Positions 1-53,871 of a stretch of 53,871 nucleotides of DNA are shown here, piece by piece (the stretch's first letter is position 1; each line of letters opens with the position of its first letter). This stretch comes from a virus (lineage: Duplodnaviria; Caudoviricetes): IMG/VR virus record IMGVR_UViG_3300043672_000021, positions 1 to 53,871 of that record. One strand, given 5' to 3'. The notes beneath the pieces were generated by a model, which ran no database searches, was not told where the DNA came from, and was given only the letters and a program-made list of their open reading frames with translations. The translations under genes were made by a program, and so were the position numbers.

Positions 1-257
1 TCCACGACTTCGGGGATGCCAGGAAGTGCGCTCGGTGCGGTGCTGCGTTCGATGAGCTCCACTGGGCCGCCTTAACCAAGGCCATGGCCCACCGATTCAG
101 CGAGGAAGGACAGACGGCATGACGTGGCCCGAGTTCATCGACCAGCACTTCTGGGCGCTCTGGTGGCTGTCGCTGATCGCCATGGGCGCCACGGTGGAGG
201 CGATCTTCGTGTGGCGCAAGCGATGAGCGCCGATCGTTGCGAGCTGGCCACCGATGA
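1..257. repeat. Left copy of terminal overlap (matches 53615-53871)
   Basis: 131-257 is identical to 53745-53871 (127 bp); 1-130 aligns ungapped to 53615-53744 with 14 mismatches. Confidence 0.95.
119..226 (+). CDS. Small membrane protein (35 aa, MTWPEFIDQHFWALWW...)
   Basis: ATGA overlap with upstream stop, GAGG/GGA-rich RBS, one hydrophobic helix; same gene recurs at 53733-53840. Confidence 0.7.
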   Translation: MTWPEFIDQHFWALWWLSLIAMGATVEAIFVWRKR

Positions 258-405
258 CCGGCTGAAAGCCTGGCGGGAGGGGCATCGGTGCATGAGCGCG
301 GACGAGGTCCGGTTCCGGGACGTGCCGAGTCCTGGGGGTGCCGGTGGGGCCTCGGTGGGGTTCGCGCGGAGCTGGGACCACGACACGAACCCGCCGCTAC
401 GGTGA
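223..405 (+). CDS. Hypothetical protein
   Basis: ATGA-coupled to previous gene, GTGA-coupled to next. Confidence 0.5.
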   Translation: MSADRCELATDDRLKAWREGHRCMSADEVRFRDVPSPGGAGGASVGFARSWDHDTNPPLR

Positions 406-821
406 ACGGCATGACGAGCGGTGACGAAGATCGGCCGGACGACGTTGTCGTCGAGCACATGCCTGCCCATCAGCCCTACCCCGACGTGTACCCCGAGCAC
501 TTCATCGTCTCCCACACCCGCTACCCCGTGCGCGAGCGTGGACCCAAGCTGCGCTTCACGCGTGAGGCGTGGGACGCCTTCGTGGTCAGGGTCAAGAACG
601 GAGACTTCGACTTCCCCATCCCGGCCGAGAGTGCTGAGCCTCGAATCGGAGATGCACAGGCCCTTGCCGCCCAGCTCTCGCGCAAGATCAGGGAAGCAGG
701 CCTGGACGTGGTGGGCGAACCGATGGTCGACGTGTCCACCGGCAATGTGAGCGTCGAGATCTTCGACGCCGCGGGGAAGCAGTTCATTCTGACGATCCAG
801 GATCCGAGGCCGGAGTCATGA
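402..821 (+). CDS. Hypothetical protein with DUF397-like segment
   Basis: GPKLRFTREAWDAFVVRVKNGDFD resembles the C-terminal half of DUF397; high GC3; start inferred from GTGA overlap (ATG 411 is the alternative). Confidence 0.6.
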   Translation: MNGMTSGDEDRPDDVVVEHMPAHQPYPDVYPEHFIVSHTRYPVRERGPKLRFTREAWDAFVVRVKNGDFDFPIPAESAEPRIGDAQALAAQLSRKIREAGLDVVGEPMVDVSTGNVSVEIFDAAGKQFILTIQDPRPES

Positions 822-1036
822 CGCCGGTCGGGGTCGAGGACAGGTGTGGCGCCACGGAGTGGGTGCCCTGCGATGACGAAACCACGGCCCACGCCTATCG
901 GGTCTGCACTATGCCGAAGGGCCACAATGCCTACTTCCACCGGGAGTACCGAGACGGCAAGATGTGGGCCATGTCCAGCGGCGACGACGGCCCGGTCGCC
1001 CTGCCCTATTGCGAGCATACGAAGAGGCCGTCATGA
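818..1036 (+). CDS. Hypothetical Cys/His-rich protein
   Basis: ATGA overlaps both sides; C...CxxxxGHxxxxH pattern. Confidence 0.6.
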   Translation: MTPVGVEDRCGATEWVPCDDETTAHAYRVCTMPKGHNAYFHREYRDGKMWAMSSGDDGPVALPYCEHTKRPS

Positions 1037-1308
1037 CGCTGATCGAGTGGCTGCGCGCTCAGCTGGACGCGGATGTGGCGGCCATCATCAGCGGTGTCAG
1101 CGCTGATGACTTCGATGAGGGGTGGCCTTGGACTGCAGCCCGCGTGCTGGCCGAGGTGAAGGCCAAGCGGGCGGTGCTGGAGCTGTGCGCTGAGGCCGAG
1201 TCATGGAAGTACTCGGCTGCCCAGAAGATCGCCAGGGCCGTGCTCCACGAACTCGCCCAGGTCTACGCCGGCCGCGAGGGCTGGCGGGACGAGTGGAGCG
1301 TGAGCTGA
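1033..1308 (+). CDS. DUF6221-like phage protein
   Basis: LIEWLRAQLDAD...ARVLAEVKAKRAVL...LAQVYAGREGWRDEW, a typical actinobacterial prophage family pattern. Confidence 0.7.
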   Translation: MTLIEWLRAQLDADVAAIISGVSADDFDEGWPWTAARVLAEVKAKRAVLELCAEAESWKYSAAQKIARAVLHELAQVYAGREGWRDEWSVS

Positions 1309-1646
1309 TGGCGGTTGAGTGGAGATCGATCCCCGTTCGCCGCGACTTCTTCACGGGCCAGTTGACCGCCGGAATGGTCGAACTCGACCCGGACAACTGG
1401 GCGCACGGCATCTGGCGGGCACTGGCCGTCACCCTGGCCGAGCCGCTGCGCAAGGCATTCCACGAGCATGTCGAGACTCACGGCTGCGGATGCCTCGGCG
1501 CCTATCCCTCAACCGCGCATCTCTGCACCGACCCGAGCGGTCACCAGGAGAACGGCGGTCACGCCTTCCCCGGTTGGAACCACTGCCCAGTAGCCATGCG
1601 GCTGGACGAACTGCTGCCCGACGGCGACCGGATCGCCTACGGCTGA
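1308..1646 (+). CDS. Hypothetical protein (Cys/His-rich)
   Basis: TGATG overlap with upstream gene, GGAG RBS, high GC3. Confidence 0.65.
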   Translation: MAVEWRSIPVRRDFFTGQLTAGMVELDPDNWAHGIWRALAVTLAEPLRKAFHEHVETHGCGCLGAYPSTAHLCTDPSGHQENGGHAFPGWNHCPVAMRLDELLPDGDRIAYG

Positions 1647-1685
1647 CTCTCGACCCATACCTGAGGGTTGGGGCACCATTGAGGG

Positions 1686-1913
1686 GTGACCCTCACCAGT
1701 AGCGAGGCGGCCGAGGCGCTCAAGGTTGAGGTGTGCACGCTGCGCCAGTGGATCCGGCGAGGGAAGCTGCACCCGGTGCCGGGATCGCGGCCCCACGAGT
1801 TCAGTGCGGCCGAGGTGTACGACCTGCAGGTTGCCCGGCGGACCCCCGACGACATCGCCTGGCACGACGCACTCTGGGCCGAATATGACCGCGTTCTTGC
1901 TGATCAGCACTAG
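1686..1913 (+). CDS. MerR/HTH_17-like DNA-binding protein
   Basis: LTSSEAAEALKVEVCTLRQWIRRGKL winged-HTH signature; GAGG RBS; lies just before the late operon. Confidence 0.8.
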   Translation: MTLTSSEAAEALKVEVCTLRQWIRRGKLHPVPGSRPHEFSAAEVYDLQVARRTPDDIAWHDALWAEYDRVLADQH

Positions 1914-2014
1914 TCCGTGTCACGATCTTGGCACAACAGCGCTGCCCGGATACTGAGACCGGGCGCGTCGTTCACCGGCTACCCAGCCGCGAGCGGGAGA
2001 TCGGCACCCGCCGG

Positions 2015-2044
2015 ATAGCCCTTGATCCTCGGATCGGGGGCTAT
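2015..2044 (+). terminator. Strong hairpin ahead of late operon
   Basis: ATAGCCCTTGATCC / GGATCGGGGGCTAT inverted repeat (about 13 bp with G-U pairs). Confidence 0.55.
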
Positions 2045-2055
2045 TCGCTTGCCCG

Positions 2056-2427
2056 GTGGGGGTGATGCGGGTGGCACGTCGGGCCAGCAAGGGCAGCGAC
2101 CCGCTACTCACCACCAAGGCCTGGCGTGTCGACATCCGCCAGCACCACATCCGTCTCGGCCTGCCGTGCGCTCGCTGCGGTGGGGTGATCGCCTACGGTG
2201 CGCCGCGGTACTACCCGGGTACGAGGCGGGTGAACCCGCGGTCGCTGGTCGTGGGCCACATCGTGGGCAGGGACCGGGCCAAGCGGATGGGCTGGACGGA
2301 TGCGCAGATCAACGCGCTGTCCAACACGCAGAGTGAGTGTGCTCGGTGCTCGGACTCCAGTGGTGCGCGGTACGGGAACCACAAGCGCGGACGCGCGATG
2401 CGGATGCTCATCATCGACGACTGGTGA
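2056..2427 (+). CDS. HNH-like endonuclease (terminase-associated)
   Basis: CARCG...VVGHIV...SNTQSECARC pattern; position immediately upstream of terminase; start uncertain (2056/2064 region). Confidence 0.7.
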   Translation: MGVMRVARRASKGSDPLLTTKAWRVDIRQHHIRLGLPCARCGGVIAYGAPRYYPGTRRVNPRSLVVGHIVGRDRAKRMGWTDAQINALSNTQSECARCSDSSGARYGNHKRGRAMRMLIIDDW

Positions 2428-2531
2428 CATCACCGCAGGTCAGAGTGGGGTAGGGGGGCCCGGTCGCGACGCAGAGCAGGCGGCCAGCGACCCCGCCACT
2501 GTCTCGAAAAAACACACACACGGGAGGCGCC

Positions 2532-2909
2532 GTGGCTGTGAGGGCGGTCGGGCCGGCGTTGGCCGGTCGGGCGCGGAAGCCGCGGCACTACCCGGGCAAG
2601 GTGGAGCGGGCCGCCCGCGCTGCGCTCGCGGACATCGACACCGACCACGCCGCGGCGGACCTGCTGTTCGCGGTCGCCCAGCGGCTGGCGCAGGACGTGG
2701 ACGAGTCGACGGAGGTCCGGGACCGGGTGGCCGCCGTGAAGGAGCTGCGAGCGGTGCTCGCGGACCTGGATACCGCCGTGATGCCGCCGGCCAGGCCCAC
2801 TTCGGTATCGGGGGCGGCCCCGGCTGAGGACGGTGACCGTGACGTCTTCAACATCGGCGACTCACCGCCCGGCCTGCCTCCCGTCGTGGGCGACGCCGAG
2901 GCGGGCTGA
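2532..2909 (+). CDS. Terminase small subunit (putative)
   Basis: GGAGG RBS; helical AQRLAQDVD...AAVKELRAVLADL; directly upstream of TerL. Confidence 0.75.
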   Translation: MAVRAVGPALAGRARKPRHYPGKVERAARAALADIDTDHAAADLLFAVAQRLAQDVDESTEVRDRVAAVKELRAVLADLDTAVMPPARPTSVSGAAPAEDGDRDVFNIGDSPPGLPPVVGDAEAG

Positions 2910-4299
2910 CCGCCCGTCCTGGGGGCCGAAGGTCGGGGAGATCTCGGCCCGGCTCGGCCGCCCGTTCATGCCGTGGCAGCAGCAGGTGATGGATGTCGCG
3001 CTGGAGATCGATCCGGCGACCGGATTGCTGGCCTACCGCGAGGTGCGGTTGACCGTGCCGCGCCAGAGCGGCAAGTCGACGCTGCTGCTGCCGAAGTTCG
3101 TGTGGCGGGCGGAGGCCGCGCACCTGCTGGGTGGCCGGCAGCGGATGCTGTACGCCGCGCAGACGAAGGCCGACGCCGTCGACAAGTTCGACGAGGACTA
3201 CATCGAGGACCTGGCCGAGGCCCGGATCATGCGCGGCCGGTACCGGGTCACCAACAATCAGGGCCGCAAGCGGATCCGGTTCCGGTCCGGGTCGATCCTG
3301 TCGCCGGTCGCGACGACGACGAAGGCCGGGCACGGTAAGACCCTCGACGACGCCACCCTGGATGAGGCGTTCGCCCAGGTTGACAACCGGGTCGAGGCGG
3401 CCTGGCGCCCGGCGATGATCACCCGCAAGCAGGCGCAGCTGTGGATCGTGTCGACAGCCGGGACGGCGCAGTCGCTGTACCTGCGCTCGAAGGTGGCCGG
3501 CGGCCGGGCGATCGTCGAGTCCGGGAAGTCCTCGCGGGTCGCGTACTTCGAGTGGTCGGCCCCGCACGGCGCGGACCCGTACGACCCGGCGACCTGGTGG
3601 GCGTGCATGCCGGCGCTCGGGCACACGATCGATGAGGATTCGATCCGGCACGAGCTGGAGACCATCGAGGGCGGGTTGCCGGAGTTCCGGCGCGCGTACC
3701 TGAATCAGTGGCCGGACGAGTTCGCCGACGACGATTGGGTGCTGCCGAAGGCGTCCTGGTTCGAATGCTTGGACGAGATGAGTGTCCGGGCCGGCGCCCC
3801 GGCTCTGGCCCTGGATGTGGCCCCGGACCGCTCGCACGCCGCGGTCTCGATGGCCGCGCTACGGGCCGACGGGTTGCCGATGGTGAAGGTGGTCCGCCAC
3901 GGCGAGGGTGCCACCTGGACACCGAAGCACATCGCCGATCTGGCCCGGGCCAAGGGCGCCTCGGTCGTCGTCCTGGATGGCGTCGGCCCGGCGTCGAACC
4001 TGCGCGAGCTCGTCGAGACAGAACTGGCCGGGGCGTGCCCGCTGCGGGTGATGACCAGCCCTGAGGTCGCCGACGCGTGCTCCGACTTCCAGGACGCCGT
4101 CCTGACCGAGCAGTTGCGCCACACCGGGCAGACCGAACTGGACATGGCGCTGGCCGGTGCGACGCTGCGGCCGCTCGGCGAGCGCGAGGCATGGAGCCGG
4201 CGCAAGAGCAGCTCGGACATCACCCCGCTGGTGTCCGCAACGCACGCCCTGTGGGGCCTGTCGATCACGCCGCCGACGTTCTTCGGCTCACGACGCTAG
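2833..4299 (+). CDS. Terminase large subunit
   Basis: Walker A VPRQSGKST, Walker B TLDEAF, coupling motif VSTAG, nuclease ALDVAPDR and C-terminal DITPLVS; start uncertain (overlaps TerS). Confidence 0.95.
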   Translation: MTVTSSTSATHRPACLPSWATPRRADRPSWGPKVGEISARLGRPFMPWQQQVMDVALEIDPATGLLAYREVRLTVPRQSGKSTLLLPKFVWRAEAAHLLGGRQRMLYAAQTKADAVDKFDEDYIEDLAEARIMRGRYRVTNNQGRKRIRFRSGSILSPVATTTKAGHGKTLDDATLDEAFAQVDNRVEAAWRPAMITRKQAQLWIVSTAGTAQSLYLRSKVAGGRAIVESGKSSRVAYFEWSAPHGADPYDPATWWACMPALGHTIDEDSIRHELETIEGGLPEFRRAYLNQWPDEFADDDWVLPKASWFECLDEMSVRAGAPALALDVAPDRSHAAVSMAALRADGLPMVKVVRHGEGATWTPKHIADLARAKGASVVVLDGVGPASNLRELVETELAGACPLRVMTSPEVADACSDFQDAVLTEQLRHTGQTELDMALAGATLRPLGEREAWSRRKSSSDITPLVSATHALWGLSITPPTFFGSRR

Positions 4300-4308
4300 G
4301 AGCCATCC

Positions 4309-4548
4309 ATGACCGCGCTCGACACGACGCTGGACCGCGTTCCGGTCCAGCGGATCACCACCGAGGCCCGCGAGGTCGAGTTCAGGCGCACAGCGCTCAC
4401 CGTCCTGGCCGGCCTGTTCTGGTTGGTCGGCTGGTTGGCCGCGAAGACCCTCGGTGGGATCTGGCTGGCGCTGGCCTGGTCTGCGACCGCGGTCCGGGTC
4501 GGCTGGTCCGATGCCCGCCCGCAGCGGCCCGCGGCCCCCCGAAGCTGA
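4309..4548 (+). CDS. Small membrane protein between TerL and portal
   Basis: AGGAG RBS; long hydrophobic segment. Confidence 0.7.
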   Translation: MTALDTTLDRVPVQRITTEAREVEFRRTALTVLAGLFWLVGWLAAKTLGGIWLALAWSATAVRVGWSDARPQRPAAPRS

Positions 4549-4574
4549 CGACGGCGACCGAGGGAGGCGTGTAA

Positions 4575-5978
4575 GTGGGCCTCCTGGAGCGTATTAGCGA
4601 TGCCCGCACGGTGGCGGTGCGTGATGAGAGCCGATTCTCGATCGACACCTGGATCAGCGACTACCTGATCCCCTCGCAATTCCAGTACGGCGGGAACACC
4701 TACCCGCTCGGGCTGACCCAGACGCTCGCCGGGAACCGGGCCGCCGAGATCGTCCAGTCCCTGCCGGGTTACATGTCGGCGATCCAGGGATGCCCACCGG
4801 CGTTCGCCGCGCAGATGGTTCGGGCCCTGGTCCTCTCGCAGGCGCGGTTCACCTTCCGCAACCCACCCTGGCACCCGAGAACACCGCGCCGGACGTTCGG
4901 CAACGGTGATCTGCAGGTGCTGGAGCGGCCGTGGAAGAACGCCACCACCGGCGAGCTGATCGGGCGGATGGAATGGCACGCCGGCCTGGCCGGGAACTCG
5001 TTCGTCTTTCGCCGCCCCGATCGGCTGCGGGTGCTGCGCCCGGACTGGACGGCGATCCTCTACGGCTCCGAGCTGGAGCCGGACAACCCGGGGCACGCCC
5101 TCGACGGCGAGCTGCTCGGCTACGTGTATTGGAACGGCGGGCCGAACAACCAGTACGGCTACAAGCCGCGGTTTCTGCTGCCCGATGAGGTGGGGCACTG
5201 GTCGCCGCTGCCGGATCCGCTGAACTCGGGCATCGGGATGAGCTGGCTGACACCGGCGATCCGGGACCTGCAGGGTGATCGGCTAGCCGCCGAGCACAAG
5301 ATCCGGTTCTTCGAGAACGGGGCAACCCCGAACCTCGTCGTCAAGGGCCTGACGGCGACGACGAAAGAGAAGTTCGACGAGCTCGTCGAAATGATGGAGG
5401 AGAACCACGCGGGCGTTGCCAACGCCTACAGGACCCTCTATCTGACCGCCGGTGCGGACGCCACGGTGGTCGGCTCGGACCTGAGTCAGATCGACTTCAA
5501 GGCGGTCACCGGGTCGGGCGAGACCCGGATCTCGACGCTGTCCCGGGTGCCCGCCTCGCTGCTGGGGATCTCCGAGGGCCTGGCCGGGAGCTCGCTGAAC
5601 GCAGGCAACTTCAGCGCAGCCCGGCGCTCGTTCGCCGACACGTGGGTCTATCCGGAACTGCAGGACCTCTCGGCCGCCCTGGCGCCGCTGGTTACCGTGC
5701 CGGCCGATGCCGAACTCTGGTATGACCCCGCCGACATCCCGTTGCTGCGTGAGGACGCCAAGGATGCCGCCGAGATCGAGCAGGTCAAGGCGAACACGAT
5801 CCGCGCGCTGGTCGACGGCGGCTTCGATCCGGACTCGGCGGTCGCCGCCGTGGTCGGCCAGAACATGACCCTGCTGCGGCATTCCGGCTTGGTGAGCGTG
5901 CAACTGAATCCGCCCGGCACCCAGGCGCAGACCGGCGCGCCCGCACCGGCCCCGAAGGAATTGGAGGCCACGAAGTGA
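4575..5978 (+). CDS. Portal protein (HK97 family)
   Basis: GNSFV, LRPD, GMSWL, FFENGATP motifs; synteny. Confidence 0.93.
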   Translation: MGLLERISDARTVAVRDESRFSIDTWISDYLIPSQFQYGGNTYPLGLTQTLAGNRAAEIVQSLPGYMSAIQGCPPAFAAQMVRALVLSQARFTFRNPPWHPRTPRRTFGNGDLQVLERPWKNATTGELIGRMEWHAGLAGNSFVFRRPDRLRVLRPDWTAILYGSELEPDNPGHALDGELLGYVYWNGGPNNQYGYKPRFLLPDEVGHWSPLPDPLNSGIGMSWLTPAIRDLQGDRLAAEHKIRFFENGATPNLVVKGLTATTKEKFDELVEMMEENHAGVANAYRTLYLTAGADATVVGSDLSQIDFKAVTGSGETRISTLSRVPASLLGISEGLAGSSLNAGNFSAARRSFADTWVYPELQDLSAALAPLVTVPADAELWYDPADIPLLREDAKDAAEIEQVKANTIRALVDGGFDPDSAVAAVVGQNMTLLRHSGLVSVQLNPPGTQAQTGAPAPAPKELEATK

Positions 5979-6766
5979 CGCATACGAGCATCCCCGTTGA
6001 CGTCGTCCGGGCGCTGTCCGCAGCGCCCGAGCTGCGCGCGGCCGCGAAGGCGGACGACGGGATCGGCCTGCTGTCCGGGCACTTCAGCGCCTTCGGCAAC
6101 TGGTACCGGGTCAGCTCCTACTGGGAGGGCGACTTCCTGGAGCGCACCGCGGTCGGGTTCACCGCGCAGACCATCGCCGAGGATCGCGACGGGATGCGGG
6201 TGCTCTTCGACCACGGTTTCGACCCGCAGCTGGGCAACAAGGTGCTCGGTCCGATCCGCGACCTGCGCGAGGACGAGACGGGCCCGTACTACGAGGTGCC
6301 GCTGTTCGACACCAGCTACAACCGGGACCTGGAGCCGGGCCTGCGCGCTGGGGTCTACGGGGCCTCGTTCCGGATGCGGGTCCAGGAGGACTCCTGGAAC
6401 GACGAGCCGGACCCGAGCGACTACAACCCGAAAGCCCTTCCGGAGCGGACGATCACCCGGGCGAAGGTGATGGAGTTCGGCCCGGTGACGTTCCCGGCCA
6501 ACCCTGAGGCCACGGCGTCGGTGCGCAGTGTCACGGACCAGTTCTACGAGCGGCTGCGCCAGCGCGACGCCGGTGCGTTCGAGGACGCCGTGCGCGCGAC
6601 GGGGCGCAACCCCACAGATCTCACCGGGCGGGCAGGCGCGCGGAGCGCCTCCGGCGGTGGCAGCAAGGACGAGCAGCCAGGCAACGGCGAGACGTCGGCA
6701 CGTTCCGAGGCGGAAGCCCGCCATCACCAGCTCATCTTGTTAGGAGTGCTGCACCATGCCCGATGA
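5975..6766 (+). CDS. Prohead protease (HK97 gp4 / S78-like)
   Basis: VLFDHG, GASFRM, EFGPVTFPAN catalytic motifs; between portal and capsid. Confidence 0.93.
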   Translation: MTHTSIPVDVVRALSAAPELRAAAKADDGIGLLSGHFSAFGNWYRVSSYWEGDFLERTAVGFTAQTIAEDRDGMRVLFDHGFDPQLGNKVLGPIRDLREDETGPYYEVPLFDTSYNRDLEPGLRAGVYGASFRMRVQEDSWNDEPDPSDYNPKALPERTITRAKVMEFGPVTFPANPEATASVRSVTDQFYERLRQRDAGAFEDAVRATGRNPTDLTGRAGARSASGGGSKDEQPGNGETSARSEAEARHHQLILLGVLHHAR

Positions 6767-8219
6767 CAAGGACGACAAGTCCGTCCTGCTGCCCAACACC
6801 CTCGACGACCTCCGCGGGAAGACCCCGGACGAACTGCGGGTGATGTTCGACGTCGTGACCGCGCACGCCCAGGACCTGCACATGAACGAGGTCGGGGAAC
6901 TGCGCGACCTCAACGAGACCGAGAAGAACGCACTCGGCGTTCTCATTGAGATCCGTCAGGCGATTGAGGACCGCCTCGCCGAGCACACCACCCTCATGGA
7001 GGTGTTCCGGCGCCGGCCGAAGGCGGTCGAGCAGGTGTACGCGAACCTGCGCAATGGTCTGCCGGACGCCACTGACGACGTGCGGCGCCTGACGATCCCA
7101 GAGGCCCGCGACCGGGCCTTGCGGGTCCTGGATGACCGGAACGTGGCCAGCAGCCTGTCCTCGGATCAGAAGGACCAGGTTGAGCGGTACATCCGCAAGG
7201 ACACCGACATTGCGCGCCGGATCCTGGTCACCGAGAACGAGGACTACCGAACGGCCTGGACGAAGCTGGTCACCGACCCGCACCCGATGCTCACCCAGGA
7301 CGAGCAGCGTGCCGTCCAGGCCTACTACGAGTACCGGGCCATGTCGGAGGGTGTGACCACGGCCGGTGGATTCGGTGTGCCGGTGTTCATCGACCCGTCG
7401 ATCATCCTGACCGCACAGGGTACGGACAACCCGTTCCTGACTCTGGCCTCACAGAAGACGGTCACCACGAACGCGTGGAAGGGGGTCAGCTCGGCCGGCG
7501 TCACCTGGTCGTTCCAGTCCGAGGGTGTCGCGACCACGGACAACTCCCCGACGCTGGCGCAGCCGAACGTGCCGGTCTACATGGCCCGCGGCTTCCTGCC
7601 GTACTCCATCGAGGTCGGTCAGGACTACCCGCAGTTCGCGGAGGAGATGTCCACGCTGCTCTCGTCCGGCTATGACGAGCTGCTGGTGGACAAGTTCACC
7701 CGCGGTGCCGGCGGCCTGGAGCCGCAGGGCATCCTCACCGCACTGTCGGCCAACACCAACGTGCGGGTGACTGTGGCGACCGCTCCGACGATCGCTGCGA
7801 CCGACCCGTACAAGGTGTGGGCGGCGCTGCCGCAGCGGTTCCGGCGCAAGGCGTCGTGGCTGATGTCGGTGGACATCAACAACGCGATCCGGCAGCTGGG
7901 TGCGGCGAACGTGTTCCACGCCAGCACCATCAACCTGCCCGAGGAGTGGATGGACGTCCTGTTCAACAAGGGCGTCTACGAAACCCCGTACATGCCGGGC
8001 ACCACGACGTTCTCGACCTCGACCCAGGGGTACGCGATCGTCGGCGACTTCTCGAACTACGTGGTGGCCCGGCGCGGCGGCATGGCCGTCGAGCTGATCC
8101 CGACCCTGTTCGACGTCACCAACAACCGGCCCACCGGTCAGCGCGGCTGGTTCGCCTACGCCCGGATCGGCGGCGGCAGCGCCAACGACCTCGCGTTCCG
8201 CGTGCTGACGGCGTCCTGA
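6756..8219 (+). CDS. Major capsid protein (HK97 fold with N-terminal delta domain)
   Basis: AGGFGVP, PQGIL, IVGDFSNY, GQRGWFAYARIGG; AGGAG RBS. Confidence 0.95.
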   Translation: MPDDKDDKSVLLPNTLDDLRGKTPDELRVMFDVVTAHAQDLHMNEVGELRDLNETEKNALGVLIEIRQAIEDRLAEHTTLMEVFRRRPKAVEQVYANLRNGLPDATDDVRRLTIPEARDRALRVLDDRNVASSLSSDQKDQVERYIRKDTDIARRILVTENEDYRTAWTKLVTDPHPMLTQDEQRAVQAYYEYRAMSEGVTTAGGFGVPVFIDPSIILTAQGTDNPFLTLASQKTVTTNAWKGVSSAGVTWSFQSEGVATTDNSPTLAQPNVPVYMARGFLPYSIEVGQDYPQFAEEMSTLLSSGYDELLVDKFTRGAGGLEPQGILTALSANTNVRVTVATAPTIAATDPYKVWAALPQRFRRKASWLMSVDINNAIRQLGAANVFHASTINLPEEWMDVLFNKGVYETPYMPGTTTFSTSTQGYAIVGDFSNYVVARRGGMAVELIPTLFDVTNNRPTGQRGWFAYARIGGGSANDLAFRVLTAS

Positions 8220-8221
8220 TC

Positions 8222-8425
8222 GTGAGCGAGACGAGGAAGCAAGCCCCACCGGAACAGAAGCCGGTGGAATCCCGGGCGCCGGAGCAGGTTCTGCTCCCGG
8301 CGTCCGAATCCAGCGACCCGGACGTGCACTTCGCGCTCGGGAACCTGCAGGCAGCCCGCTCCGGCGGGAACGAGCAGGCCATCGCTGACGCCGAGGCCGC
8401 CCTGGCGGCGCTCGGATTCAACTAG
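8222..8425 (+). CDS. Small hypothetical protein after capsid
   Basis: GTG 3 nt after capsid stop; high GC3. Confidence 0.65.
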   Translation: MSETRKQAPPEQKPVESRAPEQVLLPASESSDPDVHFALGNLQAARSGGNEQAIADAEAALAALGFN

Positions 8426-8451
8426 ACCCCCTCGCCTGATCGACGAGGGAG

Positions 8452-8484
8452 GGCGGCCCCGGACTCCAGGTGTCCGGGGCCGCC
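8452..8484 (+). terminator. Perfect 13-bp hairpin downstream of capsid genes (terminator or mRNA stabiliser)
   Basis: GGCGGCCCCGGAC-N7-GTCCGGGGCCGCC. Confidence 0.65.
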
Positions 8485-8508
8485 GCCTACCTGGAAGGAA
8501 CTACTGCG

Positions 8509-8754
8509 ATGAAGGCTGTCTACGCGACCACCACCGCCTCGGTCACCACTCCCGGCGGCGGGCAGGTGCTGGTGAGGACCGGCACGCACTGGCTCGACGA
8601 CGACCCGGTCGTGCGCGAGCACCCGGAGCTGTTCAGCGACGACCCGCGCTACGGCGTCAGCTACAGCGTTCGCCCGGCCAGCTTCGACGAGGCGCCGGTC
8701 GAGCAGGCCACGGCCGGCCCCGGCGAGAAGCGGGGAGCGGTGCGGCGTGGCTGA
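8509..8754 (+). CDS. Small head-associated protein (putative)
   Basis: GAAGGA RBS; DDPVVREHPELF and VEQATAGPGEKR motifs typical of post-capsid genes in actinophages. Confidence 0.75.
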   Translation: MKAVYATTTASVTTPGGGQVLVRTGTHWLDDDPVVREHPELFSDDPRYGVSYSVRPASFDEAPVEQATAGPGEKRGAVRRG

Positions 8755-10243
8755 ACCGATCGCCGAGCCCGCGCTGGACGACACGGCCGAGGCGGACGCG
8801 GCCGACGCGGTGGTTGTGGCGTACGTCCACTCGAACAACATCACCTACAGCTGGCACCACTCGATGGTGGAGCTGATCGGCTGGGACATGGCCCGCCATG
8901 GCCGGGTGATCCGCGGCGGCTACCTGGCGATGCGCTACGGCACCGACGGGATCAGCCTGGCCCGCAACAAGGCCGCGCTCGACTTCCTGGCCGAGAAGAA
9001 CGCCGACTGGCTGTTCTGGGTCGACACCGACATGGGTTTCGGCCCGGACATCGTCGATCGGCTGATGGAGGCCGCCGACCCGGTGGACCGCCCGATCGTC
9101 GGTGCGCTCGCATTCTCCCAGCGCGAGGAGGTCGACGACGGGATGGGCGGCTGGCGCTGCCGGGCCACCCCCACGATCTTCGACTGGGTCAACACCGGAG
9201 ACCAGATGGGCTTCGGGATCCGCTTCGACTACCCGCCGAACACCCTGACTCAGGTCGGTGGCACCGGCTCGGCGTGCATCCTCATCCACCGCAGCGTCTT
9301 CGAGCGGATCGAGGAGAAGTACGGGCGGGCCTGGTATGACCGGGTGCCGAACACGTCCACCGGTCAGATCCTGTCCGAGGATCTGGCGTTCTGCCTGCGC
9401 GCAGGCACCCTCGGCATCCCGATCTACGTGCACACCGGCGTGAAGACCAGCCACCTCAAGCAACTGTGGCTGGCTGAGGACGACTACTACGGCCAGGTCG
9501 CCCTCACCCAACTGCAGCCCTCGGCGCCGCCGGCGACCGAGGCGACCGCGGTGATCGTGCCGGTGATGCGGCGTCCGCAGAACGCGGCCCCGTTCATGGA
9601 GTCGCTGCGGGCTTCGGGTGCACCACTGGCTGCGGTATACGCCATCTGCGACGGCGATGACCTCCAGACAGCCGACGCGTGGCTGGATGCGGGCGCGAAG
9701 GTCGTCTTCGGCGGCGAGGCCAGGACATTCGCACGCAAGGTGAACGTCGGGTACGCGAGGACCGCCGACCGCACCCAGAACCCCAAGGGCTGGTCGCACG
9801 GCCTGGACGGCGAGCCTGAGCCGTGGCTGTTCCTGGTCGGCGACGATGTCCGGTTCGCGCCGGGCTGGCTGGACCACGCGCAGCACGCCGCCCGCGACGG
9901 CGCGCACGTCATCGGCACCAACGACCTGCACAACCCGAGGGTGGTCGCCGGTGAGCACGCCACGCACTTGATGATCCGCCGCGCGTACGTCGATGAGCGG
10001 GGCGCCAGCTGGGACGGCCCGAAAGTCGTCTGCCATGAGGGCTATGGGCACTGGTTCGTCGATGACGAGCTGGTGACCGTCGCCAAACAGCGCGGCGTCT
10101 GGGCGATGGCCAAGGAGTCGAAGGTCGAGCACCTGCACCCGATGTGGGGCCTGGCCGAGGACGACGAGGTGTACCGGCTCGGGCAGAAGCACGCCGAGGC
10201 GGACCGGGCCCTGTTCGAGGCGAGGCGGGCCGAGCATGCATGA
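8747..10243 (+). CDS. Glycosyltransferase with two GT-A (GT2-like) domains
   Basis: Domain 1: ARN, LFWVDTDMG, LSEDLAFC; domain 2: AVIVPV, KVNVG, LVGDDV, WFVDDE, VEHLHP. Confidence 0.88.
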   Translation: MAEPIAEPALDDTAEADAADAVVVAYVHSNNITYSWHHSMVELIGWDMARHGRVIRGGYLAMRYGTDGISLARNKAALDFLAEKNADWLFWVDTDMGFGPDIVDRLMEAADPVDRPIVGALAFSQREEVDDGMGGWRCRATPTIFDWVNTGDQMGFGIRFDYPPNTLTQVGGTGSACILIHRSVFERIEEKYGRAWYDRVPNTSTGQILSEDLAFCLRAGTLGIPIYVHTGVKTSHLKQLWLAEDDYYGQVALTQLQPSAPPATEATAVIVPVMRRPQNAAPFMESLRASGAPLAAVYAICDGDDLQTADAWLDAGAKVVFGGEARTFARKVNVGYARTADRTQNPKGWSHGLDGEPEPWLFLVGDDVRFAPGWLDHAQHAARDGAHVIGTNDLHNPRVVAGEHATHLMIRRAYVDERGASWDGPKVVCHEGYGHWFVDDELVTVAKQRGVWAMAKESKVEHLHPMWGLAEDDEVYRLGQKHAEADRALFEARRAEHA

Positions 10244-10748
10244 CGCCGCGATGCAGTGGATCGCCAAGCACGCCACCACCGACCCGGTCACCGTCTTGGA
10301 TCTCGGCGGGCGCGACATCAACGGCAACCCCCGCCACCTCTGGCCGAACGCCACCACGTACACCTGCCTGGACATCCGCCCCGGCGAAGGGGTCGACATC
10401 GTGGCCGATGCCGCCGACTGGGACCCGGACGGCCGCCGCTGGGACGTCGTGGTCGCCGCGGAGATCTTCGAGCACACCGCGCGCTGGCCGGCGATCTGCC
10501 GGACCGCGCTGAAGGCCTGCGCGCCGGGCGGCCGGTTCATCGTGACCACCGCCGGCCCCGGCCGGCCCCCGCACTCCGCGGTCGACGGCCTGTTCCGGCT
10601 ACTGCCGGCCGAGCACTACGCGAACGTCCCGGCGGCAGAACTCGAGCGGGTCCTCATCGAGACCGGCTGGAGCTACGTGGTCGTGGATTCACAGCCATCC
10701 CCGGCCGACACCCGGGCAGTAGCAACCAAGGGAGATCAGCATGAGTAA
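10236..10748 (+). CDS. Class I SAM-dependent methyltransferase
   Basis: VLDLGG, LDI, VDIVADA, DVVVAAEIFEH, APGGRFIVT. Confidence 0.88.
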   Translation: MHDAAMQWIAKHATTDPVTVLDLGGRDINGNPRHLWPNATTYTCLDIRPGEGVDIVADAADWDPDGRRWDVVVAAEIFEHTARWPAICRTALKACAPGGRFIVTTAGPGRPPHSAVDGLFRLLPAEHYANVPAAELERVLIETGWSYVVVDSQPSPADTRAVATKGDQHE

Positions 10749-11211
10749 GGCAGGCTATTCGGCTCCGTCGGCCGCCGTGGTCGCACTGGCCGCGGCGACC
10801 GCGAAGTCCGTGATCGGCGTGGCCGCCCCGGCGCAGTTCGGGGTGGACCTGACCAAGTTCCGGATCGCGTTCGACGGGGCGACCTCGACGGCCGTCCCGG
10901 TCCAGATCGAGCTGTGCTACGCGACTTTCGCGACCAACGGCCCCGGCACCAACTCGACCACCATCACCCCGCAGCAGGTCTACGGCCGAGCGATCACCGC
11001 AGGCTTCACGGCGGCCAGCAACTGGACGACCGAGCCGACCGTGCTCACGGTCATCGATGCCTGGTCGCTGCCGGCGTTCAACGGCACGGTGGTGTTCGAT
11101 TACCCGTTCGCCACCAGCCCGGACAGCGCGGTGTCGAACGGGTTCGTGATCCGTTGTACCGCACCGGCAATCGTGAACTGCCGACCCAGTTTGTGGTTCG
11201 AGCGGGCTTAG
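10741..11211 (+). CDS. Putative virion structural protein (beta-rich)
   Basis: A/T/S-rich beta-strand composition; within structural operon. Confidence 0.65.
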   Translation: MSKAGYSAPSAAVVALAAATAKSVIGVAAPAQFGVDLTKFRIAFDGATSTAVPVQIELCYATFATNGPGTNSTTITPQQVYGRAITAGFTAASNWTTEPTVLTVIDAWSLPAFNGTVVFDYPFATSPDSAVSNGFVIRCTAPAIVNCRPSLWFERA

Positions 11212-11220
11212 GTCTGAGGC

Positions 11221-11604
11221 ATGGCCGACTCAGCGGTTGCGATCACCGCCGGCGCAGGCACGAACATCGACACCTTCGCGATCAGCGGAGGCGACCATCA
11301 GCAGGTCATCCGCAAGGCGAAAGCCACCGCCGAATCCGACCAGCAGTGGCCGATCTCGACGACCGCCTCAACCTCGCAGATCGCGGCCGACGCCAGCCGG
11401 GTTGGGGTGCTGATGGTCAACATGGGCTCCGGGCGGGTCTATCTCCGGTTCGACGCCACTGCGCCGACGGGCACCGTCTTCCACTGGTACCTGGAGGCCA
11501 GTGACCGCTGGGAACTGCCCGACTTCGCGGTCACCCTGGCGATTTCGGTACTCGGCCAGTTCGCCGGCGGGACGCTGAACTCATGGCTGGCGGTGAGCGC
11601 CTGA
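11221..11604 (+). CDS. Putative virion structural protein
   Basis: GAGG RBS; VAITAGAGTNIDT N-terminus, small beta-sandwich-like C-terminus. Confidence 0.65.
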   Translation: MADSAVAITAGAGTNIDTFAISGGDHQQVIRKAKATAESDQQWPISTTASTSQIAADASRVGVLMVNMGSGRVYLRFDATAPTGTVFHWYLEASDRWELPDFAVTLAISVLGQFAGGTLNSWLAVSA

Positions 11605-13385
11605 TGCCTCTCAGTCCACGCAAGGCCCCGCTGAAGGTCGACTTCTGGCGTGCGTTCGGGCACAGCTGGTTGCAGTATCAGACCGGGCCGTCCGGGGACC
11701 AGACCGGCCGCTACGACGCACTGTTCCGGTCGGCACTGGATGTTGAGTACAACTCGTGGAAGAACTTCGGCAGCAGTGGCGGCCGGATCGCCGGTCACGG
11801 TCGGGGCCCGATCGCGGGTGGTGGTGCGGGGTGGACGAAGGTCGCCCAGCGGCTACGCCCACCGACCGGGCGTACCGGGCCGTACGCCCCCGACGGCGGC
11901 GGCACCCTGTTCTGCTACGGCATCAACGACCTCGCCGCCTACGGTGGGCAGACCGCGAACGTCCGCACGGCGATCGTCCACGCCCACCGGGCGTGCATCT
12001 CCCGGGCCCGAGCCAGCCGCGAGTACCTCACCACAGATGCGGCGTTCGGGACGTGGGCGGCCGGATGGACGAACAACGGGTCCGGCGCGGACCTGGGTAT
12101 GGGCACGGTCGACCGGACCTGCGTCACGACCACCGCCGCCACGATCACGCTGACGCTTCCCGCCGACTACAAGGGCGAGACGGTAGCTTTCGCGTTCCTG
12201 CAGCGGCCCGACGCGACCGGCATCACGATCACCTGGTCCGGGACGGCTATGACCGGCAAGGCCAAGAATGGGGCGACGTTCAACACCGCTCAGGGCCTGA
12301 CCGCCGCGATGGGGACGCACGGGTGGATGGTTGAGCGGTTCACCGACCTGACGTCGGCGCAGGCCGGGCTGACGATCGTCGGGACCTGTACCGCCCGCGA
12401 CGGCGGCACCGGTCAGGGGTTTTTCGACGGGGCCTGGCTGGAGTCGCTCACCCCACCGCCGGTGATCGTGTGCAACATCGCGACACCGACGACCGCCGGG
12501 TATGCGGCACTGAACGCGTTCTTCACGACCTGGACGGGGCAGTCGAACGAGGCGGGCTGGGACGCCGACGTCGCCACCTACAACGGGCTGCTTGCGACCA
12601 TGATCCAAGAGTTCGACGGCATGGTCCAGCTAGCCGACGTGAACTCGCTGATCTCGAAGGACGCCACCGCCTACTCCGACGGCATCCATCCCAACGAGTA
12701 CGGCGCCGGGAAGCTCGTGGACGCGACGGTCGCAGCGCTGGAGCGGATGTCCCCGCCGGTCTCCGCCACCAGTTCATCGATCTGCTTCAACCCGCCCAGC
12801 CCCCGGGTCGCCGGTCGGCGCAAGCCGCGTGTCGTGAACAACTGGTACACGGCGGAGTTTCAGGCCGCGTCCGCGACCTACACGCCCGTGGCCGGGCACA
12901 TGTTCGCCATCCCGATCGAAATCACCGAACCCCGCGACCAATGGAACCAGTTCGCGATCGAGGTCACCACGGCCGGGTCGACCCAGTCGACGATCCGATG
13001 GGGCATCTACGAGGACGTCAACTACGACGGCTACCCGGCCGAGCTGCTGTCCGGGATGGACGTCAGCGTGGCCGGTGCGTTCTCCGTCGCGAACTCCACC
13101 GGGGTCAAGACGTCGGCCACCTTCACCACGATCTTCGTTCCGGACCCGGGGCTGTACTGGCTGTCCATCAAGATCGACACCGTCGGCACGTCGCAGATCC
13201 TGCGCGGGATGACCGGCTCGAACCATCTGATGCCCAACGTCACCACCACCGGCCTGCCGATCGCGGGCGGGTACATGGGCTGGCAACTCACCGGCCAGGC
13301 CACCGGTGTGATGCCGACGTCGTGGCCGACCGGTGGGGCGCTGGTGGCGACGGTGCCGTACCACGGGATGAAGAAGTCGAAGTAG
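11604..13385 (+). CDS. SGNH/GDSL hydrolase-containing virion-type protein
   Basis: Block I AFGHSW, block III YGINDL, block V DGIHPN, inserted beta-sandwich and C-terminal beta domain; TGATG overlap. Confidence 0.8.
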   Translation: MPLSPRKAPLKVDFWRAFGHSWLQYQTGPSGDQTGRYDALFRSALDVEYNSWKNFGSSGGRIAGHGRGPIAGGGAGWTKVAQRLRPPTGRTGPYAPDGGGTLFCYGINDLAAYGGQTANVRTAIVHAHRACISRARASREYLTTDAAFGTWAAGWTNNGSGADLGMGTVDRTCVTTTAATITLTLPADYKGETVAFAFLQRPDATGITITWSGTAMTGKAKNGATFNTAQGLTAAMGTHGWMVERFTDLTSAQAGLTIVGTCTARDGGTGQGFFDGAWLESLTPPPVIVCNIATPTTAGYAALNAFFTTWTGQSNEAGWDADVATYNGLLATMIQEFDGMVQLADVNSLISKDATAYSDGIHPNEYGAGKLVDATVAALERMSPPVSATSSSICFNPPSPRVAGRRKPRVVNNWYTAEFQAASATYTPVAGHMFAIPIEITEPRDQWNQFAIEVTTAGSTQSTIRWGIYEDVNYDGYPAELLSGMDVSVAGAFSVANSTGVKTSATFTTIFVPDPGLYWLSIKIDTVGTSQILRGMTGSNHLMPNVTTTGLPIAGGYMGWQLTGQATGVMPTSWPTGGALVATVPYHGMKKSK

Positions 13386-13409
13386 TGCAGGGCTGACGGG
13401 AGGCCGCCC

Positions 13410-15344
13410 GTGAGCCTGCTCCTGCTCCTGAAGTCGGCCGCCGCCAGCGCCGCCGCCAGCGCCGCGATCGTCGCGGACCCGGCCCGGCTCCAAGCGACGG
13501 GCCGCAGCATCGTCCTCACCCCGAGGGCAGCCCCGCCCGCCGCCGGGGTGCAGTACCGCTCCAGCTCGAACACCGGCAACGCCGTCGGTGCCGTCACCTC
13601 CCGGGCTCCGGCTGTCCCGGCCGGCGCGACCACCAACGACATCGTCCTGGTGTTCCTCGACCTCTGGGACGGCTCGGCCGACCCGACGGTCACCCCGCCG
13701 GCCGGGTTCACCCAGAAGTACAAGGTCAGCGCCGGGACCGGCGTCAAGTCGTACTGCTTCTGGAAACGGCTCACCGGCGCGGACGCGGGAACGTACTCGT
13801 TCACCTGGGGCGCCACCGGGATGTTCGCCACTGCGGACGCCATGTGCTTCTCCGGCTGCATCACCACCGGGGACCCGATCGGCTCGAACTTCAACACCGC
13901 CACGGCCAACAGTTCGACCTTCCCCAACACCACCGTCAGCCCGGCCTACATTCCCGGGCTGGCCTGGCATGGGTACAACGACACCGGCGGCACCCACACC
14001 CCACCGACCGGCTACACCGAAGCAGTCGACGTCGACTGCGCCACGGACGCCTACTTCCTGCCGGTCGCGGCCGGGCCGTACACGGCCACCGCGGCCACTG
14101 TCTCCACATCCTCGGACATCCTCGCCGGACTGGTGGCCCTGCAGCCCGACTCGGTGGCTGGACCGTCCCCGGTCACGACGCTGGTGTTCAACCCGCAGCG
14201 GCCACCGGCGCCGGGCCGATCGATCGTCGTAGGGCAGCTCACCGACACCCCGGTCGCGGCCGGGACCACCCCGACCGCCACCGTGGTGGTCGCCGACACC
14301 GGACGGACCCGCCTGCCCGGCGGTGCTGTCCGCATCCTCACCACCGCGGCCAGCCCGGCCGTGCCCGACGTCACCCCCGCCCCGGCGATCGTCCTCGCGC
14401 AACCCCGGACCCCGACAGCCGGCCGTGCGGTCCTGGACGGCAACCTGAGCGAGGCGTCCACCCCGATCGTCCCGATCGTCTCCGCACAGGCGCACCCTCC
14501 GGCATCTGGGCGGGCCCTGACCGCCACCGCGGCCGCCGAACCGCCACCACCACCGACCGACACCCCGACCGTCGCCCTGGTGGCCATCCAGTCCCGCGTC
14601 CCCTCGCCGGGCCGATCGATCATCACCTCGATCGAGGTGGATGCGCAGGCCGCCCCGGATGTGACGCCGGTCCCGCCGGTAGTCCAGGCCCGCCCGTTCA
14701 TCCCGACCCCGGGCGTCGCCACCGTCGTCCGGTCGCTGACCGACACGCCCATCGCGGTCGGCGACAGCCCCACCCGCCCCCTGGTGGCCGGCCAGCCCGG
14801 CCCACGCCCGGCCGGCGTGGCCATCGTCATCGGATCCCGCCTCGACGTGGCCGGCGCGCCGGACGTCACGCCGCAACCCGCTCTGGTGGAGACCGGCCAG
14901 CCGGCGCAACGGGTCAAGGCTGGTGCCGCCTTCACGGTGTCAGGGTTCGCCGATCAGGTGGGCCCGGTCCTTCCGGTCATCGTCACTCGCCGCCAGCGCC
15001 CGGAACCCGGCCGGACCCTGGTCCTGGCTGGTCGCCTGGATACCGGCCCGGTGGTCACCCCGACCACCACCCTGGTCCGGGTCATTCACCCAGGCCCGCA
15101 GCCCGGCCGCTCGCTCCTGCACCGCGCCCGCATCGAGGCACTGCTGATCGGCGCGCAGACCGGGCACGCCACGGCCGGAGCCGGCACCACCGTCCAAGCC
15201 ACCACCGGGCCCGGCATGCAGAACCCATTCGCCAATCCGGGCCTCGGCCTCGAAGGTCCGGCATCGAGTGCCGGCGCCGGCACCCAGTCCCCGGCCGCCA
15301 CATCCGGCGCCGGTACCGCCCCGACCGCGACAGGAGGTGCCTAG
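13410..15344 (+). CDS. Pro/Thr-rich repeat protein, putative head fibre or decoration
   Basis: GGAGG RBS; globular domain (about aa 47-245) then about 10 degenerate 29-35 aa repeats (P..PGR(S/A)hh). Confidence 0.75.
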   Translation: MSLLLLLKSAAASAAASAAIVADPARLQATGRSIVLTPRAAPPAAGVQYRSSSNTGNAVGAVTSRAPAVPAGATTNDIVLVFLDLWDGSADPTVTPPAGFTQKYKVSAGTGVKSYCFWKRLTGADAGTYSFTWGATGMFATADAMCFSGCITTGDPIGSNFNTATANSSTFPNTTVSPAYIPGLAWHGYNDTGGTHTPPTGYTEAVDVDCATDAYFLPVAAGPYTATAATVSTSSDILAGLVALQPDSVAGPSPVTTLVFNPQRPPAPGRSIVVGQLTDTPVAAGTTPTATVVVADTGRTRLPGGAVRILTTAASPAVPDVTPAPAIVLAQPRTPTAGRAVLDGNLSEASTPIVPIVSAQAHPPASGRALTATAAAEPPPPPTDTPTVALVAIQSRVPSPGRSIITSIEVDAQAAPDVTPVPPVVQARPFIPTPGVATVVRSLTDTPIAVGDSPTRPLVAGQPGPRPAGVAIVIGSRLDVAGAPDVTPQPALVETGQPAQRVKAGAAFTVSGFADQVGPVLPVIVTRRQRPEPGRTLVLAGRLDTGPVVTPTTTLVRVIHPGPQPGRSLLHRARIEALLIGAQTGHATAGAGTTVQATTGPGMQNPFANPGLGLEGPASSAGAGTQSPAATSGAGTAPTATGGA

Positions 15345-16180
15345 TGCCCGACCTCGGCGACACCCTGCCGTTCTCCAGCAAGCTCTACGACAAGCCGGTT
15401 GCCGACGGCGGCGTGCTGGTCAACGCGACCACGGCGGCGCTGACGATCACCCTCCCGGACGGCACTGCCGCTCCGGGCATCACGGTGACGAACCCGCCGA
15501 CCCCGACCGGGACCTACCAGTACGACTACGTGACCACGACCGCGCCGGGCCCATTCAAGGGCCGCTGGCTGTTCACGATGGCCACCGGCAAGACCACGGC
15601 GCACGTCGAGGAGTTCGACGTGCGCCCGGCTGACCCCGGGTACGTGATGAGCCTGGTGTCGCTGAAGGAACACCTGAACATCCCGGCCGCCAAGACCGAC
15701 GACGACGAGGAGTTGCGCGACTGGATGGAGTCGGTCACCCGGCTGATCGAGTCCAAGGCCGGTGAGGTGGCCCGCAAGTCGTACACCGAGCGGCACAACG
15801 GTGGTGGGTCGTTGTGGCTGCGGCACCCTCCGGTGATCTCGGTGACCTCGATCGAGCCATGGTTGAGCAGCGGGACCACGTACGCCGCGGCCGACGTGCG
15901 CGCGAGCGAGTCCGGCCGGGTCGAGCTGCTGAGTGGCCGAGCCTTCTCCGGCGGCCCGTTCGCCGTGACCTACGTGGCCGGGCGGGCGATCGTCCCGGCG
16001 AACATCCGCGACGCGGCGAAAATCATTCTTAAGCACCTCTGGGAATCTAAACGCGGCGCTTCGGCCCTGCCGCTACAAGCGGCCGATGAGATGTCCATCG
16101 TGCCCGGATTCGGTTTCGCAGTTCCGAACCGGGCCCTCGAATTGCTGGCGCCGGACCTGCTGGCGATGAACCTCGCCTGA
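15344..16180 (+). CDS. Head-tail connector (gp6-like) with N-terminal Ig-like domain
   Basis: AGGAGG RBS; SLVSLKEHLNI...DDEEL, VTYVAG, VPANIRDAA, VPNRALELL. Confidence 0.85.
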   Translation: MPDLGDTLPFSSKLYDKPVADGGVLVNATTAALTITLPDGTAAPGITVTNPPTPTGTYQYDYVTTTAPGPFKGRWLFTMATGKTTAHVEEFDVRPADPGYVMSLVSLKEHLNIPAAKTDDDEELRDWMESVTRLIESKAGEVARKSYTERHNGGGSLWLRHPPVISVTSIEPWLSSGTTYAAADVRASESGRVELLSGRAFSGGPFAVTYVAGRAIVPANIRDAAKIILKHLWESKRGASALPLQAADEMSIVPGFGFAVPNRALELLAPDLLAMNLA

Positions 16181-16632
16181 TGGCCACCAAACTCGCCGCC
16201 GTCGGCGACGCCCTGACCACCCTGTTCTCCGGCCTGCCCGCCCTGGCCGGCGTGGCGGTCTACAACGGGCCGGGCGTGTCAGCCGCCGCCGACCTGGACC
16301 TGGTGCTGGTCAACGACGACGGCGACCCGGACTCGGACGCGTCCAGCACCTTCGAGCAGGAGTGGGCGAACCTCGCCGCGACCTCCCGATACGAACGGGG
16401 GGTCGTGGTCTGTGGGGTCATCTCGCAGTCGGGCAGCACTGACCTGCATGACCGCCAGGACCGTGCGGCGGTCCTCCTGGACGCCTGCCAGACCGCCGTC
16501 CATGCGGACGTCACACTCGCCGGCCTGGTGCTGTCCGCGCAGGTGGTCTCCGGCAGCGCGCGACCGATCCAGAACAGTGCCGGCGCGGCCGTGGTGGCCC
16601 CGTTCGTCATCGCCTACCTCGCCCAAGTGTGA
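16180..16632 (+). CDS. Tail terminator / neck protein (putative)
   Basis: Size, synteny, V..DVTLAGLV motif. Confidence 0.65.
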   Translation: MATKLAAVGDALTTLFSGLPALAGVAVYNGPGVSAAADLDLVLVNDDGDPDSDASSTFEQEWANLAATSRYERGVVVCGVISQSGSTDLHDRQDRAAVLLDACQTAVHADVTLAGLVLSAQVVSGSARPIQNSAGAAVVAPFVIAYLAQV

Positions 16633-16651
16633 GTCTCAGAAAGGGAAATCC

Positions 16652-16972
16652 ATGGCACTGGTCTCACCGCAGGCCCCCAACATCACCGGGTCAGCAATCA
16701 CCTACGCGACCCCGACGACGTCGGAGACGTTCGTCCCCGGGGACAACATCTACTACCACGTGTTCACCGTCGGCACCGCGATCACCACCACGGTCGTCGT
16801 CCCCGGCTCGGTGTACGGGCAGGCTCGCCCGGACGTCGCGATCTCCATCGGCACGAACACGAACCGGATCATCGGCCCGCTGGTGGCCGACCTCGCGGAT
16901 CCGACGACCGGCCTGGTGACGATCACCCACTCGGTCACGACCGCGGTCACTGCTGCCGCGTTGCAGTGTTGA
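16652..16972 (+). CDS. Small structural protein
   Basis: GAAAGGG RBS; beta-rich, ADPTTGLVTIT. Confidence 0.7.
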   Translation: MALVSPQAPNITGSAITYATPTTSETFVPGDNIYYHVFTVGTAITTTVVVPGSVYGQARPDVAISIGTNTNRIIGPLVADLADPTTGLVTITHSVTTAVTAAALQC

Positions 16973-16982
16973 GGAGCTGACG

Positions 16983-17210
16983 ATGGCTGATCCCGGATGG
17001 GTGTACCTGGTACATCCGGAAACCGGTGGCGCAGGGCTGTTCCCGGACTCCCCGGACGTCATCAAGCAGTACGCCGCGCGCGGCTGGGAGCCGGGCGCCG
17101 AGCCCGCCGACGCAGACGCGCCCGACGTCCCCGAGTCCGAGCCGGCGGCACCGGCGAGCAAGCCCACCCGCACCGCCAAGGCCGCACCGGCCGCCGAGCA
17201 GAAGGAGTGA
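16983..17210 (+). CDS. Small hypothetical protein
   Basis: GAGGAG RBS; HPET...ARGW plus A/P/E tail. Confidence 0.7.
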   Translation: MADPGWVYLVHPETGGAGLFPDSPDVIKQYAARGWEPGAEPADADAPDVPESEPAAPASKPTRTAKAAPAAEQKE

Positions 17211-17213
17211 CCA

Positions 17214-17693
17214 GTGGCCGACTCACTGAGTGACGGCAGGACCCGCGTCTACAGCGTGGTCTCCATCGCCAACATCGCCGCGCCCACCGTGGCCGAACTG
17301 AACGCGGGGATCCAGCTGGAGGCCCTGATCACCGCCGACGGGCTGATGGGGTTCCAGCCGGACACCGCCGAGGTCGACACGTCCGCACTGAACTCGACGT
17401 TCAACACGAAGGGGCCCGGCCGGGCCGGGTTCTCGGGCACGGGGCTGCGGCTGAAGAAGCAGTCCGGCACCGACACCGTCTACAACACGCTGATCAACGG
17501 GTTCGCCACGAACATCGTGATCCGCCGGGACATCCCCTCGACCACGGCGTGGGCTGCGTCGCAGGCCGTGGAGGTCTACCCGGGCACGTTCGGTGAGGTG
17601 AAGAACCTGGACCCGGCACCGAACGAGCTGCACAAGTACGAGGCCCCGTTCTTCGTCTCGCCGCAGCCGAACCTGCGGGCCACGACTGCGTGA
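17214..17693 (+). CDS. Major tail (tube) protein
   Basis: AAGGAG RBS; IANIAAPTVAELNAG, VEVYP motifs of actinophage tail tubes. Confidence 0.85.
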   Translation: MADSLSDGRTRVYSVVSIANIAAPTVAELNAGIQLEALITADGLMGFQPDTAEVDTSALNSTFNTKGPGRAGFSGTGLRLKKQSGTDTVYNTLINGFATNIVIRRDIPSTTAWAASQAVEVYPGTFGEVKNLDPAPNELHKYEAPFFVSPQPNLRATTA

Positions 17694-18094
17694 TCTGGGA
17701 CGTCTTCGACCCTGAGCACCGGGCAGTCCTCGAGGCTGCCCGGGCCTGGGGTGTGCCCCCTTCGATTTTCATGGGTCGCGCGCGGACCTCGACGATCACG
17801 GACTGGGCCGGCGGCCATCACTTCACGCACGACGCGGAATGGACGGAGGAGGACCGGACCGCCGCAGTGGCGCTGGCCCGGTACGAGTCCGAGCTATGCG
17901 GCGGATGCAAGCACCCGCTCGCCGAGAGCACTGCCGCTGAGAACGAGGAGCGCTACGACGCCCGGGTCTCGGCCCGATGTCACTGCTGCACCGCCATCGA
18001 GGTCGCTCAGGAAGCCCTCCAGAAGCGTCCTCATCCGGGCGCGCTGATGCTGTCGGCCACCCTGCGCCCACCCGACCAGAGAGACCCCGAATGA
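17690..18094 (+). CDS. Tail-region protein with CxxC motifs (chaperone-associated?)
   Basis: ARAWGVPPSIF, WTEEDR, CGGC...CHCC; GTGA and ATGA overlaps. Confidence 0.7.
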   Translation: MIWDVFDPEHRAVLEAARAWGVPPSIFMGRARTSTITDWAGGHHFTHDAEWTEEDRTAAVALARYESELCGGCKHPLAESTAAENEERYDARVSARCHCCTAIEVAQEALQKRPHPGALMLSATLRPPDQRDPE

Positions 18095-18531
18095 AGCTGA
18101 TCTACACGCCTCAAGGCGCTCCCGAGCGGGAATGGACGATCATCCCGACGGAACTGCTCTCGTTCCAGTCGGACTGGCTTGAAGAGGCCGGTGGCGACAC
18201 CTGGGAGTCCTACGACGAGTGGGCCCGGCTGTGCTGGTCCGGCTCCCGCAAGGCGATCCGGGCACTGCTGTACGTGATGCTGCGGACCGAGCAGCCGGGC
18301 CTGCGTTTCGCGCACCTGGTGACCCGGATCAACGAGGTGCGGGTGGAGTGGGAGCGGGTCGACCTGGACGTCGAGGCGACTCGTCAGCGGATCGAGAATG
18401 ATCCGGATCTGACCGAGGAGCGGCGCGCGGAAATGCTGGCGGAGCTGGCGGACCCAAAAGACGACCCGGATGGTTCCGAGGACGAGCCGGCCGATTCCGT
18501 GACCAGCGAGCCGGATACCGCTTCGACATAG
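18091..18531 (+). CDS. Tail assembly chaperone (gpG-like)
   Basis: Upstream of tape measure, acidic C-terminus, contains C CCA AAA slippery site. Confidence 0.8.
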   Translation: MKLIYTPQGAPEREWTIIPTELLSFQSDWLEEAGGDTWESYDEWARLCWSGSRKAIRALLYVMLRTEQPGLRFAHLVTRINEVRVEWERVDLDVEATRQRIENDPDLTEERRAEMLAELADPKDDPDGSEDEPADSVTSEPDTAST

Positions 18532-18629
18532 CCCATCTGCTGCACACCTCACTTCGCGAGCAGGACCGCTGGTCGATGACCGAACACGACGCGGCCTGCG
18601 ACTGGATCGACGATTTCCGGAAGAGGTGA
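18453..18629 (+). CDS. -1 frameshift extension of tail chaperone (gpT-like)
   Basis: X XXY YYZ heptamer C CCA AAA at 18453-18459; -1 frame open to TGA 18627-18629 encoding YRFDIAHLLH...CDWIDDFRKR. Confidence 0.8.
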   Translation, partial: PKRRPGWFRGRAGRFRDQRAGYRFDIAHLLHTSLREQDRWSMTEHDAACDWIDDFRKR

Positions 18630-18635
18630 ATCCAG

Positions 18636-19112
18636 TTGTCTCAGGTGGAATTGCGCGGGGCCGCAGATCAGTTCACGGCGCTGTCGCGCAGGCTGAAGCA
18701 GGCCGCGAACAAGGATCTGAATCGGGAGCTCACCCGGGCCCTGAACCGATCGGTGCTGCCCCTGAAGCGGGCGCTGCCGGAGTCCGCCCGGGCGACGCTG
18801 CCGCGGCGTGGGGGGTTGGCCGACAGGGTGGCTGCTTCCAAGATCGGACTGCGCAGGTCCGACAACGCCAAGGGCAACGGGATTCGGCTGGTCGCGAGAA
18901 ACCAGTACCAACTGGGCCAGATGGACCGGGGCATCGTCCGTCACCCGGTGTTCAAGCGGAAGGGCGAGGAGCGTCGCCGCACGGTGTGGATGGCTCAGCG
19001 CATCACCCCTGGGTGGTTCTCCGGCCCGGCCGAGGAACTCGCCCCGCTCGCCCGCCGGGAATGCGCCGCGGCCCTTGATCGGATCAAGGCGCAGTTGGAC
19101 GCGTCGCTGTGA
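18636..19112 (+). CDS. HK97 gp10-like tail completion / neck protein
   Basis: Basic helical protein, LPRRGGL, VRHPVF, W..Q...PGWF. Confidence 0.7.
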   Translation: MSQVELRGAADQFTALSRRLKQAANKDLNRELTRALNRSVLPLKRALPESARATLPRRGGLADRVAASKIGLRRSDNAKGNGIRLVARNQYQLGQMDRGIVRHPVFKRKGEERRRTVWMAQRITPGWFSGPAEELAPLARRECAAALDRIKAQLDASL

Positions 19113-22093
19113 CGTCGTTATTCCTTGACCTGTTCTTCCGCGATCACGGAGTTCGCCGCGGCCTCAATGATGTCGGCAACGACACGGATCGTGCGCGCCA
19201 GCATGCCGAGAAGTTCAGCGCAGCCACGGCGGCCGGTGCGGCCGTGGCGGCGGCAGCGATCTTCAAGTTCGGATCCGACTCGGTCAAGGCGTACACCGAG
19301 GCCCAGCAATCAAGCCTGCGGCTGCATGAGGCGTTCCGGAAGTTCCCGGCGCTGGCCAGCACGAATCAGGCCGCGCTTGAAGGCCTGAACTCTGAGCTGG
19401 CCAAGAAGACCCGATTCGACGATGACGCCACCGCGAGCGGGCAAGCCGTCCTCGCCCAGTTCAAGCTGACCGGCACCCAGATCACCGAGCTCACCCCGCT
19501 CATGCAGGACTACGCCGCGAAGACCGGGAAGGATATCCCGGCCGCGGCCACCGTCCTTGGTAAAGCGATGCTCGGCCAGGGCAAAGCCCTGAAAGGTATC
19601 GGCATCAGCTTCAAGGACGCCGGTTCCACGGGGGCGAACTTTGATCAGGTCATGGCCGGACTGCGCACCCAGGTCGGGGGTTTCGCGGAACAGGAAGGCA
19701 AGACCGCGGCTGGGCAAGCGGAGATCCTGAAAAACCAGTTCGGGGAATTGCAGGAAGCGGTCGGAGAGAAACTGCTACCTGCATTGCTGAAGGCCAGTCA
19801 GGCCGGGCTGGGGTTCCTGCACTTCATCGAAGCGAACGCTGCAGTTATCGGCCCGCTGACGGCGGGTGTGATTGGGCTTGGCGTTGCGGTGTGGACGGTC
19901 AACAAGGCTGTGGCCGCCGCGACCGCCGTGCAGTCGGCATGGACGACCGTTACTGCGGCGGCCACAGCCGGCACCGGCCTTCACACGGTAGCCCTGTACC
20001 AGATGGCCGCCGCAGGGAAAGCCGTGGGCGCTTCGATGGCGGTGGCGGCGGTAGCCGTCGGCGCGGTATGGGCGGGCGACAAGGTCGGCCAGTGGCAGGC
20101 CGGCACGGCCAGCGTTGCGGCGATGACGAAGGCGATGCAGGCGAACGCTGGACAGTCGAAGTTGTCCGCTCAGGAAATCTCCTTGTTCTCCGACAAGGGA
20201 ATTCTGGGGCTCGGCAAGGACAGTCTCACCACGAAGGATGCCCTGGACCGGTTCGGAGTGTCGGCCTTCAATGCCCTCGATCAGGGATGGGACGCCCGGC
20301 TTGGTCGTTGGCAGTCGTTCGGGTCGGCGGAGTCGAAGTTTCAGAAGCAGACCGAACAACTGGACGCCGCGCTCGCGGGGATGGCCCGGGGCGGGAACCT
20401 GGCGGGCGCCCAGCAACAGATGCGGATGTACGAGGACGCCGCCGAGAAGGCGGGGGTTCCGCTTGCGAGTCTGCGCAAGATGTTCCCGCAGTACGCGGCG
20501 GCGGTCAGCGCGTCGATCCCACCGGTCAACGAAGCCGAAGCGGCTGTCAACAAGCACAACGAAGCGATCGAAGAGAACATCAAGGATCTTGGGAAAAACG
20601 CTCAGGCGCTGCTGAAATCCCGGGGTTCGCACAACGCGTACGAGTCGGCTGTTGATGACGCGACGAAAGCACTGAAAGAGAACGGCCGCACCCTCGACGT
20701 GCACACCGACAAGGGCCGCGCGAACCGGTCCGTTCTCGACCGGGTCGCGTCCAGCACCCTCGAATGGCGCGATGCCGCGAAAGAAGCCGGTGCGTCGCAG
20801 AAACGCCAGACGCAGATCACGGAACTCGGACGGGCCGAGCTCGTGCGGATGGCCCGCCGCTTCGGGCTGTCCCGGACGGCGGCGCGAGAGTACGCCCGTG
20901 AGGTGCTGGGGATCCCGAAGCGGGTGTCCTCCACCATCAGCCTGTCCCTGAAGAACGGGATCCCGAAAACCCTGTATGGCGTGCGGGTCGGCGGCGGGCA
21001 GGGTTCCACCCGCGGCGGGATCACGTTCGGGTCTGCGAAGGGTGGCCCGATCCGGGGACCGGGAACGGAAACCAGCGACAGCATTTACACCACCGGGCCG
21101 GTCACTGGCGCCCGGTACGCGTTGTCGAACAACGAGCATGTGTGGACCGCGCTGGAGGTCCGTGCGGTCGGCGGGCACGAGCGGATGGCCGAGATGCGCC
21201 GGGCCGCGGTGCGGGGGTATGCCGGCGGCGGCCCTGTGTTCGCTGCCCAGCTCGGTCGCGGGGAGGCGCAGATCGCTGCCGGCACGAGCTCGCGGGTGGG
21301 CGACGTGCTGCGCAAGATCGCCGAGAAGGCCATCGGGTTCAACCCGTCATTGAGCGGGGCGCTGAACTTCGCTCGCGCTCAGGTCGGCAAGCCCTACATC
21401 TGGGGTGGCGTCGGCCCCCGCGGCTACGACTGCTCCGGTGCGATGAGCGCCCTGCTGAACGTCGTGCAGGGACGCAACCCGTACAGTCGCCGGTTCGCCA
21501 CGGGCTCGTTCCCGTCGGCCGGGTTCGTTCCTGGGTTCGGGTCCTTCGCGATCGGCTCCCGCCGGGGAGCCCCCGGGCACATGGCCGGGACGATCAACGG
21601 CGTCAACGTCGAGTCGTCCGGGTCCGCCGGCTTTCACATGGGCCGGTCCGCGCGAGGTGCTCGGCACCCGATGTTCACCGGCGTCTACCACCTCCGCGGG
21701 TATGCCCGGGGTGGCCCGGTGATCGGCGACGGCCCGTACGACCTGCTGAACCCGGACGGCGACGACTACTTGGGCGACCGGGCCCGGAAGATGTTCCTGG
21801 CTGACCGCGGCGGCATCATCCGCTCCGGCTCTGGAGCCCTGAATCGGTCCGGCAGCGACGAGCGGATGTTGTCCCCAGCGCAGACCCGGTCGTTCGACCG
21901 GCTGACCCGCGTGCTGGATCGCCGTCCGACCATCGTCTCCGGCAGCTCGGATAGCCAGGAGATCGACTACGCCCGCCTCGGCGACCAGGTGGCCCAGGCG
22001 TTCATCCGGGCCGGCATCACGGTCAAGATGGACGGCCGTGCCGTCGGCACCGTCCTGGGGACCACATCGAGTCTCCTCGGAAGGGCTGGCTGA
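19109..22093 (+). CDS. Tape measure protein with NlpC/P60 peptidoglycan hydrolase domain
   Basis: 994 aa Ala-rich helical ORF; AQVGKPYIWGG..PRGYDCSG and PGHMAG; GGPIRGPGTETSDSI. Confidence 0.93.
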   Translation: MTSLFLDLFFRDHGVRRGLNDVGNDTDRARQHAEKFSAATAAGAAVAAAAIFKFGSDSVKAYTEAQQSSLRLHEAFRKFPALASTNQAALEGLNSELAKKTRFDDDATASGQAVLAQFKLTGTQITELTPLMQDYAAKTGKDIPAAATVLGKAMLGQGKALKGIGISFKDAGSTGANFDQVMAGLRTQVGGFAEQEGKTAAGQAEILKNQFGELQEAVGEKLLPALLKASQAGLGFLHFIEANAAVIGPLTAGVIGLGVAVWTVNKAVAAATAVQSAWTTVTAAATAGTGLHTVALYQMAAAGKAVGASMAVAAVAVGAVWAGDKVGQWQAGTASVAAMTKAMQANAGQSKLSAQEISLFSDKGILGLGKDSLTTKDALDRFGVSAFNALDQGWDARLGRWQSFGSAESKFQKQTEQLDAALAGMARGGNLAGAQQQMRMYEDAAEKAGVPLASLRKMFPQYAAAVSASIPPVNEAEAAVNKHNEAIEENIKDLGKNAQALLKSRGSHNAYESAVDDATKALKENGRTLDVHTDKGRANRSVLDRVASSTLEWRDAAKEAGASQKRQTQITELGRAELVRMARRFGLSRTAAREYAREVLGIPKRVSSTISLSLKNGIPKTLYGVRVGGGQGSTRGGITFGSAKGGPIRGPGTETSDSIYTTGPVTGARYALSNNEHVWTALEVRAVGGHERMAEMRRAAVRGYAGGGPVFAAQLGRGEAQIAAGTSSRVGDVLRKIAEKAIGFNPSLSGALNFARAQVGKPYIWGGVGPRGYDCSGAMSALLNVVQGRNPYSRRFATGSFPSAGFVPGFGSFAIGSRRGAPGHMAGTINGVNVESSGSAGFHMGRSARGARHPMFTGVYHLRGYARGGPVIGDGPYDLLNPDGDDYLGDRARKMFLADRGGIIRSGSGALNRSGSDERMLSPAQTRSFDRLTRVLDRRPTIVSGSSDSQEIDYARLGDQVAQAFIRAGITVKMDGRAVGTVLGTTSSLLGRAG

Positions 22094-22095
22094 GC

Positions 22096-23502
22096 GTGGG
22101 CAATGAGCGCGTGCAGTTCGTGGACTCGATCGTCGAGACGGCCACCGTCCGGCTGAGCCTGACGACAGCGCCATGGCGGGTGCTGTTCGTCGGGACCGAC
22201 GTCAGCCCACCGCAACTGCGGCGGGCCACCGTCTCGACGATGCTTGCCGACGGGGCACTGATCCCCGCGGTCGCCTACGACAACCGGGTGGTGCGCCTGC
22301 ACCTGCAGCTCGACGACAAGACCCCGGCTGCCGCCGCGACTGCGTTGCAGGCTCTGCGCCGGGAGCTGGACCGGCCCTCGAACATCCTGCGCTGGCAGCC
22401 GGAGCCGACGCTCTCGCCGGTCTACTTCAAGACGTTCAGGTCCCCGGACACCGTCGATGCGATCGACCATGGGATCAACCTGTTCGACTTCACCTGTGAG
22501 ATCCCGGCCGAGCCGTTCTCGCTCGGCCACCGCGTCGACGTCACTCCGGTCGCGGTCTCCAACGACCCGAACGCCGGTGCGTCGGGACGGTTCATGGACA
22601 TCACCGCACCGCAGGGCGACACCGAGACGCCGCTGCGGATCTCGGTGACCGGCTCGGCCGTGGCCTCAAGGCAGGGCCTGTTCGCGATGCGGCGCCGCGG
22701 CACGGTGTCCTCGCTGCCGCTGTTCACCCAGTGCGAGACCCTCACCCAGGGCACCGACACCTCAGTGACCGGCGCGACCGACGGGACCGGCGGCGGGGCC
22801 TCGCCGTCCGGCGCCGGCTCGAACTCCTCGGCAACCACGTTCGCCACGAACACCCTCACGCCCGTCAGGTTGTCCACCACGGCGTTCCCGACGACGCCGA
22901 GTGTGGATGTGCGCGGCACCTACCGCGTCTTCGTCAGGGTCCGCCCTGCGACCGCGGGCGGCATCTTCCAGATCAAGCTGGAGCACGGGATCCGCGCGAT
23001 CCAGAACGCCACCGTCACCACGACGGTCACGACCACCACCTACACGATGGTCGACCTGGGCCTGGTGCAGATCCCGGAGGGCATCGACCCGATCACCGAC
23101 GGCCCGGGTGGCGCGACGCTGGCCGTCGTCGGGATCCCGATCAAGCTGTACGCCCAGCGCACCGGGGGCAGCGGCAACCTCAACTGGGACTGCCTCTACT
23201 TCATCCCAGCCGACGACCGGCTGTGCCTGGTGTCCTGGGGCTCCACCGCCCCGACCAGCTTCGTCCTGGACGGGATCAGCCGGACCATCTACGGCATCGA
23301 CGGGTCCGGGCGGATCGCCGACATCGGGCAGACGGCGTTCTCCGGCGACTTCCCCTCGATCACACCGGGGATCACCAACCGACTGGTGTACATCAACGAC
23401 ACCACCCCGAACCCCGGCTCGTCCGACGCCGTCAGCACCTCGGTCACCCTGACCGCCAGCTACTGGCCGCGATACCTTTCCGTCCGCCCGGTGGGCACGT
23501 AA
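22096..23502 (+). CDS. Distal tail / minor tail protein
   Basis: Directly after tape measure; AEPFSLG, GDTETPLR, PRYL; T/G-rich. Confidence 0.8.
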   Translation: MGNERVQFVDSIVETATVRLSLTTAPWRVLFVGTDVSPPQLRRATVSTMLADGALIPAVAYDNRVVRLHLQLDDKTPAAAATALQALRRELDRPSNILRWQPEPTLSPVYFKTFRSPDTVDAIDHGINLFDFTCEIPAEPFSLGHRVDVTPVAVSNDPNAGASGRFMDITAPQGDTETPLRISVTGSAVASRQGLFAMRRRGTVSSLPLFTQCETLTQGTDTSVTGATDGTGGGASPSGAGSNSSATTFATNTLTPVRLSTTAFPTTPSVDVRGTYRVFVRVRPATAGGIFQIKLEHGIRAIQNATVTTTVTTTTYTMVDLGLVQIPEGIDPITDGPGGATLAVVGIPIKLYAQRTGGSGNLNWDCLYFIPADDRLCLVSWGSTAPTSFVLDGISRTIYGIDGSGRIADIGQTAFSGDFPSITPGITNRLVYINDTTPNPGSSDAVSTSVTLTASYWPRYLSVRPVGT

Positions 23503-25859
23503 TGGCGCTCGCCGTAGCGTCCTCCACCCAGACGACCCCGGCCGACAGCGCCACGCATGTCGTCACCAAGCCCTCGGGCGTGGCAGACGGCGACTACCTG
23601 ATGGTGTGCGGATCCACCGACCAGGACGGCAACCTGGGGATGCTCGGCGCACCGGACGCGTCCTGGATCAGCATCCACTCCGGCGGGTCCGGTGGTGGCT
23701 CGCCGAACCAGGCCGGCTGGTTCCGGATCTGGTACAAGTACGCAGCCTCCGAGGGTGCGTCCTGGACGTTCACCAGCTCGGCTGCGACGAACAGCCAGTT
23801 CACCGCGCTGCGGATCACCGGTGCGTCCGGTGCCTACGTGGTGGCCACGAATGCGGGCGGCACGACCACCCACTCGACCACGCACCTGGCACCCACCCTC
23901 GGGGCGCTCGGCGCCGGGGACCTTCTGATCTGCGGGTGGCAGATCATCGCCGAGGCCGCGGCCAGCACCTATGTGGCCCAGGGCAGCATGACCCAGCACG
24001 GCACCGCTGGCTCCGTGTCCGGCACCTGGCTGCGGCACCTGGTGGCCTCCGAACTGCTCACCACCGGTGGCCTGACCGGCACCCGGACGATGACGACCAG
24101 CCTGGACCCGCCGAACTGGGGTGACACCACCTGGTCCCTGGTCCTGTCGACGACATTCGTTCCGGCCACCGGGTTCTCACCGGACCAGATCACCGCACGG
24201 GGCATCCCGCTGACGGTTCGGCTGAAGACCCGCCGCAAGGACATGGACGTCACCGCGCAGATCAACGACCTGTCCTTCCGATCATCCATCCCCGGCGGGT
24301 ACGCGTCGTGCCAGATCTCCCTCAACCGACCGCTCGACATCCAGCCGGACGAGATCGAGTACTTCGCAACCCTGTACGTCTACGACGGGCGCAACGGCTC
24401 GACGACCTGGGAGGGCCGCCTGGAGGATCCGGGCCGCGGCGCCGGGGACCAGGGCGAGGTCTGGTCGATCACCGCAGTGGGCCCGAAGGTGCACGCCCAG
24501 GATCTGACGTTCCCGGTGATCTATGTCGACAAGAGCCTGGAACGGTGGAAGCGATCGCGCTACTCCCATCCCAGGGCCGACACGTCCACCTCTGAGATCG
24601 CTGACGACGTGGACTCCCTGATGGTCAGCGTCCCCCAGGGAACGGTGATCGACACGACCTGGGCCGGGGACTGGATCTACCGGCACATCTACTACTGCGG
24701 CCAGCGCCTGGCCCGCGTGCGCTGGGAGCACATCGAAGGCGGTGCCAGCACCAACTACCAGGTGAAGATGTTCACCCGCCAGGGCACCGGCACCGCCCTG
24801 TTCTCCACCGCCCAGAACTGGGCGGTCACCGAGCAGACGATGGCCTGCAACCTGGGGACGGCTTCCTGGGACAACACCGCCGACGTCGTGAGTTACCGTG
24901 CCCAGCGCGACGTCTCGGGAACCACGGCTGATGCGGTGGCCTGGTCGCAGGCGTACAACGTCGTCGTGCGGGCGGTGGTGAAGAACGTCGACGGGTCGGA
25001 CAACCTGTCGACGTCCGGCTACAACGTCAACAACATCGACCCCATCGAGGTCGTGATGGACCTGCTCGGGCGGGCCCTGCCGAAGTACGACGGAGCCAAC
25101 GCCGTGCTGGTCGGCTCGGGTGTCGACATCGACCAGCTGTGCTATCCGGACGGCACCACCGCCGAGCAGATCCTCAACGATCTGGCCCTGTACGACCCCG
25201 GTTTCTACTGGGCCGCATGGGAAACCAACCCGGCGACACTGAAGAACCGATTCGAGTACAAGCCCTGGCCGAGCACCGTCCGGTACGAAGCGGGTATCGA
25301 GGACGGGTTCGACTCACCCGGCTCGGCCAGTGACCTGTACAACGCGGTCCGGGTGCGATACCTGAACCCCAACAACAGCGTTCGCACGATCCGCCGCACG
25401 CAGACTGTGCAGGAACTGACCGATGCCGGGATAACCCGCGAGGCCTACATCGACCTCTCGGACGAGATCGGATCCGTCACCACCGCCGCCTATGTGGGCG
25501 ACAACTTCCTGAACGAGCACCGCTACCCACCCAATGCCGGGACGCTGCGGATCGGCCGGCCGATCATCGACAACGACACCGGGCGCATGGTCCACCCGTG
25601 GGAGATCCTGCCCGGCAACCTTATTCGCGTCCGCGGCGTGCTGCCCCGGGTGGACGCCCTCAACCCGACCAATCGCGACGGCGTGACCGTCTTCCGGGTG
25701 GTCAGCATCGAGTTCTCGATCTCCGACGGGATCGCCGTCCTGGAGCTGGACTCCTACACCCGGACCCTGACCCGCACGGTGGCCGACATCAGCAAGGCCA
25801 TCGGCCACGCCGCCGGCAAGCCGTCGCTGTCCGGCACCTTCAGTTTCCGGAAGAGATGA
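23502..25859 (+). CDS. Minor tail / baseplate hub protein with N-terminal beta domain
   Basis: TAATG overlap; FRSSIPGGYASC, WEGRLED, WEILPG. Confidence 0.8.
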   Translation: MALAVASSTQTTPADSATHVVTKPSGVADGDYLMVCGSTDQDGNLGMLGAPDASWISIHSGGSGGGSPNQAGWFRIWYKYAASEGASWTFTSSAATNSQFTALRITGASGAYVVATNAGGTTTHSTTHLAPTLGALGAGDLLICGWQIIAEAAASTYVAQGSMTQHGTAGSVSGTWLRHLVASELLTTGGLTGTRTMTTSLDPPNWGDTTWSLVLSTTFVPATGFSPDQITARGIPLTVRLKTRRKDMDVTAQINDLSFRSSIPGGYASCQISLNRPLDIQPDEIEYFATLYVYDGRNGSTTWEGRLEDPGRGAGDQGEVWSITAVGPKVHAQDLTFPVIYVDKSLERWKRSRYSHPRADTSTSEIADDVDSLMVSVPQGTVIDTTWAGDWIYRHIYYCGQRLARVRWEHIEGGASTNYQVKMFTRQGTGTALFSTAQNWAVTEQTMACNLGTASWDNTADVVSYRAQRDVSGTTADAVAWSQAYNVVVRAVVKNVDGSDNLSTSGYNVNNIDPIEVVMDLLGRALPKYDGANAVLVGSGVDIDQLCYPDGTTAEQILNDLALYDPGFYWAAWETNPATLKNRFEYKPWPSTVRYEAGIEDGFDSPGSASDLYNAVRVRYLNPNNSVRTIRRTQTVQELTDAGITREAYIDLSDEIGSVTTAAYVGDNFLNEHRYPPNAGTLRIGRPIIDNDTGRMVHPWEILPGNLIRVRGVLPRVDALNPTNRDGVTVFRVVSIEFSISDGIAVLELDSYTRTLTRTVADISKAIGHAAGKPSLSGTFSFRKR

Positions 25860-26623
25860 TTATGAGATTGCGTCCATCCATCGCGGCCGGCGCTGCGGTC
25901 CTGCTGGCCGGCCTGGCGATGGTCGGGCCTGCGGGTGCCGTCCCGGCCCCGATCACCTGCATCGCCCACCGCGGCGGCGCGAACACCCACACCGAGGAGA
26001 CCGAGCAGACCTACACCGACGCCCTGGATGCCGGGGTGATCGAGGTCGAGGGCGACGTCCGCTGGACCAGCACCGGCTACCCGTACCTGCTGCACAACGC
26101 CGACCTGGGCCTGTTCTCGCACCCCACGGTCGATCTCGTCGACATCAGCGGGACGACGGCGACCGGCCCCACCTATGTCTCGGCCACCGGCGACAAGCTG
26201 ATGAGCCTGTACGCGCTGCGTGAGTTGCTGCTGGACCACTCGGGCACCCGGCTGCAGGCGGAGCTGAAGACGACGCTCACTGCGGCGCAGTGGACGATGC
26301 TGGCCAGCCGGCTGGACCCGGTCAGGGCCCGCACGACGATCACCTCATTCTCCAAGGCGACGGTGCAGGCCGCACAGGAGCACGGCTACCGCACCGGCCT
26401 GCTGGCCAGCACCTTCGACCCGACCACCGAGGCCCCGGCGTTCGTCCAGGACTTCGCCACTCTGGAGCCGGACGACGTCGCGATTCATGCCGGCGTCGGG
26501 GTGAGCACGCAGACCTGGACGATCGACACGAGCACCCAGTGGGACGAGGCGGCCGCGGCCGGCGTCACCGCGATCATCACCAACCAGCCGGCCGCGTGCA
26601 TGACCTGGGAGGCTGCCCGATGA
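25856..26623 (+). CDS. Glycerophosphodiester phosphodiesterase (GDPD) with signal peptide
   Basis: IAHRGG, EVEGDVRWT, LLHN.DL, ELK, ITSF, WTID, IITN; N-terminus RLRPSIAAGAAVLLAGLAMVGPAGA. Confidence 0.88.
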   Translation: MIMRLRPSIAAGAAVLLAGLAMVGPAGAVPAPITCIAHRGGANTHTEETEQTYTDALDAGVIEVEGDVRWTSTGYPYLLHNADLGLFSHPTVDLVDISGTTATGPTYVSATGDKLMSLYALRELLLDHSGTRLQAELKTTLTAAQWTMLASRLDPVRARTTITSFSKATVQAAQEHGYRTGLLASTFDPTTEAPAFVQDFATLEPDDVAIHAGVGVSTQTWTIDTSTQWDEAAAAGVTAIITNQPAACMTWEAAR

Positions 26624-27468
26624 TGCTCACCCAGCTGGCCGACGTCGCCCGGCGCACCGGCTATCCGGTGGTCGAGGTGGACCGGTGGAGGACCCGCACC
26701 ACCAAGGACGAGCACGGCGACCCCCGGCAGATGTCCGACATCCGCACCGTGATCGTCCACCACACGGCCAACGGCGGTGCGGGCGGCAACTACCCGTCGC
26801 TGCGCGTGGTCCGCGACGGGCGGCCGGGACTGCAGGGCCCGCTGGCCCAGCTGGGCCTCGGGGTGGACGGCACGATCTACGTGATCGCCGCCGGGCACTG
26901 CAACCATGCCGGCATCAGCCGCAGCCCGGACTTCGAGAACTCCCACGCGATCGGGATCGAGGCCGAGGCGGTCGGGGTGCCGGGAATGCCGGGTGACTGG
27001 CCGCCCGCGCAGATGGACTCCTACGCCCGGCTGTGTGCCGCCCTGGTCGCCGAGTTCGGCCTGTCCGTCCTGGACATCCGCGGGCACAAGGAGACCTGCC
27101 AGCCGCCCAGCAGGAAGTCGGACCCGAGCTTCGGCATGGACCGCTTCCGCGAGCGGGTCGCCGAGGTGGACCTGAAGACCCCACCAGAGGAGGACGACGA
27201 CGTGAAGCTGACCGATGAGGTGGACCTCACCCCGAAGGCCGAGGAACTGCTCGGCGAGAAGACGCTCACCGTGCGGGAACTGCTGCAGTGGCCACCGGGC
27301 GTCCGGGCGGCGCGGGACGATGTCGAGCGGGCCCGTGTCGAGCAGGCGGAGCAGTCGAAGGCTGTGCTGGCCCAGCTGGCCGCGCAGGGCAGGGTGCTGG
27401 CCGAGATCAGCGCCACCCTCAAGGACATCGCCGGCCGTCTGCCGGTCGACCCGCCGCCGCCTGCGTAG
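26620..27468 (+). CDS. Endolysin, N-acetylmuramoyl-L-alanine amidase (Amidase_2)
   Basis: VIVHHTA, GPLAQ, NHAG, IGIEAE, GHKE, RKSDP. Confidence 0.93.
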   Translation: MMLTQLADVARRTGYPVVEVDRWRTRTTKDEHGDPRQMSDIRTVIVHHTANGGAGGNYPSLRVVRDGRPGLQGPLAQLGLGVDGTIYVIAAGHCNHAGISRSPDFENSHAIGIEAEAVGVPGMPGDWPPAQMDSYARLCAALVAEFGLSVLDIRGHKETCQPPSRKSDPSFGMDRFRERVAEVDLKTPPEEDDDVKLTDEVDLTPKAEELLGEKTLTVRELLQWPPGVRAARDDVERARVEQAEQSKAVLAQLAAQGRVLAEISATLKDIAGRLPVDPPPPA

Positions 27469-27511
27469 CCAGCCCTCAGCCCCATCCCTGCCGGCCGGAA
27501 GTGGGGTTGCG

Positions 27512-27841
27512 GTGCCGACGATCGACGCCGACCTGGTCAAGGCGCTCACCCCCGGTGGCCTCCTCCTGCTGCTGGTCCTGCTGATGGCCGCAGCGTTCAT
27601 CAGCGGCCTGATCCGGCCACGCTCGGCCATCAAGGAGGTCCGCGAGGACCGGGACGCCAGACTGGCCGACAAGGACCGGCAGATCGCCGACTGGCGCGAG
27701 GCGCACCGCGAATCGGAGGAGGCGCGCGAGGTGCAGGCAGCGGCGTTGCGAGAGTCCCTCGAGGCGACCCGGGCGACCGCCGAGCTGCTGAAGGCGTGGC
27801 GTGCGGCCGCGGCCCTGTCGCGTGACGAGAGTGAGCGGTGA
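27512..27841 (+). CDS. Membrane protein of lysis cassette (TM + coiled coil)
   Basis: GLLLLLVLLMAAAFISG helix followed by charged helix. Confidence 0.75.
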   Translation: MPTIDADLVKALTPGGLLLLLVLLMAAAFISGLIRPRSAIKEVREDRDARLADKDRQIADWREAHRESEEAREVQAAALRESLEATRATAELLKAWRAAAALSRDESER

Positions 27842-28059
27842 TGAGCTGGATCCGGCGCACCAAGACGCCCGAGCGTGGCGCGGACCTGAGCACCGGTGAC
27901 GACGCCCGCCTGGCCATCGAGCGGGCGCACCGATCCAAGGACGAGGCGGTCCGCAGCCTTCGCCGGATGCGCACCTACACCAGCGAGCTGCGCGAAGAGG
28001 TAGCGATCAACCATCTGGCGCAGGACATCTTCGACGCGATGCGGAGCCGGAAACCATGA
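27838..28059 (+). CDS. Small lysis-region protein
   Basis: GTGA/ATGA overlaps; NHLA motif seen in actinophage lysis regions. Confidence 0.7.
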   Translation: MMSWIRRTKTPERGADLSTGDDARLAIERAHRSKDEAVRSLRRMRTYTSELREEVAINHLAQDIFDAMRSRKP

Positions 28060-28409
28060 CCACCCTCACCCACTCGCTGGTCATCGCGTCGTTCGTGGTG
28101 GGTGCGATCGCCGGGAATCTCCTGTTCCTGCAGTACCTGCTGCGCTCGCGCTGGCGTTCCTCCCTGACGGGGCGGATCGTCCTGGCGCTGTTCGCCGTCT
28201 CGGCGCTCAGCTACGACCTGTCGGTGACCGTACTGATCTGGCCGGGCGCGTTCACCGCGGAGAACGGCGGCATCTGGGTCCGGATCGGTCTGCGCTTCGC
28301 GATCGATGCGGTCCTGATCGCGCTGTACGTCCTGGTGCTGAAAGCCCAGCGCCGGGACCGGGAAGCGGTCCGCACGAAGGATTTACTGGCCGACACCATC
28401 GAGGAGTGA
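28056..28409 (+). CDS. Putative holin (3 TM)
   Basis: Three hydrophobic helices, Y..RSRWRSS..GR. Confidence 0.75.
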   Translation: MTTLTHSLVIASFVVGAIAGNLLFLQYLLRSRWRSSLTGRIVLALFAVSALSYDLSVTVLIWPGAFTAENGGIWVRIGLRFAIDAVLIALYVLVLKAQRRDREAVRTKDLLADTIEE

Positions 28410-28411
28410 CC

Positions 28412-28588
28412 ATGAAGCTCTCCACTATCCGCAAGGCCCTGCTGGCCGGCGCTGCCGCCGCGCTCGCGGCCGGCGCGACCGCTTTCCCGGACGGCTTCAC
28501 CGACAAGGAGCTGGCCGCGATCGCCGGGGCCGCGATCATCGCCGGGTACGGCGTCTTCAGGATCCCGAATGCGGACGCCGATGCCTGA
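28412..28588 (+). CDS. Small 2-TM holin-like protein
   Basis: GAGGAG RBS; RKALLAG...GVFRIPN; GTG 28406 is an alternative start. Confidence 0.7.
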   Translation: MKLSTIRKALLAGAAAALAAGATAFPDGFTDKELAAIAGAAIIAGYGVFRIPNADADA

Positions 28589-29567
28589 GCGCATCATCAC
28601 CGAGGCCGACATCGTCGCCCTCAAGGCGAAGCTGGGCCCGGACATCGACGAGTGGTTCGAGGGCCTGGAGGTGCTCGACCCGGACCCAGTGCCCGACCCG
28701 CCGGCACCGGCCTGGTCGTCCGGTGCGTTCACGATGCACCAGCCGGCAACCCTGGCGGCGATGGACACCTGGCGCGGCAAGCCGATGGGCAACGCGGCCG
28801 TCTTCCCCACCTATGACCGCGGCACCGGCGAGCTGGAGAGCACGTGGTGGCTGAAGGCCGCCGGTGACGCGCCGGATGTGGCCATCGGCATCCCGATGTG
28901 CCTCAAGGGCGGCTCGATCAGCACCGACCTCAGCCCGAGCTTCCGGAAGATGGCCGCCGCCATGAAAGCGGACGGCCGCCGGTTCTTCCTGCGGCTGGGC
29001 TGGGAGATGAACATCGGCCAGCCGTGGCGGGTGACCGATGCCAACCTGGCGACGTGGCGGGCCGCCTGGAGCCGCTACTACGACGTGTTCAAGGGCGCGC
29101 TCGGAGACAAGGGGCTGGTCGGGTTCAATCCGAACATCGGCGAAAACCAGTCCGGGCTCAGCGGTTCCATCCTGCGGGCCTGGGTTGACGGCAAGGTCGA
29201 CTGGTGCGGCCCGGACGCTTACGACTGTTGGCCCGCCTACACCGACATGGCCGCGCTGAACACCCAGATCAACGGCAACCAGCGGCTGGACTGGTGGGCC
29301 GCCACCGCCCGATCCAAGGGCGTGCCGCTGGCCCTGCCGGAGTTCGGGGTGTCCTCGGGCGCCCAGTGGGCCGGGCACTGCGGCCGGGACAACCCGACGT
29401 ACGTCGAGGTCATCGCCGCCTGGCGCGAGAAGAACCGCGACATCTGGCTTTTCGACAGCTACTTCAACGAGGAGGCCCCGTACGTGGCGTCCGACATCTT
29501 CCGGCCGACCGGGACCGCGGCCAACCCGCGGGCGGGCGAGAAGTACAAGGCGCTGTTCGGCGCCTAA
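28581..29567 (+). CDS. Glycoside hydrolase, GH26-like
   Basis: LRLGWEMN (acid/base), NPN, VDWCGPDAYD, LALPEFGV (nucleophile). Confidence 0.85.
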   Translation: MPERIITEADIVALKAKLGPDIDEWFEGLEVLDPDPVPDPPAPAWSSGAFTMHQPATLAAMDTWRGKPMGNAAVFPTYDRGTGELESTWWLKAAGDAPDVAIGIPMCLKGGSISTDLSPSFRKMAAAMKADGRRFFLRLGWEMNIGQPWRVTDANLATWRAAWSRYYDVFKGALGDKGLVGFNPNIGENQSGLSGSILRAWVDGKVDWCGPDAYDCWPAYTDMAALNTQINGNQRLDWWAATARSKGVPLALPEFGVSSGAQWAGHCGRDNPTYVEVIAAWREKNRDIWLFDSYFNEEAPYVASDIFRPTGTAANPRAGEKYKALFGA

Positions 29568-29593
29568 GCTCAGCGCGTCTGCTCTGGAACGGC

Positions 29594-29623
29594 AAGAGCC
29601 CGGCCCTCAGGGGTCGGGCTCTT
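29594..29623. terminator. Bidirectional terminator between converging operons
   Basis: AAGAGCCCGGCCC / GGGTCGGGCTCTT inverted repeat followed by T-containing tail. Confidence 0.8.
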
Positions 29624-29635
29624 CGTCGTTTGCGC

Positions 29636-30091
29636 TCAGGCCGTGCCGGAGCAGGTGACGATGCCGTAGTCCACGGACGACGTGCTGGTCGATACCCGCC
29701 GGCCGTCCGACGTCAGCTCGCAGGTCAGCTCCCCGAACTCGCCGGGCATCTGAGCGGAGAAGTAGATGAAGGTGCCGGGCGTGGCGCTGAGCTGCATACC
29801 GTCCGTGCCGCTCGTGCTGGTCAGCGGGACATCGACGGTCTCCTGTGAGGTGTCGTCCCCGACCCGGACCGTGATGTCGGCGGTGTCCACCCGTTCGCCG
29901 GTCAGGGTGATGAGCACGGTCCGCTTGGCCGGTTCGGCCACCACCGCCGGGGCTACCGCCGGATCCAGCCCACCCGCAAAACTCGCAACCCCGATGGCAA
30001 CTGCAGCTATCGCCACCGCACCCAGTAGTTGGGCGAGGGTCTTCCGCTTCTCTTCGTACCATCGAGCGAGTGCCTCACGCATGGTCCGCAT
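29636..30091 (-). CDS. MmpS-like membrane-anchored protein
   Basis: N-terminal TM; LTCELTSDG...IVTCSG two-Cys motif. Confidence 0.75.
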   Translation of the reverse strand: MRTMREALARWYEEKRKTLAQLLGAVAIAAVAIGVASFAGGLDPAVAPAVVAEPAKRTVLITLTGERVDTADITVRVGDDTSQETVDVPLTSTSGTDGMQLSATPGTFIYFSAQMPGEFGELTCELTSDGRRVSTSTSSVDYGIVTCSGTA

Positions 30092-30157
30092 CCTGTGTCA
30101 ATCTTCGTCAAGCCATGGGGTGAATCGGGCAATCAGTCACCGATGAGCGCCGGGCGG

Positions 30158-30535
30158 TCATTCGGCTCGGCGGAGGCTGGCCACGATCTCATCGGCCCGC
30201 TCCTTGCTGATCGGCTGGCCGTTCAGCCGGTAGGAAGTGAGGCCGGGGATGAACTCCCGGAACCCGGACGGCCCCGTCGATCCGGGACTCACCGTCTCGC
30301 CACAGATCGGGCATTCAAAGTGGGAGTCGGTGTGCTCGTCGTTGCAGTCCTCGCACCAATACGGCTCTTCATTGACCCTGGTTAGGGTCGGATAGCCGTT
30401 CTCCCAGTAGTGCTCGTGGCCATGCTCGTCGGTGTAGCGCCATGCAGGGTCCGGGCGAGGAAGGTTGCTGGTGACCTCGACTCGATCAACTTCGATGATC
30501 AGTTCCCCGAAGTCGCCGGTGATTTTGCCGGTCAT
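30158..30535 (-). CDS. Zn-ribbon hypothetical protein
   Basis: GGGAG RBS; CEDC...CPICG. Confidence 0.75.
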   Translation of the reverse strand: MTGKITGDFGELIIEVDRVEVTSNLPRPDPAWRYTDEHGHEHYWENGYPTLTRVNEEPYWCEDCNDEHTDSHFECPICGETVSPGSTGPSGFREFIPGLTSYRLNGQPISKERADEIVASLRRAE

Positions 30536-30563
30536 TGCGGCACTCCCGTTCGGTTGGTGTTGA

Positions 30564-30864
30564 TCAGAGGCCGAGGATCCGCCGGTCGCGAGGATCCGCC
30601 CTGAACATCAGCTCGGCGAAGGTCACGTCGAGGGGCCGCGCAGATGTCGACGAGTTCGTGCGCGAGGACCATCCGCTCACCGGCCTCGATCTTGTTGACG
30701 GTCTGCCGGGACCAGCCGAGCCGATCGGCGAGCTCGACCTGGGTCAGCCCCATCCGGGCGCGTTCGGCGCGGATGGCCTTGACCAAGGCCGCTTGCAGGG
30801 ATGCGGACACCGGGGAAGCGTGCACGTCGTCGTGCCTGGAAGTCTCCAGTTCGCTATCTGCCAC
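30564..30864 (-). pseudogene. XRE-family HTH regulator with +1 frameshift
   Basis: RAERARMGLTQVELADRLGWSRQTVNKIEAG; removing one base of GGGG 30632-30635 restores ICAALDVTFAELMF...LGL*. Confidence 0.75.
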
Positions 30865-30990
30865 CCCCAAATGATGGCATGAAGTACGCAATGTCGTTCA
30901 ATGGCGCTACGCTCTGTGTCAGTTCCGTCGCCGGTGCGACTCGCGCTGCTCCACCGGCGACGGGGCCTCCCACTGGCGTTCGGAGGGCTG

Positions 30991-31218
30991 ATGGTGAGGG
31001 TGCACAACGGGCCGGCCGATGGCTGGGCCGTCGAGGACGACCGGGCACAGATCTGGGTCGCCACCCTCGACGACGGGCATCACCTGCTGCCGGCCCGGCA
31101 GGGTCCCGACTTGGAGGACCTGCTGAACCGGGTCGGGATCGGCGGCTGGCAGCTCTATCGGCGGATCGACACCGACCCCCCGGCCTACGAGTGGGTGGAC
31201 CGGCTCAACCCTCGCTGA
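30991..31218 (+). CDS. Hypothetical protein
   Basis: GGAGG RBS; VHNGPADG; high GC3. Confidence 0.7.
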   Translation: MVRVHNGPADGWAVEDDRAQIWVATLDDGHHLLPARQGPDLEDLLNRVGIGGWQLYRRIDTDPPAYEWVDRLNPR

Positions 31219-31669
31219 GGGTCGCGGCAGCCCGCCCGGCCAGGTCCTCGGCGGCGTCGGCCCACCGGTCGAGCAGCCTGGCGAGCGCCCGGGCGGTGGT
31301 GACCTCCCTGGCCTCCCATTCGCTGAGCGTGGCGCCCAGCTCCGGGATCCGGCAGGCGATGCCCAGGACGTAGCCCTGGAGCGTGCGGGGATTCGGGTCG
31401 CTGTAGCAGCGTGCCGGTCAACATCGGCCGGACGGCGGGGCATCAGCTCGGCCGCATCGACTCCGAAGTGGCGCGCCAGGACGTCGAGCTCATCGAGCTT
31501 GAACGGGATGCGGCCAGTGAACCGCCCCGAGATCTGCCCTGGGGACAGCTTCAGCAAGACGGCCAAGTCCTTCTGCTTGAGGCCGCGCTTGGCGGCGTGA
31601 GAGCGGGACCTCGGCGGCGACGCGAGCGCTGAGCGATTGGCTCGTATATAGCTGAGTGACTGTGCTCAT
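31205..31669 (-). pseudogene. Immunity repressor (XRE HTH), frameshifted
   Basis: Start MSTVTQ at 31669; HTH KQKDLAVLLKLSPGQISGRF is in another frame after GGG 31605-31607; a start-less high-GC3 frame runs from about 31410 to 31205; divergent from cro. Confidence 0.75.
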
Positions 31670-31676
31670 GCCATTG

Positions 31677-31705
31677 AGAGTACGGCTCACGCAAACCTGA
31701 TACAA
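31677..31705 (-). promoter_or_regulatory. Leaderless sigma70-type promoter for repressor
   Basis: On minus strand TTGTAT-N17-TACTCT-N7-ATG(31669). Confidence 0.7.
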
Positions 31706-31715
31706 GGCGAGCCAC

Positions 31716-31786
31716 AGAAATATCCCCAAATCCGACATAGCGACTGGGGGGCGTGACGCGCCTAAGAAATTTGTGAAATCCATAGC
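31716..31786. promoter_or_regulatory. Candidate operator repeats in repressor-cro intergenic region
   Basis: Two imperfect copies of AGAAAT-N5/6-AAATCC..ATAGC at 31716-31741 and 31765-31786 in an AT-rich stretch. Confidence 0.35.
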
Positions 31787-31794
31787 CGTGCGGC

Positions 31795-31827
31795 TTGACA
31801 CAACGTTGCTATCGGCATTACTACTTT
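31795..31827 (+). promoter_or_regulatory. Early rightward promoter
   Basis: Perfect TTGACA at 31795-31800; -10 candidates TACTAC/TACTTT shortly before cro ATG 31832. Confidence 0.55.
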
Positions 31828-31831
31828 GCGT

Positions 31832-32086
31832 ATGCCAAACCCCACCGCTCAAGCGAACGCGAACATCCGCGCAGAGCTGGCCAGGGCAGAGGTCTCGCAG
31901 GCTCAAGTAGCTGCACTGCTCGACATCCCGCCGAGTCAGGTCAGCGCCCGCCTCAAGGGCCGAGTGCACTGGAAGCTCGCTGAACTGCAGAAACTCGCCC
32001 GCCACCTCAACGTTCCGATCGCCATCCTGGCGGCCGACGACGCCCCCGACGCCGTTCCCGCCGAGTCCGAATCGGCCGCGTCGTGA
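31832..32086 (+). CDS. Cro-like XRE HTH protein
   Basis: NIRAELARAEVSQAQVAALL...VSARLKG; first gene of rightward operon. Confidence 0.85.
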   Translation: MPNPTAQANANIRAELARAEVSQAQVAALLDIPPSQVSARLKGRVHWKLAELQKLARHLNVPIAILAADDAPDAVPAESESAAS

Positions 32087-32907
32087 CCCCCCGTATGATC
32101 CGTGAGTCCTACGACGGCGGCAATATCACCGTCGGCGGCCCCGGCGACATCGCCCACCCGAAGGCAGCAGACCGGATCCGCGTCTCCGCCTACGAGCGGG
32201 GCTGCGAGCGGGCGACCCTGCTGCTCACCCGCGACGAGGCCGACCAGCTGATCGACGCGCTGATCGAGCGCAACCAGGAGATCGACGCCGCCGCGCTTTC
32301 CGCCCGCACGGCACACCTGAGCGACACCTCCGACTCCCGTCCCTCGGCTTCCCCCGTGGCCGAGGGACGGGCCCAGACCGCCCCTGATGGGGCTGGTGCG
32401 GCACCCACCGATGACGCCAGCGGGTCACCGCTGGACGGTGGGCACACCCGCACCACGACGGCCGGGCCCAGCACCCCCACTGCTGAGCCCGGCCGTCCCA
32501 TCTCGCATCACGACGGTCCGGACGGCACCTGGTGCGCATGGTCGGGTTGCGTCTCCAAGACCGGCGCCTGCCCGGACGGCCACGAGCTGCCCGGGTACGT
32601 CGAGCCCTCCGCCGCCGTGCCCAGCAGCGGCCGGTTCGGATTCCCGGCGACGTCGACCCTCAGCGGTCTGAGCATCGCGGAGATCACCGCCGCCCGGCTG
32701 GCCGCCTACCCTGACGCGGCCACCGTGCCGTTCGAGGCGGGCGGGGCGCTGCACGTGGTCGACCGCTGCGGGTGCAGCGACTGCGAGGACGCGTTCGCTC
32801 GCCAGTTCGCGCGGTCCGTCGCTGCCGCCGAGGCCAACGCCCGCGCCGAGCTGCTCGCCAACAGCACGCTCGTCGTCCCCGGCCTCCGGGAAAGAGGCGA
32901 CCGGTGA
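32083..32907 (+). CDS. Hypothetical protein
   Basis: GTGA overlaps both ends; LTRDEADQLIDAL; low-complexity middle. Confidence 0.65.
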   Translation: MTPRMIRESYDGGNITVGGPGDIAHPKAADRIRVSAYERGCERATLLLTRDEADQLIDALIERNQEIDAAALSARTAHLSDTSDSRPSASPVAEGRAQTAPDGAGAAPTDDASGSPLDGGHTRTTTAGPSTPTAEPGRPISHHDGPDGTWCAWSGCVSKTGACPDGHELPGYVEPSAAVPSSGRFGFPATSTLSGLSIAEITAARLAAYPDAATVPFEAGGALHVVDRCGCSDCEDAFARQFARSVAAAEANARAELLANSTLVVPGLRERGDR

Positions 32908-33374
32908 AGCGCATCCACGCCCACCGCGAGTCGTCCCACGCCTCGCTCGCCCTGGTGATCCCGGTCGCCGGGTTCGGCGGCCTCATGCTCGCCCTCGGCA
33001 TCGCCACCGGCAGCGCCCGCCGGATCATCGAAGCCCTGCCGCTGTCCGAGCCCGGCCCGAACGGGTGGCCGGTGTTCGTCCTCGGATGCCTGGTCTTCGG
33101 GTGCTGGTGGCAGATGCGCCGGGCCAAGACCCACCCGCACGAGCCAGCCGAGGCCACCGGCCGGGACAACGAGAAGTGGCCGGACGCCGAGCCGCTGGCC
33201 GGGGCCCCGTGGCCGCTCGCCGACGCGGGCAGCCCGTGGTTCGGCACCGCCCCGTTCACCGACCCGGTCCCGGTGCGCCGCACCCACCCGGCCACCCCGC
33301 ACGAAGACCTCATCCCCGACCCTGACCAAGCCCACGCCGGCCTGCTCGCTGACCCCGCAGGGACGGTGTGGTGA
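32904..33374 (+). CDS. Membrane protein (2 TM)
   Basis: GAGG RBS, two hydrophobic segments. Confidence 0.65.
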   Translation: MKRIHAHRESSHASLALVIPVAGFGGLMLALGIATGSARRIIEALPLSEPGPNGWPVFVLGCLVFGCWWQMRRAKTHPHEPAEATGRDNEKWPDAEPLAGAPWPLADAGSPWFGTAPFTDPVPVRRTHPATPHEDLIPDPDQAHAGLLADPAGTVW

Positions 33375-33637
33375 TGAGGGGCTACGCCGAAGCCATCTGC
33401 GGCCAGATCCTGTTCGCCCGGATGGAGAGCAAGCGCCTCGCCTACCTGGCCGAGGACCACAAGGCCGCACTGGCCGAGGACCGGATCTTCAACCAGGCCC
33501 GCGCCGAACAGCACGCCGCCGAGCGGCGCCGCGAGTACACCGCCTACCTCTGCTCGATGGCCGACCACGACTGCGCCTGCCTGGCGCTGGGGTTCGACGA
33601 CTGGGCGCGGGTCACCCGTCTGGCGGTGCGCTCATGA
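33368..33637 (+). CDS. Hypothetical protein
   Basis: Overlap-coupled, high GC3 (ATG 33374 alternative). Confidence 0.6.
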   Translation: MVMRGYAEAICGQILFARMESKRLAYLAEDHKAALAEDRIFNQARAEQHAAERRREYTAYLCSMADHDCACLALGFDDWARVTRLAVRS

Positions 33638-33945
33638 GCGACACCTACCGCATCGAGGTCGCCCACCAACTGCTGACGGACCGGCTCACCGTGGTCATCG
33701 CCGAAGACCACGACGCCGCCCTCATCGAGGACCGGGCCCGCCGGGACGCCGGTGACCTCCGGCGGGCAGCGATGCGCGGCGAGATCAACCGGATGATCGA
33801 GCGGGAACGGTTCGCCGCCCAGATCGCCGCGGTCCGCCCCAAGGACCGCCAAGTGCTCGCGCACCGGGCTGAGGTCGCGTGGCGGGCGATGTACCCGGCG
33901 CTGGCCGAGTTCCGCGACTACCCCACGGTCGGCGGTGCCTCATGA
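33634..33945 (+). CDS. Hypothetical protein
   Basis: ATGA overlaps; ends WRAMYPALAEFRDYPTVGG. Confidence 0.65.
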   Translation: MSDTYRIEVAHQLLTDRLTVVIAEDHDAALIEDRARRDAGDLRRAAMRGEINRMIERERFAAQIAAVRPKDRQVLAHRAEVAWRAMYPALAEFRDYPTVGGAS

Positions 33946-34196
33946 CGCGCCGCCAGTCCCTCGCCCTCGACCCCCAACCGTCCGGACTGCGCCACCACAC
34001 CGCGAACCGGGTGCTGGCCGCCGTCCGCACCGCCCACCACGCCCTCGCCCGACTGGAGGCCGCGATGGTCAAGGCCACCGAACGGTCCGCGGTCCTCCAG
34101 TGGCTGGAGCGAGGGTTCCACCGGATCCTCGACGCGGTCGACCAGCCGGGGCCCTCCGAGGACACCATCGCGATGCAGCCGGAGGTGACCCGGTGA
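33942..34196 (+). CDS. Hypothetical protein
   Basis: ATGA / GTGA overlaps. Confidence 0.6.
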   Translation: MTRRQSLALDPQPSGLRHHTANRVLAAVRTAHHALARLEAAMVKATERSAVLQWLERGFHRILDAVDQPGPSEDTIAMQPEVTR

Positions 34197-34519
34197 TCCG
34201 GACCGCGCTGCGAGCGGCGGCCTGGGTCGCGGCGATCGCGGTCGTCGCCGAGCTGGCCGACCGGATCGAGGAAGCCCACGACCGGACGCAGTCGCTGGCC
34301 GCGCGGATCCGCGACCTGGAGGCCGGCGCCGGCCGGCTGATCGACGCGGCCCGGGCGGACGCGCTCTGCGACCTGGACCGGGCAAAGACCGAGTACGCAC
34401 TGCTGGCCCCGGCCGGGACCACCGAAGCCCAGATCGCGGACGCCCGGGTACGGCAGTGGCGGGCCATGCGCCCCGGGTTCGCCGCGCTGATCGACTACCC
34501 GATCGGAGGCTCCGGATGA
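34193..34519 (+). CDS. Hypothetical protein
   Basis: GGAGG RBS; ends WRAMRPGFAALIDYPIGG. Confidence 0.65.
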   Translation: MIRTALRAAAWVAAIAVVAELADRIEEAHDRTQSLAARIRDLEAGAGRLIDAARADALCDLDRAKTEYALLAPAGTTEAQIADARVRQWRAMRPGFAALIDYPIGGSG

Positions 34520-35145
34520 GCGCCGACCTGGTGACCGAGGCCCTGGCCCGGCTAGAGGCCATCATCGAGCGGGGCCGGAAGTCGTTCCTCGAAGTCGGGG
34601 ACGCGCTCCTGAAGATCCGCAGCGACCGGCTATACCTCGAGACCCACGAGACGTTCGCCGAGTACTGCCAAGACCGGTGGGGGTTCTCGGACTCGCGTGC
34701 CCGGCAGCTCGTCATCTCCGCGACGACCGTTAGCAGGCTAACGGCCAAGGGCTTGCCCGCGCCGGCAAACGAGCGACAGGCCGCCGAGCTGGCCAAGGTT
34801 CCCGAACCGGACCGGGAGCGGGTGTGGAGCGAAACCCTCGCCCGCACCGGTGGAAAGCCCACCGCTGCCGCTGTCCGCGAGGTGGCCGAGCCGAAGCCAG
34901 TCGAGCCGGAGCGGGCCACCGCGCCGGAGCCCGCGCCACAGGAGGCCCCCGAAGACGTCGAGGCGCTGCACACCCGCCTCGACATCGAGGCGGCCCGGCG
35001 GGTCGCCCAGAGCATCGTCTCCGAGTTCCGATCCCAGGCCGTCGCTGTCGTCAGGGGGTCGCGGCTCGGCGAGAAGGGCCTCGTAACCCGCTCGATGGTC
35101 GATGAGCTCCGCACGCTACTCGACCTACTGGAGGGCGAACTGTGA
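34516..35145 (+). CDS. Putative DNA-binding protein (DUF3102-like)
   Basis: FLEVGDALLKIRSDRLY..TFAEYCQDRWGFS, NERQAAEL, PTAAAVRE. Confidence 0.7.
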   Translation: MSADLVTEALARLEAIIERGRKSFLEVGDALLKIRSDRLYLETHETFAEYCQDRWGFSDSRARQLVISATTVSRLTAKGLPAPANERQAAELAKVPEPDRERVWSETLARTGGKPTAAAVREVAEPKPVEPERATAPEPAPQEAPEDVEALHTRLDIEAARRVAQSIVSEFRSQAVAVVRGSRLGEKGLVTRSMVDELRTLLDLLEGEL

Positions 35146-35630
35146 ACAGCGAAGAGGCATACACCTACGCCTGGGAGCACGCCAAGCAGAACCCGGACGG
35201 CAGTCGCGTCGAAACCAGCATCGTGGAACTGCTCGCCGATCACCTGCCGTTCGATGCGGCCAAGGCGAAACTCGGTCGCGCGCAACGGGTTCTCGCCAAC
35301 AGGAAGCGCACCGGGCAGACAGCCCCGGACGGTGTCGTGGTCTTCCCCGGCATGGAGCACTACGCCTACGAACCGCACCGGGTGATCGCCGACGCCGAGG
35401 GCAACCTGATCGAGAACGAGCGCGCGACGGAACGCTTCAAGGACGCCGAGGCCAGCCGAGCCAAGGTCGATTCCTTGAGGGCTGCCGCTCGCGCTGAACG
35501 CGAGCGGAACGAGGCCCAGCACTTCGCTGCCTGGGCGGTCAAGGAAATGGCGAATGGCCGCCACCCGCGCGAGATCGTCTGGGACACCTGCGTGCGCGAG
35601 ACCGGCCTCTGGAAAGACGCATCCCCCTGA
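35142..35630 (+). CDS. Hypothetical protein
   Basis: GGAGG RBS, GTGA overlap. Confidence 0.7.
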   Translation: MNSEEAYTYAWEHAKQNPDGSRVETSIVELLADHLPFDAAKAKLGRAQRVLANRKRTGQTAPDGVVVFPGMEHYAYEPHRVIADAEGNLIENERATERFKDAEASRAKVDSLRAAARAERERNEAQHFAAWAVKEMANGRHPREIVWDTCVRETGLWKDASP

Positions 35631-35684
35631 TCTGGTGGGCGCCGGACCGGCGGTACGACCCCGGGCGGCGCCCACCCACCACCC

Positions 35685-35779
35685 GCTCGCCTAGCTCAGG
35701 AGAGCACCGGTGTTTAGCGGCACCGAAGGGCCTCCATCACACGGAGGTCGTCTGGGTTCGAATCCCGGGGCGGGCACCA
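35685..35779 (+). ncRNA. tRNA-like RNA (non-canonical, type II; possible Leu-UAG-like)
   Basis: Acceptor GCTCGCC/GGCGGGC + ACCA; D stem GCTC/GAGC with 4-nt loop; stem CGGTG/CACCG with 8-nt loop TTTAGCGG; long variable hairpin; T arm CTGGG-TTCGAAT-CCCGG. Confidence 0.8.
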
Positions 35780-35823
35780 CTCGGCCGAGTGATCCACCCA
35801 CTCGCACTCACGAAAGGCACGAC

Positions 35824-36375
35824 ATGCCAAGCACTCTCAGGACGCTCAGGTGGACAGGGATGCTGTTCGCCCTCATTGCCCTGATCGCCGTCATGCTCGC
35901 GAATTCCAACGGGTCCAGGTCGGCCGAGAAGTGGCCGGTGCCGATCCCAGCCCAGCCGGTGGTCATGACGATCCCGATCAACGCGACTGTCGGGTTTCAC
36001 AACACGACGTTTGTCACGCCATCGGTGAGCGGCCGGAAGGCGACCGTCTACGTCCGGTACGAGATCGTCCAGGGCCCCTGCCTCCGGATCGCGGAAATTG
36101 ACCGCGGCACCAATATCGCGTACCTGGCGAACGCGGTCCGGTTGGACCTGGAGACCAGCGAGGACTACTACGACGAAATCAGCGAGTCCGTATACCCGTT
36201 CGGCAACAGCTCGGTATCGTTGGACGACGTGCCGTCCTCGTTCCACATCCTGTACCCCGGTGGCTCGTTCGGGTGCTTCATCAACGCCGACTCCCCGGCG
36301 ATCCGGTGGCGTGAATACGGAATCGGAGCCGGGGCGATCGAAAACCGGTACGACACGTACCGGGCGATCGAGTAA
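35824..36375 (+). CDS. Secreted / membrane-anchored protein
   Basis: GAAAGG RBS; basic N-terminus plus hydrophobic helix; two Cys. Confidence 0.7.
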   Translation: MPSTLRTLRWTGMLFALIALIAVMLANSNGSRSAEKWPVPIPAQPVVMTIPINATVGFHNTTFVTPSVSGRKATVYVRYEIVQGPCLRIAEIDRGTNIAYLANAVRLDLETSEDYYDEISESVYPFGNSSVSLDDVPSSFHILYPGGSFGCFINADSPAIRWREYGIGAGAIENRYDTYRAIE

Positions 36376-36481
36376 CCGCACGTCCCTGCTGAGTGGTGTG
36401 CGGCCGGGACCCCGAGTCTCCGGCCGCACGCCGGGCATCCTCCCACCTCCGAACCTCCACCCCGAAGGAGAACCCTTACCG

Positions 36482-37780
36482 ATGAGCCCACCGACCATGC
36501 CGAAGTACACCGGCACCCTGCTGCCCGAGCACCTCAAGCTCGTGGATCAGGTCCGCGAGCACCGGATGCGCATCGGCCTGTCCACCGACCGCTGCGACCG
36601 ACCCGCCGCCGAGGCCGCCATCCGGCTCGCCTACAAGAAGGCCGGCCTGGCCGAGCCGCCGCTGATGGTGTGGATGGACTCCCCGCTCGGCGGTGCGTTC
36701 GCCGCTGGCGCGATCGCTCAGCTGTTCAAGAAGCTCCCCGCAACGACCGAGGGGGACCAGCTCAGGGACCAGCTCAGGGGCCAGCTCGGGGGCCAGCTCG
36801 GGGACCAGCTCTGGGGCCAGCTCGGGGACCAGCTCTGGGGCCAGCTCGGGGGCCAGCTCGGGGGCCAGCTCGGGGGCCAGCTCAGGGGCCAGCTCGGGGA
36901 CCAGCTCAGGGACCAGCTCGGGGACCAGCTCTGGGGCCAGCTCGGGGGCCAGCTCGGGGACCAGCTCTGGGGCCAGCTCTGGGGCCAGCTCTGGGACCAG
37001 CTCGGGGACCAGCTCTGGGGCCAGCTCGGGGGCCAGCTCGGGGGCCAGCTCGGGGACCAGCTCAGGGGCCAGCTCAGGGGCCAGCTCAGGGGCCAGCTCA
37101 GGGGCCAGCTCGACTTCGGACAGTTCCTCGACCCCTGGTACGAGGCGTACTGGCTCGGGATCTATACCGCAGCGCTGCCCGCCGCCGGGCTGCCGGCCGA
37201 TGAGCGGTTCGACGCCCTGACGTCCGCGATCGACAACACCGCCTGGTGGTGGCCGATGCGCGGCGCGGTCATCATGACCGACCGGCCCACCGCCCTGCGC
37301 ATGGAAACCGCAGCCGGTCAGACCCGCCTGCACTGCGACACCGGCCCTGCCATCGGGTACGCCGACGGTTACGGGCTCTGGTCCTGGCACGGCACCCGTG
37401 TCCCGCAGGACCTGATCGAGACCGGTTGGGACACCACCCGGATCCTGAAGGAGCCCAACGCCGAGATCCGCCGGTGCGCGATCGAGCGCATGGGTTGGGA
37501 CCGCTTCGTCGTTGACGCCGGACTGAAGCAGGTCGGAGTGGCAGTCGCCGACCCCGGGAATCCCGGCAAGGAGATCGCGCTGTACGACGTCCCCGAGGCG
37601 ATCTTCGGGGATGTCGCCGTCCGAGTCCTGCTCTGCGAGAACGGGACTCCGGAGCGCGATGGCACGGTCCGTCGGTTCGGCCTGACCGTTCCCGAGGACA
37701 TCAACGACCCGGTCACCGCCGCCGCATGGGGGTACGGGCTGACCGGGTCCGAGTATGCCGGCGCGCAGCGCCGCACCTGA
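36482..37780 (+). CDS. DUF6745-type protein with tetrapeptide repeat array
   Basis: GAAGGAG RBS; DRPAAEAAI..AY, WMDSP, WWWP, DRP, LHCDTGPAIGYADG..WHG, NAEIRRCAIE, AAAW. Confidence 0.85.
   Translation: MSPPTMPKYTGTLLPEHLKLVDQVREHRMRIGLSTDRCDRPAAEAAIRLAYKKAGLAEPPLMVWMDSPLGGAFAAGAIAQLFKKLPATTEGDQLRDQLRGQLGGQLGDQLWGQLGDQLWGQLGGQLGGQLGGQLRGQLGDQLRDQLGDQLWGQLGGQLGDQLWGQLWGQLWDQLGDQLWGQLGGQLGGQLGDQLRGQLRGQLRGQLRGQLDFGQFLDPWYEAYWLGIYTAALPAAGLPADERFDALTSAIDNTAWWWPMRGAVIMTDRPTALRMETAAGQTRLHCDTGPAIGYADGYGLWSWHGTRVPQDLIETGWDTTRILKEPNAEIRRCAIERMGWDRFVVDAGLKQVGVAVADPGNPGKEIALYDVPEAIFGDVAVRVLLCENGTPERDGTVRRFGLTVPEDINDPVTAAAWGYGLTGSEYAGAQRRT
36752..37111 (+). repeat. 30 x 12-bp coding tandem repeat (D GG G R C CAG CTC)
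   Basis: Encodes [G/R/W][G/D]QL x30; only unit positions 1 and 5 vary. Confidence 0.97.
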
Positions 37781-37833
37781 GATCGCACCACTTCCGAATC
37801 AACCCGCACCGCAATCAGAAGGAGCAACCCAGA

Positions 37834-38268
37834 ATGAGCACCCGAACCCTCGGCGCACTGGCCACCCGGCACGGCGTCGACCTCCTCGACCATCTGGACC
37901 AGCAGCTGCAGATCCCGGTGCTGTCCGGGATTCAGTTCCAGGGCGACGTCGCCGTCGTCCCCTGCCCGACCCTGGGCGACCTCATCCCGGGACTGCCCGC
38001 AGGGGAGCCGGTTCCGGCCGCTGGGGTCGCTGTAGTCCGTGGGGAGAACGGCGGCCACACGCACCTGCTGGTCGCGGACGGCCCGGTCTCCTGGGCGGCT
38101 GGGCGTGGCTCCGGCGGCAACCTCACCCTCGGCACGGTCACCGTCCCCGGCGGTGCGATCGCCTACCTGCTGCACCCCGAGCACGGCGGCAACGCTCTGG
38201 CTCCGGGCTCGTACGAGCTGCGCCGCCAGCGCGAGCAGCGCGAGGAGATCGCGCTCGTCGCCGACTGA
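37834..38268 (+). CDS. Conserved partner of DUF6745 protein (His-rich)
   Basis: GAAGGAG RBS; QGDV, GHTH, HPEH, PGSYELRRQRE. Confidence 0.85.
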   Translation: MSTRTLGALATRHGVDLLDHLDQQLQIPVLSGIQFQGDVAVVPCPTLGDLIPGLPAGEPVPAAGVAVVRGENGGHTHLLVADGPVSWAAGRGSGGNLTLGTVTVPGGAIAYLLHPEHGGNALAPGSYELRRQREQREEIALVAD

Positions 38269-38275
38269 TCCGCCT

Positions 38276-38308
38276 CACTCCGGCGCCGCCCTGCCCGGCG
38301 CCGGAGTG
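38276..38308 (+). terminator. Perfect 13-bp hairpin
   Basis: CACTCCGGCGCCG-N7-CGGCGCCGGAGTG right after stop. Confidence 0.55.
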
Positions 38309-38346
38309 CCGCCCCTCGCCCATCTCCTATCCCGAAGGAGCACTTC

Positions 38347-38745
38347 GTGAGCACCACCACCACCGATACCGCCGGCGAGACGGCCGACGTGGTCATCGGG
38401 GGCCCGCACCCGGACCTCGACGCCCTGCTGCCGGGCGAACCGGAGGGCTCGCACGTCCTCGACCTGTTCGCGCCCGCCGACGACTACGCCCGGGCCCAGT
38501 TCGCTGTCGCCCGCGCGGCCCCCGCGCTGGAGCCGGACGCCGTGCACGACCCGGTCCGGCTGATCACGCACGCGCGGGTGGTCAGCGCGACCCCGACCGG
38601 GTCGCTGATGCTCGCCGACATCAAGGCTGCCCGGACGATGACCCTGGGCGAGGCGCTGGCCTGGCACGACGAGCGGCGGCGTCGGGATGACGAGCGGGCC
38701 TACCTGGCGAGCCTTGAGGCGCCGCTGATGGGCCAGGACGCATGA
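38347..38745 (+). CDS. Hypothetical protein
   Basis: GAAGGAG RBS; high GC3. Confidence 0.7.
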   Translation: MSTTTTDTAGETADVVIGGPHPDLDALLPGEPEGSHVLDLFAPADDYARAQFAVARAAPALEPDAVHDPVRLITHARVVSATPTGSLMLADIKAARTMTLGEALAWHDERRRRDDERAYLASLEAPLMGQDA

Positions 38746-39011
38746 ACCGGTCCCAGCACTACAGCCGCGCCGAGGAGTTGGCCGAGGAGGCCGTCCAGGT
38801 GATCGCCCGCGCCGCGCGCCGCCCCGAGCCGACCGTAGCCCAGCAGGTCACCCAGCGCCGTGAGGCCCGCGACGATGCGCACCTGCTGCTGAAGCAGGCG
38901 ATGCTCCACGCAACCCTGGCGACCGCGCCGGCCGACGTCGAGCCCGAGCGGGCCATGGCTGCGCCGCCCGCGGGCCACCCGAAGCCGAGCCCGCCGCGGG
39001 TGATGTCGTGA
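38742..39011 (+). CDS. Hypothetical protein
   Basis: HYSRAEEL...AMLHATLA motif common in actinophage early genes. Confidence 0.7.
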   Translation: MNRSQHYSRAEELAEEAVQVIARAARRPEPTVAQQVTQRREARDDAHLLLKQAMLHATLATAPADVEPERAMAAPPAGHPKPSPPRVMS

Positions 39012-39571
39012 GCCGGGGCGCGCTGGCCGCGCACAGCACGACGATGGACGCCGGGAACGGCGACTGGCGGCATTCCGCGGCCTGCCTGGACAGCGACGCA
39101 GAAACCTTTTTCCCCATCGGAAACACCGGCCCGGCCATCCAGCAGACCGAGGAAGCCAAGGCGGTCTGCCACCGCTGCGAGGTCCGCGAGACCTGCCTCG
39201 AGTGGGCACTCACCCAGGGGGAAGAAGCGGGAATCTGGGGCGGACTGTCCGAGGATGAGCGCCGATCCCTGAAGCGCCGCACCGACCGGAACCGGCAGGC
39301 CGCCGCCCGCGGCCACCAGGTCGCGACCTCCACGGCCACCCCGAAGACCCCACCGCCGGCCCGGGTGCTGGTCTCGGCGACCTTCACCAAGGCGGCCGTC
39401 TCGGCGATGCGCGACGGCGGGCTGTCCTGGTTGCAGATCTCCCGGCAGCTCGGCGCCCGGCCGTCCACGATTCGGGCTGTCCATGCCGGGGAACGGGCCC
39501 AGGTCGGGCGGTCGATCGAGGACGCCGCCCGCGCCTACGCGGTGGCCCGGCGACTGGTGGGCACCCGATGA
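39008..39571 (+). CDS. whiB: WhiB-family regulator with C-terminal HTH-like extension
   Basis: WRHSAAC...FFP...AKAVCHRCEVRETCL...GIWGGLSEDERR. Confidence 0.93.
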   Translation: MSRGALAAHSTTMDAGNGDWRHSAACLDSDAETFFPIGNTGPAIQQTEEAKAVCHRCEVRETCLEWALTQGEEAGIWGGLSEDERRSLKRRTDRNRQAAARGHQVATSTATPKTPPPARVLVSATFTKAAVSAMRDGGLSWLQISRQLGARPSTIRAVHAGERAQVGRSIEDAARAYAVARRLVGTR

Positions 39572-40485
39572 GCGCTGCAGGAAAGGTCACAAGCCCCGGC
39601 GTCTACGAGCTCGCCGCGGCCGAGTACCACGACTTCGAGGTCACCGGCGATTGGTTCAGCAACTCCGACGCCAAGAAACTGCTCGCTACGTGCCCGGCGC
39701 AGTTCGACTATGACCGTCGTAACGGTGTCCGGAAGATCAGCGATGCGTTCGATTTCGGACACGTGTGGCACGCGGTGATCCTCGGTAAAGGTGAGGCGTA
39801 CGAAGTATTTGAGCCGAAGAAGCTGGACGGCCGAACCGGGGATGGCAAGGCGCAGAAACTGGCCGTCGACGAGGCTCGGGCGGCTGGGATCACCCCGGTC
39901 TACGGTGATCAGTTCCGGCTGATCGAGGCGATGGCTGAGGCGGTGAAGGCGGACCCGGTGCCATTCGGTCTGATGAACCAACCAGGCAGGCAGGAAGTCT
40001 GTCTGTTCTGGCGTCAGCCGATCAAGGTGACGAACCCGCACAACCAGCTGTACGGGCAGACCGTCACGGTGCAGCGGCGGGCGATGATCGACCACCTACC
40101 CGACATGCCGGCCGAGGGCGAGACCGTGACCCTGGTCGACGGGAAGACCGCCGACGAGGTGAAACCGGACGACAACCTGCGAAAGAAGATCTACGACTAC
40201 GGGTACCACCGGCAGGCCGACACGTACGCGGCCGGCGTCGAGGCGCTGTTCAACCGTGACGCTGAGGTCGTGTTTCTGCTTCAGTCGAAAAAGCCTCCCC
40301 ACCTGATCGTTCCGGTCGACCTGGACGCCCCGGCGATGCTGGTCGCGGCGGCCGAGAACCGGCAGGCGATGGAGTTGTGGGCCGAGTGTGTCGCTACCGG
40401 CGAGTGGCCTGGATATGTCAAAGGGATTGCTACGTCTGGTGTTCCGGCGTGGATTGAACGCCAGCATGAGGAGGACGTCTACTAA
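39568..40485 (+). CDS. RecE / exonuclease VIII-like PD-(D/E)XK nuclease
   Basis: FSNS, FDFGHVWH, RAMID, VDGKT, YGYHRQA, EWPGY. Confidence 0.88.
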   Translation: MSAAGKVTSPGVYELAAAEYHDFEVTGDWFSNSDAKKLLATCPAQFDYDRRNGVRKISDAFDFGHVWHAVILGKGEAYEVFEPKKLDGRTGDGKAQKLAVDEARAAGITPVYGDQFRLIEAMAEAVKADPVPFGLMNQPGRQEVCLFWRQPIKVTNPHNQLYGQTVTVQRRAMIDHLPDMPAEGETVTLVDGKTADEVKPDDNLRKKIYDYGYHRQADTYAAGVEALFNRDAEVVFLLQSKKPPHLIVPVDLDAPAMLVAAAENRQAMELWAECVATGEWPGYVKGIATSGVPAWIERQHEEDVY

Positions 40486-41159
40486 TGGCAGACGTGACGA
40501 AAGCCATCGAACCTAAGTCTGATCAGATGAACGCGGAGGATCTGCTAGGCGGGGCAAGGACTTTCACGATCACCCGAGTTGTCGTCCGTGAGTCGCCTGA
40601 GCAGCCGATCAGTGTGTGGCTGGCCGAGTTCCCACAGGCCCGACCGTGGAAACCGGCGAAGACGATGTCGAAGCTGATGGCACTCGCATGGACGAGCGAG
40701 TCAGACCGGTGGGTCAGCCAGCGCGTGACCCTCTACTGCGACCCCGACGTCAGGTTCGGGCCGGCGGTGATGGGTGGTATCCGGATCAGCCACATGTCCG
40801 GGATCGGCCGCAAGCCGTTGACCGCGAACCTCGCCACGACCAGGGGGAAGCGGGCCCCGTACATGGTGCAGCCGATCCCGGATGGTGCGGCGACGCCAGC
40901 GAAAGCACCGGGCCCGCTCGATCAACTGGTGTGGGCGATGAACGCGGCACAGATCGACCACGACCCGGCCGCCCGCTTGGCGTACTGCCGGGACATCGTC
41001 CAGCGAGAACTGAAGACAGCGGCGGACCTGACGGCGGCCGAACTGGCAGACGTGATTGCTTCGCTGACTGCAGAGCCGTCGGACCTGGACCTGGAGCCGA
41101 CCGACGCTGAGCGGGCTGCTGCTGCAGAGGCGGGTGACGACCGTGGGGCAGACGACTGA
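40485..41159 (+). CDS. Putative recombination / annealing protein
   Basis: Directly after RecE; KSDQMNAEDL, W.....TLY.DPDVRFG...GGIRISHMS. Confidence 0.6.
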   Translation: MADVTKAIEPKSDQMNAEDLLGGARTFTITRVVVRESPEQPISVWLAEFPQARPWKPAKTMSKLMALAWTSESDRWVSQRVTLYCDPDVRFGPAVMGGIRISHMSGIGRKPLTANLATTRGKRAPYMVQPIPDGAATPAKAPGPLDQLVWAMNAAQIDHDPAARLAYCRDIVQRELKTAADLTAAELADVIASLTAEPSDLDLEPTDAERAAAAEAGDDRGADD

Positions 41160-41412
41160 GCTGCGGGAGTACCGCCTGACCTTCGGCATCAAGTACCGCG
41201 CCGAGGAGCACCCGCTGTTCCCGGCCGCGCACCCGGACGGCTGGGTCGCGGTGATGGCCCCCAGCTACGAGGACGCCCGAGACCTGGTGATCCGCAGGCT
41301 GGGGCGCGAGTGGGCGTTCCTCTACCTGCCTGGGGAGCTGAGGGAGTCCTACTTCCCGGCCGGGGAGATCGAGCGCTGGTCGACCACCGGGGCGGTGAGC
41401 ACCGATGCCTGA
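41134..41412 (+). CDS. Hypothetical protein
   Basis: LTFG...HP, WAFLY; start uncertain. Confidence 0.7.
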   Translation: MTTVGQTTELREYRLTFGIKYRAEEHPLFPAAHPDGWVAVMAPSYEDARDLVIRRLGREWAFLYLPGELRESYFPAGEIERWSTTGAVSTDA

Positions 41413-41761
41413 GTCGACGGCCGAGACGCTGGCCCGCGAGTTCGCCGCACTGAACACGGCGACCCAGCGCGCCCACCAGGTACTCGCGGACATGCGCGCC
41501 GAACGGAAGCTGCTCTCCGCGCTGCTGATCGAGGTCCGGGAGGCAACCCAGCAGCGGGCCGAGGCGCTGGTGGAGACCGCGGTCGTCCGAGAGGTGGACA
41601 AGATGGATCAGGCGGTCCAGAAGGCGATCGCGATGGCCGAGGAACGCGTGTTCGCCAGGTTCGATCGCCTCACTCGGATGATCACCGGCGAGGAAGGCCA
41701 CCCGGACCGGCCGCCGCTTGAGGACCTGATCCGCGAGGCGCAGCAGAGAGGCCGGACATGA
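41405..41761 (+). CDS. Coiled-coil hypothetical protein
   Basis: Overlap-coupled, helical. Confidence 0.7.
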   Translation: MPESTAETLAREFAALNTATQRAHQVLADMRAERKLLSALLIEVREATQQRAEALVETAVVREVDKMDQAVQKAIAMAEERVFARFDRLTRMITGEEGHPDRPPLEDLIREAQQRGRT

Positions 41762-42132
41762 CCGGTCTCACCGACCGCGAGCGCCAGGTCTGCGCACTGG
41801 TCGCGGAGGGTCTCACCAACTCGGAGATCGGTGAGCGGCTGTACCTCAGCCACTACACCGTGAAAACCCATCTGCGGCGCATCTTCCAGAAGACGGGCGC
41901 CATCAGCCGTGCGCAGCTGGTGACCTACGCCGACACGAAGGTCAAGGTGCGGACCTCCGCCGAGGTAGTGCAGATCCTGCGCAACCTACGAGCCGAGCGC
42001 GCGGCCGTGAGCCACCGCTTCGGCTCGATCGGGCAATACCGCCAGGAGGGCGAGCTGAGAGTGCTGGACGAGCTGATCGAGCAGATCGGCGCGGCGAGGG
42101 CCGAGCCTCGGATGATGGGCGGCAGGGCATGA
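41758..42132 (+). CDS. LuxR/GerE-family HTH regulator
   Basis: LTDRERQVCALVAEGLTNSEIGERLYLSHYTVKTHLRRIFQK. Confidence 0.92.
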   Translation: MTGLTDRERQVCALVAEGLTNSEIGERLYLSHYTVKTHLRRIFQKTGAISRAQLVTYADTKVKVRTSAEVVQILRNLRAERAAVSHRFGSIGQYRQEGELRVLDELIEQIGAARAEPRMMGGRA

Positions 42133-42287
42133 GCCGCCGCCGCAAGCCACAGCTCTGGGGCTTCACCCTCGGCCCGGACTGGATCCAGGTCATCCACCTG
42201 CGCCCCGTCGAGGCCGCCCGCCGTGAGCGGGTCCGCCGGCACATCGGGCGCGTCAAGCGCCGGGCGGCGAAGAGGTGGCCGGCATGA
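42129..42287 (+). CDS. Small basic protein (52 aa)
   Basis: ATGA overlaps both sides; below ORF track cutoff. Confidence 0.55.
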   Translation: MSRRRKPQLWGFTLGPDWIQVIHLRPVEAARRERVRRHIGRVKRRAAKRWPA

Positions 42288-42421
42288 GCGCGACCCTGCG
42301 CAGGCCCGCCACGTGGGTGCTGGCCGTCACCCTGATCGTGCTCTCGCAGACCGGCGTTCGCTGCGGTGACCGGTACTTCCCGGACGGCCGGACCGCCCAC
42401 CCGGCGGGGGTCGACCGATGA
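42284..42421 (+). CDS. Small protein (45 aa)
   Basis: ATGA overlaps both sides; hydrophobic segment. Confidence 0.5.
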   Translation: MSATLRRPATWVLAVTLIVLSQTGVRCGDRYFPDGRTAHPAGVDR

Positions 42422-42663
42422 CCGCCACCCGGCACAGGCCGCCGCCCCACCCCTGCCCCGGCTGCAGCACACCCGTACGGGCCGCCATGTACGCGTGCGG
42501 GGGGTGCTGGCGGCGCCTCCCCGGGAACCTCCGCACAGCGATCCTGCGCGCGTGGGGGCGCCGCTTGGCCGGCACCGGCGGCGCCGCCGCCGAGCACGAC
42601 GCCGCGAGGGCCGCGGGCGCCGCCTGGTACGCGCATCACCCCCGAGAGGAGAACCACCGATGA
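42418..42663 (+). CDS. Zn-finger-like protein
   Basis: CPGC...ACGGCWRRLP. Confidence 0.7.
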   Translation: MTATRHRPPPHPCPGCSTPVRAAMYACGGCWRRLPGNLRTAILRAWGRRLAGTGGAAAEHDAARAAGAAWYAHHPREENHR

Positions 42664-43193
42664 GCCTCTACCCGGCACCCCTGGTGTTCACGGTGGTCGC
42701 GGTCCCGAAGCCGCAGGGCAGCAAGCGCGGATTCGTCGTGCAGGGCAAGAACGATGCCAAGCCGCGAGCGATCGTCGTCGACTCCGACAAGCAGCCGCTG
42801 AAGGACTTCCGGGAGGCCGTCCGATCAACCGCCGTAGAAGCGAAGCCAGAGGGCTTCGAGGCGTTCGAGGGCCCGCTGACGGTCGTCCTGGCGTTCGCAC
42901 TGCGCAAGCCGAAGGTCGCCGAGCGCGGACCCCGCCGATGGCCGATCGGCAAGACCGCCGGCGACGTCGACAAGCTCACCCGCTCCGTCCTCGACGCCCT
43001 CACCGACGCCGCGGTATTCGGCGACGACGGGCAGGTCGTGCGCCTGGTCGTCGAGAAGGACTACCCGGGCACCAAGGAGTGCGGGTACCAAGCCAGCCCC
43101 GGTGTCCGCGTGCTCGTCGAGCGCCGCTACTCGAATGAGATCCCGAATATTCCAGCACCCGAAATCAACCACCAGGAAGGCACTCTGCTGTGA
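42660..43193 (+). CDS. rusA: RusA-family Holliday junction resolvase
   Basis: PKPQGSKR, DVDKLTRSVLDALT, DDGQVV. Confidence 0.92.
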   Translation: MSLYPAPLVFTVVAVPKPQGSKRGFVVQGKNDAKPRAIVVDSDKQPLKDFREAVRSTAVEAKPEGFEAFEGPLTVVLAFALRKPKVAERGPRRWPIGKTAGDVDKLTRSVLDALTDAAVFGDDGQVVRLVVEKDYPGTKECGYQASPGVRVLVERRYSNEIPNIPAPEINHQEGTLL

Positions 43194-43942
43194 CAGTTAC
43201 CTTGAAGGCCGATATTCAGGTCGCTACCCCCGACCTGCGCAACGCGCTGCGGGCGGTGCTGCCGCTGTCGAACCCGCTGATCACCGGTGACCACGACGCC
43301 GAGCACCGGATCCGGTTCGTGTTCCTCGAGCACTGGGTGTTCGTCGTGGCCTCGAACGGCACCGGGACTGCGCTGGCGAAGGTCGCCGTCAATCAGGACT
43401 CCCGCACGATCGAGTTCACCGCTGAAGACGGGCCCATCATCGTCGACCTCACACCCCGGCGGGCCCGGCTGATCCTGCAGCAGTTCAAGGCCAAGCCGTC
43501 CGACCCCGACGTGGGCCAGTTGATGGAGTTCGGCATCGACGTCACCGAGGAAACCCTCACGGTCTCCGACATCGGCGGTCTCTGGTCGGAGGGTGAGTCC
43601 AACCGGTACCCGATCGAGGAACCCTCGGATTCGTTCCCGGACGTCATCCGGATCACCGCCCAAGCGTTGGCCGGGGTCGGCGCCACCCAGGTCGGCAAGG
43701 CCCTGGTGACGGACGGGCGGGTGCTGCGCCTGTTCGAGCCGGCCAGCCGGGTGTACGAGCAGCCCCTGCAGATCGAAGCCACCGGCTCCGCCGAGTCCCG
43801 CGGCTTCACCGTCTCCTGCGGGCCTGACTTCCTCGGCACCCTCTCCAGCGCCCACCAGGACGACGACAGCCTGAAAAAGCGCAACCGGCACCGGATGAAC
43901 TGGCTGGAGCTCATCCCCGCGCAGAAACTGCAGGCCGTCTGA
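43190..43942 (+). CDS. Beta-clamp-like fold protein (putative)
   Basis: DLRNALRAV, VVASNG, FPDV, F.G.L pattern resembling sliding-clamp subdomains. Confidence 0.5.
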   Translation: MTVTLKADIQVATPDLRNALRAVLPLSNPLITGDHDAEHRIRFVFLEHWVFVVASNGTGTALAKVAVNQDSRTIEFTAEDGPIIVDLTPRRARLILQQFKAKPSDPDVGQLMEFGIDVTEETLTVSDIGGLWSEGESNRYPIEEPSDSFPDVIRITAQALAGVGATQVGKALVTDGRVLRLFEPASRVYEQPLQIEATGSAESRGFTVSCGPDFLGTLSSAHQDDDSLKKRNRHRMNWLELIPAQKLQAV

Positions 43943-44178
43943 TGGACGTCGAGCGGCACCCGGCCGTCACGTCGCTGCTGGAGTTCTTCACCTGGGAGCA
44001 CCTCCCGCCGCACCTGCAGGAGGTCTCCCGCCCGGCCGCCCAGCTCGCCTACCAGATGGCCAACGCGATGCCGGACAGCCCAGAGCTGACCGTCGGTCTG
44101 CGGAAGCTGCTGGAGGCCAAGGACGCGTTCGTCCGGGCCCGGATCCAGCAGGACCGGGCCGGAGGTGACTCCCGATGA
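43942..44178 (+). CDS. Conserved small helical phage protein
   Basis: FFTWEHLPPHLQEVS...GLRKLLEAKDAFVRA. Confidence 0.8.
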   Translation: MDVERHPAVTSLLEFFTWEHLPPHLQEVSRPAAQLAYQMANAMPDSPELTVGLRKLLEAKDAFVRARIQQDRAGGDSR

Positions 44179-45182
44179 TCATCCTGACCGAACCGGCGCT
44201 GATCGCGGCACGGCAGTGGGCCGAGCGCGCCGGGCTCAACCTGTCCGTCCCGATGATGCACGGGCTGATCGAGGCCGCCCTGCCGCACCTCGCGATCGAA
44301 CCGTCGGCCGACGGCGAACCGGTAGCCGAGCGAGGCATCGACGGTCGGTGGCTGGCTGATCGGCTCGACAAGGTCGACGAGGCACTGGCCGACCTCCGCC
44401 GCGACGACGTCGCCTGGATGCAGGAGGTCGCCGACGCCTACAGGAAGGGCAAGGCGGTCAGCCTGCCAGCCGAGACCGAGCGTGAGCGGAACAGCGAGCG
44501 GGCGCACCGCGAGCGGATGGTCAAGCATTCAGTGGACGAGGCCTACCTGCGTGGCGTGGCCGACGCCCGCGCTGCGCCCGCGCCGACCGCCCCTGACGTC
44601 CGGGTGGACGCCGCCTACCTGCGCGGCCAGAAGATGGGCATGGAGGTGGCCCGGGCCCACGGCGAGGGCGGGCCGACCGACTACGAGGCGTGGCGCGACG
44701 CCCTGCAGATGACCGCAAGCCGGGAGGCCGGCACCGACTGGAGCTCAAAGACCATGCGCGACACGGCCGGGTGGTTCCACACCGAGCTGCTACGGGGCGC
44801 ACCGCCACCGGAGGAGCCGGAGGTTCCGGACTGCGAGCACTGCGGCGCAGATTCGAGCATGGACCACAACGACGACTGCCCCAACAACATCGAGAACATC
44901 AGCGATGACCGGGTGGTCCAGGAATCGCCGCCTTGTACGGCCGTCCCCGATACGGCGCCCGGCAGGGCCACGCTCGTGCGACTGCTCGACGAGATCGACC
45001 TGCTGATCAGGGGCCGCGTAACCGTCAAGGTGCTCCCACTCATCGGCCCGCTCGGTTACGCCCGGGGGATCGCCAAGGGGCTGACCGATCCCGACGGCCC
45101 GGTCTGCCTGCACTGCGGTGCCGACTCCGGGGCGGCCGAGAGTCACGACGCCGGTTGCCCGAACGAACCGAACGGCGAGTGA
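44175..45182 (+). CDS. Hypothetical protein with duplicated Zn-binding motifs
   Basis: GGAGG RBS; CxHCGADS...H...CPN twice. Confidence 0.7.
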   Translation: MIILTEPALIAARQWAERAGLNLSVPMMHGLIEAALPHLAIEPSADGEPVAERGIDGRWLADRLDKVDEALADLRRDDVAWMQEVADAYRKGKAVSLPAETERERNSERAHRERMVKHSVDEAYLRGVADARAAPAPTAPDVRVDAAYLRGQKMGMEVARAHGEGGPTDYEAWRDALQMTASREAGTDWSSKTMRDTAGWFHTELLRGAPPPEEPEVPDCEHCGADSSMDHNDDCPNNIENISDDRVVQESPPCTAVPDTAPGRATLVRLLDEIDLLIRGRVTVKVLPLIGPLGYARGIAKGLTDPDGPVCLHCGADSGAAESHDAGCPNEPNGE

Positions 45183-45568
45183 TGGGCGACATCGAGGGCG
45201 AAGCCCGGTGCCTACGCGGCGGCGGGTGCGGCGCGACCGTGCGTTGGGTGCTGACCGTCAATCACCGGCGTCTCGACCTCGATGTTGCCCCCAGCCCGCA
45301 CGGCAACGTGATCATCCGCGACCTCGGCGACGGCCGGATCCGCGCCGAGGTCCTCACCGGCGACCGGATGCCCGCCCAGCAGGAGGCATTCCGGATGCAC
45401 AGGTGCCCACCCACGCGCGAGCGGCCCGGGCCACCGTGCCACGGCTGCCACCTACCTATGCCCCGCGAACTCGCCATCAAAGAGCAATGGACACACCACC
45501 CCGGATGCGAACCCGGCTTCCAGCTCCGATTGGCCCAAGACCGGCTCAAGGAAAGGAACCCACGGTGA
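45182..45568 (+). CDS. Cys-rich hypothetical protein
   Basis: CGATVRW, GNV, H.CP, CHGC. Confidence 0.7.
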   Translation: MGDIEGEARCLRGGGCGATVRWVLTVNHRRLDLDVAPSPHGNVIIRDLGDGRIRAEVLTGDRMPAQQEAFRMHRCPPTRERPGPPCHGCHLPMPRELAIKEQWTHHPGCEPGFQLRLAQDRLKERNPR

Positions 45569-45987
45569 CGCAACTGGACCTGCTCGCCCTCCTCACCGCA
45601 CCCGCGCCGGCCGACCCCACCGTTGAGGTCATCGCCCGGTGGCTCGGCCCGCACGGCCTCAACCGCGTCGTCCGCGCCCTCGGGACGCCGAACATCGACT
45701 GGGTCCGCCGTGACCTCGCCCACCAGCACGACCGCAGCTGTGGCGGCCCCGGGCATCGCCTGCGTGGCAGCGCGACCGGGATCGTCGTCGAGCAGTGGTT
45801 CGGCGCCGAACCGTTCAAGGTCACCTGGAACCGGATGTTCGCTGTCATCCGGGCTCGCACCACACCGGAGCTGGCAGAGGCCCTCGGCGCCGTCTGCGCC
45901 GGGTTCGCCGGCGGAATCACCCCGAGACAGCAGGCCGCGGCCGACGTGATCCTGCCGAGCCACCAGTACTCGAGGGTGGGCCGGTGA
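45565..45987 (+). CDS. Hypothetical protein
   Basis: GAAAGG RBS; QLDLL N-terminus. Confidence 0.65.
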   Translation: MTQLDLLALLTAPAPADPTVEVIARWLGPHGLNRVVRALGTPNIDWVRRDLAHQHDRSCGGPGHRLRGSATGIVVEQWFGAEPFKVTWNRMFAVIRARTTPELAEALGAVCAGFAGGITPRQQAAADVILPSHQYSRVGR

Positions 45988-46316
45988 GCGTCGTGAGCGG
46001 CCCCGGGGCCACCGACTGGACACCCGGCAGGGGTGACTACGGCGCCGACAACGTCGGCGACATGATCGCCATCGTCGAAGAGCACAACTGCGCGCACGGG
46101 TGCACGCGTGCCGGCACCAGGAAGCAGCAGCGCGATGCCGGTGGGCCCGGCGGGTTCTGCTCGATCCTCGCCCGTCTGGTCTGCGAAGAGGTCATGCCCG
46201 AGATGGACCCGCGCGAGGACGGCCCGCACTGCCGGGAGCGGATCCCGCTACCCCCGAAACCCGAACGCGCACCCCGACGACGGCCGGCGCCGGCCGGGAT
46301 GGAGCCGATGCTGTGA
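45984..46316 (+). CDS. Hypothetical Cys-containing protein
   Basis: GTGA overlaps both sides. Confidence 0.6.
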   Translation: MSVVSGPGATDWTPGRGDYGADNVGDMIAIVEEHNCAHGCTRAGTRKQQRDAGGPGGFCSILARLVCEEVMPEMDPREDGPHCRERIPLPPKPERAPRRRPAPAGMEPML

Positions 46317-47623
46317 GCTACACCGACTTCCTGGCATCCAAGCGTCGGATGCCGCCGGCGTTCGGGATCGACTGCTCGCCGGCCGACGTCGACGACCGGC
46401 TGTTCGAGTTCCAGCGGTACGTCGCTGCATGGGCGGTGCGCCGCGGCCGGGCCGCGGTCTGGGCTGACACAGGCCTGGGCAAGACCCGGATCCAGGTCGA
46501 GTGGGCCCGGCTGATCCTCGCCGGCCACCGCGGCGTCATCCTCGCCCCGCTGGCCGTGGCTGCACAGACCGTCCGTGAGGCCGCCCGGATCGGCGTCGAG
46601 ATCTCCTACGTCCGCGACCAGGCCGAAGCCGACACCGCGCAAACGGCCGTTTGCATCACCAACTACGAGCGACTGCACCTGTTCACCCCGGACGCCTTCA
46701 CCGCGGTGGTGCTCGACGAGTCGTCCGTCATCAAGGACGTCACCACCAAGACCCGCGACGCCGTCATCGCCGCATTCCAGCGCACCCCCTACCGCCTGGC
46801 GTGCACCGCGACGCCGGCGCCGAACGACGTCGCCGAGCTCGCCAACCACGCCGAGTTCCTCGGTGTCGCCACCCGCGCGCAGATGCTCAGCATGTACTTC
46901 ACCCACGACGACGACGGCTGGCGTCTCAAGGGCCACGCCGCCGACGCGTTCTGGCGGTGGGTTGCGACCTGGGCGGTAGCGCTGCGCAAGCCCTCCGACC
47001 TCGGGTTCGCCGACGACGGGTACAACCTGCCGCCCCTGACGATCACCCCACACCTGCTCGACGTCGACGCCACACCTCATGACCAGCTGTTCGCCACCGA
47101 CCTCGGCGGCGTCGGTGGCCGGGCCAAGGTCCGCCGGGCCACGCTGGCCGACCGGTGCGCGAAGGCAGCCGAGCTCGTCGACGCGGAGCCGGCCGAGCCG
47201 TGGCTGCTGTGGGTCGGCATGAACGACGAAGCCCACGAGCTCACCGAACTGATCCCGAAGGCCGTCAACGTCCATGGCTCAATGGCCCCGGAGGAGAAAG
47301 CCGAACTGATGCTGGCGTTCACGGACGGGCAGATCCAGCACCTGATCACCAAGCCGTCGATCGCCGGGTTCGGGATGAACTGGCAGCACTGCGCGCGGAT
47401 GGCGTTCGTTGGGCTCGGCGACTCCTACGAGCAGTACTACCAGTCGATCCGCCGCTGCTACCGGTTCGGCCAGGACCGGCCCGTCGGTGTGCACATCGTG
47501 CTGTCCGAACTCGAAGGGCAGATCGCCGCGAACGTCGCTCGCAAGGAACGGCAGGCCTCCCGCGCCCACGACCAGCTGATCGCGCACATGCGCCGCGCAC
47601 ACTCCATGGAAGAGGCCTCATGA
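46313..47623 (+). CDS. SF2 (SNF2-like) helicase
   Basis: DTGLGKT, VLDESS, TATPAPN, GMNWQ, QSIRRCYRFGQ. Confidence 0.92.
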   Translation: MSYTDFLASKRRMPPAFGIDCSPADVDDRLFEFQRYVAAWAVRRGRAAVWADTGLGKTRIQVEWARLILAGHRGVILAPLAVAAQTVREAARIGVEISYVRDQAEADTAQTAVCITNYERLHLFTPDAFTAVVLDESSVIKDVTTKTRDAVIAAFQRTPYRLACTATPAPNDVAELANHAEFLGVATRAQMLSMYFTHDDDGWRLKGHAADAFWRWVATWAVALRKPSDLGFADDGYNLPPLTITPHLLDVDATPHDQLFATDLGGVGGRAKVRRATLADRCAKAAELVDAEPAEPWLLWVGMNDEAHELTELIPKAVNVHGSMAPEEKAELMLAFTDGQIQHLITKPSIAGFGMNWQHCARMAFVGLGDSYEQYYQSIRRCYRFGQDRPVGVHIVLSELEGQIAANVARKERQASRAHDQLIAHMRRAHSMEEAS

Positions 47624-48504
47624 ACCCCGACGACGACTACCAGACCGACGAGGCCTCAGGGGCATCCTGGCGCCTCATGCTCGGCGACTCCTGCGAGCGG
47701 CTGGCCGAGATCGACGCCGACTCGATCGGCCTGTCGGTCTGCTCACCGCCGTTCGCTCAGCTGTACGCCTACAGCCCCTCCGCCCGGGACCTGTCGAACT
47801 CCCGCGACCGGGCCGAGTTCTTCGCCCACTACGCGTTCATCATCCGCGAGCAGCTGCGGGTCACGATGCCCGGCCGGCTCGCCGCGATCCACGTCCAGCA
47901 GATCACCCTGCAGAAGGTGATGCACGGACACATGGGCCTCACCGACTTCCGCGGCGAGGTCATCAAGGCATTCCAGGACGAGGGCTGGATCTTCCACGGC
48001 GAGGTCACCGTCTCGAAAGACCCCCAGGCGCAGGCCATCCGGACGAAGGCACACAGCTTGCTGTTCGTCACCAAGGACCGAGACTCCGTCGGGTTGCGAC
48101 CGGCGCTGGCCGACTACCTGCTGCTGTTCAAGAAACCCGGCGACAACGAGGTCCCGGTCAAGACTGACGTCAGCAACGAGGAGTGGATCAAGTGGGCCTC
48201 ACCGGTGTGGCTGGACATCCACGAGACGAACACCCTCAACGCCCGGGCCGCGCGCTCCGAGGCCGACGAGCGGCACATCGCGCCGCTGCAACTCGACTTC
48301 ATCGAGCGGTGCGTGCGGCTCTACAGCAACCCCGGGGAGTTGGTCCTGTCGCCGTTCGCCGGCATCGGGTCCGAGGGGTACGTGGCGATCAAGTACGGCC
48401 GACGGTTCGTCGGGTGCGAGCTGAAACCCGAGTACTGGCGACAGGCGTGCAAGAACCTCGCCGCCATCGAGGCCGAGGCTTCGGCGGAAATGCTGTTCAC
48501 GTGA
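47620..48504 (+). CDS. DNA N4-C/N6-A methyltransferase (beta class)
   Basis: Catalytic SPPF precedes SAM-binding LSPFAGIGS; GCELKPEY. Confidence 0.92.
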   Translation: MNPDDDYQTDEASGASWRLMLGDSCERLAEIDADSIGLSVCSPPFAQLYAYSPSARDLSNSRDRAEFFAHYAFIIREQLRVTMPGRLAAIHVQQITLQKVMHGHMGLTDFRGEVIKAFQDEGWIFHGEVTVSKDPQAQAIRTKAHSLLFVTKDRDSVGLRPALADYLLLFKKPGDNEVPVKTDVSNEEWIKWASPVWLDIHETNTLNARAARSEADERHIAPLQLDFIERCVRLYSNPGELVLSPFAGIGSEGYVAIKYGRRFVGCELKPEYWRQACKNLAAIEAEASAEMLFT

Positions 48505-48941
48505 CCGATGTCGACGAGCTGCTGCTCGACACCCCCGCGACCCGCCCGTGCACGCACCCGCGGGCGAAGCACCAGCACGGCACCTACATGGCGTACAAGT
48601 CCGACCGGTGCCGGTGCCGGGCCTGCGCTGAAGCGAAAGGCGTCTACGAGCGGGACCGATACCGACGGATCGCCTACGGCCGGTGGCAGGCCTACGCCGA
48701 CGCCACCGAGGTCCGCGCGCACGTCGAGGCACTGATGCGCGCCGGCATGGGCTGGCGGTCGGTCGCCGCCCGCGCCGACGTCCACCACGAGACCGTAAAA
48801 CGCCTCCTGTACGGCAACGAAACCACCGACGGACCCGCCACCCGGGTCCGCAACAGCACCGCCCGCAAGCTGCTCGCCGTCCAGGCGGACCGCCGTAGAA
48901 CGCCTCCAGCGCCAGACCTACTCACCGAGGCGACCACGTGA
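48501..48941 (+). CDS. Zn-finger + HTH protein
   Basis: HGT...CRCRAC; VRAHVEALMRAGMGWRSVA. Confidence 0.75.
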   Translation: MTDVDELLLDTPATRPCTHPRAKHQHGTYMAYKSDRCRCRACAEAKGVYERDRYRRIAYGRWQAYADATEVRAHVEALMRAGMGWRSVAARADVHHETVKRLLYGNETTDGPATRVRNSTARKLLAVQADRRRTPPAPDLLTEATT

Positions 48942-48998
48942 TGACGAAGGAGACCAGATGGCCCCGATATGCACACCCAGCGCGAAGGTTCGCATTCG

Positions 48999-49340
48999 GT
49001 GAGCTGGTTCAAGGTGGACGACGGATTCGCCTTCCACTCCAAGACCCTCGCCGCCGGGAACGCGGCGGTCGGCATGTGGGTGCGAGCCGGGTCCTGGTCC
49101 TCCCAGCAGCTCACCGACGGCATGGTGCCGCTCAGCATCGCGCGCCAGCTCGGCCCGAAGAGTCAGACGAATTCGCTCGTCGAGGCCGGTCTGTGGGTGC
49201 CGGCCGGCGGTGGGTTCGAGTTCCACCAGTGGTCGACCGGTGGGCGGAACCCGACCCGGGCCCAGGTCGAGGCCAAGCGAGTCAAGGACGCCGAGCGGCT
49301 GCGGAGGTGGCGCGAAGATCAAGACAAGAAGCGCGGCTGA
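48999..49340 (+). CDS. Replication initiator N-terminal domain (short)
   Basis: WFKVDD.F..H.K...GNAAVGMW..AGSW...QLTDG.VP, LVEAGLW, FHQW. Confidence 0.75.
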   Translation: MSWFKVDDGFAFHSKTLAAGNAAVGMWVRAGSWSSQQLTDGMVPLSIARQLGPKSQTNSLVEAGLWVPAGGGFEFHQWSTGGRNPTRAQVEAKRVKDAERLRRWREDQDKKRG

Positions 49341-49604
49341 ACGCCTCGTGTAACAGCGTTTCAGGCTCGCGTGTAACAGCGTCCGTGAAACGCTGCCCCC
49401 GACCGGACCCGTCCCGTCCCGTCCATAACCCCCTACCCCCTTCGCTCCGCTCCGGGGCTGGGGGTTGGAACCCCTCGCCTCCGCTTCGCTCCGGCAATCG
49501 GGGTTCTTTGAAGTTCAAAATCAATTGGTGGAAAGTCAAACGTCAATCGTCACTTTAGTTACGCGCGGAATTCCGAAACAATTGGAAGGACTGACACTTT
49601 CGCC
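49341..49604. other. Candidate replication origin
   Basis: CGTGTAACAGCGT x2 (49347, 49370), inverted partial copy at 49385, CTTCGCTCCG x2, followed by an AT-rich tract at about 49500-49600. Confidence 0.55.
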
Positions 49605-50246
49605 ATGATGAATGACCGCGAATTGACGCGGCTCGCCGATATGGGCGCCGCATTGCGCCCAGACTGGAATGCCCGCAATCTCCGGGCATTCTTCCAAAAC
49701 AATCTCACCGCCAGGTCATTCGCTGATTCCGCCGTGGCCCTCGCCGCGATCGCCGCCGACGAAACCCAGCGAACCCCCCGACTCCTGGCCGAGCACGGCC
49801 CGTGGTGGACCGCCGCCGAGGTAGCGTTCCGCCGCACCGGGGCCACCTCCCGGATCGGCCCGGACCCCGACGCCGAACGCTGCCGGTACGCCGGCCACGA
49901 ACACGAGGAAGCCGACCGATGCCGGGCCTGCGCCGCCGAACGCGCCGTCGGTGACATCCCCGAACCGCGGTCGGACGCCGCCCCCGCCCCGGCCGGGATC
50001 GTCGCGGTAGCCGAACGCCACCGCGCCCAGGCCCGCGCCGTCCCGGGCCAACGGCGGTTCGCGCAACCAGCCGAACTGCGCCCCGCCGACCACCTGGCCG
50101 GCACCACCTGCATCCGCTGCCGTACCTCCGGCGCGAACTGCGCCCGCTGCCGAGGGTTCTTCATCGACGACCAAGACGGGCACAACGCACACCACGCGGT
50201 GTTCGGCCACGTGCCGGCCACCCTCGAAACCAGGACGGCGCCATGA
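49605..50246 (+). CDS. Replication-region protein
   Basis: AALRPDW, TP.LL...GPWW, C...H...CRAC; follows initiator. Confidence 0.75.
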   Translation: MMNDRELTRLADMGAALRPDWNARNLRAFFQNNLTARSFADSAVALAAIAADETQRTPRLLAEHGPWWTAAEVAFRRTGATSRIGPDPDAERCRYAGHEHEEADRCRACAAERAVGDIPEPRSDAAPAPAGIVAVAERHRAQARAVPGQRRFAQPAELRPADHLAGTTCIRCRTSGANCARCRGFFIDDQDGHNAHHAVFGHVPATLETRTAP

Positions 50247-50599
50247 CGAATCACGACCCCGAAGCCCGCGCCCGAGCCCTCGGCATCACCCTCCTCGAAA
50301 CCTGGGACTACGACACCGCCCGCGCCGGAACCGTCGAACGAATGAAGGCCATGCGCACCGAGAACCCGCCGCTGTGGCGGGCCGCCCGCGCGCTGGCGTT
50401 CGACCTGCGCGCAGAGCTCGGCGAGGACCTGCCCGGGATCCCGGCCGAGCTCGTCGAGCAGACCACCATCACCGTCCTGGCAAAGGTCCTCGCAATGGCC
50501 ATCGGCATGGGCGCCGACCCCACCCCGGTGATCAATGCCGGATCGATCGCCTCACTCGCCGTCCTGGACGAGTTCTGGACGAAACCAGGCCCGGCATGA
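50243..50599 (+). CDS. Hypothetical protein
   Basis: ATGA overlaps. Confidence 0.65.
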   Translation: MTNHDPEARARALGITLLETWDYDTARAGTVERMKAMRTENPPLWRAARALAFDLRAELGEDLPGIPAELVEQTTITVLAKVLAMAIGMGADPTPVINAGSIASLAVLDEFWTKPGPA

Positions 50600-50949
50600 C
50601 CCCCGCCGAGCACGCCGCCCTCCCGGACCGCGAACGCCTCGCCAAGACCCTCCTGGCCCGCGTCCACAGCGAACGCGGCCCCACCGCCTACGTCCCGAAA
50701 ACCGAGCTCTACACCTACGTCACGGCCGCTGAGGACACCATCGAGCAGCAGGCCAAGGCGTTGGTCGCTGACATGGAGGAGTTCGGCCGCCAGGTCGAGC
50801 ACGGCAGCGCGCTCATGGCGGACATCGAACGCCTCCGCACCGAGAACACGTCCCTACGCCGACTCGCGGCCGCCGCCGTCAACGCCGCCCAACTCGGCGA
50901 CCGCGTGAGCATCGAAACCATCCGCCAAGCCCTGGAGCGCACCACATGA
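50596..50949 (+). CDS. Coiled-coil hypothetical protein
   Basis: ATGA overlaps; LMADIERLR. Confidence 0.65.
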   Translation: MTPAEHAALPDRERLAKTLLARVHSERGPTAYVPKTELYTYVTAAEDTIEQQAKALVADMEEFGRQVEHGSALMADIERLRTENTSLRRLAAAAVNAAQLGDRVSIETIRQALERTT

Positions 50950-51539
50950 CCGCCGTCGTCTTCCTCGACACCGAAACCACCGGCCTGCACCCGATCACCG
51001 ATCACATCTGGGAGGTGGCCGCCCTCCGAGTCGAGGAGGGCAAGCCGGACGAGTCGTACGTTCAGTTCGTTGACCACGCTCCGCCCGGCGTCGAGTACCT
51101 CGGAACCAAGTTCGCTGACGACTACAAGGCCCGATATGACCCGCTTGCCGCGCAGTCCCGGGCCAACGTCGTCACTGACCTGCGGCACATCTTCCGGGGC
51201 CGTGCTCACCTGGTCGGCGCCGTCCCGTCCTTCGACGCCGAACGCCTCGGAGTGATGCGACGTCTCGCCGCGAGCAACGAGCCCGACCCGTGGCACTACC
51301 ACCTGATCGACGTCGAAGCCCTGGCGGTCGGGTACCTGCGAGGCAAGCTCGCTAGCGACGGCCCGACGTGGGGCTACATGCATGCGTCATCGGTGGCCGA
51401 CGTCGTGCACACCCTGCCCTGGGACTCCAACGAGCTCTCCAACGCCGTCGGCGTCGATCCGGAGCAGTTCGCCCGGCACACCGCGATGGGCGACGTGCTC
51501 TGGGTCAAGGCGATCTACGACGCGGTGATGAACCCGTGA
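50946..51539 (+). CDS. DnaQ-like DEDDh 3'-5' exonuclease
   Basis: FLDTETTGL, PSFD, HTAMGD. Confidence 0.9.
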   Translation: MTAVVFLDTETTGLHPITDHIWEVAALRVEEGKPDESYVQFVDHAPPGVEYLGTKFADDYKARYDPLAAQSRANVVTDLRHIFRGRAHLVGAVPSFDAERLGVMRRLAASNEPDPWHYHLIDVEALAVGYLRGKLASDGPTWGYMHASSVADVVHTLPWDSNELSNAVGVDPEQFARHTAMGDVLWVKAIYDAVMNP

Positions 51540-51847
51540 GTCCCGCCGTCAGTGACCTGATGTGGGCCACGCTCGTGATCGTCACCTGGGCGGCCTTCTG
51601 GGTGATCGACAAGCGCCAGCCATGGTCCGCTCGAACCCTGACCTTCTGGGCAGCGTGGTACGCCAACCTGGCCATCACCAACATGGCGTTCGGGTTCTGG
51701 TTGTGCACCACGCTGGCAGACGGCGGATTCGCCGCCTGGTGCGGCTACCACGCGTGGAAGCGCCGTAAACCCCGCCAGCGCAAGCCGTCCAAGGTCGGCG
51801 CGCGGGTGCGGGATCTCGGGCACCGGCTGGTTGTGAGTGCGACGTGA
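51536..51847 (+). CDS. Membrane protein
   Basis: Multiple hydrophobic segments, basic C-tail. Confidence 0.65.
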   Translation: MSPAVSDLMWATLVIVTWAAFWVIDKRQPWSARTLTFWAAWYANLAITNMAFGFWLCTTLADGGFAAWCGYHAWKRRKPRQRKPSKVGARVRDLGHRLVVSAT

Positions 51848-52272
51848 GCAGGCTGATGTCCGTGGCACTGACCGAGCAGGCGGTCGTCGAGCGCCGCAAG
51901 ACCGTCACCCGCCGCCTCGGCTGGTGGGAGGACAAGAACGGCCGCCGGATCCTCAAGCCTGGTGACCAGCTCACACTGTGTCGGAAGGTTATGGGCCGAA
52001 AGCCCGGCGAGCCGCTGGTTCGGCTCGCTGAGGTCGAGGTGGTCAACATCCGCAGGGAACGCCTCGACGCGATCACCCCGGACGACGTCCGCCGCGAGGG
52101 CTTCGGCCTGGTGCCCTTCAACCACCCGTCCGACGCCCGATGGTTCATCGAGTTCTTCACACGCGAGATGCGCTGCGCCCCATACGCGTTGGTCACCCGC
52201 ATCGAGTGGCGTTACCTGGAGCCCGAGCTGCACCCGACCCGACGTGATCTCGACCGGATGGAGGGCCCGTGA
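51844..52272 (+). CDS. ASCH/PUA-domain protein
   Basis: KTVTRR, LKPGD, ERLDAIT..DV.REGF, VTRIEW. Confidence 0.85.
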   Translation: MSRLMSVALTEQAVVERRKTVTRRLGWWEDKNGRRILKPGDQLTLCRKVMGRKPGEPLVRLAEVEVVNIRRERLDAITPDDVRREGFGLVPFNHPSDARWFIEFFTREMRCAPYALVTRIEWRYLEPELHPTRRDLDRMEGP

Positions 52273-52682
52273 TGGAAACGGCCTACGACTACGACGTGTT
52301 GGCGATCCGCGCCCGCCTCGGGCGCGACCGCTGGGGCCCACCCATCGCCCGACCGATCACCGGACCGTCCGGGGCATCGTTCGTCCGCTCCGACCGCAAA
52401 CGCTCGATCATCGTCACCTCATCCGACCTCGGACCCGACATCGGCGACGGCCACACCTGGTTGCACGCCTCCATCAGCGCCCACCCCGACGGCGCACCCG
52501 TCCCCGAATACGCCGAGCTCGCCCACCTGCGGTACGCCGTCTGGGGCGAGCACGGATGGGCGTTCCAGGTGTTCGCGCCGGCCGCGAGCCACGTCAACAT
52601 CCGGGTCAACGCGTTGCATTTGTGGGGCAGGCTGGACGGCGCCCGGATCCACCCCGACTTCGGCTGGGCAGGCACGATCTGA
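52269..52682 (+). CDS. Conserved phage protein
   Basis: WLHASIS, P.Y.EL, HVNI..NALHLW. Confidence 0.75.
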   Translation: MMETAYDYDVLAIRARLGRDRWGPPIARPITGPSGASFVRSDRKRSIIVTSSDLGPDIGDGHTWLHASISAHPDGAPVPEYAELAHLRYAVWGEHGWAFQVFAPAASHVNIRVNALHLWGRLDGARIHPDFGWAGTI

Positions 52683-52912
52683 TGGCCCCCGACGCACACC
52701 CCGCGCTGTTCCTGTTCCTGCCGGTGATCGTGTTCGCGACGCTCGCCATCCTGAGCGCCATGGCCAGATGGTTCGCCGGACGCGTCGTCGATGGCCCCAA
52801 GCCGACGTGGTGGTTCGGCCCGGCCGTGGTCACCGTCATGTTGATGATCGCGCTGAGCGGCGTCTTCGCTCTCGCGGTCACCATGGCCTACGCGACTGGT
52901 GGCCAGCCGTGA
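52682..52912 (+). CDS. Small 2-TM membrane protein
   Basis: TGATG overlap; two hydrophobic helices. Confidence 0.65.
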   Translation: MAPDAHPALFLFLPVIVFATLAILSAMARWFAGRVVDGPKPTWWFGPAVVTVMLMIALSGVFALAVTMAYATGGQP

Positions 52913-53736
52913 CCGAGGACCTCTGCGCCGTCGGCGACCAGCGCCCCGCCAGCCTCGGCCTGCTCTGCACGGAGCACGGCGTCCGCCTGGCCGACCACTA
53001 CGGCGCCCGCGAAGGCCTCGGCGACGACGGCCGGATCCACCACGGCCTCCCGTGGATGTGGGACAACCTCCAGGTCGCCTACCCGAGCCTGAGCGGTCAG
53101 GCCGGCAACGCCGGCAAGTCCGACATCGACGACCCCGAAGCCCAGAAGCTGGCCGCCGTCATCGACCTGCGCCGGGACATCGAACACCACCTGGTGATCA
53201 CCGCCCGCGAGCTGGCTGAGGACATCGGGCGCAGCGGCCCCGATCTGGCCACCACGGCCCGCCTGCGCGTCCAGCGGGCCGCCCGGTGGCTGGTGGCCAA
53301 CCTGGAGCCGCTACGGGCCGCACAGGGCGCCAGGGCGACAGAGGAGGACCTGCGCGCGGCCAGCCTGGCGGCCACGAGGCAGTTCTACGAGGACAACGGG
53401 CTTGAGTGGGACATAGCGCCCGGGGCGATCATCCAGGGCTCGTTCATCACCGAGGCCATCGACGCCGCCCACGCTGGCGCCAAAGCCGAGGCCGTGCGCG
53501 CCCTGCTGGCCGAGGCCGACGACCTGGCATCGCGAGCGCACGCGCTGGCTCCGTGGCGGGAGGCGCCGACGCGGATCGAGGGTGTCCCGTGCCGGTGCGG
53601 GGCGGTGGGGACGATCCACGACTTCGGGGACGTGCGGAAGTGCGGGCGGTGCGGGGCGTCGTTCGATGAGCTCCATTGGGCCGCCTTGACCAAGGCCATG
53701 GCCCACCGATTCAGCGAGGAAGGACAGACGGCATGA
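52909..53736 (+). CDS. Zn-ribbon protein, putative late-gene regulator
   Basis: LCTEH, AARWL, PCRCG...CGRCG; position at end of early region. Confidence 0.7.
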   Translation: MTEDLCAVGDQRPASLGLLCTEHGVRLADHYGAREGLGDDGRIHHGLPWMWDNLQVAYPSLSGQAGNAGKSDIDDPEAQKLAAVIDLRRDIEHHLVITARELAEDIGRSGPDLATTARLRVQRAARWLVANLEPLRAAQGARATEEDLRAASLAATRQFYEDNGLEWDIAPGAIIQGSFITEAIDAAHAGAKAEAVRALLAEADDLASRAHALAPWREAPTRIEGVPCRCGAVGTIHDFGDVRKCGRCGASFDELHWAALTKAMAHRFSEEGQTA

Positions 53737-53871
53737 CGTGGATAGAGTTCATCGACCAGCACTTCTGGGCGCTCTGGTGGCTGTCGCTGATCGCCATGGG
53801 CGCCACGGTGGAGGCGATCTTCGTGTGGCGCAAGCGATGAGCGCCGATCGTTGCGAGCTGGCCACCGATGA
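53615..53871. repeat. Right copy of terminal overlap
   Basis: Aligns to 1-257. Confidence 0.95.
53733..53840 (+). CDS. Small membrane protein (second copy, MTWIEF...)
   Basis: Same gene as 119-226, inside terminal overlap, P4 replaced by I. Confidence 0.65.
   Translation: MTWIEFIDQHFWALWWLSLIAMGATVEAIFVWRKR

What the first reader, a model, noticed from the sequence alone, without database searches (positions are those of the whole stretch)
35685..35779. Non-canonical tRNA-like RNA: 8-nt anticodon loop, 4-nt D-loop, long variable arm, encoded CCA
Seen: a 7-bp acceptor stem with U3-G70, discriminator A, CCA, a perfect TTCGAAT T-loop and TAGCTC D-arm start. But the D-loop is only AGGA, there is an extra base before the anticodon stem, the loop is TTTAGCGG (8 nt) and the variable region is 26 nt. 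All stems still pair, which argues for selection rather than decay. Known: 8-nt loops characterise +1 frameshift-suppressor tRNAs, and phage tRNAs can offset anticodon nucleases. Inference: a recoding tRNA, a nuclease/synthetase decoy, or an RNase P processing signal in the early transcript. Its co-occurrence with two +1-shifted repressors is intriguing, but the centred anticodon (UAG/UAGC) does not match those sites.
Basis: partly seen in the sequence, partly recalled or inferred. Interest (0 to 1): 0.75.

Follow-up and report, generated by a model that had tools for sequence, protein, structure and literature searches.

The report
Valine tRNA gene with inserted hairpin
The odd phage tRNA is a valine tRNA gene that has gained an extra 24-base hairpin just ahead of its real anticodon arm, so it is very unlikely to be the frameshift-reading tRNA it looked like, and whether it still works as a tRNA is unknown.

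Summary
ARAGORN calls 35685-35779 (+) as tRNA-??? with anticodon 'tagc', Rfam's tRNA model scores it 34.5 bits against a cut-off of 29, and every stem pairs. The arms were mis-assigned, though. The '8-nt anticodon loop' belongs to a 24-nt hairpin (35707-35730) inserted between position 26 and the anticodon stem. Evidence: an anticodon-blind pattern search found 17 cellular genes, all tRNA-Val(CAC). Removing the 24 nt in silico gives a 71-nt tRNA-Val(cac) that is 62/71 identical to them. A Val-specific covariance model aligns the second hairpin as the anticodon arm. No GCUA or CUAN site joins two coding frames. No homologue carrying the insertion was found, 18 related phage records have no tRNA, and the record has no integrase. 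Function is open. By junction topology the inserted hairpin, not the Val arm, should stack under the D arm. My best guess is therefore a processed, non-decoding tRNA-like RNA; a dead gene or a still-working Val tRNA are the main rivals. This is a single orphan sequence with no RNA data.

The parts
35685..35779 (+). whole tRNA-like gene, 95 nt, five helices, encoded CCA
   Evidence: ARAGORN; RF00005 34.5 bits; fold z = -3.65; Val-specific model R1 30.4 bits, E about 1e-7, over 35688-35778
35685..35691 (+). acceptor stem 5' strand GCUCGCC; pairs with 35769-35775, U3-G70
   Evidence: the same 7-mer is the acceptor strand of 17 cellular tRNA-Val(CAC) genes, where the pattern required it
35694..35705 (+). 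D arm: 4-bp stem GCUC/GAGC with a 4-nt loop AGGA
   Evidence: pair probability 1.0. Actinobacterial Val(CAC) genes have a 7- or 9-nt D loop; the cellular look-alikes have 9 nt
35707..35730 (+). 24-nt insertion after position 26 (boundary ambiguous by 2 nt, CC). It contains hairpin X: stem CGGUG/CACCG (35708-35712 / 35721-35725) and loop UUUAGCGG
   Evidence: alignment to cellular tRNA-Val(CAC); deleting it gives a 71-nt tRNA-Val(cac) call; unique in the window at up to 3 mismatches; no likeness to anticodon arms beyond chance
35731..35747 (+). hairpin Y, the ancestral Val anticodon arm: CCUCC-AUCACAC-GGAGG with U33, anticodon CAC at 35738-35740, A37
   Evidence: 14/17 identical to actinobacterial and other Val(CAC) anticodon arms, differing from the common actinobacterial arm at position 32 and by a compensatory swap of pair 31:39; aligned as the anticodon arm by model R1
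35748..35751 (+). 4-nt variable loop UCGU; the first two bases can instead extend hairpin Y to 7 bp
35752..35768 (+). T arm CUGGG-UUCGAAU-CCCGG
35769..35779 (+). acceptor 3' strand GGCGGGC, discriminator A, CCA
35634..35676 (+). very stable GC-rich hairpin ending 8 nt before the gene, with no T tract; context, not part of the RNA
   Evidence: -36.9 kcal/mol, z = -3.05

Best explanation
The gene descends from a tRNA-Val(CAC). A 24-nt hairpin (35707-35730) now sits between position 26 and the anticodon stem, the D loop is cut to AGGA, and the variable loop is 4 nt. I put about 0.9 on this anatomy. How it most likely works is inference. The gene lies between two genes on the same strand with no promoter-like or + strand terminator-like signal nearby, so it is probably transcribed with them. 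Its acceptor/T half, discriminator A and encoded CCA are intact, so RNase P and the 3'-end enzymes should cut it out as a stable 95-nt RNA. That would leave the upstream message ending in the strong hairpin at 35634-35676. The helices leave the junction in the order acceptor, D, X, Y, T, the same topology as a class II tRNA. The D stem is joined to hairpin X by 2 nt and is not joined directly to hairpin Y. X should therefore stack under the D arm, and the Val anticodon arm should stick out like a variable arm. In that fold the CAC anticodon is in the wrong place for ValRS and for the ribosome, and the loop at the tip (UUUAGCGG, predicted half closed) is not anticodon-like. My best guess is a processed, non-decoding tRNA-like RNA that acts as a transcript processing point and possibly as a decoy for tRNA-binding factors. 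It is not a frameshift suppressor.
For: Origin. An anticodon-blind pattern (acceptor 5' strand plus D-arm start, any 30-60 nt, T loop) found 17 metagenome loci, and all 17 are 77-nt tRNA-Val(cac) genes, lying in DNA of 41-58% GC. Alignment places the extra 24 nt after A26. With the 24 nt removed in silico, the RNA is 62/71 identical to those genes, score 44 against 28 or less for any other isoacceptor; removing hairpin Y instead gives at best 26. ARAGORN calls the exact deletion a 71-nt tRNA-Val(cac), and 139 of 595 deletion variants give Val(cac). Hairpin Y is 14/17 identical to Val(CAC) anticodon arms, a level reached by 3 of 300 random hairpins. A covariance model built from 21 Actinomycetes Val(CAC) genes matches at 30.4 bits and aligns Y as the anticodon arm. 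Rfam's valylatable tymovirus TLS model also aligned its anticodon arm to Y, though below threshold at 21.6 bits. Against decoding through X: X matches anticodon arms at only 11/17, near the null median of about 10; U-G pairs are predicted to close its loop; and no quadruplet target site exists. Context: no sigma-70-like promoter and no + strand terminator in 35000-36300, and a -36.9 kcal/mol hairpin lies 8 nt upstream. The stacking argument is inference from the established architecture of class I and class II tRNAs, not a computed result.
Against: The sequence is a single orphan. No homologue with the insertion was found, so there is no covariation and no evidence of selection on hairpin X. 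There are no RNA data, so transcription, processing and the 3D fold are all untested. The Val anticodon loop is fully canonical (U33, CAC, A37) and A73 is kept. That fits a tRNA that still works or was disrupted only recently better than one long relieved of decoding. E. coli translation accepts even a tRNA without a D arm (PMC11551756, abstract and passages read), so tolerance for odd cores may be wider than my steric argument assumes. Ordinary phage tRNA genes share the same intergenic setting, so the context does not single out a processing role.
Confidence: 0.42

Rival explanations
1. Dead gene: a tRNA-Val(CAC) gene that the phage picked up was recently disrupted by a 24-nt quasi-palindromic insertion and a D-loop deletion. 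It has no function and has not yet decayed.
For: 0 of 18 related phage records have any tRNA (the same search finds this gene). The syntenic relative L037 has no tRNA after the homologous upstream gene. No homologue carries the insertion. The insertion starts inside an 8-nt palindrome, CACCGGTG (read), a kind of sequence that template-switch errors can turn into hairpins without selection (recalled general knowledge). GUG is already a common codon, 448 of 1,122 Val codons in rough gene calls, so there is no rare-codon need.
Against: All 28 base pairs of the five helices are intact, and the conserved tRNA bases that remain (U8, A14, GG, A21, U33, the T loop, CCA) are all present. That is not what a long-decayed copy looks like, though a very recent event would look the same.
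Confidence: 0.25
2. A working tRNA-Val(CAC) with a tolerated extra arm: hairpin X swings out, hairpin Y stacks under the D arm, ValRS charges the RNA, and it reads GUG. It might then supply Val-tRNA when a host defence nuclease depletes the host's copy.
For: The ValRS identity elements I know of (A73, A35, C36; recalled) are present, and the anticodon loop matches host Val(CAC) loops at 6 of 7 positions. Phage tRNAs are proposed to escape anticodon nucleases through sequence changes (PMC10264068, passages read). [quoted passage not shown]
Against: The only strand that normally runs straight from the D stem into the anticodon stem is interrupted by 24 nt, so the D and Y helices are no longer neighbours at the junction. 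The D loop lacks position 15 and the G20 region. From recall, positions 25-26 contact 23S rRNA helix 69 on the ribosome, which is exactly where the hairpin emerges. The published escape route is point changes in the loop, not a 24-nt arm.
Confidence: 0.15
3. One reading: the RNA folds like a class II tRNA with the inserted hairpin as the working anticodon arm. It reads a quadruplet (GCUA) or CUA with its 8-nt loop and is charged by a synthetase that ignores the anticodon, or with help from the old Val arm acting as a pseudo-anticodon handle.
For: The junction topology equals that of class II tRNAs. ARAGORN and the generic Rfam model parse it this way. The loop has U at the second position and a purine after UAGC. 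An engineered pseudo-anticodon arm in the variable-arm position can raise charging (PMC7590224, sections 2.6 and 3 read). CTA is rare, 31 of 1,213 Leu codons.
Against: 0 of 6 GCTA and 0 of 41 CTAN candidate sites join two coding-like frames, and the two proposed frameshift sites lack these motifs. Only 7 in-frame GCT-A contexts exist. X resembles no anticodon arm. Its loop is predicted to be partly closed. The stem is one pair or one base too long. The RNA body is class I-like: host class II tRNAs score 24-46 against 63-66 for class I.
Confidence: 0.07
4. An integration-related element: an attP overlapping a tRNA-like sequence, or the spare tRNA of 'tRNA-dependent lysogeny'.
For: Actinophages commonly integrate into tRNA or tmRNA genes. 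Relative L037 carries a tmRNA-like fragment. tRNA-dependent lysogeny pairs one phage tRNA with an integrase (PMC10865867, abstract read).
Against: No tyrosine or serine recombinase appears in any frame of the 96%-complete record or among 69 ORFs scanned against Pfam. A complete cloverleaf with its own matching acceptor strands is more than an attP core needs.
Confidence: 0.03

Closest known systems
Bacterial tRNA-Val(CAC), class I
   Same: Acceptor 5' strand, positions 8-13, D-stem 3' strand and A26, the anticodon arm (14/17), T loop, A73 and CCA. Overall 62/71 identical to cellular genes once the 24 nt are set aside.
   Different: A 24-nt hairpin between position 26 and position 27; a D loop of 4 nt instead of 7-9; a variable loop of 4 nt instead of 5; U3-G70 instead of U3-A70.
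Class II tRNAs (Leu, Ser, Tyr) and tRNA-Sec / allo-tRNAs
   Same: The same five-helix junction order; a long arm between the second and fourth helices; a 4-nt D loop as in tRNA-Sec (PMC7609411, passages read).
   Different: The acceptor/T split is 7/5, not 8/5, 9/4, 8/4 or 9/3. The D stem is 4 bp, not 6. The body is class I-like by sequence. The 'variable arm' is a former anticodon arm.
+1 frameshift-suppressor tRNAs with 8-nt anticodon loops (sufD, sufB2 type; recalled, no paper read here)
   Same: An 8-nt loop in the hairpin that follows the D arm.
   Different: In those tRNAs a single base is added to an otherwise normal anticodon loop. Here the whole hairpin is extra sequence, a normal 7-nt Val anticodon loop sits next to it, and no target sites were found.
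Engineered tRNAs with a pseudo-anticodon arm in the variable-arm position (Mukai 2020, PMC7590224)
   Same: An anticodon-arm look-alike placed where a variable arm sits, on a tRNA whose tip carries a different loop.
   Different: Those are designed on allo-tRNA chassis and need fused synthetase domains. This one is natural, and nothing shows that it is charged.
Phage tRNAs altered to escape host anticodon nucleases (van den Berg et al. 2023, PMC10264068)
   Same: A phage-borne tRNA that differs from host copies.
   Different: The published changes are point changes within the anticodon loop, not an added arm.
tRNA-derived genes with extra hairpins noted earlier in this scan (e1-5897904, e1-6057903, e1-5971532, e1-6034358; unchecked AI notes)
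   Same: Uncultured phages, several of them actinophages, carrying a single tRNA-framed gene with an added hairpin and no relatives.
   Different: Those notes report D-loop or anticodon-loop insertions and loss of a usable anticodon. Here the anticodon arm is intact and the hairpin sits between position 26 and position 27.

Membership tests
tRNA (Rfam RF00005) | Score at or above the curated cut-off for the cloverleaf model | tested here: met
   34.5 bits against 29; the whole-window gathering run with default filters missed it
tRNA (functional) | The hairpin directly after the D arm has a 5-bp stem and a 7-nt loop | tested here: not met
   An extra C, a 5-bp stem and an 8-nt loop
tRNA (functional) | Aminoacylation and decoding | not testable with these tools
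   No RNA run is listed; bench assays are needed
tRNA-Val(CAC) | Sequence kinship to Val(CAC) genes over other isoacceptors | tested here: met
   17 of 17 blind-pattern hits are Val(cac); 62/71 identity, score 44 against 28 or less; model R1 30.4 bits
tRNA-Val(CAC) | A 7-nt loop with U33, anticodon CAC (A35, C36) and a purine at 37, plus discriminator A73 | tested here: met
   Hairpin Y at 35731-35747 and A at 35776. That these are ValRS identity elements is recalled, not looked up.
tRNA-Val(CAC) | The anticodon stem follows position 26 directly | tested here: not met
   24 nt intervene
Class II tRNA (Leu/Ser/Tyr) | A class II body: sequence likeness to class II tRNAs and a large D loop | tested here: not met
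   Class II tRNAs of genome G019 score 24-46 against 63-66 for class I; the D loop is 4 nt
+1 frameshift-suppressor tRNA | The 8-nt loop arises by a 1-nt addition to a recognisable anticodon arm | tested here: not met
   With any one loop base removed, X matches anticodon arms at best 11/17, within the random range
+1 frameshift-suppressor tRNA | Genes that need a +1 shift at the cognate quadruplet | tested here: not met
   0 of 6 GCTA and 0 of 41 CTAN sites have coding-like GC3 on both sides; sites 30632 and 31605 lack the motifs
tRNA-Sec / allo-tRNA | Acceptor/T split of 8/5, 9/4, 8/4 or 9/3 | tested here: not met
   The split is 7/5; definition from PMC5389517 (abstract start in the search listing) and PMC7609411 (passages)
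Tymovirus-type valylatable tRNA-like structure (RF00233) | Score at or above the gathering cut-off | tested here: not met
   21.6 bits against 40, E = 0.024
tRNA-dependent lysogeny / attP | A phage integrase | tested here: not met
   PF00589 and PF00239: 0 matches in six frames
tRNA gene with a removable intron (bulge-helix-bulge or group I) | A splice motif at both ends of the 24 nt | not tested
   No motif search was run. 24 nt is far too short for a group I intron, and bacteria are not known to have the archaeal splicing endonuclease (recalled).

The most novel reading that the evidence does not exclude
A natural tRNA remade by insertion. The new hairpin has taken over the anticodon position, and the old valine anticodon arm survives as a side arm that still attracts ValRS (a natural 'pseudo-anticodon'). 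The RNA would then carry valine, or another amino acid, to a codon or quadruplet set by the new loop (UAGC / UAG). That would show one way a class II-like tRNA with a new meaning can arise in a single step.
Probability: 0.06. Interest if true: 0.9.

Novelty: new variant of a known kind. Interest (0 to 1): 0.45.

Why it matters
If the five-arm RNA is made and stable, it would be a natural bacterial-type tRNA with a complete extra arm at the D/anticodon hinge. I did not find that layout in the papers I searched: 'tRNA' + 'extra hairpin' + 'cloverleaf' gave 1 paper, unrelated by title, and 'pseudo-anticodon' + 'tRNA' gave 5, none describing a natural tRNA of this kind by title or abstract start. 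One recent abstract states that all known bacterial tRNAs are canonical cloverleaves (PMC11551756). The RNA would also be a ready-made test of which helix stacks under the D arm when two candidates compete. Earlier unchecked notes of this scan describe other tRNA-framed genes with added hairpins in uncultured phages, so it may belong to a wider, undescribed habit of phages reshaping tRNA genes. There is a practical lesson too: tRNA finders force such genes into the class II template and report a false 'odd anticodon', so calls of unusual anticodon loops next to long variable arms should be checked for a hidden canonical anticodon arm.

Tried and rejected
1. Homologue searches that found nothing useful. 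The 16-nt anticodon-arm string in viral contigs gave 5 hits, all in unrelated DNA with no tRNA; I read two and both look coding. The 15-nt D-arm string gave 29 hits, none a tRNA of this kind. The 17-nt hairpin-Y string gave 3 hits, none a tRNA. The anticodon-blind pattern gave 0 hits in viral contigs. A stricter acceptor/D/T pattern gave 0 hits in genome contigs. Sensitive blastn against 50,697 phage records gave only 5 weak T-arm matches, E 0.3-0.9, and megablast of 33000-38000 gave no match.
2. Synteny. The flanking genes each have one viral relative. L007 is cut off before the position, and L037 lacks a tRNA there.
3. My first Val pattern had the wrong spacing and found nothing; corrected.
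4. Global alignment to the 62 tRNAs of one Allokutzneria genome could not name the isotype: Arg 66.0, Phe 65.4, Val 63.3.
5. An alternative fold with the hairpin inside a giant D loop is about 13 kcal/mol worse, with pair probability 0.
6. Sequencing runs: no RNA holder is listed, and only one DNA run was found, probably the source sample.
7. This scan's earlier findings: nothing by place or by sequence.
8. Rare-codon supply is rejected for Val, because GUG is common.
9. My first literature query was too loose and returned only general phage papers; one search also gave nothing on point.
10. No structure prediction of the RNA was possible with these tools, and complex prediction was not used.

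Full report
WHAT IS THERE. The window is a 53,871-bp virus record, 96% complete by CheckV and about 69% G+C. Terminase, portal, prohead protease, capsid, tail tube, lysis genes, WhiB, an exonuclease, RusA and a helicase mark it as a siphovirus of an actinobacterial-type host. Its terminase is at most about 35% identical to cultured actinophages. Among prophage-like relatives it is 40-47% identical to stretches in Allokutzneria, Mycobacterium, Microbacterium and some metagenome-assembled genomes. The finding lies in a 193-nt gap between two + strand genes: 35142-35630, and a small gene that starts at ATG 35824.

ARAGORN's only call in the window is 35685-35779 (+), 'tRNA-???', anticodon (tagc). 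Rfam's tRNA model gives 34.5 bits against a cut-off of 29; the whole-window gathering run missed it. The minimum-energy fold has five helices, -47.7 kcal/mol, z = -3.65, and every helix has a pair probability of at least 0.84. A contig assembled independently from the one public run that holds this DNA is identical over 35500-36000. That run is probably the source sample.

THE ARMS WERE MIS-ASSIGNED. That made me notice that this hairpin, CCUCC-AUCACAC-GGAGG, is a 5-bp stem with a 7-nt loop, U at the position-33 place, CAC in the middle and A after it: a textbook valine anticodon arm. I wrote the idea down and then tested it five ways.

(a) Blind pattern search. I scanned metagenome contigs with a pattern that fixes only the acceptor 5' strand with the D-arm start and the T loop, and leaves 30-60 free bases between. 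It found 17 loci. All 17 matched genes are 77-nt tRNA-Val(cac), and 16 of the 17 lie next to a tRNA-Val(gac). Their flanks range from 41 to 58% G+C, so they come from several organisms and not from the phage's host lineage. The tRNA genes themselves are nearly identical to one another, so they count as few independent witnesses.

(b) Alignment. It shows the same GAGC-A before, and a near-identical anticodon arm after, an extra 24 nt in the phage.

(c) In-silico deletion. With 35707-35730 removed, the RNA is 62/71 identical to those genes (score 44; next isoacceptor 28). Removing the other hairpin gives at best 26. ARAGORN calls the exact deletion a 71-nt tRNA-Val(cac). Of 595 deletion variants, 139 give Val(cac), 121 keep '???(tagc)' and 184 give no call.

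(d) Anticodon-arm comparison. Against 82 distinct anticodon arms from fetched genomes (unpublished genomes left out), hairpin Y is best matched by Val(CAC) arms at 14/17, a level that 3 of 300 random hairpins reach. Hairpin X reaches only 11/17 even when any one loop base is dropped, near the random median of about 10. Compared with the common actinobacterial arm CCUCG-U-UCACAC-CGAGG, Y differs at position 32 and by a compensatory swap of the closing pair. The arm set is enriched for Val(CAC) because of how it was fetched. One search also included five loci from genomes flagged as unpublished, and I do not rely on it.

(e) Val-specific model. A covariance model built only from 21 Actinomycetes tRNA-Val(CAC) genes matches 35688-35778 at 30.4 bits (E about 1e-7, rough calibration). 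It aligns Y to the anticodon arm and treats the first hairpin as inserted bases.

The generic Rfam model prefers the other parse, because long insertions are cheap only in its variable region. That parse therefore says nothing about biology. An alternative fold that would put the hairpin inside a giant D loop is about 13 kcal/mol worse.

SO THE ANATOMY IS: acceptor stem (U3-G70), U8 A9, D stem GCUC/GAGC with a 4-nt loop AGGA, A26, a 24-nt insertion forming hairpin X, the Val anticodon arm, a 4-nt variable loop UCGU, a standard T arm, A73 and CCA. Actinobacterial Val(CAC) genes have 7-nt D loops (9 nt in two of the 21), so the D loop has lost about three bases relative to them.

THE FRAMESHIFT IDEA. 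I listed every GCTA, CTAN and GCTN on both strands where at least 60 open codons precede the site, at least 60 open codons follow it in the +1 frame, and the zero frame closes within 40 codons. None of the 6 GCTA and none of the 41 CTAN sites has coding-like third-position G+C (0.8 or more) on both sides. In my rough gene calls CTA is rare (31 of 1,213 Leu codons) and in-frame GCT-A occurs 7 times. These gene calls come from a simple GC3 heuristic and are approximate.

NO RELATIVES, NO PARTNER GENES. None of 18 related viral records (terminase 38-63% identical, three of them at least 90% complete) has any tRNA at E up to 0.01, while the same search recovers this gene. The one syntenic relative, L037, has a small ORF in this place instead. 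All string and blastn searches for the RNA itself failed. The record has no tyrosine or serine recombinase in any frame. That removes the attP and 'tRNA-dependent lysogeny' readings (PMC10865867, abstract read), unless the missing ~4% of the genome holds one.

HOW IT MOST LIKELY WORKS (inference). No promoter-like site and no + strand terminator-like site lie within 35000-36300. A -36.9 kcal/mol hairpin ends 8 nt upstream. The gene is thus probably transcribed with its neighbours. It keeps everything that bacterial RNase P and the 3'-end enzymes are known to read: the acceptor/T helix, the discriminator and CCA (established knowledge, recalled).

The harder question is which hairpin occupies the anticodon position. 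The helices leave the junction in the order acceptor, D, X, Y, T, exactly as in class II tRNAs, where the third helix stacks under the D stem and the fourth sticks out. In a normal tRNA the D and anticodon stems are held in line by the one strand that runs through position 26. Here that strand runs into X after 2 nt and reaches Y only after 24 nt. I therefore expect X under the D arm and the Val arm displaced sideways, out of reach for ValRS and the ribosome. X's own loop is not anticodon-like and is predicted to be partly closed.

My odds are:
- 0.42: a processed, non-decoding tRNA-like RNA, acting as a transcript punctuation point and perhaps a decoy.
- 0.25: a dead, recently disrupted gene.
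- 0.15: a still-working Val tRNA with a tolerated arm.
- 0.07: a class II-like recoder.
- 0.03: an integration-related element.

The intact Val loop and the wide tolerance of bacterial translation (PMC11551756) are the main reasons not to go higher on the first.

COMPARISON WITH WHAT IS KNOWN. The review of non-canonical tRNAs (PMC7609411, passages read) lists tRNA-Sec, allo-tRNAs, tRNA-Pyl and soil allo-tRNA-like sequences with an extra loop between the acceptor and D stems. The passages I read mention no arm between the D and anticodon stems. Mukai (PMC7590224, sections 2.6 and 3 read) engineered an anticodon-arm look-alike into the variable-arm position; the present RNA has that layout by natural descent. 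Phage tRNAs that dodge anticodon nucleases do so by loop point changes (PMC10264068, passages read). Earlier unchecked notes of this scan describe other uncultured-phage genes built on tRNA frames with added hairpins. They suggest a recurring theme, but I did not test them.

VERDICT. Frameshift suppression is unsupported. Function is unresolved for lack of relatives and RNA data. It is a new variant of a known kind, of moderate interest.

Noticed in passing
L037:960-1026 (+): A related 68-kb viral contig carries a tmRNA 3'-end-like fragment (RF00023 26 bits, E = 2.7e-7). It lies about 3 kb upstream of the homologue of window gene 35142-35630, and an excisionase-like small ORF (judged by eye) follows that homologue. 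It looks like an attP for integration into the host tmRNA gene.
   Followed up: no
window 35634-35676: A very stable GC-rich hairpin (-36.9 kcal/mol, z = -3.05) sits between the stop of the upstream gene and the tRNA-like gene, with no T tract. It may be a factor-independent terminator of the actinobacterial kind or a 3'-end protector.
   Followed up: partly
window 34456-35145: By my rough gene calls, this proline-rich 229-aa ORF holds 6 of the phage's 31 in-frame CTA codons. It may be mis-framed or of foreign origin.
   Followed up: no
The phage may be lytic, may use another maintenance mode, or may carry the gene in the missing ~4%.
   Followed up: partly
L010:293-345: In an unrelated viral contig, the same 15-nt minimal D-arm string lies in the 53-nt spacer between a tRNA-Gln and a tRNA-Phe gene. 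It may be a tRNA remnant.
   Followed up: no
window 8747-10748: A glycosyltransferase-like gene (phrog_34859) and a methyltransferase (PF13489) sit inside the head module, just after the capsid gene.
   Followed up: no
L037:6575-6675 (-): ARAGORN calls a 101-nt 'tRNA-Cys(aca)' that Rfam does not support (no RF00005 hit at E up to 0.1). It is probably a false call.
   Followed up: partly
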